Origin: Candidatus Poribacteria bacterium
GTDB taxonomy: Bacteria > Poribacteria > WGA-4E > JAJDTR01
Assembly: GCA_965222225.1 (NCBI GenBank)
Contig: CBDCTK010000002.1
Location: 960,001-1,024,000, forward strand
Reading direction: 5' to 3'
Length of the DNA: 64,000 bases
The notes under the pieces are model-generated. The model saw only the letters and a list, made by a program, of their open reading frames with translations, ran no database searches and was not told the origin of the DNA. Position numbers and translations under genes: made by a program. This document shows positions 1 through 64,000 of the stretch, piece by piece. How positions within the stretch are numbered: position 1 is the first letter of the stretch; each line of letters starts with the position of its first letter.

Positions 1-189
1 TCCAGTTACCTATGCCAGAGCGATATGCGGCTGCACTTCGGGCTTGGGGAAGCAACGGAAGCGGTTGTGGTAGAGGTCCGATGGCCTAGCGGCGTAGTAG
101 ACCGTTTTAATGGGGTGAATGCCAACAAGTTCCTACAGGTGACGGAGGGCGAAGGTAAGTTGGTCGTTTTGGGCTTCAAGAAAGAATAA
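1..189 (+). CDS. 3' end of ASPIC/UnbV-domain (CRTAC1-like) protein, partial
   Basis: Frame 1 reads SSYLCQSDMRLHFGLG...VEVRWPSG...VTEG to TAA at 187-189, the typical ASPIC/UnbV C-terminal motif. Confidence 0.85.
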   Translation, partial: SSYLCQSDMRLHFGLGEATEAVVVEVRWPSGVVDRFNGVNANKFLQVTEGEGKLVVLGFKKE

Positions 190-193
190 TCAT

Positions 194-2116
194 ATGACCG
201 TCGTCGCACCGAAACGCAGAACAGCCGTCACTTGGCGTGCCGTCCTAATAGGTTTTCTTCTAATTCCGCCTAATTCCCAGTGGATTATGCAGATGGAGGC
301 AATCTATTCCTCGGCGCATTCGACAAACTTCTCGCTGTTCTTCAACGCCGTCTGTAATTTGCTAGTCTTAATCGTAGTCAACACCCTACTGAAAAGATTC
401 TCTCCCAAATTCGTATTTAGTCAGACTGAGCTCCTCACCATTTATATTATGCTGAATCTATCAGCGGCGATGATTGGCAGCAGCATGATGCAGCTCTTGC
501 CCCCGGCAATGGCTGCTCCGGTTACGCTCGCAACCCCGGAGAACGATTGGCAGAATCTCTTCGGACGTTATATGCCCGAATGGCTGACGATTACCGATAA
601 GCGCGCGTTGGAAGGATACATTCGAGGCGTAAAAAGAGGAGAAGCTACCCTCTACACTGGACGGCACCTTGGGGCATGGGTCGGTCCGGCACTAATCTGG
701 TCAGTCTTTATTTGCGCGCTTATGTTCGTGCTGATCTGCATTAACGTTATCGTCCGCAAGCAGTGGACTGACCGGGAAAGACTCACCTATCCGGTCACGC
801 AACTCCCCTTTGAAATCACCCGCCCTGCCGCTGGCTTGTTCAAGAACAAACTGTTCTTGATTAGTTATGCGACGTTCTGCGCCATCAACATCATCAACGG
901 TTTACATTTCTTTTTTCCGACTGTGCCTTATCTGCGAATTGCGCCCTACGATCTCGGTCCGCTTTTCACTACCGAACCGTGGAACGCATTGGGATATACT
1001 CCGCTCACCTTTCGGCCCTTCATGGCAGGATTGATCTTTCTGATTCCTCTGGACATGTCGTTCTCCTGCTGGTTCTTCTTCTTCTTTTGGAAAGCGCAGA
1101 TTGTTCTGGGGAGCGCCCTCGGCTTCCGCCAACGCCCAGAATTTCCCGAGCAGAGCGCAGGCGCCTACATTGCCCTCGCCGTCATTGCCGCTTGGATGGG
1201 TAGACGTCATCTGGCAACTATCTTCGGATCCGTAATTCGCTTCACGACCAATGAAAGCGAAGTTGATGATGTCAATGAGCCGCTGCGATACCGAACCGCA
1301 GTGCTTGGAATCATCTGTGGGTTCGCTTTTCTCATCTTCTTCTGCTGGAAGGCAGGCATGACACCCCTTGCAGCCGGAGCCTTCTTCGCGCTATACCTGA
1401 TGACCGTGATCGGTGTTACCCGCGTACGTGCCGAGGTCGGTTCGCCTGTTCACGACCTCCACTTTGCAGGTCCTGAATACCTCATGGTTGATGCGGTGGG
1501 AACACGAAGAATGGGGACAAGCAACTTGTCAATCCTTTCCCTCTTCTGGTTCCTGACACGCGCTCACCACAGCGACGTTATGCCTCATCAGCTTGAAGGG
1601 TTCAAGCTCGCCGACCGCGCCCAATCCAATAATCGAGGCGTGCTTGCTGCGATGCTAGTTGCTACCGTCTTCGGCACCTTAGTTGCTTTCTGGGCAATTC
1701 TGGATTTGTCATACCGTTACGGAAGTGGCTGGAGCGGTGGTGAGTCATTCAGGCGTCTGCAGGGGTGGTTGACCTATACGACATCAACCGATCTTACAGG
1801 ATTGGGATATTTTGCGTACGGACTCCTGTTCGGAATATTCGTGATGTTCATGCGTGTAAGATTCATCTGGTGGTCGCTCCATCCAGCAGGTTATGCTGTG
1901 TCTAGTACCTACGGGATGCGCGACTGGTGGTCGGTCTTCTTTTTCGTATGGTTGATTAAATGGCTCATCTTGAAACTTGGTGGATTAAAGGTTCATCAGC
2001 AGGTACGGCCTATATTTTTCGGTATGGTTCTTGGTGAGGTCACAATTGGTGGTTTTTGGGCGCTGTTTGGAGTCGTATTCAAAACGCAGACATTCAACTT
2101 TACTGCGTGGTGGTAA
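194..2116 (+). CDS. Polytopic membrane protein, DUF6785/DUF6784-like putative peptide transporter
   Basis: 640 aa, many TM segments, RKQWTDRERLTYP and WWSLHPAGY motifs. Confidence 0.7.
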   Translation: MTVVAPKRRTAVTWRAVLIGFLLIPPNSQWIMQMEAIYSSAHSTNFSLFFNAVCNLLVLIVVNTLLKRFSPKFVFSQTELLTIYIMLNLSAAMIGSSMMQLLPPAMAAPVTLATPENDWQNLFGRYMPEWLTITDKRALEGYIRGVKRGEATLYTGRHLGAWVGPALIWSVFICALMFVLICINVIVRKQWTDRERLTYPVTQLPFEITRPAAGLFKNKLFLISYATFCAINIINGLHFFFPTVPYLRIAPYDLGPLFTTEPWNALGYTPLTFRPFMAGLIFLIPLDMSFSCWFFFFFWKAQIVLGSALGFRQRPEFPEQSAGAYIALAVIAAWMGRRHLATIFGSVIRFTTNESEVDDVNEPLRYRTAVLGIICGFAFLIFFCWKAGMTPLAAGAFFALYLMTVIGVTRVRAEVGSPVHDLHFAGPEYLMVDAVGTRRMGTSNLSILSLFWFLTRAHHSDVMPHQLEGFKLADRAQSNNRGVLAAMLVATVFGTLVAFWAILDLSYRYGSGWSGGESFRRLQGWLTYTTSTDLTGLGYFAYGLLFGIFVMFMRVRFIWWSLHPAGYAVSSTYGMRDWWSVFFFVWLIKWLILKLGGLKVHQQVRPIFFGMVLGEVTIGGFWALFGVVFKTQTFNFTAWW

Positions 2117-2306
2117 CTCACTTCTTCTGCCTGCCAAGCTGAAACAATCCAATAACCGCAGCCCGAGAAACAATGGTGGGAATTTTGTTTTACATTAAGA
2201 TTAAGACATGGTAGAATCACATACCGTTTGAAGGAGGCAAGTTAGCCCGAACTCCTGAATAACTACCTCAGCACATACGACAGTCACAAGAGGGAAAATC
2301 CAAGCT

Positions 2307-3353
2307 ATGGCGCAGGGCGCCGGTGGTCAGCCATATCGGGTTGCAATTGTCGGAACGGGGAGCATCGCAACTCGGCACGGTAGAGCGTGCAACGAAGTCG
2401 ATTCCGCCGAGTTGTGGGCAATTTGCGACATATCCGAAGATTCACTGTCATCATTCGGGGATGAGTTCGGTGTCGCTCCTCGATACACCAACCTGAAAGA
2501 GATGTTGGCGACCGAGGAAATCGACATAGCTATCGTTTCCACCTGGGGCCCGGCGCACGCCGAAACTACCATACAAATTGCGGAATCCAAGAGCGTTAAG
2601 GCAATTCTCTGCGAAAAACCCTTTGCGCTCACCACTAGCGAGGCTGAGCGGATGGCAGCAGCGGCACACCGAAACGGTGTTTTGCTTGCGGAAGCGTTTA
2701 AATTTCGACACCATCCCATGCACCTGCGCGCAAAAGAGTTGGTGGATAGCGGTGTCATCGGCGATGTCCGATCTATCCGCAGTACACTTGTCACCCCTCC
2801 GAGGGTGCTTCGGCTAGAGGTTAACGATGGTAAACTTCTTCCTGACAGGAATTGGCGATGGAACAGACAAAAAGGCGGGGGAAGCATTTATGATGTTGGG
2901 TGTTACTGCATTCACCATGCACGGTTTATCTTGGATGCCGAACCGGTTCGAGTCTTCGCCGTCGCAGAACGCGGAGTGGAAGTGGATGACGCAACCTATA
3001 TTATTCTCGAATTTGCCGGCGACCACGTTGCTCAAATCTCGGTCGGCTACACCTCTTGGGATTCTCAATACACTGAAATCTGTGGAACAAGTGGAATGAT
3101 TCGTATGGACCGCGCGTGGAGCAACGAAGACAAACCCGTTACGCTCCAACTTCAAACAAACCGGGGAACCGAAAACATTGACTTTGAGCCGACATTCCAG
3201 TTCACCGATCAACTCCAACACCTTTGCGATTGCCTAAGCTCGGGTATTCCTGTCCGTATTTCATTGAATAACAGTATCTGTCAAGTTAGGGTAATTGACG
3301 CCGTCTTTGAATCACTCGAAACAGGTAAGGCAATCGAAATGCATCCTGCATAA
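2307..3353 (+). CDS. Gfo/Idh/MocA oxidoreductase
   Basis: GTGSIA Rossmann motif, CEKP, GGGSIYDVGCY. Confidence 0.9.
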   Translation: MAQGAGGQPYRVAIVGTGSIATRHGRACNEVDSAELWAICDISEDSLSSFGDEFGVAPRYTNLKEMLATEEIDIAIVSTWGPAHAETTIQIAESKSVKAILCEKPFALTTSEAERMAAAAHRNGVLLAEAFKFRHHPMHLRAKELVDSGVIGDVRSIRSTLVTPPRVLRLEVNDGKLLPDRNWRWNRQKGGGSIYDVGCYCIHHARFILDAEPVRVFAVAERGVEVDDATYIILEFAGDHVAQISVGYTSWDSQYTEICGTSGMIRMDRAWSNEDKPVTLQLQTNRGTENIDFEPTFQFTDQLQHLCDCLSSGIPVRISLNNSICQVRVIDAVFESLETGKAIEMHPA

Positions 3354-3464
3354 GCCGTCCTTGTATCAGCCGTGCTTGTCCATATTCGCGGTATCGTCGT
3401 GCTCCTTGACCTGCAGAAGGAAAATCCCCTTCTGATTGCCATTATCATTATCACTTGGTTTAGA

Positions 3465-3836
3465 ATGGAAGGCCCATTTCAACTAGACGAAAACGTGATT
3501 GACGCAGTCATCACCCAAACAACACCCGCTGTTTACCTGATTCGCCGAATTGAAGAAACTGAAGCATACGCCCACTACAAGGCACGAATTGAGCGCGCCG
3601 ATGCTGGCGCCCTTAAGGATGAACTCAAACAATGGATTGGCTCCGACTACCGCGTCTTCTGTTTCCAATATGTAAAGGGGATAGATACGGCATTCCAACG
3701 GCAATGCATTTTATGGCATGAAATGGGTGGAGCAGCGAATGAGCTTGATAACGAACGGCATCCTGTGCCGAACGAAGGATGTACAGCTCTGTGCTCTATC
3801 TGTGCCAACGCGACAGATCGCTCTGCCTCTACTTAG
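3465..3836 (+). CDS. Small hypothetical protein, degenerate GIY-YIG-like with C-terminal His/Cys cluster
   Basis: Start taken at MEGPF; PAVYLI...AFQRQCILWH...LDNERHP...CSIC pattern. Confidence 0.5.
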   Translation: MEGPFQLDENVIDAVITQTTPAVYLIRRIEETEAYAHYKARIERADAGALKDELKQWIGSDYRVFCFQYVKGIDTAFQRQCILWHEMGGAANELDNERHPVPNEGCTALCSICANATDRSAST

Positions 3837-3956
3837 CCTATGCGCAGCCAAGGGATCGCGAAATACTTCCACCTATTAACACAAGCCATTAAACCTAATC
3901 CGTGCACATGGCATTCTATGCCTGACCCACGACAGAATTCCAAGGAGGCACCTTAA

Positions 3957-4793
3957 ATGAAACTGTCCAAAGAGCAACAGAACTTCTTCGAGACGTTCGG
4001 ATACCTGCTGATACCGCAGCTATTTTCCCCGGAAGAAACGGAGAAGATTATTGAGAACTTTGAATGGTCAATCCAAAATCGTGGCGGTGGAAAAGATCAT
4101 GATGGCTCCCGTCGCACCATGTTTCCAGGACCCATTGAGCATCATGCAGAGCTGTGCGCGATTCTCGATCATCCGTCAATACTTGGCCTTCTCGGAGGCG
4201 TGATGGGTGACGATTTCTATTACTGCGGCGGTGACGGCAACTACTATACCGGAAACACGAGCTGGCATCCTGATGGTAGCTGGGGACGGCTCATTGCAAC
4301 GAAAACCGCTTTCTATCTGGACCATCTCACTCGTGACACCGGAGCACTTCGTCTCATTCCGGGTAGTCATCATCCCGACCATTTCGTTCGGAAAGAAAAA
4401 TTAGATGTCAATAACTCGCTAGAACTTTTTGGCGTGCCGCCATCGGAGCTTCCCGGCAGCATAGCCGTCGAAACGAATCCCGGCGACATTGCTATCTTCA
4501 ATCACGATCTGTACCATGCCTCATTCGGTGGTACCGCGCGAAGACGCATGTTCACGATGAACTGCACGATTTGCCCGAAGACCACTGACGAGAAAGAACA
4601 GGTGCGTCAATATCTAAGTATTCATACACCCGGTAGTGGCAATCATGTGACGGGAGCTGGCGTGTATTTTCCGCCGATGATAGATACCGCTGATGAAGAT
4701 CGGATGGCTCACCTCCATGGGCCGATAGAGATTCATGACCAACTTTTCCCGCATCTGGCGAGAGACGTCGTGAACAAGGAAGCCGCTGTCTAA
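3957..4793 (+). CDS. Phytanoyl-CoA dioxygenase family protein
   Basis: FFETFGYL, WHPD, GALRLIPGSH, PGDIAIFNHDLYH; RBS AAGGAGG. Confidence 0.9.
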   Translation: MKLSKEQQNFFETFGYLLIPQLFSPEETEKIIENFEWSIQNRGGGKDHDGSRRTMFPGPIEHHAELCAILDHPSILGLLGGVMGDDFYYCGGDGNYYTGNTSWHPDGSWGRLIATKTAFYLDHLTRDTGALRLIPGSHHPDHFVRKEKLDVNNSLELFGVPPSELPGSIAVETNPGDIAIFNHDLYHASFGGTARRRMFTMNCTICPKTTDEKEQVRQYLSIHTPGSGNHVTGAGVYFPPMIDTADEDRMAHLHGPIEIHDQLFPHLARDVVNKEAAV

Positions 4794-5006
4794 ATCACGG
4801 TAAGCTCAAATACCAATGCCTTCGATATCAAACTAGCAATTCGAACCTTTTCTACAACAATTATGTAGTAGTGATCTTCGATAATACATTGAAGAATTTC
4901 TCTGCACCGCAAAGATTGTTCGGGGTAATCAATCTGGCGCAACCTTTCAACCTGCCATTCGACGATATTGTCCACTAGGTTTAACTTTCACTGTTGGAGT
5001 AACAAG

Positions 5007-6554
5007 ATGTCAATGTGGCTTACGAATCAGCAAATTCAGCATTTGCGGCGCGGATACCAAAAGAATATCGAGTCCCCTGTGCCAACGCAGGTTATCTCCA
5101 GCGGAGAGTGCTTTCCCCCGCCGCAAACCCGTCAACAGGTTCAGGTAGAGTCGCTGATTCAGGAAAATGCTCAAGTATATGCTCGTCGTCAGGGTTTGGA
5201 GCGTCAATCCTACCTACGTTCTCGCAGCGGCATGGCTAGCGCATTTCTCGCCATGAATCAGGTATTCGGAGAGGTTTACGAAATCGACCCCGCCGAAGCC
5301 GAAGACCACGCTGCTGCGCGCGAACGACATGACAAAACCGCAGATCAGTTTATCTTTGATGTCCATACCCATCATGTACACGACGATTACAGTTGGGAGG
5401 GCATACTTTGGTTACGTGACGCCGCCCGTGGAAACAACCAAGCAAAGAAACCGTGGAACCCGGATCTTACCGACTTGGAACTCGATCTCAAATATTACAA
5501 GTTCGACTACTATCTCAAGGACATGTTCTTCGATAGCGATACCACGGTTGCCCTGCTAAGCACGTCGCCGGCAGTCGATCCGTATAAAAGGCTTCTATCC
5601 GATGATCAGATGGTCGCCACAAGAAACCTCGTCAATCGCCTGTCCGGTACGCGGCGGATGTTTGCCCACGGGATTATCTGGCCAAGTATTCCCGAGTATT
5701 CGGAGGCGATGGAGCGCGCCGCCACGGAACTGAAGGTGGATTCGTGGAAAGGCTACACTGTTGGAGATATACTCGGCGAAATACCGAGTTTTGAAAAACC
5801 TTGGCTCATGGACGACGAAGATCTGACCTATCCAACCTACGAAAAGGCACGTAAGTTAGGTGTCCGAACCATATGCGTACACAAGGGAGTCTTGCCAATC
5901 GACTACGAGACAATCCCAAACTGGCATTACGCCTCGGTGGATGATGTTGGAAAAGCGGCTCAGGATTGGCCCGACTTAAATTTCCACATCTATCACGCCG
6001 GCTTGAAAATGTGGCGGGACGCTCGTAGCGTCAGTGAAGAGTTTGAAAGGACCGGACGGCTGGAGTGGATTGACGAGATGGCAGCAATACCCGAAAAATA
6101 CGGCGTCTCGAACGTGTATGCCGACATCGGGCTTTCGTTCGGCGCCTTGGCTATTACGCATCCCAGGATTGCCGCCGCGATGCTGGCAAAACTAGTCAAA
6201 GGGCTCGGAGCCGATCGCGTCCTCTGGGGCACGGATTCAATCTGGGCGGGGTCGCCGCAATGGCAAATCGAGGCATTCCGACGTATTGAAATTCCACCCG
6301 ATATACAGGAAAAATACGACTTTGAACCGCTAGGCCCCCCAGATGGTCCAGTAAAAACCGCTATCTTTGGCGTCAACGCCGCCTGTCAATACGGCATCGA
6401 ATTAGACGTGAACCGCCGTCCGATAGCAGATTACCGGAACGACGAGCTGTCACGCCTGAAAGCCGAGTATCTGGCAGCCGGCAACCAGCGCGATAATCTG
6501 TACTGGGGTTGGATACAACAACAGAAAGCCAATTCACCTGCCTGTCCTCCATAG
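5007..6554 (+). CDS. Amidohydrolase family protein
   Basis: DVHTHHVH, ICVHKG, IYHAG and WGTDSIW metal-binding motifs. Confidence 0.85.
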   Translation: MSMWLTNQQIQHLRRGYQKNIESPVPTQVISSGECFPPPQTRQQVQVESLIQENAQVYARRQGLERQSYLRSRSGMASAFLAMNQVFGEVYEIDPAEAEDHAAARERHDKTADQFIFDVHTHHVHDDYSWEGILWLRDAARGNNQAKKPWNPDLTDLELDLKYYKFDYYLKDMFFDSDTTVALLSTSPAVDPYKRLLSDDQMVATRNLVNRLSGTRRMFAHGIIWPSIPEYSEAMERAATELKVDSWKGYTVGDILGEIPSFEKPWLMDDEDLTYPTYEKARKLGVRTICVHKGVLPIDYETIPNWHYASVDDVGKAAQDWPDLNFHIYHAGLKMWRDARSVSEEFERTGRLEWIDEMAAIPEKYGVSNVYADIGLSFGALAITHPRIAAAMLAKLVKGLGADRVLWGTDSIWAGSPQWQIEAFRRIEIPPDIQEKYDFEPLGPPDGPVKTAIFGVNAACQYGIELDVNRRPIADYRNDELSRLKAEYLAAGNQRDNLYWGWIQQQKANSPACPP

Positions 6555-6707
6555 AATTGCTAATGCCGGTTATCAATTGAGGTATCCAAATCGTGCGTCT
6601 TCTTGACGAGTAACCGTCATTGTATATATCGGTGCCTCTCAAGGTATTTGGCGTGCCTCAAGAAATAGTGCAAAAGTGGCCAGTGAAGGCAATCCCCGTT
6701 ACGGATT

Positions 6708-7535
6708 CTACGCACGTTTCGGCGGGGCGGCAGACACCCCTTCCAAACCTCCGCTGACTCTGAGGACCTCACCGGTTATCCAGGACGCCTGAGGACTACA
6801 TAGGAAGGTCACTACCCGTGCGATGTCGATCGGTTCGCCCCATCGTCCTAACGGAATTGCCGTACGGATGCGTTCAATCATCTCGTCCTCGGTGATGTTC
6901 AAGCTCTGGCAGCGTTGCGCCATGGTTTGCCTATTGAACTCGGTGTATACGGGCCCTGGACTCACGGCATTTACGCGCACGCCGTAAGCCGCCAACTCTA
7001 TCGCCAAGGTTCGGGTCAGGCTGATTACCCCCGCTTTCGCTACGTTATAAGCTGCAACCAGCGCCGCTGGATTCTGACCGTTGATTGATGCGAGGTTTAC
7101 GATGCACCCCGACTCCTGCTGTTCCATAATTGCCCCTGCCGCGCGACAACAGTAGAACGTCCCGGTCAATGTCGCGCTCAAAACCCGATCCCACTCCTCA
7201 TCGCTCAAGGCAACGACTGGGGCGATATTCTGTCCGACGCCGGCATTATTGACAAGAATATCCATCCGTCCATGTTCGTCTATCACATCATCAAAAAATG
7301 CAGTGGCTCCGGCACTATCGGTAATGTTCAAGTAAGCTGCCTGCACTTTTAAGCCATCTGTCTGCAGCCGCGCGGCTTCAGTCCTACCCTTGTCGTGTTG
7401 CAGGTCGGCGATGATTACCGTTGCGCCATCGCGGGCGAGTTGCTCGCAGATTCCCAAACCCAACCCCTGGGAAGCCCCGGTCACCACTGCGATCAAACCA
7501 TCAAGGTTGCGCGGAGCAGCCACACTATCGTTCAT
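6708..7535 (-). CDS. Short-chain dehydrogenase/reductase
   Basis: TGASQGLG, NNAG, YNVAK. Confidence 0.92.
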   Translation of the reverse strand: MNDSVAAPRNLDGLIAVVTGASQGLGLGICEQLARDGATVIIADLQHDKGRTEAARLQTDGLKVQAAYLNITDSAGATAFFDDVIDEHGRMDILVNNAGVGQNIAPVVALSDEEWDRVLSATLTGTFYCCRAAGAIMEQQESGCIVNLASINGQNPAALVAAYNVAKAGVISLTRTLAIELAAYGVRVNAVSPGPVYTEFNRQTMAQRCQSLNITEDEMIERIRTAIPLGRWGEPIDIARVVTFLCSPQASWITGEVLRVSGGLEGVSAAPPKRA

Positions 7536-7572
7536 GAATATACCTCCTCGGATTCAATTACCGTCTGAAGAT

Positions 7573-8742
7573 TCATAGCCCTTCCATACTCACCCATGTC
7601 GATCCTTTTTCGCATGACTCAACTGCTTTATAGATGAACTGCATGCCTCGAAGGCCATCATAAACAGTCGGGAAGTTATATTCCTTGCTCTTCAAAGGCT
7701 TGCCATCGATGTGTTGCCGTATTGCCTCAACGACACCCACGTAAATGGTAGCGAAACCCTCCAAGTACCCTTCCGGATGTCCGGGTGGGATACGTGCGCT
7801 CACGACCGCCGCTTCAGAAAGATACCCCTGGCCGCGAGTAAGTGTCTGCCTCGGCTTGCCATAACGATAGAGTTCTAGGTAGTTCGGATTCTCGTGTGCC
7901 CACTTAACCGCTCCATTTTCAGCGTACACGCGGAGCGTCAATCCATTCTCTTCACCGGTAGCCACCTGGCTGATAGTGAGCACGCCCTTCCCGCCTCCTT
8001 TGAAGCGGAGTAGCGCATTGACATCTTCGTCAAGCACTCGATCCGGGAGGAATGTACTCTTGTCCGCACACAATTCGGTAATCGGATCTCTCGTGACGTA
8101 CTCTAGCAAGTTTACACAGTGCGTTCCTACATCACCCAGTGTACCGCCGATACCAGACTGCGTAGGATCAACCCGCCAAGCCGCCTGCTTTTGGCCAAGT
8201 TTCTCGTGGGGCACCATAAGGAAATCCTGGAGATATTCGACAATCACTTTGCGAATGGCTCCCATCTCGCCGGATTGGAACAGAGACCGCGCGTGTTTGA
8301 TGAGCGGGTGTCCAGTGTAGTTATGCGTCAATGCAAAGATAAGCCCTGACTCCTCCACGAGATTGACAAGATCCTTCGCCTCGCTGAGATTGTAGGTCAT
8401 CGGCTTATCGCAGACCACGTGGAACCCGGCTTCCAGAAATGTCTTTGCGATGGCATGATGGGAGACATTTGGCGTCACAATGCTAACAAAATCAATCCGC
8501 TCGTCCTCAGAGAGACTAGCTTCGGCTTCAGCCATTTCTCCATACGTACCGTAGCAGCGTGGTGGGGCAAGGTAAAGTTGCTCACCGGTAATCTTTGTGT
8601 TCTTGGGAACCTGTGAGAAACAGCCCGCGACAAGTTCGACCTGTTGATCGAGAGTGGCGGCGATACGATGCACACCGCCGATAAATGCACCCGGGCCGCC
8701 GCCAACCATACCCATTCGTAATTTACGTTTCCAAGATTCCAT
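7573..8742 (-). CDS. Gfo/Idh/MocA oxidoreductase
   Basis: GMVGGGPGAFIGGVH, CDKP, GDVGTH. Confidence 0.9.
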   Translation of the reverse strand: MESWKRKLRMGMVGGGPGAFIGGVHRIAATLDQQVELVAGCFSQVPKNTKITGEQLYLAPPRCYGTYGEMAEAEASLSEDERIDFVSIVTPNVSHHAIAKTFLEAGFHVVCDKPMTYNLSEAKDLVNLVEESGLIFALTHNYTGHPLIKHARSLFQSGEMGAIRKVIVEYLQDFLMVPHEKLGQKQAAWRVDPTQSGIGGTLGDVGTHCVNLLEYVTRDPITELCADKSTFLPDRVLDEDVNALLRFKGGGKGVLTISQVATGEENGLTLRVYAENGAVKWAHENPNYLELYRYGKPRQTLTRGQGYLSEAAVVSARIPPGHPEGYLEGFATIYVGVVEAIRQHIDGKPLKSKEYNFPTVYDGLRGMQFIYKAVESCEKGSTWVSMEGL

Positions 8743-8806
8743 TGATTTGCCTCCGTAAAAAGCAATAGAACCGCGCGGTTCTTAACTCCGACCGAATTTC
8801 CCCCGC

Positions 8807-9859
8807 TTATCCGCTCAAACCGAGAATCTTTCGATTGCGCGCGAGATTCACTTCACCACCCGCGAAGTCATCAAAGGCTACGTCAGTGGTTTCAATGATG
8901 TGATCGGCAATAAAGGGCGCACCTTCCGCCGCTCCTTGTGCTGGACTTTTCACGCAACATTCCCACTCAAGTGTCGCCCAGCCTTCATAACCGGCCTCCG
9001 CCAACAGCGTGAACACACGCCTAAAATCAACCTGACCATCGCCGAGCGAACGGAATCGACCTGCACGTCCCGCCCAAGGTTGATATCCTCCATAGACGCC
9101 TACACGCCCGGTTGGACGAAACTCCGCGTCCTTGACGTGAAATCCCCTGACGCGCTCACCATAAATCCTGATGAACTCAAGGTAATCGAGTTGTTGTAGC
9201 AGAAGGTGGCTCGGATCGTAATTCAGGCATGCTGCAGGGTGATCGTCGGTGTAACTGAGGAACATCTCGTAGGTAGCGCCATCGTAGATGTCCGAGCCAG
9301 GGTGTAACTCGTAGGCGAAGACACTCCCATTGTCATGGGCTAAATCCAAAAGCGGCCGCCACCGCTTAGCTAACTCCTTGAACGCCTCGTCAATTATCCC
9401 CTCGGGACGTTGAGGCCAAGGATAAACCATGTGCCATGCGAACGCACCAGATAGCGTCGGGATGACCTCGGTGCCCATATTGACCGAAGCGTAAACGCAT
9501 TTCTTTAATTCTCCCGCAGCCCATTCGGTTATGGCATCTCCCTTCAAGCCTGCCGGATGAAACGCTTCAAACATGACCTCGTACGCTGGATGCACCGCGA
9601 GAACCTGTCCCGCGAGATAGCCCCCTAACTCTGATGGCTCGAGCCCTATCTCTTTTAGTTGGCCTTTGTAATCATCACAATACATCTTCGATTCCGCAGC
9701 CCGGTCAATATCAATGACCCGCGCGTCCCAAGTCGGAATTTGAACGCCTCTGTATCCCAAACCTGCAACCCATCGTGCAATGTTTTGAATACTGTTGTAC
9801 GGCTCCTCGTCCCTTATGAACTGGGCGAGTAAAATACCTGGTCCCTTCATTTTCGGCAT
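8807..9859 (-). CDS. Sugar phosphate isomerase/epimerase (xylose isomerase-like TIM barrel)
   Basis: YELHP, NYDPSH, FHVKDAEF, LEWEC; co-oriented with the Gfo/Idh/MocA and SDR genes. Confidence 0.88.
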   Translation of the reverse strand: MPKMKGPGILLAQFIRDEEPYNSIQNIARWVAGLGYRGVQIPTWDARVIDIDRAAESKMYCDDYKGQLKEIGLEPSELGGYLAGQVLAVHPAYEVMFEAFHPAGLKGDAITEWAAGELKKCVYASVNMGTEVIPTLSGAFAWHMVYPWPQRPEGIIDEAFKELAKRWRPLLDLAHDNGSVFAYELHPGSDIYDGATYEMFLSYTDDHPAACLNYDPSHLLLQQLDYLEFIRIYGERVRGFHVKDAEFRPTGRVGVYGGYQPWAGRAGRFRSLGDGQVDFRRVFTLLAEAGYEGWATLEWECCVKSPAQGAAEGAPFIADHIIETTDVAFDDFAGGEVNLARNRKILGLSG

Positions 9860-9891
9860 AGCTGACTCCTTACACCTATTTCCACATTTTT

Positions 9892-10057
9892 GTAATGGTC
9901 AGGAAGATGTGAGACACTCATAGCTGCTTCCCGCAAGAGGGTTAATCTGCGATTTTATAATCGCAGATCGGCTTGGATTACCAAATCCAGGTCTTGACCG
10001 ATGGGGTAGTGAATACACGGGAGCAGTACGGCGTGTAAGCCATCGTTGACTAATACA
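9892..10057 (+). mobile_element. Structured non-coding element, copy A (MITE/SINE-like, probable RNA structure)
   Basis: Aligns end to end with 34701-34869; several hairpins; ends GTAATGGTCA / TGACTAATAC; flanked by 16-nt direct repeat at 9876-9891 and 10058-10073. Confidence 0.75.
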
Positions 10058-10581
10058 CTATTCCCGCATTTTTTTATAATTCTCATAAGATCTTCGTGAC
10101 AAAAACTCCATCCGCTTTGCATGAGCAAGGTAACTGAGGTCTTCAGTATATCACTCGTGAACACTTTTGTCAATCTCGCGCCTGGGACCAGACAGGGGAA
10201 ACGAATCTGATTTTTCAGAATAGAGTTGCCAGAATAGTAGTCAAATAATTGTTATCCCGTGCGGCTTTGAGTCGTTTGTTGGCGACACCAAGTTTAGTTG
10301 ACGTTTCAGACTTGAGTAGATTGAGAGCAATGCGTCGAACAAAGGCAAACTTCTCACCGCTGTTATCTTCACGAATTCGAGACGCATCCTCACGGAAAGC
10401 AACATCCAATACCCAATGACATGAGTTCTCAATCCGCCAGTGATGCCTGGTGGCTTCAAGCAACTTAGCCGCATCGCCGGGAAGCGAAGAAATGTAGTAG
10501 CGTGTCTCGCTGCCTACCTATTGGTCGGCTTCTCGCTGAGCGGTGACTGTGACGACGGCGTTGAGATTAGTGACACCCTCA

Positions 10582-10694
10582 GGAATTTCTATCGCAGGAT
10601 TTGCTATCGCGCGCTCTATTCGCTTGCTTGATCCCCTTGTTCAGTCGCTCGATTGGTCACTAGTCGTTCCTTTGATCGTTATCCACTCCCTTGA
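10582..10694 (-). repeat. Modular TCAAG...GCGATAG micro-insertion, copy 1 (4+2 modules), inside ISAs1 transposase
   Basis: Reverse complement reads TCAAGGGAGTGGATAACGA TCAAAGG... TCGAGCGACTGAAC... TCAAGCAAGCG... GCGATAGCAAATCC TGCGATAGAAATTCC. Confidence 0.8.
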
Positions 10695-10905
10695 TCGGTG
10701 CGGGTTTCAATACGTCCATGATCGCCGTCAATTGTTTGGTTCAAGTTGACTTCAACATCTCTTAACTCGCCAGTTGAGACGCCATCAAACAGAAGTTGAA
10801 CATCTTCATACAACTGTCCTCGATTGGCTTTTAGCGCGAAAACGTAATCGGCATCTGAATCCACAACGGTTTGAACGATGTCGGTTTGACAGCCCATCGC
10901 ATCAA

Positions 10906-10940
10906 GGGATCTCTATCGCACTCGCTGTCCACTCGCTTGA
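10906..10940 (-). repeat. Modular micro-insertion, copy 2 (minimal, 35 nt)
   Basis: TCAAGCGAGTGGACAGCGAGTGCGATAGAGATCCC; removing it restores IVTVDAMGCQ. Confidence 0.85.
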
Positions 10941-11966
10941 CAGTAACAATGTCCCCTGAAACCTCCAAAACCTCAAGCAACTGCGGAATGGCTGGTATCT
11001 CATTCGACTTGTCGGCGACTTTAATTTGCCCTAGTGCCACGCCTTGATGGCACGCCCACGCACTAACCAGGTGAATTGCTGATTTGTTGTTATGGGTTGC
11101 ATGGGAACGACGCAGTTGTTTTCCATCAACCGCAATCACTTGGCCTTGCGTGACTTCAATGGCGCTACGAATCCAGTTGATGAAACACTCCTCGAATTTC
11201 GTGGCATCTATCGCACCAAACACACGCCTGAATGTACCATGCGATGGGATGCCTTTTGGTAATTCCAAGAACTCAGCTAGCCACTTATACTTGGCGCCTC
11301 CGTATGCTACAACTGCTACCCAACTATCGGCGCCGCAAATAACCGTGCAGACAGTAATGACAACACTATCACGCAATCTATGCGGCGTGCGACAATCAAC
11401 TCGACTGGGGTCTGGCGATGAGCCAAAATGGGATCGTTAATCTCTAATCAACGACTAGCTTTACTCTAATATTGAGGAAATCGGGGGATTAGACAGGGTT
11501 CTACTCCTTAGAAGATTTTGCACAAGCTTAGCGCAATTTCCTCTCATGTCATGTCCACAATTTAGATGCGTTTCCCCTGAACTGTCTTGCTGGCTGCAAT
11601 ACTGCTAGGACTATTTTTAGCGTCCACCTACCTTGTGGACAGTATGAAAGCCTTATTCCTGAGAATACTGATTCTTAATGCCGCAAACGGGTGGGGCCAA
11701 TCGCCAGAATGGGTTTGGTTGGAGTGGTCTCGCGCATTGCCGGTTGTACGTTTTTTGCTGTTGTGTTAAAATGAGGCATTCAAATATCGTATTCTTAAGA
11801 GCACACGCATTCATGATTTACCAATTTGCTTTCTAGCAGTAATGTTCATAATCTATCATTTCAAGAACGGGAAACGCAGGGATGAGTCTCGAAGCACATC
11901 AAAACGTCGAGTTGCATGAGTCCCCATCGGCAAATTGGATCAAAATAGCGCCTCGGAGGAAAATAA

Positions 11967-13058
11967 ATGAGAAAATTACGTGTAGGCTTCATCGGTTCCG
12001 GTGGCATTACGGAACTACACTATCCGGCCTACAAGGACAACCCCAAAGCAGAGTTATACGCGATTTGCGACGTTGACGAAGAGCAACTCAATGAACGTGC
12101 CGCCGAGTGGGGGATTGAGAGAACATATACCGACTACCGCGAACTCATAGACAACCCTGATATAGACGCCGTTGAAATCATCACTCCCCACCATTTGCAT
12201 TGTGAAATGGGTGTAGCTGCGCTGGAGGCGGGCAAGCACGTTTCCATGCAGAAGCCCCCGGCGATTAACGTTGCCGAGTGTGACAAACTGATTGAAGCCG
12301 CGAGTCGTTCGGACAAGGTGTTTCGGGTCTTCGAGAACTTTCAGTATTATCCCCCAATGGTGAAAGCCAAGGAACTTCTCGATTCGGGTGCCATTGGCGA
12401 GCCGTTGTCCATCCGAATAAAGTGCGTGCAAGGCAAAACCGGAAAAGGTGGAGAGATTCCGTATCGTCGTTGGGCATGGCGGTTCGATCCGGCGCAGAGT
12501 GGCGGTGGGCGGGTCATCTTTGACTACGGTTACCACCTCTTCTCCATCGCTAGGTGGTATCTCGGCGAGATCGAAAAGGTATTTTCGTGGATTACCTACC
12601 GTCCGATTCAGTACGACTGGATTCTCGATAGTCCGGCAGTGGCGATCTGGAAATACAAAAACGCCGAGAAATACGGTTCCTACGAGGTGATTTCCTCCGA
12701 CGACATGTTGGTGCAATCCAAGACGCTGGTGAAAGGCAGAAAAGGACGTGCAGAGGATGAGTGGGTAGAACTCAGCGGATCGCGTGGTTTCCTATGGATT
12801 ACGCGTTGTACCACTAACTTGCTGGATCGGCCTCCGTTAATTATGTATCGGGACGGGGTGACCACCGAGTTTTCAAATATGCCAACGGATTGGGGAGCTA
12901 GTTTCGTCGCCGGCATAAATGACTTCATTGATGGCATACTTGAAGGGCGGAAAGTGAGACAGTCAGGGGAGGAGGGGAAGTTGGTTCTGCAGATCTGCCG
13001 TGCGATTCAACTCTCCGCGAAGGAGGGACGTGAAGTCCGCCCTGAAGAGATAGTTTAG
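11967..13058 (+). CDS. Gfo/Idh/MocA oxidoreductase
   Basis: GFIGSGGI, MQKP, GGGRVIFDYGYH; RBS GGAGG. Confidence 0.9.
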   Translation: MRKLRVGFIGSGGITELHYPAYKDNPKAELYAICDVDEEQLNERAAEWGIERTYTDYRELIDNPDIDAVEIITPHHLHCEMGVAALEAGKHVSMQKPPAINVAECDKLIEAASRSDKVFRVFENFQYYPPMVKAKELLDSGAIGEPLSIRIKCVQGKTGKGGEIPYRRWAWRFDPAQSGGGRVIFDYGYHLFSIARWYLGEIEKVFSWITYRPIQYDWILDSPAVAIWKYKNAEKYGSYEVISSDDMLVQSKTLVKGRKGRAEDEWVELSGSRGFLWITRCTTNLLDRPPLIMYRDGVTTEFSNMPTDWGASFVAGINDFIDGILEGRKVRQSGEEGKLVLQICRAIQLSAKEGREVRPEEIV

Positions 13059-13093
13059 AATCGGGGCGGTAGTGAGATTCATGTAAAGAATTC

Positions 13094-13124
13094 CCAAGGC
13101 TGTCTCTGGTTTCAACAGCCTTGG
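13094..13124. terminator. Hairpin between convergent genes
   Basis: CCAAGGCTGT / ACAGCCTTGG 10-bp stem; no strong U tract. Confidence 0.4.
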
Positions 13125-13157
13125 CGGAGGAATTCTAACCGTGAGAACTCCACGGGA

Positions 13158-13496
13158 TTACCATTTTACTAAATCCGGTTTCTGTGCTTCCCAACCGTTA
13201 TCAGATGGAAATACGGTTTTCATCGAAACCTTCCGGATTTCGCCATCGAACATCGGTTTAACAATTGAAATCCATTTCTTGAAGTGCGGAGTTTCCAAGT
13301 GAGCCTGAAAGGCTTCCTCATCGCGATACACCTCGTAAAGATAGAAGCGTGTGGGAACATCTGCGCCCTCGTTGATGTCAAACCGAAAGCAACCGGGCTC
13401 ATCGCGCACCGAGCCTTGCGCGTCGCCGAAGCTTGCTTGTGTAAACTCGTCCAGATGTTCTTCTTTGACGTTAATCGTTACGAAAATTGAAAACAT
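13158..13496 (-). CDS. ABM-domain (LsrG-like / putative quinol monooxygenase) protein
   Basis: EPGCFRFD, FYLYEVY, AHLETPHF. Confidence 0.85.
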   Translation of the reverse strand: MFSIFVTINVKEEHLDEFTQASFGDAQGSVRDEPGCFRFDINEGADVPTRFYLYEVYRDEEAFQAHLETPHFKKWISIVKPMFDGEIRKVSMKTVFPSDNGWEAQKPDLVKW

Positions 13497-13791
13497 AATG
13501 TCTCCTTTAGTGGGTTTGCCGGTTGTGTACGGGTTCGTGATGTTGATCGATGAGGGTTTGAGGTTAGCGGGTCAACAACTCGCTCTCATGGCGTAGTCTA
13601 GCAGACTTTCAAGCCGGAGAAAACTCTTTCCGGTCGACGTTGTTTTCTCCGATTCTATGTAGATAGCTTGGAATCGAAAATCGTCGTCCCTTGAGGTGCT
13701 GAATTCTCTACCGGCTAGAGTTTGTACATCGGTTTCAGCATAAATTGAGCTACTTCAGAAAGATTGTCAAACACACTGTTGACCCGGCAGT

Positions 13792-14574
13792 TCATTGCCG
13801 CATTTTTATCGCTCCCCACACCGCAGCGAGTTTTCCCGAAGGCGCAATTGCCAACACGCTCTGCAGTCCGTTCGTCATGATTTCGTTGATGGTCTTTTCA
13901 CTCAATGCTTCATTGAAGATTCCAACTTCGTCGAGTATGCCGTTGAAGTATCGAGGGCCAAAAGCCCATCTTCCTATCGCAAGATCCGCTTTCACGGTGT
14001 CAATCCTGTATTTTTTCAAGCCGTCCAAGACTCGTTTGTGCACATTGACTCCGTCCTTATACAAGTTATATTCTCTCGTCACGGAATCGTACGTTCCCGC
14101 GACGTGATGCCAATCTGTGTCCCTCCAAGTTTCTCGATCAAAGAAATGCCAGCGTCCATCGACGTGAACACCGAAATGAAATCTCGCAAATCTAATTGAA
14201 AGCGCATACGCTCCCGGTTCTGCGGTACTACCCTTTATTACGGCTCTCTCATGGTCGTCGTTGCTTGTGGTATGTCTTTTCGCCCACATCACAATTGTAA
14301 TTGCTTCGGTGATATTGAGGCTTGGACTGTCGGGCACATCGACATAATCTTCTTCCCCATCAAACTCCAGCGCCGTACCAAACTTTCCACCCACCCATGC
14401 CGCTTCGCTTTTCAATTTGCCATGGTTCTCGTGCGGCGCGCCATCTCTCACGATTTGCCCTTCGCCTTCGTCGAAAAGCCAGATTGCCACTGCTTTATTT
14501 ATTATGGGCTTGCTCAAGGCATCCCACGATGAACCGAGTACAATGAGACTGATCAGGATGAATACTCTTTTCAT
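13792..14574 (-). CDS. Secreted LamG/concanavalin-like domain protein
   Basis: Signal peptide; WLFDEGEG, GKFGTALEFDG, WHHVAGTYD, FNGILDEV; C-terminal GKLAAVWGAIK. Confidence 0.88.
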   Translation of the reverse strand: MKRVFILISLIVLGSSWDALSKPIINKAVAIWLFDEGEGQIVRDGAPHENHGKLKSEAAWVGGKFGTALEFDGEEDYVDVPDSPSLNITEAITIVMWAKRHTTSNDDHERAVIKGSTAEPGAYALSIRFARFHFGVHVDGRWHFFDRETWRDTDWHHVAGTYDSVTREYNLYKDGVNVHKRVLDGLKKYRIDTVKADLAIGRWAFGPRYFNGILDEVGIFNEALSEKTINEIMTNGLQSVLAIAPSGKLAAVWGAIKMRQ

Positions 14575-16554
14575 CTATACCTCAATCTTCTCGTAGGTGA
14601 GTAATGCGGCACCCGGCTGCTCCGAAATGGTTACGGTAAGCCCATCGCTCATGAGTTCTCTTCCGGTCATCTGCCTCGTTTTACCCGTGTCTTGGTTGGA
14701 CACAATGTATACCGCATCTGATTCCAGCGCTTGCAGCTTGTATTGTGCCGAGACGTAAGGACAAGCGGGACGTCGAAACGCTTGGATTAAGCCCGCTGAA
14801 CCGTCGGGACGATTGAACTGCCAAGCCATCCAGACATCTTTGGTAATACTGTAGGCGCTTAACGGCCAGAAATCACCGAAGAAGAATTCGGCGGCATTTC
14901 GCCATAGACTGAGGCATTTTGTGGCACTGTCGATATCGAAGTCATCTTTCCGGACATCCCAGTTGCACTGCAAAAATGGCGCGATGCTGCTGCGGAAGTA
15001 GTAGTCGTCGAACCGTTCATAGTTCGTGTGATCGAAGAACGGGAGCCAAAGCCCGAATCCGTAGGTGCAACACTGATATGCCTCCGCGTCGTTTTCTACG
15101 TCCGTGGGCAGGATGGGTACGGCACGTCTCATTGTCTCCAAGTCATCCCGTCGGCCTCCGCTCGCGCAAGAATCAATCAACATCCCGGGGTAGCGGCGGC
15201 GCAGTTCGTCCCAATAAGCAAGATATCCTTCGATGTAGCGAATCTCGGTAATGCCTTGACGATCCTCGGCATCGTTTGCCCTCCAAAAGGGCAGCGGGTC
15301 TATGTTGAAGTCCGATCGATACAAATCGATGCCAGATTCAGAGATTATGTTATCCACACGGTCAATGACCCATTCTACCACCTCAGGTTCATCAAGTTTA
15401 AGCAGTCCGCCCTCCACTCCTCCGTGAATCCATTCAGGATGGTTTTGAGTCAACCATGTGTCCGCGGAGACTCGCTCCATCTCGAACCAGACCATGAGTT
15501 CAATCTGATCTGAATGACAGCGATCGCCAATTGGCGCCAGCCCGTTTGGAAAACGTCCGCGGTCAGCTTCCCAGGTACCCACTTTACCCCAACCGGCGCC
15601 TCCGTTATCGTACCAGCCGGCATCCATCCACCAATAGCTGAGTTGTATCCCGGCGTCACGAAAACGGTCAAGGATCTCAATATCGCCGTCTTGAGTACAA
15701 TTGAACGCGTAAATCTGGACACTTCCGGCTCCTAATTTTGGCGACAACGGCTTGCCGTGGTCTTTGGGGAAATTATGGTCTAGCATCCAACGTCGCCAAA
15801 AATTCTGGGCGCGAAGCCAGTCGCCTCGGTAGAATTGGAGCGCGATTAACGGGGTGCGTATCTCTTCTCCGGGATGAAGTGTCAAGTGAGTTAATTCTTG
15901 GCCGGCGATGACACGCAATTCTGTTCCTTCGTCACGAATAAATTGAGACTTCCATTGGCCCGGCCATCCTATCGCTACTATTATGCCTCGGCCTTCATCA
16001 GGACACTCCAAGTTGTAATATGGCCATTCTCCGTTGCTGGGACGACCACCATCGGGGACGAAGGTCTTCGACACCTCACGGCCAAGCCTTGTTTCAATGG
16101 GGGCAAAGCTATCGATTGTACATTTGTCGCCGATGTGATGGTGCAGTACAAACTCGCCATCGGCACTACGTTCGAATACGGCGTCTATTGCCTGAATCGA
16201 AGAAAGAATGGGGGTATTCGTGTTACCGTTGTTTTTGAAATACACGGTCCATTCAACGGTTGGATAGTTCTTCCATATCACCATCACACACCGCACTTGG
16301 AGCCCTGTTTTCGTATCGGTATGGGTTATTGTTCGCTCTGTACGATGTTCGTCAAGTTCATTTTCGGTGCGTTCCACGTCCCATGTTTTGAGGAACTCAC
16401 TGGAAGGCTGACCACCGTAAAGGAACGAGAAGAGCCGTTCCGGGCTCTCTGCATTAGACTTCTCCGACGCCCATTGGTGGGCGTCGGCCATCTCCTCGGA
16501 AGTCGGAGAACTCGCGTATACGTGCGGCAACAACGTGGTCAAAATATCTATCAT
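14575..16554 (-). CDS. Alpha-galactosidase, GH36-like
   Basis: WWMDAGWY, RFPNGL, YRSDFN, DSCASGGRR. Confidence 0.85.
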   Translation of the reverse strand: MIDILTTLLPHVYASSPTSEEMADAHQWASEKSNAESPERLFSFLYGGQPSSEFLKTWDVERTENELDEHRTERTITHTDTKTGLQVRCVMVIWKNYPTVEWTVYFKNNGNTNTPILSSIQAIDAVFERSADGEFVLHHHIGDKCTIDSFAPIETRLGREVSKTFVPDGGRPSNGEWPYYNLECPDEGRGIIVAIGWPGQWKSQFIRDEGTELRVIAGQELTHLTLHPGEEIRTPLIALQFYRGDWLRAQNFWRRWMLDHNFPKDHGKPLSPKLGAGSVQIYAFNCTQDGDIEILDRFRDAGIQLSYWWMDAGWYDNGGAGWGKVGTWEADRGRFPNGLAPIGDRCHSDQIELMVWFEMERVSADTWLTQNHPEWIHGGVEGGLLKLDEPEVVEWVIDRVDNIISESGIDLYRSDFNIDPLPFWRANDAEDRQGITEIRYIEGYLAYWDELRRRYPGMLIDSCASGGRRDDLETMRRAVPILPTDVENDAEAYQCCTYGFGLWLPFFDHTNYERFDDYYFRSSIAPFLQCNWDVRKDDFDIDSATKCLSLWRNAAEFFFGDFWPLSAYSITKDVWMAWQFNRPDGSAGLIQAFRRPACPYVSAQYKLQALESDAVYIVSNQDTGKTRQMTGRELMSDGLTVTISEQPGAALLTYEKIEV

Positions 16555-16599
16555 GCCTCATAACCTCCCGATTTTTACGGTAGATTTGCAATTTTACAA

Positions 16600-17607
16600 C
16601 TAAGCAATGCACTTACCCAAATTGGTCAACGGCGTTCGGACGATAAACACTCCTGGTCCGCCGTGTTGTTCTACATCTAAGTCGTAAAAGATAGTCCCAA
16701 GCGTTTCGTTGTCAATCTGCACGGTACGCGGCCAGCCCCGTCCCATGATTCGCCGACCGGGATTGTGGACTTCATAAGCGGCATCAAACTCCCACGTCTT
16801 GCCATCATCTTGAGACTGGGCTAACTCGTAACTAAATTCTCCGTCAACGCCAACCCCGTATACGATGTAGGTCAAAACAATCCAACCGTTGTTCAACACG
16901 GTCAGATCGTACCCCGCGACGCCAAAATGTGGGAAGCAGTTCAACGCATCCCACGTCAGGCCGTTGTCGGTGGAGCGAAGTCCTCTCACCATATTCCCCG
17001 GCACTCCGACAGGTACGGGAGCAACCGTCTGCGGCGCGCCGCTAATGAGTGTTCCTTGGGAGGTTCTTACAATTGGCACCATTCCGTGATTTCGTCCATC
17101 GCCGAAAGGGATAATTTTTTCCGTGCGTGCGTTGTAAAGGACGGTACGATCGTAGAAGGGACATAGCCACTCATCCGTCCCCCATTCGAGCACCGCATGG
17201 CGCAGACAGGTATAGTTGCTGCAATCAGGAATCGGATAGTTGCGTGGTTCGGACCATGTTTCGCCATCATCGCTGCTGATCGAAAACTGCGGCTGCCGCC
17301 AAAGGTCGTCTCCCGATTCACGATAGCACGACCAATTGAGCAGGATTCGTCCATCGCTGAATGCGGTTAGCGATCCGGGGTAGATTGAGCAATTTCGGAT
17401 GACAGGGATAGGTATTGAATTGGACCACGTCCTTCCGCCATCGCTAGAACGACTCAAGAGGAGCTCTTTCCCGCCGCCCCCTTCTTTGTTGTACACGACT
17501 AGGAGGTCGCCGCGTCCGGTAGTGCAGACCGCCGGATGGACGTGTCCGCCGATGACATCGGCAATGCGTATCGGTTGGCTGGGGTTACTTTGAGTGACAG
17601 TCGACAT
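16600..17607 (-). CDS. BNR/Asp-box (sialidase-like) beta-propeller protein
   Basis: Four SxDxGxTW Asp-boxes. Confidence 0.8.
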   Translation of the reverse strand: MSTVTQSNPSQPIRIADVIGGHVHPAVCTTGRGDLLVVYNKEGGGGKELLLSRSSDGGRTWSNSIPIPVIRNCSIYPGSLTAFSDGRILLNWSCYRESGDDLWRQPQFSISSDDGETWSEPRNYPIPDCSNYTCLRHAVLEWGTDEWLCPFYDRTVLYNARTEKIIPFGDGRNHGMVPIVRTSQGTLISGAPQTVAPVPVGVPGNMVRGLRSTDNGLTWDALNCFPHFGVAGYDLTVLNNGWIVLTYIVYGVGVDGEFSYELAQSQDDGKTWEFDAAYEVHNPGRRIMGRGWPRTVQIDNETLGTIFYDLDVEQHGGPGVFIVRTPLTNLGKCIA

Positions 17608-17730
17608 TTCCTTCTATCCTCGTTCGTAATTGTACAATCGCTATTTTAGCATGTTTTCATTTTAAGGCAAAGAGGATATTCATTCGTGGGTCGCGTTAGT
17701 CAGTTGTTTTATACTTGAGATACAGTTTTG

Positions 17731-17883
17731 TCAAAGAATAGCATGCAAGGATCGTCGCGAAAGGGTTTTACTTCGGGCGGATGGTATACACGGGATAACA
17801 TCCGTATCTATTAGCATTGCGCCGAGCACTGCGCGCTCGGCTTCCCTGTCGTGGAGTGGTTCATGGTTATTATCGTTTGTCAT
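17731..17883 (-). pseudogene. Truncated DnaB-like helicase N-terminal fragment
   Basis: 50-aa ORF not in the supplied track: MTNDNNHEPLHDREAERAVLGAMLIDTDVIP, matching the DnaB N-terminal PHxxEAExAVLG motif. Confidence 0.7.
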
Positions 17884-17920
17884 TCATGCTCGCCTTGTGG
17901 GTAGTCTGAGTCAGGCACAT

Positions 17921-18190
17921 CTAGCAGAGAGCAAAAATCAGCAATATCGATGTTATCACCAAGATGTTCGAACACGGATGTTCGAACACGGATTTTGCCT
18001 TTTCGATAGTGCCGTAGTAGATTTCTAATTCAGCGCCAAGCCCGAGAATGTTGGATATTGTATTGGGAGGACCGCCATCGTGGGAAGTTCGGCGGGCGTA
18101 AATGACGGCGTAATCATCGCCTTCGTCGTCAATGCTCAGTTCGAATTCGAAGTTAATACGCTTGGTTAATTGGCGTTCTGCATCGCTCAT
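17921..18190 (-). CDS. Small hypothetical protein (phage-like)
   Basis: RBS GGAGG; a 14-bp tandem duplication at 17963-17990 probably alters the C-terminus. Confidence 0.5.
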   Translation of the reverse strand: MSDAERQLTKRINFEFELSIDDEGDDYAVIYARRTSHDGGPPNTISNILGLGAELEIYYGTIEKAKSVFEHPCSNILVITSILLIFALC

Positions 18191-18304
18191 TTTCGGTTAA
18201 TCCTCCAAAAATCGGCGTCATAGTTGCGTTGTGCGGGGTTTTTCCGCAGGCAAAGGTATTGGGATACCCCGCGACACGGCGTGCGGATACATCGCCAGAA
18301 TGGG

Positions 18305-18514
18305 CTAGGCAATCTCATTATTGGTTTCCACATGTCCTGTTCCGTCGTTATCAAGCGAAAGTGCTATCGCGAGATGTCCACTATGGTTGTAGACTTGAAT
18401 ATATGCGCCAATATGGTCCACAGATAACTCGATTTTAGATAATCCACTGGGGCGTTTAATTGTTAACTTTTCACATGTGATATGTGTGAAGTGTGCATTT
18501 TGGGGTTGTTGCAT
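18305..18514 (-). CDS. Small hypothetical protein (phage-like)
   Basis: RBS TAAGGAG before ATG. Confidence 0.5.
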   Translation of the reverse strand: MQQPQNAHFTHITCEKLTIKRPSGLSKIELSVDHIGAYIQVYNHSGHLAIALSLDNDGTGHVETNNEIA

Positions 18515-18598
18515 TTGAATTCTCCTTATTTTGGCATTTCGTCGAATAGTTGCACCATGGCGGAAAAATGTTCGAGAGAAACCGGGGAAACGGAGGTG

Positions 18599-18827
18599 CT
18601 ATAAATCGGTGCTATCACGGGCTTCGTGGGAATCGAGCGAATTTTTTCCGTCTCGAATTGCTTTTCTATGTCGATCTTTGAATCGTGGAAAGTCAGAGAT
18701 AATCATTTCTGCCGCGACATTGGACGTGGCACGGTCGAGTGCCTCACCGACTTCGGACAATTCGCGGATAAGAGGTTCGGGAAGGTAGACGCTGATAAGT
18801 TTTCGTCTGACTCGTTTTTTTTGGCAT
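18599..18827 (-). pseudogene. Ribbon-helix-helix (Arc/CopG-like) regulator, frameshifted in an A8 run
   Basis: AGGAGG then ATG at 18827; with A7 it reads MPKKRVRRKLISVYLPEPLIRELSEVGEALDRATSNVAAEMII. Confidence 0.6.
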
Positions 18828-18862
18828 GGTTTATGACCTCCTGATAAAATCAAGTATGATAT

Positions 18863-18946
18863 ATTATAATGGGATAATGCTGATTTATGAATGAAAAATA
18901 GCATCGGGACAAAGGCTTGAATCTACGCCATGTAATTGAGTATAAT
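18863..18946. promoter_or_regulatory. Back-to-back sigma70-type promoters
   Basis: Minus strand TTCATA-17-TATAAT (18891-18863); plus strand TTGAAT-18-TATAAT (18917-18946). Confidence 0.55.
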
Positions 18947-19151
18947 AACCCCTATTCATACGATTTACTCAGTGAATAAAGAGTAATCATAGGCCAACCC
19001 TTCGAACCGCTCCCGTCGGATAGTTTTTCTCTTTTTGAAAACCATTCCCTTTATTTCCGTCAGCGGTCAAGCCGCGCCGTCAAATGGTAATCCAGACAGA
19101 CCAAAGTGAAAAAACTCGTATATTCAGTTGTGTTGAAGCAATATAGGAGAA

Positions 19152-20111
19152 ATGACGTTGCAGCAACTACCAGAGCATGACGAGAAGTACCAGATAATCC
19201 TCAAGAACAACACGTACTATTTCTCTAATCCTGATTATGAGGAACAGTATGAAGGGAATATCGTACAGTTATCTGAGCTGCTAGCTTCATTAAAACGGCT
19301 GGTTGATACGCAAGGATTGAAGAAGGAGTTAGTCGTCGATTTTATCCAACAACGTAATCAAGGACTGAAGGCCCTCTTAATACCCACAGGAATCTCTAAG
19401 GAAAGCTTGCTAAGGCTTATTACGTTTGTACGACTTGTTTACGACGCGACGTTGAGTCGCGCACTTAAACGAGAAGACTGGGCAGGAGAAACATTCGACA
19501 AAGAATGGACAGAAAATCAAATAATAAAACTTAGTCAAACCAATAGAGCTTTTGCTGAATGCCTTGTTACTTTATTCTTTGAAGGCGCAACGTATGATGT
19601 GTTGACAAAGGTACTACCGCTTTTTGAATTGAAGAAACTGAAAGCTTCCAAGCTCAACTTGAACACTAACGATCTCATTGACACAATTGTCAGATACAAC
19701 GTGCGAGGTGCTTACAAAGCAAGTAAATCAAACAATGCAGAGATTTTGCTGGAAGCAATTCTGGAAGAGCATGGGTATGAATTTGAAAGGGGACAATTGC
19801 CTAATATTAGCCGCGCAATGGACTTTATTATACCAAACAAAATTCGTCCCAGGGTCATCGTCGAATCCTCATACGTTGTGACCACGTCCAGCGGAATGGG
19901 AGATAAAGCAAAAACAGAAATTGCTGTTTCTGACCAAATTCGGCGTTACTATGAATACGCTATTTTTGTTGGATTTGTTGATGGAATCGGCTGGCTTGCC
20001 AGACAAAATGATTTGAAACGCTTACTCTCCGCTTTTGATAATGTCTTTACATATGCTCCAGAAGAACAGCAGCGATTTATTGAATTTTTGAACGATGTTT
20101 TTGGAAGGTGA
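19152..20111 (+). CDS. Type II restriction endonuclease, DpnII-like PD-(D/E)xK family
   Basis: MDFIIP...VESSY...TTSSGMGDKAKTE...FVGFVDGIGW; lower GC; overlaps the methyltransferase by 4 nt. Confidence 0.75.
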   Translation: MTLQQLPEHDEKYQIILKNNTYYFSNPDYEEQYEGNIVQLSELLASLKRLVDTQGLKKELVVDFIQQRNQGLKALLIPTGISKESLLRLITFVRLVYDATLSRALKREDWAGETFDKEWTENQIIKLSQTNRAFAECLVTLFFEGATYDVLTKVLPLFELKKLKASKLNLNTNDLIDTIVRYNVRGAYKASKSNNAEILLEAILEEHGYEFERGQLPNISRAMDFIIPNKIRPRVIVESSYVVTTSSGMGDKAKTEIAVSDQIRRYYEYAIFVGFVDGIGWLARQNDLKRLLSAFDNVFTYAPEEQQRFIEFLNDVFGR

Positions 20112-21076
20112 ACATGTCAAACCAATCCTTAGATCAGATTATTGTAGATGATTGCCTTGAAGTGCTTCCTCAGATTCCGGATGACAGTGTTGATGTCTGC
20201 TTTGCAGACCCACCATTCAACCTCAAGAAAAAGTATACCTCCTACGATGATAGAAAGGCGCTCAAAGACTATATCTCGTGGTGCGAAAAATGGTTGTCGG
20301 AATTAGTGCGAGTAACGAAACCGGAAGGCTCAATCTTTGTACACAACATTCCGAAATGGCTGACCTATTTTGCCGACCATTTGAATCAGATTGCCGTTTT
20401 CCGCCACTGGATTAGTTGGGATTCAATGAGCGTCCCACTTGGCAAAACGTTACTTCCTGCTCATTACGGCATCCTCTACTACACAAAACGGGGAAAAGGG
20501 TTTAAGTTCTACGACGTGCGTATTCCCCATAAAAAATGTCGGCTTTGTGACGGGTATCTCAAAGATTACGGAGGTAAGAAGGCACAAATGCATCCCTTCG
20601 GCACGCTGGCAAGCGATGTCTGGACTGACATCCATCGCATTCGTCACAACAAACGCAGAGATGAACACCCCTGTCAACTGCCGCTTCACCTTCTTGAGCG
20701 AATCGTCCTGATGAGTAGCGATCCCGGAGATGTTATCCTGGATCCCTTTATTGGCACTGGAACGACGGCAGTTGCAGCAAAACGCTTGGGACGGCATTAC
20801 ATCGGAATTGACATTGATGAGGATTATGCACAGATTGCTAGAGAGAATGTTACAAAAGAAGAACCTTCGGTCTGTGGAGGCAAATACGCTTCAATCTTCC
20901 TGGGTCGAATCATGTCGATTCGTGATATTGACTGTGTGGAGTTATTCGCGGAACATCAAGAGAATGCGCCCATAACTCAACCATTGTCGAACGCCGCCCA
21001 ATTGAGATTTTATGAGACAGCCACGCAGTATGATGAATCCGGAGACAAGGAGGACGAGGTTGCGGTCAATCCATAG
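20108..21076 (+). CDS. DNA methyltransferase (N6-A/N4-C, beta class)
   Basis: DPPF motif IV precedes DPFIGTGTT motif I; HPCQLP. Confidence 0.92.
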   Translation: MNMSNQSLDQIIVDDCLEVLPQIPDDSVDVCFADPPFNLKKKYTSYDDRKALKDYISWCEKWLSELVRVTKPEGSIFVHNIPKWLTYFADHLNQIAVFRHWISWDSMSVPLGKTLLPAHYGILYYTKRGKGFKFYDVRIPHKKCRLCDGYLKDYGGKKAQMHPFGTLASDVWTDIHRIRHNKRRDEHPCQLPLHLLERIVLMSSDPGDVILDPFIGTGTTAVAAKRLGRHYIGIDIDEDYAQIARENVTKEEPSVCGGKYASIFLGRIMSIRDIDCVELFAEHQENAPITQPLSNAAQLRFYETATQYDESGDKEDEVAVNP

Positions 21077-21695
21077 CAAATCTGCACCGTTTTCACGGCG
21101 ACAGGCCTATCAACGCCCCATCATTTGGGGATGGTTAGTTCTCGTTATCACCGTACTTTCATCCCCATTGGAAGCGACCTCCGAGAACTTCCTGTCGCGT
21201 TCGGATCGAGAGCTTTTCGATGCGATCTACGATGCACCGCCGCAACGTCAACCCATAGGCACAGCCATGGAAGTAGTCACGGAATTTGGAGATCCCAAAA
21301 CGATGATGGGACTCTCGATTCTTCTCATGGCGTACGGGGACGACAAACCGCGAGAAACCGGCAGACTGCTGTCCTCGACTTTTATAACAGGCGGATTGGT
21401 AGTGCTCGGAATAAAGCAGGCAGTCCGCCGGAAACGACCGCTGGAAGATGAACTTGGCGATCCGTCCTTCCCATCTGGGCATACCTCGATAGCCTTTTCC
21501 ATGGCAACGATTCTTGGGCACCAATATCCAAAGTGGCGGATTTCGCTTTATGTTGGCGCTGGTTTGGTCGGGCTATCTCGAATCTATTTGGGCAGGCACT
21601 ACGCTTCCGACGTGTTAATGGGTGCCGCCGTTGGCACGATTACGGGAACAGTCGTCTGGCGCAATCGAATTTCGCTGCTCAGTTGGGAATTCTAA
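21012..21695 (+). CDS. PAP2-family phosphatase (start uncertain)
   Basis: KQAVRRKRP, SFPSGH, SRIYLGRHYASDV. Confidence 0.88.
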   Translation: MRQPRSMMNPETRRTRLRSIHSKSAPFSRRQAYQRPIIWGWLVLVITVLSSPLEATSENFLSRSDRELFDAIYDAPPQRQPIGTAMEVVTEFGDPKTMMGLSILLMAYGDDKPRETGRLLSSTFITGGLVVLGIKQAVRRKRPLEDELGDPSFPSGHTSIAFSMATILGHQYPKWRISLYVGAGLVGLSRIYLGRHYASDVLMGAAVGTITGTVVWRNRISLLSWEF

Positions 21696-21779
21696 GCATA
21701 CAGGACTTACACAGTTGAACTTCCAAAGAATGTCAGACGACGTAAAGGTAAGTGAACGACCAACCGAAAGCACATTCAA

Positions 21780-21871
21780 GTGTGCTACTACAAACCTAAT
21801 GTAGGAGCGACCTCCTGTCGCGAACCAAGTTTGATTCTACAGAAGTCGCACTGTGAATTGCGCTACTACAA
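21780..21871. repeat. REP-like cluster
   Basis: GTAGGAGCGACCTCCTGTCGCGA between two GCTACTACAAA units; related sequence at 27155-27192. Confidence 0.55.
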
Positions 21872-21924
21872 ATCGAACTTCTTAAGTCCTAACCCGATCT
21901 AATTTCATCGAAGGATTGCTTCCT

Positions 21925-23367
21925 ATGCACGCAACAACCTCAAATATTCGACCTGAGCCCGACCAAATACTGGTTGACATCGCGGAATATGCGGCGAATC
22001 GCGCAATTGAAAGCAGTCTCGCTTACGAAACGGCTCGACATTGCTTGATGGATACCCTCGGATGCGGTTTGCTCGCTCTGAATTTCCCTGAATGTACGAA
22101 GCACCTTGGACCGGTTGTCCCGGGCACCATCGTCCCCAATGGCGCTCACGTACCCGGAACTCAGTACGTGTTAGACCCGGTTCAAGCCGCGTTCAATATT
22201 GGGTGCATGATTCGCTGGCTGGACTACAACGACACATGGCTCGCGGCAGAATGGGGACATCCGTCCGACAACCTCGGAGGAATCCTCGCCACGGCGGATT
22301 ATTTGAGTCGCCGTAACCTTGCTGCAGGACACTCGCCGCTTGTGATGCGCGATGTCTTAACCGCCATGATCAAGGCACACGAAATTCAAGGTGTGCTTGC
22401 CTTGGAAAACAGTCTCAACCGAGTTGGATTAGATCATGTTCACTTTGTGAAAGTTGCTTCAACGGCTGTTATAACCAAAATGCTAGGCGGTGGTGTTGAT
22501 GAAATCATCAACGCACTTTCCAACGCATTCGCTGATGGCGGCAGTCTGCGAGTATACCGCCATGCCCCGAACACTGGCGCGCGAAAATCATGGGCGGCAG
22601 GCGATGCGACAAGTCGCGCAGCAAAATTGGGGTTAATGGCAATCAAGGGAGAAATGGGATATCCCTCATCCCTTTCTGCGGATACTTGGGGATTTGAGGA
22701 TGTGTTGTTCAAGGGCAATGCTTTTGTCCGAAAACAACCTTACGCATCATACGTAATGGAGAACGTACTTTTCAAAATCTCATTTCCTGCCGAATTCCAT
22801 GCGCAGACAGCCGTAGAATGTGCTTTCGAGTTGCATGAACAGGTTCATAATCGCTTGGATGAGATCGAAAAAATCACAATCACGACACATGAATCCGCGA
22901 TGCGCATCATTGATAAAACCGGTCCCCTGCATAACCCGGCAGATCGAGATCACTGTATTCAATACATGGTGGCGATAGGATTGATATTCGGGGAATTAAC
23001 GGCGGATCACTACGAAGTTGAGGTCGCGGCAGATTCGCGTATCGACGCGCTGAGAAAAAAGATGGTCACCGTCGAAGATCTGCGGTACAGTCGAGACTAT
23101 CTTGACCCCGACAAACGGTCGATAGCCAATGCGCTTCAGGTTCATTTCAAAGATGGATTCGCTAGCGAGCAAATCGTCGTCGAGTATCCTATAGGTCACC
23201 GTCGGCGCCGTGCCGAAGGAATACCGCTGCTCAAGGAAAAGTTCGCCAAGAATCTGGCATCGCGTTTTCCGGCAAGACAGGTAGAAGCGATTATAGAACT
23301 TTGTGACGACCAGAAGCGGCTGGAAGCGATCCCTGTCAACGAATTCATGGAGATGTTGGTCATCTAA
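21925..23367 (+). CDS. prpD: 2-methylcitrate dehydratase
   Basis: [45 protein letters not shown]. Confidence 0.95.
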
Positions 23368-23390
23368 TTTACTTAAAGGAGAAAACGTCC

Positions 23391-24179
23391 ATGGAATACT
23401 TTAAATTCTTGTCGGGTCACACCATGCCCGCTTTGGGATTGGGCACATGGGATCTGCGGGACCAACAATGCAAAACCGTGGTCAAACAAGCCGTTGAAAT
23501 GGGATATACTCATATTGATACCGCATGGATGTATGCGAATCAGAGTGAGATTGGTGAAGCCCTTCAAGAGATTGGGGTAAAACGCCACGAACTGTTCATA
23601 ACCTCGAAAATTTGGCATACGCACATGGATCGCAATAGCGTGCTCTCACAGTGCGATGAAGGCCTGGATCAACTACAGATGGATTACGTGGACCTTTTAC
23701 TCATCCACTCACCAAATCATAACGTGCCATTTGAAGAAACCCTCGGCGCCTTCAAAGAAATTTTTGATGCAGGCAAAGCCAAGAGTATCGGTATCAGCAA
23801 CTTCAACAGTGACCAAGTCGATCGCGCGCGAAACGTCTCCGCGGTGCCCATCAGTGCAAACCAAGTGGAATACAATGTTCACCATAACCGAGAGGCACTG
23901 CTACAACACTGCACGAAATATCGAATACACGTCACCGCACATCGTCCTTTGGCAAAAGGGGAAATCGGAGATGAGCGCCTTCTGAACGACATCGCGAAAA
24001 GACACGGAAAGACCGCGGCACAAGTTGCCATGCGCTGGCTTCTGCAGAAGGGAATCAGCGTTATCCCCAAGTCCGGCTCCAGAGAACACTTGAAAGAAAA
24101 CCTTGACCTGTTCGATTGGGAACTAAGCCCCGCGGAAATGAAGCAGATTGATAATCTTAGCGATCAAATGAGCGAATAG
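23391..24179 (+). CDS. Aldo/keto reductase
   Basis: LGLGTW, HIDTAWMY, ITSKIW, IGISNF, IPKS. Confidence 0.93.
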   Translation: MEYFKFLSGHTMPALGLGTWDLRDQQCKTVVKQAVEMGYTHIDTAWMYANQSEIGEALQEIGVKRHELFITSKIWHTHMDRNSVLSQCDEGLDQLQMDYVDLLLIHSPNHNVPFEETLGAFKEIFDAGKAKSIGISNFNSDQVDRARNVSAVPISANQVEYNVHHNREALLQHCTKYRIHVTAHRPLAKGEIGDERLLNDIAKRHGKTAAQVAMRWLLQKGISVIPKSGSREHLKENLDLFDWELSPAEMKQIDNLSDQMSE

Positions 24180-24180
24180 A

Positions 24181-24229
24181 TCAAGCGACTGAATACGGAG
24201 CGCGATAGAGTTCCCGTGCGATAGAGATC
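24181..24229 (+). repeat. Modular micro-insertion, copy 3
   Basis: TCAAGCGACTGAATACGGAGCGCGATAGAGTTCCCGTGCGATAGAGATC. Confidence 0.8.
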
Positions 24230-24379
24230 TTACCAGCCTTTGAAAGCGCCAGCGGCTCGGCAGGTGTATAGCACATCAAGTCGCTCCGCACCCAAGCCCG
24301 AGCGCAGAGACAGATAATTCTAACTCGGACGCCCAACAAAAAGTTTGCCCCTATTCTTCAAACAGGTTCAGATATTTTT

Positions 24380-26920
24380 TCAATCCGTCATCGCTCCGCA
24401 AAACTCCGCAAGCGTACTTTCCAACTTCGTCCCTGCCGGCACATACGCTAGTATCAGCCCATCAATGACTTTGTCCGGATCCGGCACCACACCCGTAAAC
24501 CGCTCTGCCGTGATACCCTTGGAGAGTAACAGATAAAACGTATCGCGTTTTAACCCCTGCGTCGTGTAGAAATTCCCCTGCCCCTTTGAGATAATCAGTT
24601 CGGCATCTAGCAACACATTCACAAACGAGGGTGTCGCCTGATATAGATTCGTCCCTATGGTCTTGGATCCGGAAGAACACAAGGAAACCTCTCCGCCGTT
24701 GACCGCACTCCGAAGACCTTGGAACTGCGGCAGATTGACAATCTCCTCTAAATCAGTCAGAGTTACATCATTGCTCGCCGGGGCTGCTTTAACGACAATC
24801 GTAACTTGGTGTCCAAGATCGAGTAGCATTTGAATCAACCACAGGTCGAATACCGCTTCTCCATCATTGTCAATGAGCCAGACGAGGCGTTTGGGACTGC
24901 CTTCAATCACCTCGGACTGAAATTGTTCAAGACAGTCAATCGCAAGCAGAGCGTGAACGGCTTCCTGCAAAACACGGTTGAAGTAATCAGGCTGCTCCGC
25001 AAGTCTGGCAATGACCCTTGCGCTGCTATAGTCAATGATGTTTGCCGCAATAACGAGTTTCAATCGTTGCGTCCAGTCACAATCGGGAATTTGGTCGAGT
25101 AAGTTTAGCGCAGTCTGTCTAGCTTTCAGTTTATCTTTGCGGTACGGGTCCGGATTGCCGGTAGCGAGTGACACAACTTCAAAGATGACCCCCCAGATTT
25201 CTTCAGGTGTCAATTCATCAGTAACATAAGTACCATCCTCTTTCCGCATTTCCAGCAGGTCGTCGACAGCCTTTAACGCGACACGCCGTAGAGCGGGATT
25301 GCTGGTTGCGCGACCGATGAGTTCAGCATTAGAATGCGATCGGACGTGCCGACGCAGATTTTCCCAATCGGGTTTGTTACGCATCTCACCGAACGTGTAG
25401 ACCCCCGGAATATGCTCCGACACGACGAGTTGACCGAGAGCATCCGAAGTTTTCTCCGTCGAATCCGATTCCGTGTCTAATGGAAACAAGGGGGTGCCTA
25501 AATCTGCGGAACTGGGTACTCCCAATTCCCGGTGGTCAATTGACATGCCAGCCGGAACTACGGTTGCCGCCGCCTTCACGAATCTGAGATGCACTGCCCT
25601 TCCAACTTTTGCTCGATCAAATCGGCAGTTTTCAATCTCACTTAATACTCCCAACCCGGCAACCGGTGCCCCAATCTCTTCGGATAACGGATTAGATTCG
25701 AAGACCGTGTCCGTCGCCTTTACATCCTTCAAGCCAACGAGATCGCCAACCGCGGTGTTTCCTGACAACTCAACATTCTCCAAACGACAGTAGTTTCCAA
25801 TCCTGACTCCCTTGCCGAGATGGGTTCGCCCCAGAAAATAGCAGCCATTCCCAATTTCGATATCCTCGTTTGTCAGGGTAATCTGGGCGGCAGGGTCAAC
25901 TCGAACGCCTCTCTGAGCCAGCATAACCCTCGTTCTCGCGAATAGAGATTCTTCGCCTGCAATGAGATTCGACCACCGGTTGATGCCGGAAATTGCCTTC
26001 TCCGGATAGATATAGGCATGTGTCTTCAACCCATCCTCATAGCAGTACCGAATCAAATCGACATGATGAAGTTCAGAATTGCTGCCATGCGGCTGCAATC
26101 GGTTCATTCTGTCAATTGCCGCGCTGCTGCGAATTAGAGTAATGCCTGTATTCGTGTAGCCTTCCCCGCAATCCAGTCGTCGCGACATCTCGTTTTTCTC
26201 CCCATCCGTCATTTCTTTCCACTCTTTCGTGCCGACAAACCTGCCGTCTTGATCGAAAAACAGCCCTCCCTTGTCAATGACCGTTTCAGGGATTTTGCCG
26301 CAAAGCGTAACATCCGCTCCGCTGATAAAATGTGAAACGAGTGTTTGCAGATAAACCGCTTGGTTGAGAAACGGCTCGTCTCCAAACCCGACACCCATCC
26401 ACTCTGCGTCAGATGCTTGAACAGCGGGGATTGCCGCCTGTAATGCGCCTCCGGTACCGTTCTGTTCGGGTTGGACACAGAGGATGGCATTTGGTCCGCA
26501 CAGCCGATTGACTGCTTTCATGTCAAGTGCAGATGGAGGAATGACCCCATCAAGTAGTATTTCGCGCGTCACCAAACGTTCCGCCATCTTGGAATTGACG
26601 ACAATGATGTGCGGACGAGTTCCCGGAAGATAGCTGCGGGACACCTGCAACGTATTGTACTCACCGAACCACAGATCTAGGGTCTTGTTTAGACGACCTG
26701 ACGGATCGATTCGAGTACCCTGTCCGCCCGCCAGAATCACCCACTGTGGATCGAGCCACTGTGCTAGAACGTGCTCAACGTGTTGAGGCGCAATTGTGTC
26801 TAGAAACTGTTCAATTCGTCTGTCTGTCTCCCCTTTGTCTGGAATGCCGATAGCAGTTTCCAGATTACATCGGAGAATCGTTTCAACTGCGCGACGTAGC
26901 GTTGTGAGATTATTGTGCAT
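24380..26920 (-). CDS. Fusion: GlmU-like nucleotidyltransferase + partial left-handed beta-helix + DUF89/ARMT1-like phosphatase
   Basis: ILAGGQGTR, QPEQNGTGGA, GDEPFL, NTGI; hexapeptide repeats; DPYRKDK, ANIIDY, DNDGEAVFD, NDVT, SKGQGN. Start moved from 27001 because that codon lies in a REP. Confidence 0.75.
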   Translation of the reverse strand: MHNNLTTLRRAVETILRCNLETAIGIPDKGETDRRIEQFLDTIAPQHVEHVLAQWLDPQWVILAGGQGTRIDPSGRLNKTLDLWFGEYNTLQVSRSYLPGTRPHIIVVNSKMAERLVTREILLDGVIPPSALDMKAVNRLCGPNAILCVQPEQNGTGGALQAAIPAVQASDAEWMGVGFGDEPFLNQAVYLQTLVSHFISGADVTLCGKIPETVIDKGGLFFDQDGRFVGTKEWKEMTDGEKNEMSRRLDCGEGYTNTGITLIRSSAAIDRMNRLQPHGSNSELHHVDLIRYCYEDGLKTHAYIYPEKAISGINRWSNLIAGEESLFARTRVMLAQRGVRVDPAAQITLTNEDIEIGNGCYFLGRTHLGKGVRIGNYCRLENVELSGNTAVGDLVGLKDVKATDTVFESNPLSEEIGAPVAGLGVLSEIENCRFDRAKVGRAVHLRFVKAAATVVPAGMSIDHRELGVPSSADLGTPLFPLDTESDSTEKTSDALGQLVVSEHIPGVYTFGEMRNKPDWENLRRHVRSHSNAELIGRATSNPALRRVALKAVDDLLEMRKEDGTYVTDELTPEEIWGVIFEVVSLATGNPDPYRKDKLKARQTALNLLDQIPDCDWTQRLKLVIAANIIDYSSARVIARLAEQPDYFNRVLQEAVHALLAIDCLEQFQSEVIEGSPKRLVWLIDNDGEAVFDLWLIQMLLDLGHQVTIVVKAAPASNDVTLTDLEEIVNLPQFQGLRSAVNGGEVSLCSSGSKTIGTNLYQATPSFVNVLLDAELIISKGQGNFYTTQGLKRDTFYLLLSKGITAERFTGVVPDPDKVIDGLILAYVPAGTKLESTLAEFCGAMTD

Positions 26921-26981
26921 TCTATTTGAACGACCGTTTAACTCATTCCAGATCTTAAGAGCCTGTTTGAAAAGTACATTT

Positions 26982-27192
26982 GTAGGGTGCGCACTGCGCA
27001 CCGGCGTCTAATAGCCCTTGAGGGGCGGAAGGTGTATAGAAACGCCAAAACCCCGTGCACCTATGCCCCAGCGGAGATCAAGCGAGTGGATAACGATCAA
27101 GCGACTGAATAAGGAGCGCGATAGAAATCCCGTGCGATAGAAATCCCTCTCCCGGTCGCGACCTTCTGTCGCGAGCAAAACTCGCTCCTACA
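26982..27192. repeat. REP-like cluster
   Basis: GTAG-GGTGCGC-ACT-GCGCACC hairpin, GCCCC(T/A)-type units with GGTGTATAG (also ~24247-24320), and CGCTCCTACA. Confidence 0.6.
27078..27147 (+). repeat. Modular micro-insertion, copy 4 (2+2 modules)
   Basis: TCAAGCGAGTGGATAACGA TCAAGCGACTGAATAAG GAGCGCGATAGAAATCCC GTGCGATAGAAATCCC. Confidence 0.85.
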
Positions 27193-27305
27193 GTAGACGC
27201 GCAGTGAGTGAGAATTCCGTCTTCAATTGATGATTAAAGATCACTACTCCAAACCGAACTTCATAATACCATTTCGTTTGAATAACAGTGCATAGGATAT
27301 TTTTA

Positions 27306-28554
27306 GGGACTTAGTAGTTAACTGCTTTTTGGTCGATTTGCTTGCTTTTCTCTTCTTAATGTACAATCATTTTAGACAGTGTTCGGAATCTTGATTCACA
27401 CTAAAATACATCTCTATAAGAGAGAAATGGAGGCATATCATGTTGACCAAGCGTTTGTACATGCTCGCGGGAGCATTGCGGGTTATCTGCGGGATTTTAA
27501 TTTCCAACACTATGGGATTTTCAGCACACCATGATGTTGTCGTTGACAGAATATACCGATAGCCAAACAATTCATGTGGCTCAGGTGAAGCATTCATCAA
27601 AAAATCTTATGAAAATCTCATCATCTTTTCTGCGATTATATTTCCAGCAAGACTCCATGATATACAGTGGCAGCCACTTCTTGCTGTAGTGATGATGCGT
27701 TCCGTAGAATGACCTCTTGACACAAGCCCAAAACGACTCGATGGTGTTGGTGTGAGTTACGCCGTCCTCAGAAACATATCTCTCTTGGTGATGGATAACA
27801 TGTCTTTCGATATCTTCGTCCAGACTATTGTAAGAGCGAAATTCATCAGTCATAAGAATAGACTCATCGGGTGAGACATTGCTAAGGATGAATTCTCTGA
27901 TATTTTCACCAGATAGAACCTTCATGAATTTAGCAACCACCCGACCGCCTCTCTCGACTACGCCGATGACGGGAGATTTATTTGTGCCTCTACCTCTCTT
28001 AGATTTTGCTCTGGGTTTGCCGCCGACATAGGTTTCGTCCGCTTCAACTATCCCTTTCAGCAATTCATCACTATCACTCATTTTCTCACGGAGGCGCATT
28101 GCCATATACCAAGCGGACTTTTGATTCATGTCCAAGTCACGAGCAAGCTGACAACTCGATATGCTTTTCTTGGCATTGGAAAGAATTGAGATAGCCAAAA
28201 ACCATTTCTGGAGAGGTATCTTGGTACCATGGAAGATGGTTCCTGCTGTAGCCGAAAAGCTAGATTCACAATCGTAGCAATTCCAACCAGTAGTAATGTC
28301 GTTTTTGTTCTTGCGTCCAACTTTTTCACTGCCACAGTGGATACAGCAAACACCGTCCTTCCAACGTTTTTCCTCTATAAATCTGAGACAAGATTCTTGA
28401 TTTGGAAACTCTTTCATAAGATTCAAAATGTCCATAGCAAACTCCTACGAGAAGAATAGTCACTATGGACATCTACGTGTGACGAAAAGATTTACGACAG
28501 GGTACCAAGTTTTATGTTTGTCGTCAGTCTAAAAGCTACAAGCTACTAATTCCG
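27306..28554 (-). mobile_element. IS1595-family insertion sequence, apparently intact
   Basis: Imperfect 24-bp IRs (GGGACTTAGTAG... / CGGAATTAGTAG..., 17/24); perfect 8-bp duplication TATTTTTA at 27298-27305 and 28555-28562. Confidence 0.9.
27581..28435 (-). CDS. IS1595-family transposase
   Basis: Zn ribbon CIHC/CYDC, EADETYVGG, MTDEFRSY, HTNTIESFW. Confidence 0.95.
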   Translation of the reverse strand: MDILNLMKEFPNQESCLRFIEEKRWKDGVCCIHCGSEKVGRKNKNDITTGWNCYDCESSFSATAGTIFHGTKIPLQKWFLAISILSNAKKSISSCQLARDLDMNQKSAWYMAMRLREKMSDSDELLKGIVEADETYVGGKPRAKSKRGRGTNKSPVIGVVERGGRVVAKFMKVLSGENIREFILSNVSPDESILMTDEFRSYNSLDEDIERHVIHHQERYVSEDGVTHTNTIESFWACVKRSFYGTHHHYSKKWLPLYIMESCWKYNRRKDDEIFIRFFDECFT

Positions 28555-28592
28555 TATTTTTATTATATCATTATCTTTCTCGTGGGCGGGGA

Positions 28593-28663
28593 TTAAACTA
28601 GTGAATAACGATCAAGCGAACGGATAGTGAGTGCGATAGAAAGTCCCGTGCGATAGAGATCCC
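28593..28663 (+). repeat. Modular micro-insertion, copy 5, splitting a palindrome
   Basis: TTAAACTAGTGAATAACGA TCAAGCGAACGGATAGTGAGTGCGATAGAAAGTCCC GTGCGATAGAGATCCC between GGCGGGG and CCCCGCC. Confidence 0.8.
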
Positions 28664-28830
28664 CTTGCCCCCGCCTTGGAAAGACTTGATTGACGCTATT
28701 TATTCACTTCAAATATAGAGAAATGGTATAAGTCCTAAACAGTAATGCCCAATTCTCAGAAAAGCCTTAAGTCCCAAACCGAATCGTCGAACTTTGTCGT
28801 GATGGCGGGCAGGCGGATCTCAATGCCGGC

Positions 28831-30554
28831 TCAAAGCTCCGGGACCTCAAACACCGCTTCAAAGCGTGCATCTCCCTCGTCAAAATGGTAGCTGTACCTC
28901 ACGCCCATATCCCATGGGATGAACAGTGAAAAGAGTCGAAAATCGAAGGTCAGCTCGGCACCCGCCGTCTGATAGGTAGTGTGCTGAGACCCGTCCTTGC
29001 CCAAGCCGAAGTCGTAAAAAAAGTTGGACTTGATACGCTGGAGGTACACCAACGCCCCCAAGTTCCAGTCCGGGTAGAACAGCGGCAAGGCATAGTTGGC
29101 CGACCCCTGATAGAAGTGGCGATGGAAGTGGTAGTCGTAGCCGCGGACAAAGACCTGTTCGCTTGCAAAACGGTAGAGATTGGCATCATCTTGCCACTCG
29201 TAAGTACCCTTCAGTCGCAGGCTGTGGTGAGCCCAGAGACCGGGAAAGGTCAACCCCAGCCGCCCTGACAACAAGGTGACGTCGTAGTCGCCCGGAAAGG
29301 GCGTGTGGCGGTAGGTCAGTTGCAAACTCTGGCTCCAGGCCGGGGCCAGATCGCGCTTTGCCTTATGGCGCGACCGAGATAAGGCGAGCTGGTACGACAC
29401 CGGCGCAAAACGCCGGTTCAGGTTTTCCTTGAACAAGCCGCTTGTATCGGGATGGTTTGGGTCGTTCTCGTCGGTGATATCGGTCAACTCTGCCTTTACG
29501 CTCAAATTGGCGGAAGAACTCCAGGGGCCACGGGATAAATTCAAGGGCACTTCGACGACGGCATGCAGGCTCTTTTCGGTCCACTTCTCAGTGATTTCCT
29601 CTATGTCAGTGTCGTCTTTAGTACCATCTTCCTCTTCGATTTCGTAGGCTCCGATCCGCTTGCCCCAGCGTCCACCCACGCTGAAAATGGGATACGACGC
29701 CGACAAGCTGAAATCGCCCAAGACGCTGAAGGCGTCCTCGTTGCTATTGTATTCGACCCCGCTGGTCAAGCTGCTGAGATCGAGCAAATCACTGGACGTG
29801 AGTTTGAGGGAGTGGTTTGCCCCGTCTGTCCGAGGAGCCCAGCTGTGGATCTTGAGCAGATGGCCCAGTGGTCGATAGCGGCGTACCGGGTAGACCTGCC
29901 GAGGGATGTTCACCAATACGCTGCCGCCCTGCTCTTGGTCAATCAGCGGTTCGTAATAGCGTACACGGCGATCCACTACCTGCTCGATCGGTGTCCAGGT
30001 CGTCGGGTCTAGAGGCATGACCGCGATGCGGTAGCCGTCAACAGTGTAATCCTCGAACAGGAGCGAATCGCCGTACACGGACACATGGGTGGCAGCCAGT
30101 GGTCGAGAGGTCACCTGGTAGTGGGCCCCGCTCGATAGGTGGACAGCGTGGATATTGTCGATACCCGAATAGGGCGAGTCGAAAAGCAGGTAGGAACCCC
30201 AGAAAATCGGCCAGCCAATCTCGTCGCGGGTGTGCGGCAATACAATCTGCCCCTCACCATCGACAACATCAATGTGCTCAAGCGCGTTGCCGCGTGCGTC
30301 CTGCCGCACGACAGCGATATGGCGCCCGCGTCCTCCGAACCCACGCCGGCGTGCGCCAATACACCCCGTCGGGGGCTGGAAAACGCGCCTGCTCCGCGCC
30401 ACTGGCTGTTTCCAACAGCACCAAGTGGCAGCCGCCGGTCCACGCCGGGCGGGGTTTGCCCCGAGAAAAAGTTTTGCTGCGCGAACGACGGGCGGGCAAT
30501 CAGCACCGCCAGCGCAATTGCTACCAGCGTCTTGGTTATCATCATAGCCATCAT
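28831..30554 (-). pseudogene. Internally deleted and frameshifted TolB-like propeller + outer-membrane beta-barrel protein
   Basis: Signal peptide and GQTPPGVD joined out of frame to propeller sequence (CHLVLLETASG...WRTPAW), then a barrel-like C-terminus; visibly higher GC. Confidence 0.6.
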
Positions 30555-30643
30555 ACTTGCTCCCTCCTTATACCAATGGATCTAGACGGCATCGGATCGG
30601 ACAAGGAGATTCGCAGAACTTTTCCTGCGAATCTCCTCAACTG

Positions 30644-31026
30644 TTAATTGAACGTTGCACTGAAAAGGATACCGACGCTGTGCGTCGTGAGATTGAGTTC
30701 CTCTCCAGTTCGTAGATTCTTGTCAGGAAGAACGGTACTAGACAACTGTTCTGCAACACCAAGTCCCCAATTGTCACTCACCCACCACTCCTTACCAAGC
30801 GCTAGATTTATGCCAATACCATTATCCGATTCCAATTCCTCCCCTTCGGATTCAACAGTCCCCTTAGCGAGAGAAAATGACCGTGAATCGAATCCGTTCG
30901 GATCTGTCGCCAGTCCAGATCGGGTAGGGTTTGGCCGAACAAAAAGCGTCCCTGTGCGAACGATGGACCGGCGATTAGCACCACCGGCGCGACTGCTACT
31001 AGCATCTTGGTTAGCATCTTAGTCAT
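30644..31026 (-). pseudogene. Chimeric remnant: paralogous signal-peptide N-terminus joined to a beta-barrel C-terminus
   Basis: MTKMLTKMLVAV...GQTLPDLDWRQIRTD then, out of frame, LGKEWWVSDNWGLGVA...FSATFN. Confidence 0.6.
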
Positions 31027-31228
31027 CACACGTACTTCCTCCTTGATGATGATCGATAAAACACTCCACAACTAAGCCATGGTTTAGCAACTTTAACCGG
31101 CGAAAGGCGTTGGGTAAACAGTTGAATACTACTGGGGTGTCTCATACCCAATTAACCAGACTCGCACCGTTTTTCCCTCTCGTATTTCCAAAGAGGCGGC
31201 TCCTATATCCGCCCGCTCAATACTCTCA

Positions 31229-32861
31229 TCACGAACAGCGCGATTCACGCATTTCACTGTGAAGCCCCCTCCAGACGCAAACCGACATTCCCAATAGGAT
31301 AATGGCGAACGGGAGGCCAGCCGCGAGCGTGGCCGCCTGTAACGATTTTAGACCGCCGCCAAGCAGCAGCGCGATGGCGACCAGCCCCTCGACAGTACAC
31401 CAGAACACACGTTGCAGCACCGGAGTGTCAATCTTGCCGCCAGCTGCGATGAGGTCAATGATTAGGGGCCGGAGTCTGAGGAGGTAATGAAAAATACGAT
31501 TGTCAGAATTATCGCGACGGATGAAAGTAGTGTCATCATCGGAAATCTGTCAAACATTTTGAACAATGTAATTTCAAGATTCTGAGCTTCAACATTCTCG
31601 GCCACATCGGAATAACCGTCAACGAGATGCTGGTGGAGTGCAGTGCCGCCAAAGCCGCCGAACCACAATAAACATAACAACGTCGGCAAAAGGAGCACGA
31701 AGATTGTGAATTCTCGAACCGTGCGTCCTCTTGAAATGCGAGCAATGAATGGGCCAACGAACGGTGCCCAAGCAAGCCACCATGCCCAAGAGAACGTCGT
31801 CCAATCGTGCAAGAATCCGATATCTTCCCGCCCAATCCAGTTACTGAGTGGTACAATCATCGCTAGATAGCTACCAAACCCAGCCAACATACTGCGGAAA
31901 ATATAGCGCGTCGGGCCGAGGATGATAACAGTCAAGAGCAACAAAAACGCAAGAATTATGTTGAACTGGCTAAGACGCTTGATGCCCACATTAATACCGG
32001 TCAACACCGATGTCAGCGCGATGCACGTAATGACGACAATCAGCATTACCATGGTGGCGCTGGTCGCCGGAACATCAAACAGATAGTTCAGGCCGATGGT
32101 AATCTGTTGTACCCCCAAGCCGAGCGAGGTCGCAAGCCCAAACAACCCTGCGAATATGGCGAACGTATCAATGATATGGCCAGGCCATCCCCAGACGCGG
32201 TCTCCGATCAATGGATAGAACGCTGAGCGGATAGTGAGAGGTAGTTTCTTATTGTAGGCGAAAAACCCTAAAGCAAGTCCGCCATGCCGTAAATTGCCCA
32301 GCCGTGTAGACCCCAGTGGAAGATCGCAGCCGATATACCGACGGTGGCAGCTTCCTCCGTTCCGGCGGTAACCCCGAGCGGAGGGTTCTGCAAGTAATAC
32401 ATCGGTTCCGCCACACCGAAAAACAGTAGACCAATACCCACACCTGCCGAAAAGAGCATGGCAAACCAGGTTAAATTGGAGTACTCGGGTTTTGAATCCG
32501 CGCCCCCCAGGCGCACCTTGCCGAGCGGTGAGAACACCAAGTACAGAAAAAAGAGTAAGATTAGGTTGGCAGCGATCATGAAAAACCAATTAAGATTCGT
32601 TGTGAGCCAAGTGTAAGTGTCTCCGAAAACTTTCGTCGCACCTTCTTGAAAGACGAGTGCCCCAACGACAAATAGGGCGATGCCTATGCTGGACATCACG
32701 AACACCGGAGTTAGATAGATATCTAAACCGAATAACTTCCGGTACGTCGTGTCATCTGGCAGATATGGTTGATTTTCTTCTTCGCGCACTTTAAAAATTT
32801 TCCTTTGGCGATTAGTAGTTTGCCGCTTTCTTAGATTTTCCCTTGGCTTTTCCTTCTTCAA
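31229..32861 (-). pseudogene. BCCT-family transporter, frameshifted into three ORFs
   Basis: WFAMLFSAGVG, FHWGLHGW, WAWWLAWAPFVG, RISRGRTVREF, ITSSDSG spread over three ORFs. Confidence 0.88.
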
Positions 32862-33329
32862 ATGCGATCGCTCTCAGAATACTACACAGAGGAGAAGGGA
32901 AATGCTTAGAAATTGGGCTTTTGCACTGTTTGTTTTATTAGCCATGTTATCATGCGGAGAACCAGATTATCAAGAAGATTGGCTGGGTGAATGGTACGAA
33001 GAAACTAAGTGAGGCAATCACGAAGATTTGCATACACCCCAAGATTAGATGCGATCGCACTGCATGATAAACCCCTTGCAATAGATATGACAGAGTGATA
33101 CAATGACCTTGAAGGCATTGCGATTGTTGAACCGGTGGCAAGATAAACGAATCCCCGGCTGCCGTGGAGTTTGATTCATCTCCGATAGCCAAAGAAATAA
33201 CCGATTCACGAATAATCTGCCCACACTCCGGTTCTGCGGCTTCAGATATACGAACGGGACACTACGACTCTGTACAGCAACAGTTTGAGCATTAACACTT
33301 GACGCGGCCTCTTCACAAAGGAGTAATCG

Positions 33330-34232
33330 ATGGTATCAACAACAGATTGGGTAGCGCTAGAACCCGATATAGAGACGGTGTTCGCGCATGAAGAAGATCC
33401 GCTCCAAGCACTTGCTGTTGCCCGCATCCCCGGGGTTGTTCTGCGCGGCGCGTATAACCCGGATCATTGCACGGGATTAATCCGGAGATTTATTGAACGA
33501 GGGATGATGCGAGATCCGGAAAACCCGGATCCAGCCTTGGAAGAAAAATTCCAATTTAAGGGAGGGCCTGGCTCCAATTCTCGAATTGACATCGGTACGG
33601 GCATCGTAAATCGCACACGCGGTGGGCAGCGGATATCGGATAATGACGCTGAAAACAAGGAAGCTTTTCTGCAACACTCTGCCGCCACGCATGAGCTATT
33701 CAGCCATCTATTTGATGGGTTTGACAACCCGGTAGACACCCTCTACGATTCCCTATCCAGTTTGGCGGTTGACAAAGAGGTTAAAGTGGCTCGTGAGCCA
33801 GATGGACGTCTCTATGGTCCCGCAGTCTTCCGGATTCACTACACTGGCCACGGTTACGCTCCACACATCAACCATGTGAGTATCGTAGACAAGCTTTTCA
33901 ACTTCGATATTTCCCGTTTCCGCCATCAGTTTGCGGGCTTAATCTGTATACAGAACGCCACTGATGATGATAGATGTCCCCACGCAGCTATTGACCAATG
34001 TGTTTGGAGCCCTGAAGTGCAAGAGCACTTGTCTAACGGCACCTATTTCCAATACATGACGGAAAATAGAATTCCTCGGTGTCAGATTGAGGTGAATCCT
34101 GGAGATTTCTATCTTTTCAACAGTGGCTGTATTCACCAAGTGGTACCCGTAGAGGGCAAGACGCCCAGAACTGTCCTAGCGACTTTTATAGGCTACTCTG
34201 AGGATGACGACGAAATCTTCGTCTGGGCGTAA
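33330..34232 (+). CDS. 2OG-Fe(II) oxygenase-like protein
   Basis: PHINH, PGDFYLFNSGCIHQV, PRTVL; RBS AAGGAG. Confidence 0.65.
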   Translation: MVSTTDWVALEPDIETVFAHEEDPLQALAVARIPGVVLRGAYNPDHCTGLIRRFIERGMMRDPENPDPALEEKFQFKGGPGSNSRIDIGTGIVNRTRGGQRISDNDAENKEAFLQHSAATHELFSHLFDGFDNPVDTLYDSLSSLAVDKEVKVAREPDGRLYGPAVFRIHYTGHGYAPHINHVSIVDKLFNFDISRFRHQFAGLICIQNATDDDRCPHAAIDQCVWSPEVQEHLSNGTYFQYMTENRIPRCQIEVNPGDFYLFNSGCIHQVVPVEGKTPRTVLATFIGYSEDDDEIFVWA

Positions 34233-34700
34233 TCCTCTTGTCAGCGTTCAGAAGACGAAAGGGAAGAGAACTGAACTGAGTTCGCTTCTCCCGTTCCTTT
34301 CCCTCCTTCCCGTCCAAAGTCTATGCTAGATGCTTATCACTTCTCCAAACGCCACGGCACTATACTTTAAAACCTGTTTGAACATCCATCTTCTCTTATG
34401 AAAATAGCATTAATGCGAAGTTTGAATTTGTCTTGGGTAACACCTAAGTTTTCATGCCTCCTTGCCTATGACTTTACTGTCCACACTGCGCAGAAGCCAG
34501 TCATAGCAAGGGTTCTCACCCTTTTTTTGTGTCTACTGAAAACCCCAAGTTGGTATGAAAAGTATGAAAAGTATGAAATTTTCCAAGATTGACAAACGAC
34601 GTTCTCCAAGTCGCACCCAGGGTATTCAAACAGGTTCTTAAGAAATCGTACGCTGTTCCGACTTCCTTTTTGCCGGGAATGTGACTTTCCTGAAGATACC

Positions 34701-34869
34701 GTAATGGTCAGGCAGATGTGAGACATTCATAAGCTTTTTCCCGCAAGAGGGGAAATCTGCGATTTAATTATTGCAGATCGGCTTGGATTGCCAAATCCAA
34801 GCCTTGACCGATGAGATTGTCAATCCGCGGGAGTTGTATGGCGCGTAAACCATCTCGATGACTAATACA
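34701..34869 (+). mobile_element. Structured non-coding element, copy B
   Basis: Homologue of 9892-10057; flanked by CTTTCCTGAAGATACC (34685-34700) and TTTTCTTGAAGATACC (34870-34885). Confidence 0.75.
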
Positions 34870-34921
34870 TTTTCTTGAAGATACCTAAATTCCCGTCGAT
34901 CGTTAACCAAGAGGTGGCAAT

Positions 34922-36328
34922 TTGAGCAATGCAGACAGAACGAACGTTCTCTTTATTCTGAGTGACGACCAGGGGCCTTGGGCAGCGGGTTGCTACGGCA
35001 ATTCTGAAATACGCACTCCCAACATTGACCGCTTAGCTGAAACGGGGGTTAGGTTCACTAATTTTTTCGTTGCTTCTCCGGTCTGCTCGGCGAGTCGTGC
35101 CACGTTGTTGACAGGGCGTATTCCATCCCAGCACGGCGTCCACGATTGGATTCGGGATGGAAATGTCGGCCCTGACGCTACCCGCTACCTGGAGGGTGAG
35201 GTAGGGTATACAGACATCATGGCACGGCATGGTTGGACTTGTGGATTGTCCGGCAAGTGGCATTTGGGCGACAGCCAGATACCGCAACACGGCTTCACTG
35301 ATTGGTATGCCCATCAGTTGGGTGGCGGGCACTACCACAATGCGCCCATGGTAAAAAATGGTCAACTCCTGAACGAGCCGAGATACCTAACGGATGCTAT
35401 CACCGACGAAGGACTTGAGATACTGGACAGATACGCTGACCGTGGCCATCCGTTCTATTTGAGTGTCCATTACACTGCCCCCCACGATCCGTGGGTCAAT
35501 GAACACCCCCAATCTATTGTAGATTCCTATGACGATTGTCTATTCGAGACCTGTCCACAGGAGCCGCGCCATCCATGGGCTGGGATAGGTAGTCATATCT
35601 TCACGGACGACGCGCTGGGCAACCGAGAGGCACTGAAGGGTTACTTTGCTGCGGTGACAGCGATGGACCAAAACATCGGTCGTATCCTTGACAGACTAGA
35701 ACAGCTCGGTTTGCGCGATAATACGCTCGTTGTGCTCCTAAGCGATAACGGCTTTTCGTGCGGACATCACGGGTTTTGGGGAAAAGGGAACGGGACGATG
35801 CCGCGTAACATGTATGAGAACTCAATTAAAGTTCCCGCCATCTTCAGCCAGCCCGGACGTATCCCCCAAGGATATGTTCACGATTCAATGATTAGCTCCT
35901 ACGACTTCATGCCTACACTCCTGGACTATCTAGACTTGCCCGTACCGGTAGGACGCAACCTGCCCGGGAATAGCTTTTTGGCCGCGCTAGAAGGCAGGGC
36001 GTTCGATGGCCCCGAACAGGTGGTGGTCTACGACGAATACGGACCTGTACGCATGGTTCGGACTCCAGAGTGGAAATACACTTACCGGCATTCCCATGGT
36101 CCCCACGAGCTTTATCATCTTGTGACCGACCTTGATGAGCAAGATAATCTGGCAGAAGACGAGGCGCAAATCGACCGGATCGAGGAACTAGGCGGAATGT
36201 TGGACGACTGGTTTGCCCGGTATGTTGACCCGAGCCGGGATGGTCTGACCCAAGATGGGATGTCGCGGGGTCAAAGAGAGTACCTGCCTTATACACGTCC
36301 CGCTGGATTTACGATGTCGTCTGGATAG
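34922..36328 (+). CDS. Formylglycine-dependent sulfatase (Cys type)
   Basis: NVLFILSDDQG, CSASRATLLTGR (CxAxR variant), GKWHLG, SDNG. Confidence 0.93.
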   Translation: MSNADRTNVLFILSDDQGPWAAGCYGNSEIRTPNIDRLAETGVRFTNFFVASPVCSASRATLLTGRIPSQHGVHDWIRDGNVGPDATRYLEGEVGYTDIMARHGWTCGLSGKWHLGDSQIPQHGFTDWYAHQLGGGHYHNAPMVKNGQLLNEPRYLTDAITDEGLEILDRYADRGHPFYLSVHYTAPHDPWVNEHPQSIVDSYDDCLFETCPQEPRHPWAGIGSHIFTDDALGNREALKGYFAAVTAMDQNIGRILDRLEQLGLRDNTLVVLLSDNGFSCGHHGFWGKGNGTMPRNMYENSIKVPAIFSQPGRIPQGYVHDSMISSYDFMPTLLDYLDLPVPVGRNLPGNSFLAALEGRAFDGPEQVVVYDEYGPVRMVRTPEWKYTYRHSHGPHELYHLVTDLDEQDNLAEDEAQIDRIEELGGMLDDWFARYVDPSRDGLTQDGMSRGQREYLPYTRPAGFTMSSG

Positions 36329-36360
36329 AAAGCAGCAACTACTACCGCAGGGAAAGGGCA

Positions 36361-37161
36361 ATGGGAGAACGCTTAAAAGATAAGGTTGCAATCGTCACCG
36401 GTGCCGGGTCGATTGGTCCGGGTTGGGGGAATGGAAAAGCTACCGCTGTGCTCTTTGCGCGCGAAGGCGCCAAAGTTTTCGCTGTCGATATCAATCCAGC
36501 TGCGGCTGAAGAAACAAAGGCAATCATTAATGCGGAAGGTGGCAGATGTGCCATCAGCGCAACGGACGTCTCCAAGGCTTCCGATGTCAAGGCTATGGTG
36601 GAAATTTGCCTTGAAACTTACGGTCGCATAGACATTCTCCACAACAACGTCGGGATTGTTGAGGTCGGGGGGTGTGTTGAGGCAAGCGAGGAAAGTTGGA
36701 AACACGTCAATGATGTCAATCTCAAAAGCGTGTTCCTAACCTGTAAATTTGTGCTGCCGCATATGGAGACGCAGGGCGGAGGCACAATTGTTAACATCTC
36801 GTCCATTGCCTCCATACGTTGGCTGGGAGTACCCTATGTTTCTTACAGTGCAACCAAGGGAGGTATAAACCAGATAACCAAGAGCATTGCCATACAGTAC
36901 GCGAAGAAGAACATCCGCGCCAACGCCATTCTCCCCGGTTTCATGAACACGCCGATGGTGGCAGAAGGGCTTGCGGATGCGTATGCCGATGGCGATGTCG
37001 AAAAGATGATTGAGATTCGCGACAACCTTTGCCCTACCGGTAAAATGGGCGATGCCTGGGACGTGGCGTATGCCGCACTGTTTCTGGCGTCTGATGAATC
37101 GAAATATATCACGGGTACAGAGCTCGTTGTTGACGGCGGATTGACTTGCAAATGTGTCTAG
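36361..37161 (+). CDS. Short-chain dehydrogenase/reductase
   Basis: TGAGSIGPGWGNG, NNVG, YSATK. Confidence 0.92.
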   Translation: MGERLKDKVAIVTGAGSIGPGWGNGKATAVLFAREGAKVFAVDINPAAAEETKAIINAEGGRCAISATDVSKASDVKAMVEICLETYGRIDILHNNVGIVEVGGCVEASEESWKHVNDVNLKSVFLTCKFVLPHMETQGGGTIVNISSIASIRWLGVPYVSYSATKGGINQITKSIAIQYAKKNIRANAILPGFMNTPMVAEGLADAYADGDVEKMIEIRDNLCPTGKMGDAWDVAYAALFLASDESKYITGTELVVDGGLTCKCV

Positions 37162-37298
37162 GTTGAACTGAGTCCAGATATAATAGCCGGAATCACTGAT
37201 GTGGACTAATTTTGAAAATGTACGGAATAACAATCGTTCTTTGCTTCCTACAAAAGTCCAAAATAAGACTGTTCGAGCAAAAGGGTGAGACTATCTTT

Positions 37299-38054
37299 AT
37301 GAAAAAAGTCCTAATCACGGGAATGAGTGGCTTGGTGGGTGGCGTACTACGCGATCATCTGCAGAGCCGTTTTAAGTTGAGCGCGCTGAATCGCCGTAAT
37401 GTACCGGGTGTGCCATGCCATACCGCCAACATCGGTGATTTAGACGCAATTCAGCCTGCATTCGAAGGCATTGACGCGGTGGTTCACATGGCTGCATTTG
37501 CGAGGTCGGGTGAAACTTGGGATGCGATTCTCAATGACAACATCATCGGTACGTACAATGTTTTTGAAGCCTCGCTTCGCGCAGGCGTCAAGCGAATCGT
37601 GTTCGCCAGTAGCGGGATGGTAGTTGCAGGCTGGGAAAGCGTGATGCCGTTCAAAGCGTTAGCCGAAGGTCGCTACGAAGAAGCGCCGGAAACGTGGGAG
37701 AAGTTGACGCACCAGTCTCCCGTTTGGCCCAGAGACTTGTACGGTTGCAGTAAAGTCTTTGGCGAAGCGCTAGGACGCCACTACGCGGATACAACCAACC
37801 TTTCCATCCTCTGTCTGCGGATGGGAAATGTGGTTCAGGAAGACAGGCCGTCTAAGCCCCGCCAATATGCAATCTACTGTAGCAAAGTTGACATTGCCCG
37901 AATTGTCGAGTGTTGTCTTGATGCGCCTGCCAATCTCAAGTATGACATCTTCTACGCTCTGTCGAACAACCGTTGGGGTTACCGCGATCTTGAGCACGCT
38001 CGTGAAGTCATCGGCTACGTACCCGCGAGCGCCGCAGAAGACTATCGAGAATAG
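37299..38054 (+). CDS. NAD-dependent epimerase/dehydratase (uronate dehydrogenase-like)
   Basis: ITGMSGLVG, FASS, YGCSK. Confidence 0.85.
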   Translation: MKKVLITGMSGLVGGVLRDHLQSRFKLSALNRRNVPGVPCHTANIGDLDAIQPAFEGIDAVVHMAAFARSGETWDAILNDNIIGTYNVFEASLRAGVKRIVFASSGMVVAGWESVMPFKALAEGRYEEAPETWEKLTHQSPVWPRDLYGCSKVFGEALGRHYADTTNLSILCLRMGNVVQEDRPSKPRQYAIYCSKVDIARIVECCLDAPANLKYDIFYALSNNRWGYRDLEHAREVIGYVPASAAEDYRE

Positions 38055-38125
38055 CGGTAATAAGGTTGTGGAAGCCTTCAAGACGGTGACTCATTGTAGT
38101 GCCTTCTGTTCCAAACGAACAACGT

Positions 38126-38419
38126 ATGAATCAACCTCCTAAATCCTTTGTGCTTGTACGAGTAAGACGATTTCTTTCGTTTGCGACCGCATGTTTCGAG
38201 AAGGTAGGACTGGAACGGGAGCACGCAGTCGCTGGCGATCCGCTTGCTGGTCAACAACGATCTGCGCGGCGAGGGTATGACCGCACATTACTTCCCGGTG
38301 CCGTTGAGGAAGAATTGTTTGAATTGCACCGACGCGAGGGCATTCGGTATGGAGAACCGGAGCAAGCCGACTTGAGGCGAGTTAGCAATCGCTTGGGAAT
38401 TCCGCTGCCGTGGGAGTAA
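38126..38419 (+). pseudogene. Ldh_2 (type 2 malate/L-lactate dehydrogenase family) remnant with large internal deletion
   Basis: Alternate frame gives RLLVNNDLRG (38241-38270, family DLRGxxSHG start) abutting the C-terminal GYDRTLLPG...LGIPLPWE. Confidence 0.65.
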
Positions 38420-38494
38420 CTCAGTGACGGTAGCTAGCAGCCAGAAATCTGTTGAAAATTGATTCTTTCTAGACACTATTCACAGGAGACTGTT

Positions 38495-39784
38495 ATGAAG
38501 ATTATTCTGTTCGGATTGTTCGTTTTCTCTTACATTGCTTCGTCGACATTTGCGGATGATTGGCCTCAGTGGCGCGGAATCAACCGAGATGGGGTATGGA
38601 ACGAAACCGGCATCATTGACAAATTCAATGCGCCCGAAGTGAACATTCGATGGCGTGTACCCGTGTCAAGTGGCTACAGTGGTCCAACGGTCGCAGACGG
38701 GCGTGTATTCGTGACCGATCGCGTCGCAGCCCCCAAGCAGATTGAGCGAGTACACTGCTTCAACGCGGAATCCGGCGACAAGATTTGGTCTATTTCCTAC
38801 GACTGTGAATACAGAAATGTCGGTTATGTGGCTGGACCACGGGCTTCCGTCACCGTGCACGACGGACTTGCCTATGCGCTCGGAACGATGGGGCATCTTT
38901 ACTGCTTAAACGCCGCCAACGGCGATCTGCGCTGGAAAAGGAACCTTAACACCGAATACAACATACAGATGCCTGTTTGGGGCATCGCTAGCGCGCCCCT
39001 CATTGAAAACGACCTTCTGATTGTCCAGGTCGGTGGGTCGCCTGGCGCGTGCATCGTTGCGTTTGATCGCAAAACCGGAGAAGAAAGGTGGAAAGCTTTG
39101 GATGATCGCGCTTCTTATGCTGCGCCCATCGTGATTGATCAGGCAGGTAAACGTGTGCTCGTTTGCTGGACAGGCGATAATGTGGTTGGTCTTAACCCAC
39201 AAAGTGGTGAGTTATACTGGCTACACCCGTTTCCGCCGAAAGGCGTAATCCTCGCCGTCGCAACCCCGGTGCTTTACAAAGACCGGATGTTCATGGCTGG
39301 TTTCTTTGAGGGTTCGCTGATGCTCAAAGTCGACTCTGAGCGTTTAGCGATTGAAGAAATGTGGTGGCGGAGGGGAGCTGACGAAAAAAATACTGATGGC
39401 ATTCATCCTATCATTTCGACCCCAATTATTCTGGATGATTATATTTATGGGGTTGACAGCTATGGCGAGTTGCGTTGTTTGGATGCTCGTACTGGCGACC
39501 GAATTTGGGAAGATCTCTCAGCGGTTCCAAAGGCGCGCTGGAGCACAATTCACTTCATCAAGAACGCGGAGCGAGTTTGGATGTTCAACGAACGTGGAGA
39601 GTTGCTTATCACGAGTTTGTCACCAGACGGGTTAAACATCATCAGTCGAGCGCAACTGATTGAACCTACTCGTGACCAACTGAACCAGCGTGGGGGAGTA
39701 TGTTGGACACACCCGGCATTCGCCGCCAAGCATGTATTTGTGCGGAATGATAAAGAACTGATTTGCGCCAGTTTGGCACAGTAA
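38495..39784 (+). CDS. Secreted PQQ-like beta-propeller repeat protein
   Basis: Signal peptide, DWPQWRG, GYSGP, repeated xDxxTGxxxW. Confidence 0.88.
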   Translation: MKIILFGLFVFSYIASSTFADDWPQWRGINRDGVWNETGIIDKFNAPEVNIRWRVPVSSGYSGPTVADGRVFVTDRVAAPKQIERVHCFNAESGDKIWSISYDCEYRNVGYVAGPRASVTVHDGLAYALGTMGHLYCLNAANGDLRWKRNLNTEYNIQMPVWGIASAPLIENDLLIVQVGGSPGACIVAFDRKTGEERWKALDDRASYAAPIVIDQAGKRVLVCWTGDNVVGLNPQSGELYWLHPFPPKGVILAVATPVLYKDRMFMAGFFEGSLMLKVDSERLAIEEMWWRRGADEKNTDGIHPIISTPIILDDYIYGVDSYGELRCLDARTGDRIWEDLSAVPKARWSTIHFIKNAERVWMFNERGELLITSLSPDGLNIISRAQLIEPTRDQLNQRGGVCWTHPAFAAKHVFVRNDKELICASLAQ

Positions 39785-40097
39785 TTCAGGTCATGATAGG
39801 CGTTACGACCTTAGATCAATTAGCAATTCCCGGCTTGGTTACTGTTTTTTTGAGGCGGACGGTTGTTAGTATGCATTGGCAGTATGGATGAGATTTGCGT
39901 TAATTTCAATTGAAAATGGAGAACTAGACTTGTAATTTTCGTTTTTCCTATAGAGGATTTTGCGGGAATTCGGGCTATGCGGGAATTTCGCGCCGTCAAT
40001 CACTGAAAACCACTGGCTGAGTCAGTTTATCTTCTACTTAAAATAGCATCTACCAAGAACCATCATCGTCGTTATTGTAGCCGCTCCCTCGTCCGCC

Positions 40098-40343
40098 CTA
40101 CCGACGGGGTCGAGCTTCGTCTACTCTCAACGCTCTCCCCATAAATTCTTGCCCGTCCAGCCCAGAAATTGCAGCTTGGGCCTCTGAAGCGTCGGGCATT
40201 TCGACGAACCCAAAACCCCTAGATCTACCACTGTAACTGTCCATGATAATTTTCGCGGATTCGACCCGACCATGCTGTTCAAAAACTTCACGCAAGTCTT
40301 CGTCCGTCGCATCAAATGATAAATTGCCGACGTAAATATTCAT
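40098..40343 (-). CDS. RRM-domain RNA-binding protein
   Basis: RNP2 IYVGNL, RNP1 RGFGFVEM. Confidence 0.95.
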   Translation of the reverse strand: MNIYVGNLSFDATDEDLREVFEQHGRVESAKIIMDSYSGRSRGFGFVEMPDASEAQAAISGLDGQEFMGRALRVDEARPRR

Positions 40344-40735
40344 GGAAGTCTCCTCTTGTAGTCACCTCTGTGTGAAAAAACTGGTCGGTTTCTATTCCCG
40401 TGTGATTGTTAAATGCTTGCAACGCTATGCTGCTCAAGGTCCTAGACCGTGCGTCTTGACCTGTGATGGCCTCCGTTGAATCGAGTATCAGGTTTAACCT
40501 CAAACTGCATCTTAGCATCGTGCAAAACTAGTCGTGTTCGGTTAGATAGACACATCTCATGAACAAACAAAGTGCTCGTAATTGTATTGCGTGCAGGGCT
40601 TTGCACCTCATGCTATAAGTCTGATTATAGGCACCCCTTAAACTGATGTCAACGGGAATCGCTGTAATCTTTTGCATTTGACTTTGATTCAGTAAAGCCG
40701 GTATGATGCGACGCAAAAAGGAAAATTGCCTTATC

Positions 40736-42073
40736 ATGAACTTCATAAAGAAACTCCCGCAAGTCCGACTCTTGGTGACAGACGCCGACGGTGTACTAAC
40801 AAATGGCCAACTCTACTACTCGGATAGAGGAGACGAGATAAAAGCATTCAATGTCCAGGACGGAGAAGGACTTAAGCAGATTAAACAACATGGTATTAGA
40901 ACCGCTATAATTTCGGGAAGAAGCAGCGAATCACTCCGAAGGCGAGCCCAAGAATTGGCTATAGATGACGTTCATATGGGTGTGAACGACAAACCCGCGG
41001 TATTAAAAGAGATTCTTGAAACCCATGTAATATCGGCAGAAGAAACATTATACATCGGTGATGATGTAGGAGATCTTGGTGCCCTCTTGTCTGTTGGACT
41101 CCGCGTTGCCGTCGCCGATGCACACGACCAAGTCAAGCGTTGCGCTGATTATGTAACGGCAAAACCCGGTGGCGCTGGGGCAGTTAGGGAAATATGCGAT
41201 TTGATTATATCAGAAAAGGAAGCACCGTCCGAAGGGACAAATGTGATGGGAAAAATCGTTCATGTCAGGGACATTAAGATAGGAGGCGGACTCCCGCTGG
41301 TGCTTTTTGCCGGACCTTGTGTCATCGAAAGTCGCGACCACGCACTTCAAATGGCAGAAGCGATTAAAAAGATTTCTGCGCAAACCGGCGTGCGTTTTGT
41401 ATTTAAGTCCTCTTATGACAAGGCGAATCGTTCTTCAATTGATTCCTACCGTGGGCCCGGGTGTGAGCAGGGCCTTCGGACTTTAGAAGAGGTCCAAAGA
41501 GAAGTCGGCGTACCGGTGTTGTCGGATGTCCATTGCGTCAACGAAGTTGACCTTGTGGCATCAATCCTTGACGTTCTGCAGATTCCTGCGTTTCTATGTC
41601 GGCAAACTGACTTACTGGTTTCGGCTGGAAAAACCGGAAAACCGGTAAAAGTCAAGAAAGGACAATTCATGGCGCCTTGGGACATGACGAACGTCATCGA
41701 GAAGATAGTGTCTACAGGGAACGAGCAAATCCTGCTGACCGAGCGAGGAAGTTCGTTCGGCTATAATAATCTGGTGGTAGACATGACATCCCTCCCGATT
41801 ATGAAGGAGACAGGTTTTCCTGTGGTCTTTGACGCTACCCACAGTGTTCAGCAACCCGGGGGGTTAGGAAAAAATTCGGGGGGACGGAGGGAATTTGTAG
41901 GGCATCTCGCAAGAGCGGCGGCGGCGACGGGAATTGATGCGTTGTTCATGGAGGTACACAATCGTCCTGATGAAGCGTTGTGCGACGGTCCGAACATGGT
42001 TAACCTAGAACAATTGGAATTGATACTTGGAACTGTCGTTCAGATAGATAGAGTTGTAAAAAACAACGTATGA
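40736..42073 (+). CDS. kdsA: Fused KDO8P phosphatase (KdsC) and KDO8P synthase (KdsA)
   Basis: N-terminal DADGVLT...GDDVGD...GGAGAVRE; C-terminal [26 protein letters not shown]. Confidence 0.9.
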
Positions 42074-42341
42074 TCTCAAGGTTACGCTAATCCCAATCAA
42101 GGGAATAAGCTATTGGACGGTGGACAGTTACCGTTCTACAAAAGTAACCTCCGAATCCTCATTGTCAGTTTAGTTTTAATCCTATCTCAATCTTACCAGA
42201 GACCTAGCCGCTGTCGGTGAAGAATCCCCCCGCAAACTTCGAGAAAAGAACCTCCTCTCTTCTGTTAGCAGCGTGGGCTCCAACACCGGACGCCCTTCCG
42301 ATCAAGCCCTTCTCTCGCTGATGAAGTTGAACCCAAAGTGT

Positions 42342-42824
42342 TTAAACTCGAATTACCCAAGAAAGGGCTTGCTCAGAACACCGTGTTGCTCCGCCCATAG
42401 GTTCGAGAAATTCCGTTAGACAGTAGCATGCCTTTATCCCAACTCGTGGCAGACAGGCGTGGCGAAGATCGTTTGAGATGCCGATGTCACGGTGCCACTC
42501 CTTCGCAGGGATTGATTCGTGCGGCTTTTTGTAAATGAGCGTCGCTGTATGAAGATGTATGTTGCTACTCAGAAGCTGCACAATAAGCGGTACAACGCGT
42601 GAATTGGAAATTAACGGGTCGAAAGCGGCCTCGCGGACAACGCCTTCACGCCGATACGCATAGACGTTATCTGGATGTGGATCGTCCGTGGTTGCTTTCA
42701 TCAATCGATCCGAGGCATCAATCAAGCGTTCGATAATCTTCAAATAAATTGCCTGTGGGATAACCAAGAAACCATCTGCTTCAAAGTCACGACACTGCTT
42801 ATCAGTCAGTCGGACGAAATCAAT
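42342..42824 (-). pseudogene. Truncated phytanoyl-CoA dioxygenase family gene
   Basis: LTDKQCRDFEADGFLVIP, WHRD; no ATG after the RBS (ATT instead); C-terminal half missing. Confidence 0.7.
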
Positions 42825-43140
42825 TAGTTGAAGCCTTTCCTTTATGAGTCGTTTTCACAGTTGATTTACGGTAAAACCGAAATTATCAGGTCACAGGAAT
42901 TTACGCGGTTATCATGGGCTCTTATGGCACTAGGAGGTAATCAGCAACTCCTTCGATTCGATTGTTCGAAAGTTTTTGAAATGCCATTCAGTCTGCGAAC
43001 GCGATGTTGGAGGTTTACACGTCCTTCGGAAGAAGGCTAAAATGCACCTTACCGGCTGTCTGCTCATGTGTTCTCGTCTATAATGCAGTTAGCCATTCAA
43101 TTTAGCCGGCTACATTTCTTCACGCCATGAACCGTTCTCC

Positions 43141-44541
43141 TCACACTTTTAGTCCGAGAATGCGATCTACTGTATTAAGCGCCTCCCTTACGCAATCCGG
43201 GATACCCGAACCGCGGTATGCGCTACCGGTAAGAAACAGACCCGGGATTGTGTCGGCGAGTGCCTCTATCCTAGCGACGCGATCTAGATGCCCAACATCG
43301 TATTGCGGACGACCTCGCGGCCAACGATGGATTCGCTGAAGAATCGGATCGGCAGTAATTCCCATAATATCACCGATTTCACGACGTACTACCTGTATTA
43401 ACTCACTATCATCTAAGGATATTATGTCCTCTTGGCCAGGTCCCCCAACAAAAACCCGTATCAACACGCTATCGTCTGGTGCACGGTGCTGTAACTTAGA
43501 AGATGACCACGTACATCCTGAAATAGATCGACCTTCTGATCTCGGAACTAGGAATCCGAACCCGTTCAGCTCATGTTGGTTTGCGACCTCCGCCTTTCGA
43601 TACCCCAACGACACGGTGCCTGAAGACACGTACCGAATTGTTCCAAGAATCTTTCCAAGTTGAGACGCAAACGGGGATACCAACTCGGCTGCTACATAGG
43701 CTGGCACCGCGAACACTAACACGTCAGTAAGAAACATCTCCTCCTGGCACCGCGTTACTTCAAACCTGTCACTTTGAGGTTGTACACGGGCCACAGGACT
43801 CCCTGTCCGTATGCTGCCGCTTAGATGTTTTGCCAGCGCTTCCACCATCTCGCCTAGCCCAAGTTTTAGGCTCTTGAACATTGCTGGCCGACTGCCTTTT
43901 GACGGTGGTTGTTTCCTTCCTTGCGCCCGCATTGCCCGAATCAGACTCCCGTGCTCCCGCTCCATGGTGGCAAAACGGGGAAAGGTGGTCAGAAGGCTTA
44001 ACCGCTCTGGATCAGCTTGGTGAATCGCCGCGAGCAGTGGACCCCCGATTTTATCGACTGCTTCTTGTCCGAACCGACGACGGATGAAATTTGCGAGGCT
44101 TTCGTCCTCAATTTCTTTACGTCGCGGGATAATTAAGTCCATGCCCATTCGGAGTTTTCCCCGGATGGAAAACATGGGCGATCGGACGAATGACATCAGT
44201 CGGGTGGGAAGAAGTGTAAAGTCGTTAGGAAAGGGTACGAGTTTGCCTTTTTGAAGCAGGAAGGTATGTCGTCGGTCATCGTTTGTAGAAATGAGTCGGT
44301 CTCCCAAACCGAGATCGTGGCAGAGTTGCACGCCCCACGGCTTTTGGGTCAACATCAAGTCTGGACCGCCTTCAATCACGAAATCTCGGACTCTTTCCGT
44401 GGCGATTTTACCGCCGAGATGTGGAGCGCTTTCGACGAGCGTATATTGAACCTCTTTGTTGTGTTCTCGGGATTTTTCTTGGAGATAAAATGCGGTCGCC
44501 AACCCCGAAATCCCGCCACCGATAATTGTTACATGAAGCAT
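43141..44541 (-). CDS. hemG: Protoporphyrinogen/coproporphyrinogen oxidase (HemY type)
   Basis: IIGGGISGL, EGGPD, GFGFLVP, PQYDVGH, GIPDC. Confidence 0.9.
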   Translation of the reverse strand: MLHVTIIGGGISGLATAFYLQEKSREHNKEVQYTLVESAPHLGGKIATERVRDFVIEGGPDLMLTQKPWGVQLCHDLGLGDRLISTNDDRRHTFLLQKGKLVPFPNDFTLLPTRLMSFVRSPMFSIRGKLRMGMDLIIPRRKEIEDESLANFIRRRFGQEAVDKIGGPLLAAIHQADPERLSLLTTFPRFATMEREHGSLIRAMRAQGRKQPPSKGSRPAMFKSLKLGLGEMVEALAKHLSGSIRTGSPVARVQPQSDRFEVTRCQEEMFLTDVLVFAVPAYVAAELVSPFASQLGKILGTIRYVSSGTVSLGYRKAEVANQHELNGFGFLVPRSEGRSISGCTWSSSKLQHRAPDDSVLIRVFVGGPGQEDIISLDDSELIQVVRREIGDIMGITADPILQRIHRWPRGRPQYDVGHLDRVARIEALADTIPGLFLTGSAYRGSGIPDCVREALNTVDRILGLKV

Positions 44542-44676
44542 GAAAAAACCTCGTGAACACAAGCTGGCGAATCCGGGACCCCTAAACCAACCAACAAGCA
44601 AAATCTAGAGTGTGAAGTGCGATCCGTTTTAAGCGATGGGTTGTATTGTCTGACTGCTGACCGCCTCAATTGATGA

Positions 44677-45885
44677 CTATGCCTCAACTTGCCAATAGTC
44701 TGGGTCATAGGCGGGCAATTCGCAGCGCAGCGGCTTATCCTCGCGAAGCCCAAGGACGTACCCAGCCTGCATCAGTTGATGGATTTGAGAGGTGCCCTCA
44801 TAGATTGTCGCGCTCTTACTGTTTCGGAGGTGGCGTTCGACGCTGCACTCATCAGAATAACCGTATGCTCCGTGAATTTGTACGGCATCATTGGCGGTAG
44901 CATTCGCGGATTCTGTGCAGTACCATTTTGCCATACTCGTTTCGCGGGTGTTGCGAATACCACGATTTTTTAAGTACGCCACTTTGCGTACCAGCAACTC
45001 ACCCAAATCAATGCGCTGTTGCATCAAGGCAATCATTTGTTGAACGAGTTGATGTTCGGCAATAGGCTTTCCAAAGGTTTGGCGCTCACGTGCGTATCGA
45101 ACACATTCCTGCAAGCATGCTTTCATCAATCCGACCGCTCCGGCAGCGACGGTATAACGGCCGTTATCTAGCGCACTCATGGCGATCTTGAAGCCCTCCC
45201 CCTCTTCGCCCAAACGATGGCTGTCGGGTACGGCTACGTTTTCCATTTTGATCCATCCGGTATCGCTAGCCCTTACTCCCATCTTGCCCGCAATGCCCCC
45301 CGTAGTCACCCCGTCCCAGCCGCGCTCTAGAATGAACGCGGTAATTCCACGTGTACCTTGGCTAGGATCAGTCTTGGCGAAAACGAGCATACGGTCAGCG
45401 ACGTTGGCGAGGGTAATCCAGGTTTTTTTGCCTGTCAAGATATAGTAACTGCCTTCTTTGCGTGCACGGCTGCTCATCCCGGAAACATCCGATCCACATT
45501 CAGCTTCTGTTAAACCGAAACAACCGATGTTCTCACCACGGGCTAGCAAAGGCAAGAAATGCTTCTTCTGTGCCTCGGTACCCCATTGAAAAATCGGCAA
45601 GGCGTGTAAACCCAAGTGAACAGCAATTGTTTCCCGCACGGAGGAATCTGCCCATTCTAACCCTTCCGATACTACGGCAATCGCCCCGTAATCCATACCT
45701 CCGCCACCATAACGTACGGGTAAGCACATCCCTAGAAATCCCTGCGCGGCTAGCTTTTGTATTAATTCACACGGAAACTTGGCTTTTCTATCATGTTCTA
45801 CGATAATGGGCATGATTTCATCTCGCGAGAAATCATAAACCTGTTTTTGGATAATTTTATGTTTTTCCGAAAGATCGAGATCCAT
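44677..45885 (-). CDS. Acyl-CoA dehydrogenase
   Basis: [32 protein letters not shown]. Confidence 0.93.
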
Positions 45886-45957
45886 GGGTTGGCTTTGTCT
45901 GGAAAAGAAATTACCTGGCAGGCAAGAGGTTCTCAGGATAGTCCAAATAGCTTACAG

Positions 45958-47211
45958 TTACCGCTCGCTCTTAAAATGCGCCGTTGTCATCAGGTACGCC
46001 CAAAATGCCGGATCGTTATTTTCTTTGAATCTTGTTCGCATCAATTTGTCCGGCATGAAAAGTGAGGCGCCAAGCGTAAAGCAGAGAACTTTGTGATAAC
46101 GATAGAGAACGGTTATATCGACCTCTCGTCCATAGCTTCTATCGCCCATCATCCTTTTCGCGAGCATAAACTGATGTACATCTGCACTAACCGTTAGCTT
46201 ACTGTGTGGCACAACTTGGAATTTCACCATTAAATCCTGCAAACCTCTGTCCTGTGTTTGAACCGGAATATTCACGAAGTAATCCATAAACCCGTAAAAC
46301 TTGTGGGTCGTAGCGAACAGCGTGTTGAAGGCTTTGTAATTTTCATCCGTGGGTTCTCCGCCAGACAAGTAATCGTATCCGAACACAACACGAGACTTAT
46401 AGTCCACATTGAAAGTATGTCCGATTTCACCGGTTAACATAAATGCGGATACACGTTGGCGCTCTCCAGTTGAGGAATTATAACGTGTGCCGAACTGGAT
46501 GGCAGCCTCTACATCATAATCAATCGCATTGAAGTTTCCCGTGTCGTATGTGCCGATTGTGACTCGCTCGAGATCTGCGCCACGACTTTCGGTCTCTCTT
46601 CGATTCAATTCTCCCAGAATGTAGAGGTCAACACGGTAAGACTCCTTAGGTCGGTGAGAGGCGTATAATCCGCCAAAATAAAAGCCCGTGTCAGCGGGAT
46701 TTTCATAATCTGCACGTTGGACTATTTTTGTTCCGAAGATGTCCAAGGTGAACATCCCGCTGGGGGCATAGCGCAGTAACGTGCCATTAAAGGCTCGTCC
46801 CACATTATGCCAATCGACAGCACCTATCAATCGTTCCTCTGCATATGCCAGTTGCATACGTCCCATCTTGAGCGTCAGCTTCTGAGCAAAGAAATCTTCT
46901 ACTTGCAGATATGCTTGATGAAGGTCAACGTTGCGAAAGTTCGCAATTGTACCGTACTCAGCCCCGTAAACTCGCGAATCTTGCAATTGCATAAATGTTG
47001 AGATTTTCTCTGCAGGCTGAAAGGCCGCGTTGAGGCGAAACCGTAGTAGCGTACTCCGATTCGCAGGAGTATTATTATTAAAATCAGTGGCACCAAACTC
47101 CCCACGCGACCGAAATTGACCGGATAGCTTGACTCCATCCTTCGAAGATTCCACCCCTCTTGGAAAAATAATCGCAACAATAAACACTATGAACAAAATT
47201 CGAGACGTCAT
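45958..47211 (-). CDS. Alginate export (AlgE-like) outer-membrane porin
   Basis: LQDSR, DLHQAY, RLIGAVDW, HKFYGFMD. Confidence 0.8.
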   Translation of the reverse strand: MTSRILFIVFIVAIIFPRGVESSKDGVKLSGQFRSRGEFGATDFNNNTPANRSTLLRFRLNAAFQPAEKISTFMQLQDSRVYGAEYGTIANFRNVDLHQAYLQVEDFFAQKLTLKMGRMQLAYAEERLIGAVDWHNVGRAFNGTLLRYAPSGMFTLDIFGTKIVQRADYENPADTGFYFGGLYASHRPKESYRVDLYILGELNRRETESRGADLERVTIGTYDTGNFNAIDYDVEAAIQFGTRYNSSTGERQRVSAFMLTGEIGHTFNVDYKSRVVFGYDYLSGGEPTDENYKAFNTLFATTHKFYGFMDYFVNIPVQTQDRGLQDLMVKFQVVPHSKLTVSADVHQFMLAKRMMGDRSYGREVDITVLYRYHKVLCFTLGASLFMPDKLMRTRFKENNDPAFWAYLMTTAHFKSER

Positions 47212-47608
47212 ACCGATTCCTTTGAATTCAACGAGCCCCAAACCTAGACCGTCACGGACTCGCGTTTAATCAACCACAATGTAAATTCTTAAGCAAGATG
47301 ACGACTTGATCGCATCTCGGCTACAGTTGCCCTTATCCACTCCAAATTTACCGATGGCGCGGTGGTAGACGGCTGCATCATTATACTTACCTGCAAAAAT
47401 GATTGCAAGTCATTCTAGAAGCCCGAATCGAAAAAACGTCAACAGATTGATTTAGACAAGGGAGGAGATTGGGTAACTTGGAATGACACTCAACGAATGA
47501 ATTGTGGCACGTCTCCAAGCAAAATGGGTGCCCCCAAATGAGGATTTTACAACTGATTGAGAGGCATTGGAAGGCGATTTCGCTTGTACTTCAGCCTGAG
47601 TAGAGACA

Positions 47609-48376
47609 TTAACCCGTGGGGAGATGCCATTTCGCTGCAAGCCAAAGCAGAAAGACAGATGCCATAGAATAGAAACACGTCATCCATGACCACAACGGCA
47701 AACCCGCTATGGATGCGTTCGGATACCATCCAATAATGGATAACAGGACACTCAGGGGACTCAGGGAATTCCACAAGCTTAAGAGAACACCATCAAGGGG
47801 AAGCAACCGCAATGAAATAGGAGGGAGGAAGGTAATGAGTAGAATCGTTGAGAAGCTGCGCGCCCTCGCCTGAATAGAGTTCGCCGAAAGCGCAAAACAT
47901 ATTCCAATCATTGAAAAAAGCAATATACACGCGATATACACCAATAAACAGGTGAATAATTGATTAAGAGTTAAACCGCCGCTGTAGATTGAAAACCAAA
48001 ACAGGGGTGTGACGAGCCAAATCGACCAAAGAGCTGCAATAATGGAAGCGATGAGTTTTCCAGCCAATTGCTTCCAAGCACTAAGTGGACTTAGTCTGAG
48101 AAGCTCGAAATTGGCTCTTAGATTCTCAATCTGTACCGCTTCTATTGCTTGAAGTGGTACGACAAGACACAGCAACATTATGAAAAGAGCTATTACCAGT
48201 ATTGAGTAAATTCCGTAGCCAACATTAATTTGTGCGCCTTTTTGTGCATACGCGAATAACTCGAATGCGGCAATTAACAGTATTAGGGAAAGCAAACCTA
48301 TTATGAGTAGTTGAACTCGCCTGAACTTTCGTTGATTTGCATAGTAACGCAACTCTTTCGCTATCAGTGCAATCAT
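47609..48376 (-). CDS. ABC-2-type permease-like membrane protein
   Basis: IAKELR start, ELLRLSPL...GKL, six TM segments. Confidence 0.65.
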   Translation of the reverse strand: MIALIAKELRYYANQRKFRRVQLLIIGLLSLILLIAAFELFAYAQKGAQINVGYGIYSILVIALFIMLLCLVVPLQAIEAVQIENLRANFELLRLSPLSAWKQLAGKLIASIIAALWSIWLVTPLFWFSIYSGGLTLNQLFTCLLVYIACILLFSMIGICFALSANSIQARARSFSTILLITFLPPISLRLLPLDGVLLSLWNSLSPLSVLLSIIGWYPNASIAGLPLWSWMTCFYSMASVFLLWLAAKWHLPTG

Positions 48377-48476
48377 GTTACCGCCTACAACCGGGATTTT
48401 CTTCGGTCAACTTGGGTTGATAATATGTGTCCACTCCAATGGCGTGAAAATTTCAATCACCAATTAGCCCATGAAT

Positions 48477-49472
48477 CTACTTTGTGACTCCAACGGCTTG
48501 ACGTACCCTTTCTATAATCGGTATGGCAATGGTGCGCGCTTCCTCAGCACCCTTCACTAAAATCCGATCAATCTCATCCCGATCCGTCAGCAACTCATTG
48601 TATTTCTCGCGTGCGCTTCCAAAAGTCGAGTCAAGCAGGTCAAATAGTTCACCTTTTATCTCGCCATACGCTAGACCACCTTGAATATACCGCTGCCGTG
48701 TTGATTCAACGTCGTCCGGCGAAGCGAAATGACGATAAATTGCAAATACATTACACGATTCAGGACCCTTCGGTTCCTCTGGTCGCTTGGAATCTGTAAC
48801 GATTCGCATCACCTGTTTACGCAACTCCTTCGGAGGCGCGAAAACGGGAAGGGCATTGTTGTAGCTTGCACTCATTTTGCGCCCGTCAGTACCCGGTATT
48901 GTCATGACCTCCTCTTTGATTGATGCCTCGGGAAGCACTAAGATGTCCCCATAATTTTTGTTAAATGCCGTAGCAATGTCCCGCGCCATCTCAAGATGCT
49001 GCTTCTGATCTAATCCGACCGGAACAACATGGCTCCCGTAAAGCAAAATGTCCGCAGCCATAAGCACAGGATAGTTGAATAATCCCATATTGATTTGCTT
49101 ATCGGGATCTCGCCCAGCCTTTAGGTTTTCATCTACAACGGATTTGTATGCGTGTGCTCGATTGAGCAAGCCCTTAGCGGCGAAACAGTGTAGAATCCAT
49201 GTCAACTCAAACACTTCGATTATGTCTGACTGACGATAAAATATGACCTTATCCGGATTTAAGCCTAAAGCCATCCACGCAGCCGCAACCTCATAGGTCA
49301 GCTGAATCAACCGCTCTCGATCCTTCACCGTCGTGAGCGCATGGTAATCAGCCAAGAAATAAAGCGCTTGATGATCCCGAGCCAATTCCAGTGCAGGTTT
49401 AATCATACCAAGGTAGTTGCCGATATGTGGTGCCCCCGTGGGCTTTATTCCCGTTAAAGCGATACGATTCAT
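48477..49472 (-). CDS. trpS: Tryptophanyl-tRNA synthetase
   Basis: HIGN, YPVLMAADIL, VGLDQKQH, KMSAS (KMSKS variant). Confidence 0.95.
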   Translation of the reverse strand: MNRIALTGIKPTGAPHIGNYLGMIKPALELARDHQALYFLADYHALTTVKDRERLIQLTYEVAAAWMALGLNPDKVIFYRQSDIIEVFELTWILHCFAAKGLLNRAHAYKSVVDENLKAGRDPDKQINMGLFNYPVLMAADILLYGSHVVPVGLDQKQHLEMARDIATAFNKNYGDILVLPEASIKEEVMTIPGTDGRKMSASYNNALPVFAPPKELRKQVMRIVTDSKRPEEPKGPESCNVFAIYRHFASPDDVESTRQRYIQGGLAYGEIKGELFDLLDSTFGSAREKYNELLTDRDEIDRILVKGAEEARTIAIPIIERVRQAVGVTK

Positions 49473-49532
49473 TTTGTTCTCCTTGCCGTATATTCCCAGT
49501 GTTATTCCATATACATTCGGTTCATTGGAAAC

Positions 49533-49570
49533 AAAAAAGCCGCGGGTATTAAGTTCACCTGCGGCTTTTT
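49533..49570 (-). terminator. Attenuator terminator upstream of trpS
   Basis: Minus strand GCCGCAGGT / ACCCGCGGC stem followed by T6; no gene ends here. Confidence 0.65.
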
Positions 49571-49598
49571 GAAGTTCTAGCGAGCTATAGATTCAGTC

Positions 49599-49691
49599 TC
49601 AATCCTCCAGTCGCACCTCCACCCCGCAGCCATAATGCCAAGGCCAAGTGTAAAATGGAACGCTAATAACGGTACAACTAAAGTATGACAT
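49599..49691 (-). CDS. Putative Trp leader peptide
   Basis: MSYFSCTVISVPFYTWPWHYGCGVEVRLED lies between the promoter and the terminator. Confidence 0.5.
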   Translation of the reverse strand: MSYFSCTVISVPFYTWPWHYGCGVEVRLED

Positions 49692-49734
49692 AAGGAGCTT
49701 AAAACCTTCTGTATATGATAATATCACTATCTCC

Positions 49735-49764
49735 ATTATACTTCGTGAGGAAGCTTGATGTCAA
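49735..49764 (-). promoter_or_regulatory. sigma70 promoter for the trpS leader
   Basis: TTGACA-18-TATAAT on the minus strand. Confidence 0.7.
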
Positions 49765-49862
49765 CCTATTTTATGGGACATCCTGACCAACGGCAGTTTT
49801 TGCTTTACCACAGCCAAATTATGTGCTAATATAGTTAGATAATATACGGAAAGAGGGCGAAA

Positions 49863-50666
49863 ATGCTCAGCCAAACTCAGGTTGAAGAGTTTCGTTTAAA
49901 CGGATTTTTGCTCGGAGAAAAAGTCTTAGACACCGATGAAGTTGGTGTGTTGCAAGAAGAGCTTGCGCGAGTCATTAAAGATCAGGACTCGCCTGTCGCA
50001 CAGCCTGTGAGCATAGTTAATCTCTCTCGTGAAGAAATGTCTCCTGTCTGGCAAATAGTGAATATTTGGCAGGCGAGCAATCCTTTTCGCCGATTGGTTC
50101 ACAATCCAAAAATGGTTGAAGAGATTGCACAGTTGACCGGAGCGGAAGAACTACGCATTTGGCACGATCAGATTCAGTACAAACCTGCCGAGGTAGGCGG
50201 GGTTAACTCATGGCACCAAGACTCTCCATATTGGCCAATCTTAAGCCCGAAGACAAGCCAAGTAACTGCGTGGGTTGCTTTAGACGACGTAGATGAATCA
50301 AATGGTTGCATGCGTATGGTGGCACAATCATACTTCTGGGGAAATCAAATTGAGTTTTTGCATACGGTCAAGGAGATAGATGCCATGCCTTCCAGTTTCG
50401 AAGGCAACGATATTGAGGTTAAGTTGTGTCCTGTGCGTGAAGGTCATGTCCACTATCACCACTCCTTAACTTGGCACGCTTCTCACGCAAACACGAGCAG
50501 GAATCCGCGCCGCGCGATTGGGATTCATTATATGACAAACGAAACGCGATATGATGCTAACGGCAACCATCTCATGAAGCCTTTTGTCGCCGTCCCAGAC
50601 GGGGAAAAACTGACGGGTACAGTTTTCCCTCTCGCTATGGAAAATAGGTGCCATGTCAATCTGTAG
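49863..50666 (+). CDS. Phytanoyl-CoA dioxygenase family protein
   Basis: WHQDSPYW, WVALDD, NGCM, HHSLTWH. Confidence 0.92.
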   Translation: MLSQTQVEEFRLNGFLLGEKVLDTDEVGVLQEELARVIKDQDSPVAQPVSIVNLSREEMSPVWQIVNIWQASNPFRRLVHNPKMVEEIAQLTGAEELRIWHDQIQYKPAEVGGVNSWHQDSPYWPILSPKTSQVTAWVALDDVDESNGCMRMVAQSYFWGNQIEFLHTVKEIDAMPSSFEGNDIEVKLCPVREGHVHYHHSLTWHASHANTSRNPRRAIGIHYMTNETRYDANGNHLMKPFVAVPDGEKLTGTVFPLAMENRCHVNL

Positions 50667-50783
50667 TACCCGACTAAAGCAACACGAATCTATGATTAGC
50701 GTGACTTGACCAATTTTTAGCGAGTTCGATCATTGCTTTCACGTCGTGAAGTGTAATTCATGAAATAGCGAAGTAAAAAAGTC

Positions 50784-51383
50784 ATGAATAGAGCGAGGGA
50801 ATGTATGCGAAAACATTATTGGGCGATGGGTGTCATGCTGGTAGCATTATCCTGCAACTTCATGATAGGATGTGCTATCCGTCAAGGTGCTAATGAGCCG
50901 GTTGGTGCACAAGAAGAACAGGTAGCAGTGGTCAAGACGAGGCAAGGAAAATTCGTTATTGAATTCTACCCCGATTCCGCTCCGGTAGCAGTCGAAAATT
51001 TCACAAACTTGGTTAGAAAGCGGTTTTATGATGGTCTTACTTTTCATCGTAGGGAAAACACAGAGAGCTTGAGCATCATTCAAGGAGGCGATCCAAACGG
51101 AGATGGTACGGGTGGCCCCGGTTATACGATTATTGATGAGTACACCAACCCCAACCAACGTCCCCATCTCAGAGGAACAGTTGCAATGGCACGAACAGGT
51201 GCACCCAATTCCGCGGGAAGTCAGTTCTACATCTGTCTGAGACCACAACAATTTCTCGACGGGCGGTACACAACATTCGGACAAGTGATTAAAGGCATGG
51301 AGGTCGTTGACAAACTCAGAGTCGGCGACGTTATTAAGACCGTACAATTGGAGGCGAGATCAGAATATGTCAAATCTGAATAG
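50784..51383 (+). CDS. Cyclophilin-type peptidyl-prolyl isomerase, probable lipoprotein
   Basis: FYDGLTFHR, IQGGDP, VAMAR, GSQFYI. Confidence 0.92.
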   Translation: MNRARECMRKHYWAMGVMLVALSCNFMIGCAIRQGANEPVGAQEEQVAVVKTRQGKFVIEFYPDSAPVAVENFTNLVRKRFYDGLTFHRRENTESLSIIQGGDPNGDGTGGPGYTIIDEYTNPNQRPHLRGTVAMARTGAPNSAGSQFYICLRPQQFLDGRYTTFGQVIKGMEVVDKLRVGDVIKTVQLEARSEYVKSE

Positions 51384-51963
51384 CAAACACGCAAGCGGTG
51401 TCATCTACCTTTCTGTCATTTGCGTAAGTGTGCTCTTGGCTACTGTATTTTTGGCGAGTTGCACACAGGAGCGAAAAGAAGCGCCGAAACCCAAAGCGCG
51501 TAAGACTAGAATTCAATCAGCCCCAAGAGAGAAACCGCTAGAGGCTGATATCCGAAATCTCACGGCTTTCATCAAGACCGACAAAGGAGATCTTGAGATA
51601 GAGTTTTATGCCGACGATGCCCCCCAAACGGCTAAAAACTTCGCGAAGAACGTGCGGCTGAAATTCTACGATGGTGAGCCCTTTCATCGTGTCGAGGCGG
51701 GCAAACTCATTCAAGCCGGCTCCGTTCAGTTAAATGAAACCATGCCGTTAGAAACGAGTAACCAACAGTATAAACGAGGGGCGGTTGCAATGGCGGGCGA
51801 CGGTGCAGAATCCCACGCTTCCGAGTTTTACATCTGTCTTGACACGCTTGAGACTGACGAACCACACACAATCTTTGGGCGAGTTGTCAACGGACTTGAT
51901 GTATTAGACAAAATTGAGCAGAATGACAAAATTGTGTCTGCAACTCTCCGTTCCAAAGAGTAG
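51367..51963 (+). CDS. Second, divergent cyclophilin-like lipoprotein
   Basis: LASC lipobox, FHRVE, VAMAG, SEFYI, HTIFGRV. Confidence 0.85.
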   Translation: MSNLNSKHASGVIYLSVICVSVLLATVFLASCTQERKEAPKPKARKTRIQSAPREKPLEADIRNLTAFIKTDKGDLEIEFYADDAPQTAKNFAKNVRLKFYDGEPFHRVEAGKLIQAGSVQLNETMPLETSNQQYKRGAVAMAGDGAESHASEFYICLDTLETDEPHTIFGRVVNGLDVLDKIEQNDKIVSATLRSKE

Positions 51964-52303
51964 ACGGTAGTTATAGAGCCTGAACTTTGCACGTTCGGAG
52001 GGTTACCTTTATGAACTCCGGCGTGTGGGAGACCTTTGAAATTACTCAACATTCGAAGAATGGCAGTTTTTCAATGTGAAAAGCTGAACACACGCGGTTC
52101 CAGAATCTGTTTGGCGATTAAGTAAACCGTTACTGGGTTGCTAGCACTTGGAAAAAGAGGCGACAGCAGGAGTGGAAACAGTCGGGTGAGAGACGGCTTT
52201 GAATGCATTCAAAATCGCTAACATAGTGAGGTGTTGCTCGCGCTAATTCATGAATGTGGATGAATAAATGGTGTAGCCTAGGATACCGCAAAAGGGGGCA
52301 TTA

Positions 52304-52675
52304 GTGGCATTAACAGTAATTCGAACAGCACGTCCAAGTCCCGAGTGGCAGGAATCATACGTTCGTATCAAAAAGGGACAGCGACTCGTCATTGATACAG
52401 AGGGAGCATGGTCGCCCGATTTGGGAAACCGCGTCGGGTGGTGCGGAGGAGAGGGAGTTGCAAATACCCCCGGCGGGGAGGGTTATCTTTTTCCCGGGGC
52501 GAATGTTGGTGCCCTTCTCGCCAAAATTGACGATGTCGTTTTTGCGGTGGGTTCACGATATGATAATCCTGCCCCCGCCGATGGGGTAATCTTCCTTGCA
52601 ATGAACGAAAATCCGGAAAATAACAACCAAGCAGGGGCATTGATGACGCAAATCATCGCCTTTGGCGACGATTGA
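52304..52675 (+). CDS. LecA/PA-IL-like lectin-fold protein
   Basis: 123 aa; GALLAKID, IFLAMNE and NNQAG parallel LecA GALVMKIG, ITLIYND and NNSG. Confidence 0.5.
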   Translation: MALTVIRTARPSPEWQESYVRIKKGQRLVIDTEGAWSPDLGNRVGWCGGEGVANTPGGEGYLFPGANVGALLAKIDDVVFAVGSRYDNPAPADGVIFLAMNENPENNNQAGALMTQIIAFGDD

Positions 52676-52836
52676 GCGCTCAAAAAATAGTTGAAAACTT
52701 TTTTCACGAAACTAGACCTGCCAAGATTTCAATTTGGTTGGAGGCTAATCTGATGTGCGAGTTGCCGCCGATTCGCGGTACGACGTATTCAAGGTATCCC
52801 GCTACCCGCGCATAACTGTCCAAAAAAGAGAAGACT

Positions 52837-53100
52837 ATGGCAGAAAAAGTGCCTCCACAGAGAGACGAGTCACAACTGCAACCAGCCAATTTAACTACTC
52901 TGATTTCCGAGTTTGCACTGGCGGCTTCTGCCCATTTGGGACAATTGCGGGCCTTTGAGACAGATGATATGACAATCGAATTGCTCAAGGAGAAGACGCA
53001 AGGCAATCTTGCCAATCCCGAGGGGGAATTCCTAGAGGGCACGCAGTATAATCTCAGGATGAACTATGTCCGCGCAGCACAAAATCCCCATTTGGCATAA
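52837..53100 (+). CDS. DUF1844-like protein, possibly with a short internal deletion
   Basis: AHLGQ...LKEKTQGNL...YNLRMNYV. Confidence 0.7.
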   Translation: MAEKVPPQRDESQLQPANLTTLISEFALAASAHLGQLRAFETDDMTIELLKEKTQGNLANPEGEFLEGTQYNLRMNYVRAAQNPHLA

Positions 53101-53224
53101 CAACCGGGCGTATCGGAAAAGAAAACCTAAGATACCGCCTCGAACACCACGCCCGTCGGGGATTGCTGACGTCCGTCAGTTTTTCCAATTGCCTTTGACC
53201 CCTTCGTATCTTTCACATATCCCC

Positions 53225-54652
53225 TTAGCGTTCCCCACAATCTCCTTTTGACCTGGAAGTGACCCGGCGGCAACCCTCTGGTGTCTGAATCTCGGATTCG
53301 ACTCTTGAAAGTAAACTATGTGCCATCAGGTATGCGGAAAACCCGATAAGCACGTGTCCTATAGCCATTCCTATAAGGAGCCCTCTGAGTCCACTTAATT
53401 TGGATCCCAAATAGGCTAATGGCAGCACGAACACGAAAAGATGAAGCAGGCTGACAAATGAAGCTCGTAATGGTTTGTTCAAGGCATTAAACGCTGAATT
53501 AACCAACCACGAAATTCCGAGGCAACCGTAGCTGATAGGGAGAATCATTAGGAAGAGAACGGCAGATTTAATTACTACGGGGTCGTCATTAAAAATGGGT
53601 GCGATAGCCTCCGCAAACGAGAACAGAATCACAAAGATCATAATTCCCCACCCCAGAGAGAATCTCAAGCCAAATCAAAGTGCTTCGCGAATCCGATCAC
53701 AGTTCCCTGCACCGTAGTTTTGACCGACAAAGGGCGAAATCGCTATTGATAAAGCGGCGACACCAATCAATGCGAGTGATTCGATTCGACTGCCGACTCC
53801 AAAAGCGGCAACCGATTCCTCCCCATATTGGACAACCATTCTTGTCAAGACCGCCATTGAAAGCGGCTCAAGTATATTTGTTCCCGCCGCAGGGAGACTG
53901 ATGCGAAGAATCTGCTTCCACGATTCAAGGCTCCGCTTTGCTGCGAATAGAGGGAGTCCAATCATCCTCTCACGCTTCCCCAAAATCCAGATTGTCGCAG
54001 CAAATGTCAGGCTCCAGGAGAGCACACTGGCTAATGCTGCGCCTCAAAGTTCGAGTCGTGGAAAAGGACCGATGCCAAATATAAGAAATGGATCCAGCAC
54101 GATGTTCGCTAGTCCGGCGATCGCCATAATTACCGCCGGGGATTTGGTATCCCCCGTCGCACGGATGGCGCCGTTACTGACGATTGGAATACCGAGTAAT
54201 CCTACGCCTAGAAACCACGGTATCATATAGTCTGAAATCAGTCCAAGCGTTTCGTCGTCAGCGCCCATTAGGGAAAAAATGCGACGTAAATTCGTCAACC
54301 CAATCATGGCAAAAAGCGTAACGATGAGAACCGATAGACCGACTACGTCAGTCGTAAGCCTTCGAACCCTATCCTGCTTGTCCTTCGCCAATGGCTCGGG
54401 AAATGGTCGACGATGCCCCATGCTGAATCCCACAGCCACACTCATCACGATATAAGTAACCGGAAATGTGAAGCCCATTGCTGCTAACGGTTTGGCGCCT
54501 AATTGCCCAACGTAGAATGTATCAACGATATTGAAAAGGAAAATTGTCACGAGACCGAACCCCATAGGGATGGCAAGTGAGACAAGGGTTTTGCCCACCG
54601 AACCTTTGAGAAGCCGCGCACTCTTCAATTTTTGAATTTTATCCGAGTCCAT
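53225..54652 (-). pseudogene. MATE efflux transporter with several frameshifts
   Basis: NIVDTFYVGQLG, RATGDTKSP, LDPFLIFG, VGQNYGA over three ORFs; compensated shift near 54385-54420. Confidence 0.88.
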
Positions 54653-56087
54653 AAGTCTTCCAACGGTTAGTTACCAAGTCTTTGGTCTCTTGCGACATCT
54701 CAATTTCCTCGGGCCATTCGCGCTGATAGCCTTCCTCGCGCCACTTCGTCGTTGCGTCAATGCCCATTTTGGATCCCGCGCCGATTAGTGGAGCGGCATG
54801 GTCCAACACATCAACAGGGCCTTCGACAATGGTCACATCCCGCTTTGCATCCACATTACTCCCAACGTAAAAGAATACCTCCTCCACATTTTGCACATCG
54901 ACATGCTTATCAACCACAATAACCGTCTTACTGAACATGAGTTGTCCAAGACCCCAAATGCTATGCATAATCTTCTTGGCGTGGAATGGGTAACGCTTAT
55001 CAATTGAAATAAGGCAAAAATTATGAAACACACCAAAAAGCGGAAGATTCATGTCTACCACCTCCGGTAGTTGGGTCCGAATCAAGGGCAGAAAAATACG
55101 CTCGGTTGCCTTCCCCATATAGCAATCCTCCATCGGTGGTTTGCCAACGATAATCGTCTGATAGATAGAGTTCTTCCGATGAGTGATGGCAGTAAGGTGG
55201 AAAACGGGATATTCATCCGCAAGTGAATAGAAGCCGGTATGATCTCCGAATGGACCTTCGACACAGGTTTCATCGGGCTCAATATATCCCTCAAGAATAA
55301 TATCAGCATCAGCAGGCACACTCATGTCAATGGTTTTACACTGAACCATCGGCACATTCGATTTTCGGAGGAAACCTGCAAACAGGAGCTCATCAATCCC
55401 CGTTGGCAGCGGAGCAGTTCCAATGTATGACATCACGGGATCCCCGCCGATGGCAACTGCAACCGGCATTCGCTCGCCCGCTTCACGGTATTCACGGTAA
55501 TGTGCGGCACCATCGTGATGGATTTGCCAGTGCATCGCGAGCGTTCGATCGTCAAGCCTTTGTAGACGGTATGTTCCGACGTTGCGCCGTCCCGTCTTCA
55601 GACTGTGCGTGAAAACCTGCGGAAGCGTGATGTACTTATCCGCATCAAAGGGCCAACATTTAATAATTGGCAAGGCAGCTAACGACACCTGATTGTCCGT
55701 TAATACAACCTCCTGACACGCCCCACGTTTAACGGTCTTGGGCGGAAAGTTAGCCAGTTTGGCGAGAACACCAAGGATTTTTACCTTGTCTAGAAGTGAC
55801 TCCGGGGGACCCAGTTTAATCATGCCCTCAATTTCATCGGCGACTTCGTCTAGCGTCTCTACTCCGAGCGCCATCGCCATCCGCGGATAAGATCCGAAAG
55901 CGTTTATTAGGAGTGGCATCACGCTCCCCTCCACATTCTCAAACAGCAACGCCGGTCCCCCTGTTTTGCTCACTCTATCGGTAATCTCCGCGATTTCAAG
56001 GTCGGGCGACACATTGGCTTTTATTCGTTTCAACTCACCAGCATTCTCTAAATCTTTGACAAAATCTCTTAGGCTTGAATATGCCAT
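54639..56087 (-). CDS. UbiD-family decarboxylase (menaquinone-pathway type)
   Basis: RNVGTYRLQ, EGPFGDHTGFY, GKPPMED, KMGIDAT. Confidence 0.9.
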   Translation of the reverse strand: MAYSSLRDFVKDLENAGELKRIKANVSPDLEIAEITDRVSKTGGPALLFENVEGSVMPLLINAFGSYPRMAMALGVETLDEVADEIEGMIKLGPPESLLDKVKILGVLAKLANFPPKTVKRGACQEVVLTDNQVSLAALPIIKCWPFDADKYITLPQVFTHSLKTGRRNVGTYRLQRLDDRTLAMHWQIHHDGAAHYREYREAGERMPVAVAIGGDPVMSYIGTAPLPTGIDELLFAGFLRKSNVPMVQCKTIDMSVPADADIILEGYIEPDETCVEGPFGDHTGFYSLADEYPVFHLTAITHRKNSIYQTIIVGKPPMEDCYMGKATERIFLPLIRTQLPEVVDMNLPLFGVFHNFCLISIDKRYPFHAKKIMHSIWGLGQLMFSKTVIVVDKHVDVQNVEEVFFYVGSNVDAKRDVTIVEGPVDVLDHAAPLIGAGSKMGIDATTKWREEGYQREWPEEIEMSQETKDLVTNRWKTYGLG

Positions 56088-56470
56088 TTCTTATTGGCCC
56101 TCGCAGTATGGTTTAGGCGATAACGTGCAGGTTTTTAACCTGAATTTGGAGCGATACGAAAACACCCTGAATTTTCCGGCTGAATCCGTTATTCGAAAAA
56201 TCGCAATGATACAAATGTCCGCCTTCCCGTATCAGCTACACGCAGTGACCTGAATACGCGCAGTCGAAGGCAGTTTGTACAGACTGAATTCCACGCTTGG
56301 AACGAAATTGACTGATGCCAGAAAGGTGCGGGAAATGTCGTATGCTACTACCATTTTTATGTAGTTGTAATTCACCTCAAACGTTGAGACATGATATGTT
56401 ACGGAACCCAAAAAGTCAACTACCATGTTGAACTTTCCTACATTCAGCAGCTAAGCATCAGGCAAACGAG

Positions 56471-56499
56471 TTGACGATTCGGTGATTGTGTGCTATTAT
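56471..56499 (+). promoter_or_regulatory. Possible sigma70 promoter
   Basis: TTGACG-17-TATTAT with extended TG. Confidence 0.4.
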
Positions 56500-56583
56500 A
56501 ATTTCGGTGGATTCATCAAAACATCCCACCGTCTATGTATCTCCATATTTTTCTAGTGCGGCGCTCAAGATGCAACAGTATAC

Positions 56584-57234
56584 ATGAATATAAAGACCCA
56601 CTTCAAGAGCACACTTCTAGCAGGTATTCTGACCCTTGTCCCGTTAGGCGTAACGTATTTCGTTTTACGCTTTTTATTTATCACACTCGATGGTTGGCTA
56701 GCGCCAGTTGTTTCACGAATCTTAGGTAAACAGTATGTCACCGGAATGGGGCTATTGGCAACCATTCTGCTTGTCTACCTAACTGGGGTGGTCGTTTCCA
56801 ACATCGTTGGAAGGAAATTGGTTGGTCTGGGCGAGCGAGTTCTTACTCGAATCCCGCTGGTGCGAGATGTGTATGCACCAGTTAGGCAGCTTGTGCAGAT
56901 GGTCTTGGGGCCAGAGCACTCAAACAAATTTAAGCGGGTCGTCGCTATTGAATCGCCAAATGGCAGCATGAGGGTCATTGGATTTGTCACCGGTCAGATG
57001 TATGAGGAGGGAAATCCTGATCCCCTCACCTCGGTTTTTGTTCCGACTAGTCCAAACCCCACAACTGGGGTGTTACTTTTCTGCAATTCGGATATCTTGT
57101 GTGAAACGAACCTGAAGCCCGAAACTGCGATGAAAATGCTGGTTTCGGGCGGAGTTGTTGCCCCAGATCGCTTTACTATTTACCGGATGTTTCACGAGAA
57201 TCAACGAGACTCGGAGAGTAAACCCGAGCTGTAA
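56584..57234 (+). CDS. DUF502 membrane protein
   Basis: RIPLVRDVY, VFVPTSPNPTTG. Confidence 0.9.
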   Translation: MNIKTHFKSTLLAGILTLVPLGVTYFVLRFLFITLDGWLAPVVSRILGKQYVTGMGLLATILLVYLTGVVVSNIVGRKLVGLGERVLTRIPLVRDVYAPVRQLVQMVLGPEHSNKFKRVVAIESPNGSMRVIGFVTGQMYEEGNPDPLTSVFVPTSPNPTTGVLLFCNSDILCETNLKPETAMKMLVSGGVVAPDRFTIYRMFHENQRDSESKPEL

Positions 57235-57271
57235 TTATCGTAGATGGTAAACCGATGGAGCAAATCTTACT

Positions 57272-58266
57272 ATGCGTGAAAGGCTATGCGGGATTCCTAT
57301 CTCTGTTGTCATCTTCTTCCTGACTCTAGGTTATTGGAATCATGTTAACGCTGATCCAATTAGGGTTGGATTAGTTTATGATACAGGGGGGCGTGGTGAT
57401 TTATCTTTTTGTGACGCCTCCTATGCCGGTGCGACAAAAGCCGCCGATCAGTGGAAAATTGAGCTTAAAGAGATTACTCCCGGACAAAGCACCGACATTG
57501 AGCGGGTTTTAAGACAACTTGCGCGACTGAAATACGATCTCATAATTGGCGTAGGTTTCCTGTTCCAAGACCCCATGTCCCGAGTGGCGCCGGACTTTCC
57601 TAACATTAATTTTGCAATCGTTGATGCAGAAGCGAACGGTTCGAACATTGTATCGTTGATTTTCAAAGCTCATGAGGGAACCTACCTCGTCGGCGCAATC
57701 GCTGCGCTGAAGACTAAGACGAACAAGATTGGCTTTGTCGGAGGAATGAATGTTCCGCTCTTGCACAGCTTTGAGGCAGGCTACCGTGCAGGTGCGAATG
57801 CGATACGCCCTAAGATTGAAGTCATGGTCGATTACGCCGGGGTAACACCGCAAGCTTTCAGCGATCCTGCGAGAGGGAAAGAGCTTGCACTTGCTCAATA
57901 CAACAAGGGGGCTGACGTGATCCTTGCAGCAGCAGGCGCGACTAGTTTGGGAATACTCGAGGCAGCCAAAGAAAAAATAAATTCATTATCTGGGTGGACG
58001 CTAACGGGAATCATCTCGCCCGAGGACTCGTTCTAACAAGCATGATTAAGGGAGTTGAACTTTCCGTTTACCAAACCATTCAGAGCGTCGTAGAAGATAA
58101 TTTTACGGGCGGTACAAAGATTTATGGACTTAAGGAGGGTGGAATTCAGTACATCGTCGACAAAGACAGCCGCAGTCTCCTGTCCGAAGATTTGCTGAGT
58201 CGAGTTGAGGATCTCAAAACCAAGATTATCGTCGGCGATATAATCGTTCCATCGGAAAGAAAATAA
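57272..58266 (+). pseudogene. BMP-family ABC substrate-binding protein, frameshift at A6 run (57972-57977)
   Basis: GGRGDLSF, IGFVGG, GADVILAAAG; one extra A restores KNKFIIWVDAN...LTSMIK. Confidence 0.85.
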
Positions 58267-58348
58267 GCCGAAACCTATCTGCAAAGCTACACGCTCTTAT
58301 AGTTCCCCTTCCGAAGCTGCCTTCCCCCGCGTTGAAGGATTTGCATCA

Positions 58349-59950
58349 ATGAACCCCACTCCATTGATTTCCATGTGCGGCATCACGAAACGGTTTGGAA
58401 CCACCGTAGCGAATGACCGGGCAGACTTTTCTCTGCAATGCGGGGAAATTCACGCAATCGTCGGTGAAAATGGGGCGGGCAAATCGACATTGATGAAAGT
58501 CCTTTATGGACTCCACCAGCCAAATGCGGGTACAATATTCTTTCGTAGTGTTCCTATCCGAATTGAGAATCCTCGAACTGCGATTCGACTGGGGATAGGA
58601 ATGGTGCAGCAACATTTCACACTCATCCCCGCTCTCACCGTGCTTGACAACATCTCTCTAGGAAAAGAGCCACGCAGGCATAAATTCCTTTCTGACCATG
58701 TTCAAGCTCGTCGCACGATAACTTCGATTGCTCAAAAACTTGGGTTCAACCTAGACCTTGATACCACGATTGAATCCCTTCCGGTTGCCATCCAACAGTA
58801 CAGTGAAATTGTCAAGACCCTCTACCACGGTGCCGACATTCTAATCCTTGATGAACCAACAGCCGTCCTTGCACCGCAAGAGGTATCCCGCTTATTCGGT
58901 TGTCTCCGCGGCTTGAAGAATGAGGGTAAGAGCGTTGTCTTAATTACCCATAAGCTTCAAGAGGTGATGGCGATTGCAGATTCCATCACAGTCATGCGCC
59001 GCGGACAATCAATTGCTTCGTTCTCCAAATCTGAAACCGACCTTGTTCAATTGTCAGAATTGATGATTGGCGAACAAGTGTCGCCAACCGCTCCTAGAGG
59101 ACGCCCTGCAGTGGTAGGGGGAAAAAACCGTGCCGCCGAGCCTCGAGCTGCCAAAAGGGACAAGCGGATGGTCCATCCAACCGCTCCGGTTCTGCGCTTA
59201 AAGGATGTCACGCTCCGTGCAGAAAACAATCGCTATCTGCTCAATCGAGTAACACTTGAAGTTTTCGGCGGGGAAATCGTAGGAATCGCCGGGGTTGAAG
59301 GAAACGGACAGAACGAACTCGTTGAGGTTCTAACTGGGTTACGTGAGATTGACGGTGGCCAAATGACGTTGAGTGGAAAATTAATTACGAACAGATCCGT
59401 AAAGGAGATTCGTGGGCTACGCCTGGCATACCTTGCAGCAGATCGTCACCGCTACGGGGTCAATCTAATGGGCCCAATAGACGAAAACTTAATCATCGGA
59501 CGCCACAACCAACCGCCCTTTTCTAGTCGCGGTCTACTTCAACCGACCGCGATTCGACATTTCGCGAGGGAAGCAATTCAGAAATACAGAATTCTCACCA
59601 CAGGAATTGATTCTCCAATTCATACTCTTTCCGGTGGAAATCAGCAGAAAATCGTCGTTGCTCGTGAGTTGGAAGGCAACCCGGAGTTTATCATCGCAGC
59701 ACATCCGACACGAGGACTGGACTTAAAGGCGACTGGATTTGTACATGAACAACTTCTTCGCGCGCGCAATTACGGGAAAAGCGTACTCTTGATCTCTCCG
59801 GACTTGGAAGAACTTTTGAGTCTGAGCGATCGAATTGCAGTGATGTTCAATGGTCAAATTGTCGACATTGTTGAGACTTCACAGACTCGTGAAACAGAAC
59901 TTGGTGCGCTAATGTTGGGTGCGGAATCGCCTGATGCCGAGACAAATTAA
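58349..59950 (+). CDS. ABC transporter ATP-binding protein (sugar/nucleoside type, tandem domains)
   Basis: GENGAGKST, ILDEPT, LSGGNQQK. Confidence 0.93.
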   Translation: MNPTPLISMCGITKRFGTTVANDRADFSLQCGEIHAIVGENGAGKSTLMKVLYGLHQPNAGTIFFRSVPIRIENPRTAIRLGIGMVQQHFTLIPALTVLDNISLGKEPRRHKFLSDHVQARRTITSIAQKLGFNLDLDTTIESLPVAIQQYSEIVKTLYHGADILILDEPTAVLAPQEVSRLFGCLRGLKNEGKSVVLITHKLQEVMAIADSITVMRRGQSIASFSKSETDLVQLSELMIGEQVSPTAPRGRPAVVGGKNRAAEPRAAKRDKRMVHPTAPVLRLKDVTLRAENNRYLLNRVTLEVFGGEIVGIAGVEGNGQNELVEVLTGLREIDGGQMTLSGKLITNRSVKEIRGLRLAYLAADRHRYGVNLMGPIDENLIIGRHNQPPFSSRGLLQPTAIRHFAREAIQKYRILTTGIDSPIHTLSGGNQQKIVVARELEGNPEFIIAAHPTRGLDLKATGFVHEQLLRARNYGKSVLLISPDLEELLSLSDRIAVMFNGQIVDIVETSQTRETELGALMLGAESPDAETN

Positions 59951-60116
59951 CTCTATCACAACTATTGTACCGCCCAATGTTCAGACAATGCGGGTAAGGA
60001 GAGTGGCGTGCAGATAATGAACAGGACGTTCAGAAATCACACAATTCGCGAGTGTGAATCAGGTAAGAATCATGGGAATTGCCTGAATTAGCACCATTTC
60101 TACTTGGAATCGGTTT

Positions 60117-60132
60117 TGGCATAACGTTTGCA
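60117..60132 (+). promoter_or_regulatory. sigma54-type -24/-12 promoter
   Basis: TGGCATAACGTTTGCA with exact GG-N10-GC spacing. Confidence 0.5.
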
Positions 60133-60167
60133 CGTTATTCCGAGTGGACTAGCGCGCGAAGATTTCG

Positions 60168-60360
60168 GAGAAACATGAGGAAGTGGCGTTAGGCTCCCTC
60201 ATAGCCGTTGGCATCTTCGGAATTATCGCTTAATCGAGCTATGGCGTTACCGTCATCCCAAGAGGAATTGCGACGGCAGTGTTGATACTCTCAATTGTCG
60301 TCTGGGGATTGATGATTTGGATAGCAAATTTGGAGGAAGATATGTCATTCGGAGATTCGA
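60168..60360 (+). pseudogene. Remnant of a small membrane protein (DUF2231-like C-terminus)
   Basis: EKHEEVALGSLIAVGIFG*...LMIWIANL then, shifted, CHSEIR. Confidence 0.4.
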
Positions 60361-60491
60361 TCGGAGGCGATCACGGACTCTCATTGACAGTCAAAATGCA
60401 GACTAAAAGAGCCGACCTGATTGACAAGACCGGGAAGAATTTGCGCTGTTTCAAACTGTAACTGGAAGATTGGGGTGAAGGAGGAAAGCTT

Positions 60492-62627
60492 ATGTTTAAT
60501 CTGCGTCCTAGTTCGGCCGTCCTGGCTGCCATCTATATCTTGACTCAATTATCGCTGGTTTTCCTAGACCGTGCGGTTGCGGAGGATGATTCTGATAGAA
60601 TTTATCAACTTGAAGAAACTCTTGTCACTGCGGAGCGGATGGAAAACCCGCTTTTTAAATCTACGGCTGCCGTGTCCGTGCGTACTTCCAGCGAAATGGA
60701 GTTGCTTCCACTCAAGAACCTCGCCGATGCGCTGGAAACCTTGCCAGGGATTTCTTTTGTGAATAGGGATGGGCTCGGACGCGATCCGTTGCCAACGCTG
60801 CGCGGTTTTTACGGTGGTGGCGAAGCCGAGTATCTGCTTATTATGATAGATGGAAGACCAATCAATGAGCTTGAGAAAGGGTTGATGAACTGGAATGCCG
60901 TTCCGCTTTCAAGTATTAGGTCAATTGAATTTCTGCGCGGAGGCGCGTCTTCGCTGTACGGGGATTCTGCGATCGGTGGGGTTGTCAACGTTGTCACCTC
61001 TGGCGAGCATACACCCTTGACTCAGCTTTCGACAGCTGGTGGAAACTTTGGATCGCTTGGTGTCCAGGCGCGAACAAGCGGTCTTTGGAACGGTGGTGAG
61101 TATGTGGCATTCGGGTCGGCGGAACGGAACACCGGGTTCCGAGAACATGCTGAACGCGCGGCCGAAAACTTTGGCGGCTCCTTCACGCTGTTTCAAACGC
61201 CTAACGGATCGCTTTCCGTTTCAACGACTCACCACTTCCAGCAATTTGATGAGCCTGGTCCGCTGACTGGCGCTGAATTAGATGAGTCCCGCTCGCAATC
61301 TTCGCCGTTCTACAAATTTGACCATACCACCGACAAAACGCATCGTGGGGGAATCGAAGGCAATTATAATCTTCATGAGACGGTTAAATTCTCGGGCACG
61401 GTTTCTGCCGAGATTCGCGATTCTAATGCGTTCAGGACACTTCAACTGAGCCCCGAATTTGCTGACACAAAAAATCGTTTACTTACCGCCTCACGCCTCA
61501 CGAGTTCGTTACAACTTACCTTCGACCAACTTGGACTTTCCGTCGAAAACCGTCTCAGTCTTGGCATTGACGCAGGGGTACACTCGCTCTCGTCCGAGTA
61601 TTACCAATTCCTTCTTGGTGGATTGGCTGACTATAGCAACATGGATTCCGTTACGCGGGGAGAGTTGGACGAAAAGGGACATAGCACTCGTCGCTCTGTC
61701 GCTGGGTTCCTTCAATACGAACTCGCACCGATTCAAAGACTGCGTATTATCTTGGGCGTACGTGCTGATATACTTCGAGATCGATTTACCCCCAAGTCAC
61801 CGAGTGGCGGGGAGAGGCAATCAACAATCCACTCGGAGTTCAGTCCAAAAGCGGGAGCGAATTATCGCTATCTCAAAACAGAGAGGCATATCGGAAACCT
61901 GTACACCAACATTTCCCGATCGTTCAAAGCCCCAACACTCGATCAACTCTATGACCAGCGCTCAATTATCTTTCAGATTCCACCGAATCCCCCATTTAAA
62001 GTCCTGCTTTCGAGCAGTGACCTGAATCCCCAGTTCGGGACATCATTTGAGGTGGGAGGTTACCATCGTGCGGTACTCCTCCCCAACCTACTGTTCGGCG
62101 AATTTTCGATCGCGGCATATACGATGGACATGAAGGACGAATTGGATTTTGACCTTCAGCAACTCAAGTACGTAAATATAGGCAAAAGCCGCCATCAGGG
62201 AGTTGAAACCGGTCTCAAGTTTACGATGAAGTCGAATCTGTATGTTTTCCTCAACTACACTCACCAATCCGCTAAATCTCGAACTAGCGAATATGCAGGC
62301 AAATTCCTGAAGGCAATCCCACGCGATGTCATCGTTAGCGGCGTCAATGCCGCACATCAGTCCGGGATCGGTGGGAGCATCGTCATCAAATCTGCAAACC
62401 GCATTTTTCTTGATGATGCCAATACGATGACGTTGCCTAACTATACCATTGTGAATTCTCGGCTAAAATATCAATTGGGTCTAGTTTCCGCTAAATTTGA
62501 CGTATTCAATATCTTCAATCAATCCTACAGTACAACGGGTTACCCCGATACCTCAGGGAGCGGGCAACTCTACTTCTACCCAGCCGCTGGACGACATATG
62601 CTTCTCAGCCTTAACCTTCAGCGGTAG
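60492..62627 (+). CDS. TonB-dependent receptor
   Basis: ETLVTA box, plug domain IEFLRGGASSLYG...GGVVNV, SFKAPT, NIFNQSY. Confidence 0.92.
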   Translation: MFNLRPSSAVLAAIYILTQLSLVFLDRAVAEDDSDRIYQLEETLVTAERMENPLFKSTAAVSVRTSSEMELLPLKNLADALETLPGISFVNRDGLGRDPLPTLRGFYGGGEAEYLLIMIDGRPINELEKGLMNWNAVPLSSIRSIEFLRGGASSLYGDSAIGGVVNVVTSGEHTPLTQLSTAGGNFGSLGVQARTSGLWNGGEYVAFGSAERNTGFREHAERAAENFGGSFTLFQTPNGSLSVSTTHHFQQFDEPGPLTGAELDESRSQSSPFYKFDHTTDKTHRGGIEGNYNLHETVKFSGTVSAEIRDSNAFRTLQLSPEFADTKNRLLTASRLTSSLQLTFDQLGLSVENRLSLGIDAGVHSLSSEYYQFLLGGLADYSNMDSVTRGELDEKGHSTRRSVAGFLQYELAPIQRLRIILGVRADILRDRFTPKSPSGGERQSTIHSEFSPKAGANYRYLKTERHIGNLYTNISRSFKAPTLDQLYDQRSIIFQIPPNPPFKVLLSSSDLNPQFGTSFEVGGYHRAVLLPNLLFGEFSIAAYTMDMKDELDFDLQQLKYVNIGKSRHQGVETGLKFTMKSNLYVFLNYTHQSAKSRTSEYAGKFLKAIPRDVIVSGVNAAHQSGIGGSIVIKSANRIFLDDANTMTLPNYTIVNSRLKYQLGLVSAKFDVFNIFNQSYSTTGYPDTSGSGQLYFYPAAGRHMLLSLNLQR

Positions 62628-63057
62628 AAAAACACATCTAATTCAAGAGGTCCGTACAATTGGTGTGAAGTGATGTGTCGCTTTTCGATTTCCCCGCCCA
62701 TGTATTTCCCTGATAGAGAGGGTGCCGTCCGCAGAGCAAATGTTTCAGGCATTGAGTTGACTCCCCCATCAAGCTATTGTACTATCAACGCTCGTCCGGA
62801 TAATAGATGTAATCACCTGCTAAATCCCACTGTTCCATCTGCTATGCGGTCTTTTGACAAGAGTTAGAATGAGGGTGGGTTCTTGAGACACTTTCAACTC
62901 TGATAGACATGTCAAATTGTAGATGGATCTACCCAAGGCTATAATCGACGTTTCCATTATGTTACACCTTATGATAAAATATCTTAAGTGCGCTTCCCCT
63001 TGAAAATCGATCGGTTTTCAGCCGTAGTTGGTGTATTCAATATGAAGAGGGATTCTC

Positions 63058-64000
63058 ATGAACCACCATCTGCATCCAAGAGATTTAATCTTAATACGAG
63101 GGTTGTCCGAGGACAAAGCCCACAGGATTCTTAATAGGTACGGTTTTCAAGATTGCGACCGGGCGTATCGTAATCTTCAAAATCTGGCGGGAGAGCCACC
63201 CTTGCAGGAGGCGTTTGCGGAAATCATAGAACTCACATTGAGGACGTTCGCGGATTCTGCGGATCCGGATGCGGCATTGAACAACTTCGATCGATTTGCA
63301 GGCGAAATTCCCAATCGTACCTGGTTGTATCATCTCCTACATGATGCACCCTTTCTTCTTCGCATACTTGCCGTCTGCTTCGGGTCTAGCACTTATCTTT
63401 CGGATATCTTAGTACGCAACCCGGAACATTTCAATGAACTGATTGATGCAGGAGTGATGAATACTCCAAAGAATCGCGAAATTATGTATGCCGAACTCTC
63501 CCAATCCGTGAACCTCTTCCGTTCGATTGAACAGAAGTTGAGCATGATTCGTCGGTACAAACGAAAGGAAAGTTTGCGCATTGGTGTGCGAGACCTCCTT
63601 GAAGATGCAAATCTAGAAACTACTACCCTAGAGCTAACGCACCTTGCGGAAGCCACTTTACAAATCTGTTATGAAATAGGTGTGGCGGAACTCACCCCAA
63701 AACTTGGAATTCCATTGGCGGAAGATAAGAAGACATTAAGCAATTTCGCCATCATTGGAATGGGGAAATTTGGTGGTTGTGAATTGAATTTTAGTTCTGA
63801 CATTGATGTGATGTTTGTCTACTCCGATGAAGGACAAACCGAGAAGGATGTCGAGAACAGCGAATACTTTGGAAAATTGTGTGAGTTCATCATTAAAGCA
63901 ATGAGTGAGGTGACGGCAAGCGGTTATGTTTTCCGAGTTGATGTGCGCTTACGACCGGAGAGCAGTGTAGGCACCATCGTACGCTCAATAGAGGGATACG
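63058..64000 (+). CDS. glnE: Glutamine synthetase adenylyltransferase, 5' part (runs off window)
   Basis: DPDAALNNF, IIGMGKFGGCELNFSSDID, VFRVDVRLRPE. Confidence 0.9.
   Translation, partial: MNHHLHPRDLILIRGLSEDKAHRILNRYGFQDCDRAYRNLQNLAGEPPLQEAFAEIIELTLRTFADSADPDAALNNFDRFAGEIPNRTWLYHLLHDAPFLLRILAVCFGSSTYLSDILVRNPEHFNELIDAGVMNTPKNREIMYAELSQSVNLFRSIEQKLSMIRRYKRKESLRIGVRDLLEDANLETTTLELTHLAEATLQICYEIGVAELTPKLGIPLAEDKKTLSNFAIIGMGKFGGCELNFSSDIDVMFVYSDEGQTEKDVENSEYFGKLCEFIIKAMSEVTASGYVFRVDVRLRPESSVGTIVRSIEGY

What the first reader, a model, noticed from the sequence alone, without database searches (positions are those of the whole stretch)
9876..10073. Non-coding ~167-nt element with copy-specific 16-nt flanking duplications
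Seen directly: 9892-10057 and 34701-34869 align end to end (roughly 80% by eye) in unrelated contexts. One is divergent from a minus-strand operon and the other precedes a sulfatase, so a cis riboswitch is unlikely. Copy A is bracketed by CTATTTCCACATTTTT / CTATTCCCGCATTTTT and copy B by CTTTCCTGAAGATACC / TTTTCTTGAAGATACC. Both pairs are 16 nt with two transitions and are unrelated to each other. The ends are only 8/10 inverted repeats. Most IS families make duplications of 14 bp or less; longer ones are known from IS1634/IS1549-like elements, casposons and target-primed retrotransposition. Inference: a non-autonomous element mobilised in trans, possibly through RNA (a bacterial SINE-like element). 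No cognate enzyme is in this window.
Basis: partly seen in the sequence, partly recalled or inferred. Interest (0 to 1): 0.85.

Follow-up and report, generated by a model that had tools for sequence, protein, structure and literature searches.

The report
Small transposon with 15-bp duplications
The repeat is a small non-coding DNA transposon that copies 15 bases of its target on insertion and was moved by an IS481-like transposase no longer present in this genome, so it is an ordinary kind of mobile element and not an RNA-borne one.

Summary
The two copies are real (84% identical) and belong to a family with 41 profile hits in this Candidatus Poribacteria genome and copies in all 9 congeners searched. 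The flanking repeats are true target-site duplications. Related genomes show empty sites with a single copy of the target. The duplication is 15 bp, not 16: the extra T is the element's first base. The element therefore reads 5'-TGT...ACA-3', with imperfect terminal inverted repeats of about 19 bp (14/19).

This is the signature of the IS481/IS1202 clade of DDE (integrase-like) transposons, not of retrotransposition. I found the autonomous family in Chloroflexota. These are 1.5-kb insertion sequences with the same termini (14-16 of 19 matches, against 8-9 for controls) and perfect 15- or 16-bp duplications. They encode a transposase of about 500 aa whose best match is IS481.

Short elements with the same termini occur in several phyla. 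No such transposase was found in this genome or its genus. Among 176 Poribacteria genomes, one holds a decayed remnant. The copies here are therefore stranded MITEs. The non-autonomous, trans-mobilised reading holds. The SINE-like reading does not.

The parts
9891..10057 (+). Copy A of the short transposon (167 bp, long variant carrying the optional middle hairpin). Begins TGTAATGGTCAGG and ends TTGACTAATACA.
   Evidence: An orthologous copy is present in G005, and the element is absent from this site in the other 8 congeners.
9876..9890 (.). Left copy of the 15-bp target-site duplication of copy A (CTATTTCCACATTTT).
   Evidence: It matches the right copy at 13/15.
10058..10072 (.). Right copy of the 15-bp target-site duplication of copy A (CTATTCCCGCATTTT).
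9891..9909 (+). Left terminal inverted repeat of copy A.
   Evidence: family consensus TGTAATGGTCAGGCAGATG.
10039..10057 (-). Right terminal inverted repeat of copy A.
   Evidence: family consensus, read inward, TGTATTAGTCAACGAGATG. It matches the left consensus at 14/19.
9945..9968 (+). Optional middle hairpin (10-bp stem). It lies in the ~33-nt module that the short 135-bp variants lack.
   Evidence: seed alignment showing the module present or absent. folds the same module in copy B.
9970..9993 (+). Central hairpin of the GGCTTGGATT-NNNN-AATCCAAGCC type, a palindrome also found on its own elsewhere in the genome.
34700..34869 (+). Copy B of the short transposon (170 bp). Its first base is C here and T in the orthologous G005 copy. 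It ends 52 nt before the sulfatase start codon.
34685..34699 (.). Left copy of the 15-bp target-site duplication of copy B (CTTTCCTGAAGATAC).
   Evidence: Empty sites in G001, G002, G003 and G007 carry one copy.
34870..34884 (.). Right copy of the 15-bp target-site duplication of copy B (TTTTCTTGAAGATAC).

Best explanation
The element is a miniature inverted-repeat transposable element (MITE). It is a 135-170 bp non-coding DNA transposon with 5'-TGT...ACA-3' ends and imperfect terminal inverted repeats of about 19 bp.

Proposed mechanism: a DDE (integrase-fold) transposase of an IS481-like family, supplied in trans, binds the two inverted repeats and exposes the 3'-OH at the terminal CA. It joins the two ends to target strands 15 bp apart, in an AT-rich, roughly symmetric site (V-T-W-T-T-T-N3-A-A-A-W-W-C). 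Repair of the two 15-nt gaps creates the flanking direct repeats.

Shown here:
- insertion with duplication of a 15-bp target (filled against empty sites);
- the termini;
- the family and its spread;
- autonomous 1.5-kb insertion sequences with the same termini and duplication length, encoding an IS481-like transposase;
- the lack of any such gene in this genome and genus.

Inferred: binding of that transposase to these ends, the DDE chemistry, whether movement is copy-out-paste-in or cut-and-paste, and loss of the enzyme from the lineage.

The copies in this window are old, stranded insertions. Their duplications have decayed to 13/15, and both are shared with G005.
For: Family. nhmmer finds 41 hits at E<0.01 in G000. 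All 9 congeners have copies.

Duplications. 8 of 16 two-ended copies have at least 14/16 matches, against a control maximum of 12 in 240 pairings. Of the 18 copies with at least 13/15, 7 are perfect.

Empty sites.
- Copy B is absent, with a single target copy, in G001, G002, G003 and G007 (4 of 8 congeners). It is present in G005.
- Copy A is absent in 8 of 9 congeners. Four of them (G001, G002, G004, G009) give a short alignable empty site.
- Of 14 G005 copies, 4 have co-linear flanks in G000. Three of those 4 are clean empty sites; for example G000 has exactly one CTATTTAGCTGAAAC.

Partner family.
- G176 carries an identical transposase C-terminus at 8 contig ends.
- That fragment is followed by a terminus matching the local short element's left end at 22/27, counted by eye.
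- Full-length relatives L361 and L364 (1546 bp) and L362 (1492 bp) have TGTA(A/T/C)T(G/A)GTCAA... ends and 15/15, 15/15 and 16/16 duplications.
- Their ends match the Poribacteria consensus ends at 14-16/19. Three IS1202-like elements and an IS3 match at 8-9/19.
- The best NCBIfam hit of the transposase is IS481 (148 bits). Pfam finds HTH_32, rve_3 and rve.
- A decayed homologue lies in Poribacteria G027 (43% identity, 7 stops).

Literature (passages read). TGT...ACA ends with about 15-bp duplications occur in some IS481 members, in IS481EU, and in the IS1202/ISTde1 subgroup.
Against: - No autonomous copy with these ends was found in any Poribacteria genome. The G027 remnant lacks ends.
- G005 gained copies after its split from G000, yet holds no such transposase.
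- The Poribacteria ends match the Chloroflexota IS ends at only 14-16/19, and the interiors are unrelated. Descent by internal deletion from these particular elements is therefore not shown.
- The transposase scores below the curated IS481 cut-off (148 against 224 bits).
- Four more distant relatives of the transposase (L365, L367, L368, L374) showed no such termini by my criterion (4 of 8 loci).
- No binding or transposition was tested.
- In the phylum-wide family searches only 8-13 candidates per genome were scored.
Confidence: 0.8

Rival explanations
1. The mobilising enzyme was a transposase of the IS1202 family proper (ISTde1 subgroup), which makes 15-17 bp duplications and has TGT ends.
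For: Literature passages give 15-17 bp duplications and 5'-TGT ends for this subgroup. As my own positive control, three IS1202-like elements in Chloroflexota (L272, L273, L277) have TGT...ACA ends and 16/16, 15/15 and 15/15 duplications.
Against: Their ends match the short element's ends at only 8-9/19. No NF033594 match over the cut-off was found in G000, the genus, the order (0 of 159) or the phylum (0 of 176). The family that does share the termini scores only 26.6 bits on NF033594.
Confidence: 0.08
2. One reading: a SINE-like element copied through RNA and inserted by target-primed reverse transcription.
For: It has long flanking duplications, no coding capacity and a strongly folding strand (z = -4.8). 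No enzyme is found nearby.
Against: It has terminal inverted repeats with TGT...ACA ends. The duplication is a fixed 15 bp (7 of 18 perfect, the rest 13-14/15) and not variable in length. It has no A-rich or repeat tail. Fragments are both 5'-only and 3'-only. Autonomous relatives encode a DDE transposase. Rfam gives nothing.
Confidence: 0.02
3. A casposon-derived short element moved by a Cas1-type integrase, which also makes duplications of about 14-15 bp. That duplication length is recalled, not from a call.
For: Only the duplication length and the presence of inverted repeats.
Against: Elements with the same ends and duplication length carry an rve-type transposase and nothing else. TGT...ACA ends are typical of integrase-fold DDE enzymes. 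I did not search the genome for Cas1.
Confidence: 0.01
4. A structured non-coding RNA gene or cis-regulatory element whose flanking repeats are incidental.
For: The strand folds well. The central hairpin exists in two mutually compensating variants, CT..AG in 9 copies and TC..GA in 15. Copy B lies 52 nt upstream of a sulfatase gene.
Against: Filled and empty sites show that it inserts as a unit. There is no Rfam match. It sits in unrelated contexts and in both orientations. The promoter and terminator scan was at background: 1 found against 0.6 expected. A secondary regulatory effect of individual copies is not excluded.
Confidence: 0.03

Closest known systems
IS481 family, the subset that makes ~15-bp duplications (ISMac4 and ISA0963-1 are named in PMC10045372; passages read)
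   Same: It has TGT...ACA ends and a ~15-bp target duplication. The transposase has an N-terminal HTH and an integrase-fold DDE core. The best NCBIfam hit of the autonomous relatives is IS481.
   Different: The element in the window encodes nothing. The related transposase scores below the curated IS481 cut-off (148 against 224 bits). It also has an R/Q/E-rich insert of about 170 aa between the HTH and the DDE core. I could not compare it with ISfinder entries.
IS1202 family, ISTde1 subgroup
   Same: It makes 15-17 bp duplications and has TGT ends with a bipartite inverted repeat of about 20 bp.
   Different: The inner repeat block differs (GAAAAG against AGATG), and the ends match at only 8-9/19. 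The NF033594 model gives 26.6 bits on the partner transposase. No member was found in 176 Poribacteria genomes.
Bacterial MITEs in general
   Same: It is short and non-coding, has terminal inverted repeats and target duplications, and occurs in many copies, mostly intergenic. It shares ends with an autonomous IS and depends on a transposase in trans.
   Different: The duplication is unusually long at 15 bp. The interior is modular, with hairpin modules present or absent and nested small repeats. The matching autonomous IS was found only in another phylum.
IS481EU / Banshee of parabasalids (PMC10045372; passages read)
   Same: TGT...ACA ends, 15-16 bp duplications and non-autonomous derivatives.
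   Different: Those are eukaryotic, and single families there show discrete lengths of 4, 15 and 25 bp. I saw only 15 bp (rarely 16) here.

Membership tests
MITE (non-autonomous DNA transposon) | Short, with no coding capacity | tested here: met
   The common forms are 135-170 bp. The ORFs overlapping copies A and B run across the element edges and have no support as genes.
MITE (non-autonomous DNA transposon) | Terminal inverted repeats | tested here: met
   The consensus ends match at 14/19, from 21 copies.
MITE (non-autonomous DNA transposon) | Target-site duplication of fixed length; empty sites carry one copy | tested here: met
   The duplication is 15 bp. Empty sites are shown.
MITE (non-autonomous DNA transposon) | An autonomous element with the same ends encoding a transposase | tested here: inconclusive
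   Such elements were found in Chloroflexota with ends matching at 14-16/19. None with ends was found in Poribacteria, only a decayed gene remnant in G027.
IS481 family | TGT...ACA termini | tested here: met
IS481 family | Transposase matches the curated IS481 model | tested here: inconclusive
   IS481 is the best hit for the partner family's transposase, but at 148.3 bits it is below the 224-bit cut-off. The next hit is IS3 at 99.6 bits. The element itself has no gene.
IS481 family | Duplication length within the family's range (2-15 bp; ~15 in a subset) | tested here: met
   15 bp. The range comes from PMC10045372 passages.
IS1202 family (ISTde1 subgroup) | Transposase matches NF033594 | tested here: not met
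   The partner transposase scores 26.6 bits against a cut-off of 250. The model is valid for the family, scoring 490 bits on the ISAjo2-plasmid transposase.
IS1202 family (ISTde1 subgroup) | 15-17 bp duplications and TGT ends | tested here: met
   These features are shared with part of IS481, so they do not discriminate.
SINE-like / target-primed retroelement | No inverted termini, a 3' tail, variable-length duplications and a 5'-truncation bias | tested here: not met
   Inverted termini are present, there is no tail, the duplication is a fixed 15 bp, and both 5'-only and 3'-only fragments occur.
Any Rfam RNA family | Match at the gathering score | tested here: not met
   No match in the window. 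The permissive scans gave one hit at 11.6 bits against a gathering score of 40 (E 0.69) and none for the other copy.

The most novel reading that the evidence does not exclude
The autonomous relatives may form an uncatalogued insertion-sequence group. It is IS481-like but scores below the curated cut-off, and it has an R/Q/E-rich insert of about 170 aa between the DNA-binding and catalytic parts. It makes 15-bp duplications. It has more than 2,500 relatives in public data, none with an IS name among the 120 listed.

Its short derivatives occur in Chloroflexota and Poribacteria. In the Poribacteria genus they kept inserting after two species diverged, although no genome of the genus retains the enzyme. 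The transposase would then have been supplied from a source that is lost or not in the assemblies, such as a plasmid, a phage or transient horizontal acquisition. The insert might set the 15-bp stagger between the two active sites.
Probability: 0.3. Interest if true: 0.45.

Novelty: new member of a known kind. Interest (0 to 1): 0.3.

Why it matters
It replaces an exotic reading (a bacterial SINE) with a documented one. It also gives annotators of Poribacteria and Chloroflexota genomes a defined repeat family: its ends, its 15-bp duplication, its target preference and its likely enzyme.

For mobile-DNA specialists there are three modest points of interest. First, it is a MITE family tied to the 15-bp-duplicating branch of IS481-like elements. 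Second, the same termini occur on short elements in different phyla. Third, the lineage carries many copies, some inserted after speciation, with no transposase left. Insertion polymorphisms between close genomes are usable as markers. Copies next to gene starts, such as the one 52 nt before a sulfatase gene, could affect expression, but this was not tested.

Tried and rejected
- Rfam: nothing at gathering or permissive thresholds.
- Long copies in G000: left and right ends within 8 kb with matching flanks gave only short elements, plus four poor pairs at 11/16 (447, 2196, 2790 and 4628 bp). My own estimate is about 5-6 such pairs by chance.
- Orphan 5' and 3' modules 3 kb apart at C2:5391632-5394708 enclose rpsP, trmD and rplS by my reading of the ORFs.
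- rve-domain genes: 5 in G000 and 35 in G005. I read them by eye as IS3 and IS630 types, plus one truncated IS21-like frame.
- The G005 IS3 has TGTAATTACCCCC ends and 3-bp duplications in 5 of 5 copies, so it was rejected.
- ISNCY models NF033593 and NF033594 found nothing in G000. The genus, order and phylum gave nothing over the cut-off. L122 is Mu/Tn7-like.
- IS481-like genes occur in 5 of 176 Poribacteria genomes. None has matching ends.
- G000's multi-copy IS families are IS1595, IS701, IS982-like, IS1-like and IS5. None belongs to the right clade.
- About 20 orphan left ends in G005 lead into ordinary genes.
- The metagenome scan returned 72 loci, none with a right end supported by a duplication.
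I ran two separate end patterns instead.
- Three plasmid accessions without the NZ_ prefix were not in the collection.
- The promoter and terminator scan around copy B was at background.

Full report
**Observation.** The two stretches exist as described. Window 9892-10057 and 34701-34869 align over their whole length at 84%, or 81% including flanks. Each is bracketed by its own direct repeat differing by two transitions. The contexts are unrelated. Copy A lies upstream of a minus-strand operon encoding a xylose-isomerase-like TIM-barrel protein and a GFO/IDH/MocA oxidoreductase. Copy B ends 52 nt before a sulfatase gene.

**A family, not a pair.** The window is G000:C2:960001-1024000. BLAST finds 25 matches in the genome. 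A profile built from 8 copies finds 41 hits at E<0.01.

The family is modular. It has a 5' module of about 43 nt and a 3' module of about 90 nt. Between them the element carries nothing (135-bp form), a 33-nt hairpin module (the 166-170 bp form of copies A and B), or longer nested inserts.

The six 135-bp copies in G000 are 78-84% identical to each other, mean 81% over 9 pairs. Eleven copies in the sister genome G005 average 87%, with a maximum of 96%.

**The flanking repeats exceed chance.** Sixteen copies have both ends. Eight of them have at least 14/16 identical bases in the exact register, and two more have 11-12. When the upstream flank of one copy is paired with the downstream flank of another (240 pairs), the maximum is 12, reached twice.

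**The duplication is 15 bp and the element starts with T.** I examined flanks of 20 copies fetched from relatives. Eleven of them, together with 7 G000 copies, have at least 13/15 matching: 7 perfect, 7 at 14 and 4 at 13. In these 18 copies the 16th base differs between the two sides in 10, and the upstream one is T in 16.

In copy B that base is C. The orthologous copy in G005 has T, so the matching C downstream is a coincidence.

The element is therefore 5'-TGT...ACA-3'. The consensus left end TGTAATGGTCAGGCAGATG matches the consensus right end (read inward) TGTATTAGTCAACGAGATG at 14/19.

The duplicated targets share a roughly symmetric AT-rich pattern, V-T-W-T-T-T-N3-A-A-A-W-W-C.

**Empty sites.** G005 is 94-95% identical to G000 across both loci and carries both insertions.
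- Copy B: four more distant congeners (G001, G002, G003, G007) have the orthologous intergenic region without the element and with one copy of the 15-mer. G009 has a different insert there. G004 and G006 are too rearranged to read.
- Copy A: none of the other 8 congeners has the element. Four (G001, G002, G004, G009) show a short alignable empty site with one target-like copy. The flanks are only about 79% identical, so this is less clean.
- In the other direction, 4 of 14 G005 copies have co-linear flanks in G000. Three of these 4 are clean empty sites. At L072, for example, G005 has CTATTTAGCTGAAAC on both sides and G000 has it once.

The element therefore inserts as a unit and duplicates 15 bp. 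It was still moving after G000 and G005 diverged.

**Not an RNA family and not a retroelement.** Rfam gives nothing at gathering scores. The permissive scans gave one hit at 11.6 bits (gathering score 40, E 0.69) and none for the other copy. The strand folds strongly (z = -4.8), but it does so through the paired termini and internal palindromes, as short transposons do. Inverted termini, TGT...ACA ends, a fixed duplication length, no tail, and both 5'-only and 3'-only fragments all argue against target-primed reverse transcription.

**Which enzyme?** From passages of three papers:
- The ISTde1 subgroup of the IS1202 family makes 15-17 bp duplications and has TGT ends (bioRxiv 10.1101/2022.12.17.520857; PMC10132070 Table 7).
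- A subset of IS481, and the eukaryotic IS481EU, have TGT...ACA ends and about 15-bp duplications (PMC10045372).

I first tested IS1202. NF033594 is the right model, scoring 490 bits on an annotated ISNCY transposase from the plasmid that the paper names for ISAjo2. It finds nothing in G000 and only HTH-level noise in the genus. Nothing exceeds the cut-off in 159 genomes of the order or 176 of the phylum.

rve-domain genes in G000 (5) and G005 (35) are IS3, IS630 or IS21 types by my reading. The G005 IS3 makes 3-bp duplications in 5 of 5 copies. IS481-like genes in 5 Poribacteria genomes have no matching ends. G000's abundant IS families are IS1595, IS701, IS982-like, IS1-like and IS5.

**Finding the autonomous family.** I scanned the species-representative genome collection for the left end and got 56 loci. 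I estimate about 35 by chance for 18 specified bases in about 1.2e12 positions. Fourteen loci had a right end supported by a duplication.

Seven of the 14 lie on the single record that returned nine loci. The other seven are in other Poribacteria, in a MAG titled Litorilinea aerophila (L206 and L226 at 15/15, L231 at 13/15), and in an Anaerolineae MAG (L220 at 14/15). Their interiors are unrelated to the Poribacteria family. The record titles are also where the name Candidatus Poribacteria comes from.

In the Litorilinea-titled genome (G176), an IS481-model search hit a transposase C-terminus at the very start of a contig. It is followed by a terminus whose reverse complement, TGTAGTGATCAGGATGATGATGAAATC, matches the local short element's left end at 22 of 27 positions, counted by eye. 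The same protein end sits at 8 contig ends of that genome, as expected of a multi-copy IS that broke the assembly.

Full-length relatives in other Chloroflexota are complete insertion sequences:
- L361: 1546 bp, ends TGTAATGGTCAATAACACT / TGTAATGGTCAAGGACACT, duplication 15/15.
- L364: 1546 bp, ends TGTATTGGTCAATGACATA / TGTATTGGTCAACGACATA, duplication 15/15, transposase 497 aa.
- L362: 1492 bp, ends TGTACTGGTCAACTAGATT / TGTATTAGTCAATCAGATT, duplication 16/16.
- L363: the same IS as L362, at a contig start.

Four more distant relatives showed no such ends by my criterion (4 of 8 loci examined).

These ends match the Poribacteria consensus ends at 14-16 of 19. Three IS1202-like elements that I characterised as a positive control (L272, L273, L277; TGT...ACA ends with 16-, 15- and 15-bp duplications) and the G005 IS3 match at only 8-9 of 19.

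**The transposase.** Its best NCBIfam hit is IS481 at 148 bits, below the 224-bit cut-off, matched in two stretches. IS3 follows at 100 bits, and NF033594 gives only 27 bits. Pfam finds HTH_32, rve_3 and a sub-threshold rve. Between the HTH and the catalytic core lies an R/Q/E-rich stretch of about 170 aa. More than 2,500 relatives at E<=1e-20 exist in public protein data. Many sit on contigs of 1.5-2 kb, and the 120 listed carry only generic names.

**Poribacteria and this enzyme.** A phylum-wide search with the 497-aa protein finds one real relative. It is a decayed fragment in G027, 43% identical over residues 20-281 with 7 in-frame stops, and no ends remain. G027 also carries a copy of the short element at 86% identity. 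Fully scored searches of G000, G005, G009, G001 and G004 find nothing beyond weak IS3 cross-hits.

**Conclusion.** The finding is a MITE family with TGT...ACA ends and a 15-bp target duplication. Its ends and duplication length tie it to an IS481-like insertion-sequence family that I could characterise in Chloroflexota. Only a remnant of that family is left in Poribacteria.

The copies in the window are old, stranded insertions. Both are shared with G005 and their duplications have decayed to 13/15.

Several things remain open:
- who supplied the enzyme for the insertions that G005 gained after speciation;
- whether the Poribacteria elements descend from a lost local IS or arrived as short elements;
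- whether the partner family is already catalogued in ISfinder.

My two literature searches for IS481-type MITEs and for MITEs in Poribacteria found nothing specific. One search returned 2 papers holding all three terms, neither on this by title or abstract start. None of the 12 papers listed mentions Poribacteria.

Noticed in passing
window 10193-10596: About 135 nt right of copy A lies another repeat of about 400 bp. It is present in many copies in G000 and in all congeners (for example more than 10 copies at 87-88% in G009).
   Followed up: no
window 34363-34645: Just left of copy B lies a different repeat family of about 280 bp, with dozens of matches at 70-80% in G005, G000 and other congeners. 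Both copies of the finding sit in intergenic nests of repeats.
   Followed up: no
G000 genome-wide; in the window at 9970-9993 and 34779-34802: The hairpin core YYTGGATT-N4-AATCCARR occurs 27 times in G000 (0 for the pattern read backwards). Only 14 of these lie inside hits of the element. It comes in two mutually compensating variants, CT..AG (9) and TC..GA (15). It also occurs alone in genomes of another Poribacteria family. It looks like an independent REP-like palindrome that the element carries.
   Followed up: partly
G000:C2:5125866-5126033 and C2:2348858-2348981: Two copies lose their right end at the same point inside the right inverted repeat and continue with GGCGTGTTGACATTT. That is the end of another repeat, with 8 copies at up to 1 mismatch, usually preceded by TAG. 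A second small element seems to have inserted into the first.
   Followed up: partly
L158 (G009), the site orthologous to window ~34685: G009 has a different insert of about 200 bp at the same intergenic spot where G000 and G005 have copy B. It carries the TC..GA hairpin variant and is flanked by a short TGATTCT repeat.
   Followed up: no
window 4877-7998 and 8669-9881 (G000:C2:964877-967998 and 968669-969881): The operon left of copy A has a paralogous copy elsewhere in the genome, at C2:4316156-4320497 (about 85% identity next to the element's site). The paralogue has no element at the corresponding place.
   Followed up: partly
G000 whole genome: The insertion-sequence load is heavy: 243 repeated intervals of at least 500 bp. 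Families include IS1595 (47 intervals), IS701 (24), IS982-like (10), IS1-like (8) and IS5 (6), plus a repeated tyrosine-recombinase gene (5).
   Followed up: partly
G000:C2:3671851-3671998 and C2:1654627-1654977; L143 (G005): Other short elements share the same termini but have different interiors: 148 bp with flanks matching 13/16, and 351 bp. G005 has a 705-bp non-coding variant with a perfect 15/15 duplication that is full of nested small repeats.
   Followed up: partly
L272, L273, L277 (Chloroflexota): Three IS1202-like insertion sequences (1374-1420 bp) have ends TGTT..GAAAAG and perfect 16-, 15- and 15-bp duplications. They score 140-182 bits on NF033594, below the cut-off. They fit the published ISTde1-type pattern.
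   Followed up: partly

Follow-up and report, generated by a model that had tools for sequence, protein, structure and literature searches.

A 35-36-nt hairpin element that nests within its own copies in Candidatus Poribacteria

The commonest repeat of this Candidatus Poribacteria chromosome is a single element of 35-36 nt, here called E, which comprises (A)TCAA, a mini-hairpin and GCGATAGARATCC(C). The genome (5.70 Mb in two contigs, 50% G+C) contains 561 strict matches and about 1,200-1,500 loose units. Sites that otherwise match either have or lack E as a discrete unit, and show no target duplication. New copies enter older ones at points from the loop to the beginning of the GCGATAG half, and for the most part share their orientation. 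It is probably a mobile, self-nesting hairpin element, and we hold this reading, which names no enzyme, with good confidence. The window is the whole stretch of DNA that was analysed, 64,000 nt in length (C2:960001-1024000). The original prediction described a family of micro-insertions in the window, built from two ordered modules, A and B. These are the 5′ and 3′ halves of a single E, and not independent units.

All five copies that had been claimed in the window are present at their predicted positions. Module B (GCGATAGARATCCC, with up to 2 mismatches) has 9 matches in the window against 0.95 expected, eight of them inside the five copies, and 0/100 shuffles reach 9. For the core of module A (TCAANNGANNGRAYANNGA, with up to 2 mismatches) there are 16 matches against 6.8 expected, and again 0/100 shuffles reach that number; 11 of the 16 fall inside the five copies, among them all six exact ones. 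Across the genome there are 1519 matches to module A and 1204 to module B, compared with 4 and 29 in a reversed-sequence control. A separate genome search gave 1166 matches to module B, and the most frequent 12-mers of the chromosome are derived from B.

In full, E reads GATCAA N1N2 GA N3N4 GRAYA N4′N3′ GA N2′N1′ GCGATAGARATCC(C), where the primed positions are the reverse complement of the unprimed. The hairpin (N1N2-GA-N3N4 / GRAYA loop / N4′N3′-GA-N2′N1′) is based upon 2 bp, a tandem G.A and a further 2 bp; the two GA steps of the stem face each other, and the tandem G.A is invariant. Information content is at background beyond about G-S-G/ATCAA...ATCC(C) in 628 simple copies, which sets the limits of the element. 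Among 770 copies anchored on the constant letters only, the four stem pairs are Watson–Crick or G.T in 91-97%, compared with only 50-78% on shuffling partners, and three or four pair types occur at each pair. Among 62 distinct copies taken from other genomes, 96.8% of stem cells are paired against 64.4% after shuffling (0/500 as high), and 96 cells are altered on both sides against 17.5, with all four pairs affected. Slid-register controls on the same copies give 22-62%. The wobbles are markedly asymmetric, with G.T and A.C counted as 149 and 24 at pair 1 and as 105 and 12 at pair 4, so that the GATCAA strand is the one on which structure is kept. Nearest-neighbour folding of the hairpin as DNA gives -1.8 kcal/mol, not above shuffles (z = +0.5), and single and nested copies folded as DNA on both strands show no gain over shuffles (z = -0.07 to +0.63). 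What supports the hairpin is covariation and not predicted stability; sheared G.A pairs or a protein partner may lie behind it.

Two copies in the window are on the minus strand, within an ISAs1-family transposase pseudogene (10215-11376, minus strand). One is a single complete E of 35 nt (10906-10940) with TCAA, the hairpin GC-GA-GT / GGACA / GC-GA-GT and then GCGATAGAGATCCC. The other is a long array (10582-10696) with four A and two B halves. Starting at its 5′ end, A1 (10696-10676), A2 (10675-10655), A3 (10654-10634) and A4 (10633-10611) are followed by the B half of A4 (10610-10597) and then by that of A3 (10596-10582). A4 with its B is nested within A3, while A1 and A2 form a block of 42 nt without B halves of their own.

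The three plus-strand copies each contain an inner E within an outer one. In the first, the 5′ part of the outer E (24162-24180; GATCAA AT GA GC GAATA G) is interrupted by a complete inner E of 35 nt (24181-24215; TCAA GC GA CT GAATA CG GA GC GCGATAGAGTTCCC), after which the 3′ remainder of the outer E (24216-24231) resumes with GT, pairing with the outer AT with one wobble, and continues as GCGATAGAGATCTT. The last five codons (DQMSE) and the stop codon of an aldo/keto reductase gene (23391-24179) come from this array (24162-24180). In the second copy the outer 5′ part (27076-27096) reads GATCAA GC GA GT GGATA AC GA, and the inner E of 35 nt (27097-27131) enters straight after the second GA, placing it in class p3 (defined below). 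The outer remainder (27132-27147) begins with GT, closing the GC with one wobble, followed by GCGATAGAAATCCC; the array as a whole reads GATCAAGCGAGTGGATAACGA, the 35-nt inner E, and GTGCGATAGAAATCCC. The outer 5′ part of the third copy is slightly decayed (28591-28611; GATTAA AC TA GT GAATA AC GA), and lies within the loop of a GGGCGGGG...CCCCCGCC hairpin (family GTAGGCGG..TGCCCCGC). Its inner E (28612-28647) is 36 nt long, with one additional base in the B half, and the outer remainder is GT GCGATAGAGATCCC (28648-28663).

The copies had been described as one to four A units followed by one or two B units. The counts are 4A+2B at 10582-10696 (minus strand), 1A+1B at 10906-10940 (minus strand) and 2A+2B in each plus-strand copy. 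Some borders move: the copy placed at 28593 begins at 28591, the long copy begins at 10696, and the copy placed at 24181 has an additional, interrupted A unit upstream (24162-24180). The description of units that differ within a copy and recur elsewhere is borne out. The rule that A always precedes B holds in 5/5 window copies, but genome-wide it describes 818 of the 924 arrays with both tokens, the rest being tandem or mixed (ABAB or BA, for example).

The nesting seen in the window is general. We classified what comes after each GATCAA-NN-GA seed in the genome (1261 seeds), of which 582 begin plain A+B units. A new TCAA comes right after the loop GA in 43 (class p2), after the second stem GA in 25 (class p3) and after the first GA in three, and a further GATCAA comes after a complete hairpin in 71. 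Where an E is interrupted, the 3′ half of the outer hairpin resumes behind the inner E with the right complement, and 83 of 94 outer stem pairs split by an inner E are paired. By strict matching a recognisable outer E surrounds 45 of 644 inner elements, compared with 8-11 when flanks are taken from different arrays. Nine p3 arrays are informative; six are nested, none is crossed and three are neither. B halves truncated at the 5′ end ((C/T)GATAG.. or ATAG..) are found after A-A-B runs in 32/49 cases against 75/472 for lone AB, as expected if the inner E entered at the start of the outer B. Insertion is concentrated at three places, namely the loop, the second GA and the opening bases of GCGATAG. 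Since each of these has the 5′ half on one side and the 3′ tail on the other, 5′ halves pile up on the left and tails on the right. The 818 arrays of A+B+ form include 504 AB, 99 ABB, 82 AABB and 44 AAB; A halves are in excess in 61 and B halves in 164. Neighbouring copies up to 100 nt apart are on the same strand in 188 cases and on opposite strands in 26. Repeated insertion of the elements into themselves, one of two origins offered in the original prediction, is thus supported by complete copies inside older ones with their split pairs kept and a nested rather than crossed arrangement, and also by an empty site kept in an ISAs1 paralogue.

The ISAs1 pseudogene is broken by the 35-nt insertion, by the long array and by an in-frame TAG. 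Aligned with the profile NF033564 (314 positions) it is divided into pieces 2-142, 146-212 and 229-314. No profile position is lost at the 35-nt copy (142 then 146). At the long array the piece with HGRIETRT ends at position 212 and the next begins at 229, so that transposase codons are indeed missing there, as had been suspected, and number 16. A paralogue at C2:1828400-1830000 is 83-93% identical to the window pseudogene. Where the window has GTTACTG, the 35 nt and TTGATGCG, the paralogue is empty, with GTTACTA passing directly into TTGATGCG (GTTACTATTGATGCG). The 35-nt E is a clean gain without target duplication, and shifts the frame. At the long-array site both paralogues carry arrays at one junction, after CCCGCACC, with an A3/A4/B/B core and the 16-position loss in common; the paralogue is without A1+A2 (42 nt) and carries about 120 nt more on the 3′ side. 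The ISAs1-family element is present as three decayed copies (window 10215-11376, C2:949850-950650 and C2:1828400-1830000), and one of the three is heavily deleted.

Empty and occupied forms differing by 33-35 nt are also found in four other repeat families. The REP family in which TGTAGGAGCGA meets TCTCCGAA (TCTCC... on the far side of the junction) gains exactly TCAA..ATCCC. In GTAGGGTGCG[CA]CTGCGC, in GTAGGCGGGG[CAT]CTTGCCCC and between CACTGCG and CACC the insert is ATCAA..ATCC(C), with 0-3 target bases replaced. Junctions come after a G, with a few bases of variation: TCAA..ATCCC enters after GA in some places, and ATCAA..ATCC between G and C in others. Two duplicated targets were considered and rejected: GATC is inconsistent with the GTAGGAGCGATCTCC family, and TC is consistent with that family only.

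E arrays are largely intergenic, with 549 of 641 outside long ORFs, though such ORFs make up 81% of the chromosome. A GTAG lies within 22 nt upstream of 368 of 921 arrays, compared with 5% at random positions, and E is often located within the loop or the 3′ arm of the GTAG REPs of this genome. Complementary flanks of at least 5 bp surround 31 of 190 isolated copies, where controls give 6-10/190; hairpins are therefore favoured by E but not required. The stronger proposal, that E always lies in a hairpin loop, was ruled out on the same count.

The orientation of E is independent of neighbouring genes: in tandem gene pairs it agrees with them in 189 cases and opposes them in 178. With GC skew taken as a noisy proxy for replication direction (its curve in this assembly is irregular), the GATCAA strand falls on the C-rich strand in 408 cases against 219 overall, and in 296 against 122 where the absolute skew is at least 0.02. 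The bias is present in every gene configuration. It is kept by the numerous copies without GTAG within 40 nt upstream (209 against 115), and E-free GTAG REPs have a similar one (73:30, 48:26 and 47:16; control repeat 42:46). E orientation ignores genes and tracks GC skew, which points to a process at the level of DNA rather than RNA. Cumulative GC skew along the C2 chromosome has several sign changes and does not form two arms, while gene orientation still tracks the local skew; this irregularity points to rearrangements or assembly joins.

The strict pattern of E is found in 17 of the 151 Poribacteria genomes sampled, and the reversed pattern in none. In the genus of the window it is present in 9/9 genomes (330-859 copies each), and in one genus of another family in 4/4 (114-137 copies each). 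High-copy E is limited to these two genera; one further genome has 14 copies and three have 1-2, and in the largest family sampled E is found in 0/100 genomes. Public records with the strict 30-nt pattern are all 'Candidatus Poribacteria bacterium' MAGs among the matches listed. The loci of 7/9 relatives could be anchored at the 3′ end of the aldo/keto reductase. Five (G019, G115, G103, G082 and G031) have E-type sequence at the same nucleotide as the window array, with different variants and numbers, and two (G017 and G151) have no E there and a different protein terminus. Contigs from two other public samples (runs X5 and X12) span 24162-24231 with no indel, so no recent insertion between strains is seen at the one array bridged in this way. 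At orthologous and paralogous arrays the junction is kept and the differences are of whole units. Together the bridged array and the loci of relatives indicate that the arrays are real, that they stay stable when divergence is about 1%, and that at about 15% they have been reshaped by whole units. The original prediction had raised a library adapter or an assembly artefact; E is neither, since independent samples and 16 other sampled genomes carry the family.

Contigs of 4/4 other samples contain a join that skips 10648-10689 (42 nt; 41 nt in X5). This was rejected as an empty allele, the joined form being paralogue sequence with short sides (32-57 nt). Joins skipping 10906-10940 were not seen among the matches listed for contigs of the four other samples, and many of the loose contig ends at E borders are other copies of E. 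At window position 17963, 14 nt are absent from the contigs of 4/4 other samples, a strain difference unrelated to E.

The genome has five matches to Y1_Tnp (PF01797), comprising one IS200-like gene (157 aa, with HUH and Tyr present) and four RAYT-like genes or fragments. Three of these (Y1a, Y1c and Y1e) each lie between inward-facing copies of E. Identification of a RAYT by its E flanks was rejected, as the flanking is not conserved beyond this genome: among four intact orthologues of the Y1e type (G010, G131, G103 and G019) 0/4 have E within 700 nt, and all four have GTAG REPs of their own. Across the Y1 loci of five other genomes (27 in all), an inverted E downstream is frequent in the IS200-like Y1a type alone, and this E lies inside a different inverted repeat (AAGCCCCAGCGGGGCGACAGGT) that brackets the gene. 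Three Y1 clades occur in 94, 49 and 81 of the 151 genomes and E in 17, giving no phyletic fit; in this sample many genomes with these clades are without E, and some E-rich genomes are without the clades. The IS200-like gene at C2:3080258-3080728 (minus strand) is intact, is bracketed by inverted copies of AAGCCCC.G.GGGGCGACAGGT and has homologues in 94/151 sampled Poribacteria; it looks like a tyrosine-transposase element with terminal inverted repeats. The only RVT_1 match in the genome is at C2:4500547-4501089 (minus strand), in an open frame of 679 aa.

E may be moved by a Y1 transposase, an assignment that we make tentatively. We infer it by analogy, because the hairpin, the lack of duplication and the strand bias are common to REPs. 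In this scheme a tyrosine HUH (Y1, RAYT/IS200-type) transposase, of the kind that serves the GTAG REPs of this genome, would act in trans and recognise E via the hairpin of the element, and E would move while DNA is being replicated, either as a single strand or into one. Favoured landing sites would be REP hairpins and the hairpin region of E itself, and unequal recombination or deletion between units could give arrays with unequal numbers of A and B. Some observations fit this scheme poorly. In several REP families 1-3 target bases are replaced, whereas known HUH strand transfer is more exact. The structured strand of E is mostly on the C-rich strand, that is the leading-strand template, and this placement argues, if anything, against a simple IS608-like model. 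Further misfits are the three of nine p3 arrays that are neither nested nor crossed, and the A1+A2 block without B halves.

It is rather doubtful, though well worth weighing, that the agent is not a REP-type Y1 but an enzyme or host process so far unconnected with mobile DNA, which would take the 17-nt G.A hairpin as its only signal and integrate a 35-nt single strand next to a G in other hairpins. E would then be among the smallest self-targeting mobile DNAs, with a recognition code of its own, and the patchy presence of E in two unrelated genera would reflect horizontal spread of the factor. Alternatively, E might not be mobile alone, but be a variable loop module of REP families spread by the REP machinery and by gene conversion. 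GTAG lies just upstream in 40% of arrays (368/921), and the replication-strand bias is common to E and E-free GTAG REPs. A composite of GTAGGGTGCG, the E variant AG/AT and CTGCGCACC is found about 15 times with the same variant, so that the composites were amplified as such. However, the lone 35-nt E in the transposase gene has no REP flanks and an empty paralogous site, E lies inside E at defined points, copies without an upstream GTAG keep their bias (209 against 115), and many different variants of E occur at one REP position, all of which makes the REP-module explanation improbable.

That E is kept as a functional RNA, its hairpin binding a protein in the untranslated parts of transcripts and its mobility accounting for spread only, is quite improbable. 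Tandem G.A pairs are typical of RNA protein-binding motifs, the covariation is strong with G.U-type wobbles far exceeding A.C, and metatranscriptome runs contain much of the surrounding stretch (word shares 0.44-0.64). Against this stand an orientation that follows GC skew and not the neighbouring genes (189 against 178), and the presence of E copies in pseudogenes and in one another. Rfam 15 gives 0 matches at gathering score in the whole window, and with E values up to 10 over 24000-29000 there are four weak matches, none covering any copy of E. The original prediction also proposed iterative, slipping synthesis of the arrays on a short template (by a reverse transcriptase or primase-polymerase), and this is highly improbable. 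Unequal halves (61 arrays with more A and 164 with more B, out of 818), the 42-nt block of two A halves without B in the long copy and the junction variation of 1-3 nt would suit it. Yet adjacent units are different variants and their halves pair last-in-first-out, a bracket-like order unlike slippage; single complete units are cleanly inserted; and insertions in the loop split the hairpin while its two halves still match. No master locus was found, and the one RVT_1 match in the genome is weak (27.5 bits).

Among known systems, REP elements are reportedly associated with RAYT (Y1 HUH) transposases (Nunvar and others, in 2010). E is like REP/REPIN elements in being an imperfect palindrome in the range of 20-40 nt with hundreds of mostly extragenic copies, in its complementary stem changes and tolerance of G.T, and in its insertion in other palindromes and occasionally in genes. 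It has the replication-strand bias of the GTAG REPs in the same genome, which also has Y1 genes. Bertels and Rainey 2011 (PMC3116915) deal with REP/REPIN elements and RAYT transposases, and Di Nocera 2013 (PMC3733652) with complementary stem changes, REPs inside palindromic targets, REPs in ORFs, and BIMEs. Unlike a REP, E is without a GTAG/CGTC tag, having (G)ATCAA as its 5′ foot and GCGATAG on the 3′ side; GTAG near E, where seen, belongs to the REP that hosts it. The stem is just 2+2 bp around the invariant tandem G.A, and the long 3′ tail (GCGATAGARATCC) is conserved. Unlike REPINs, E occurs mostly as singles and direct nested stacks and not as inverted doublets (188 same against 26 opposite), and no RAYT gene of the three Y1 clades is consistently flanked by E or shares its distribution. 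E thus fails three of four REP/REPIN features: the tag, the cognate RAYT and the doublet form.

The ends of IS200/IS605 elements and PATEs are moved by TnpA (Y1) as single strands, and the IS200/IS605 type has two different subterminal hairpins and a defined target of 4-5 nt. E is similar to their miniatures in its putative hairpin-dependent recognition, the lack of target duplication, the replication-linked orientation bias and insertion beside a short fixed sequence (after G or GA). It differs in having one hairpin and junctions that vary by 1-3 nt, and its structured strand is opposite to the active strand predicted by the IS608 model. MITEs depend on DDE enzymes and have TIRs and a target-site duplication, unlike the empty and occupied sites of E, where there is no duplication; the ends of E offer only GGGATC/GATCCC-like sequence that is partly target. 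Ordered modules, in numbers that differ between copies, are a feature of pneumococcal BOX (A-Bn-C) and enterobacterial BIMEs. E shares this, but its order comes from the nesting of whole elements, last-in-first-out, and not from repetition of a middle box.

The very small SDR4-6 repeats of Nostoc and relatives (21-27 nt, in heterocystous cyanobacteria) are said by Elhai et al. in 2008 to be nested in other repeats. They are, like E, non-coding and apparently mobile, nested in other repeats and in each other, and are not known to have a dedicated mobilising enzyme; E differs in being 35-36 nt long and hosted by Poribacteria. The cyanobacterial precedent suggested in the original prediction is thus apt as an analogy, but the host here is a different one. 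The Elhai work on SDR repeats is cited as reference 43 in PMC3116915. By analogy E may work like a REP or a cyanobacterial small dispersed repeat. Literature searches gave no description of E or of Poribacteria REPs. Among the matches listed, papers on Poribacteria and palindromic repeats concern CRISPR or general genomics, Poribacteria appear in none on RAYT/REPIN/MITE/REP, and the motif words of E return only unrelated primer listings.

As a probable mobile element, E sits at the lower size limit of mobile DNA. Its whole recognition signal is seemingly a 17-nt hairpin with a conserved tandem G.A, for which more than 1000 natural variants provide a mutational map, and because high-copy E is restricted to two Poribacteria genera, looking for the gene behind it is feasible. 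If a Y1 moves E, the acceptance of RAYT-type enzymes is widened to single units with no GTAG tag; if none does, E would stand for a new way in which DNA moves. The element builds nested arrays resembling brackets and remodels REP hairpins. It breaks or re-tails genes, as in the frameshift of the transposase and the new C-terminus and stop codon of the reductase, and its arrays confound gene calling and assembly in sponge-symbiont genomes.

Other repeats lie close to the plus-strand arrays. A composite repeat of about 120-140 nt at window 26954-27075 comprises a GTAGGGTGCGCACTGCGCACC hairpin, AGCC..., a GCCCCAGCGGGGC hairpin and ...AGGTGTATAGCA. It is found at dozens of places in every genome of the genus, and several fixed points within it take E insertions. 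Halves of different REP families are sometimes joined across an E array; at 26954-27075 a CCCCAGCGGA 5′ flank is found with a TCTCCCGGTCGCGAC 3′ flank. E arrays also flank, on both sides, an IS1595-family element at 27299-28564, which encodes a transposase of 284 aa with a zinc-ribbon N-terminus (minus strand, 27581-28435). At least 29 more copies of 99-100% identity are located elsewhere in the genome, with copies of 90-97% in three other genomes of the genus, and this looks like a currently active IS.
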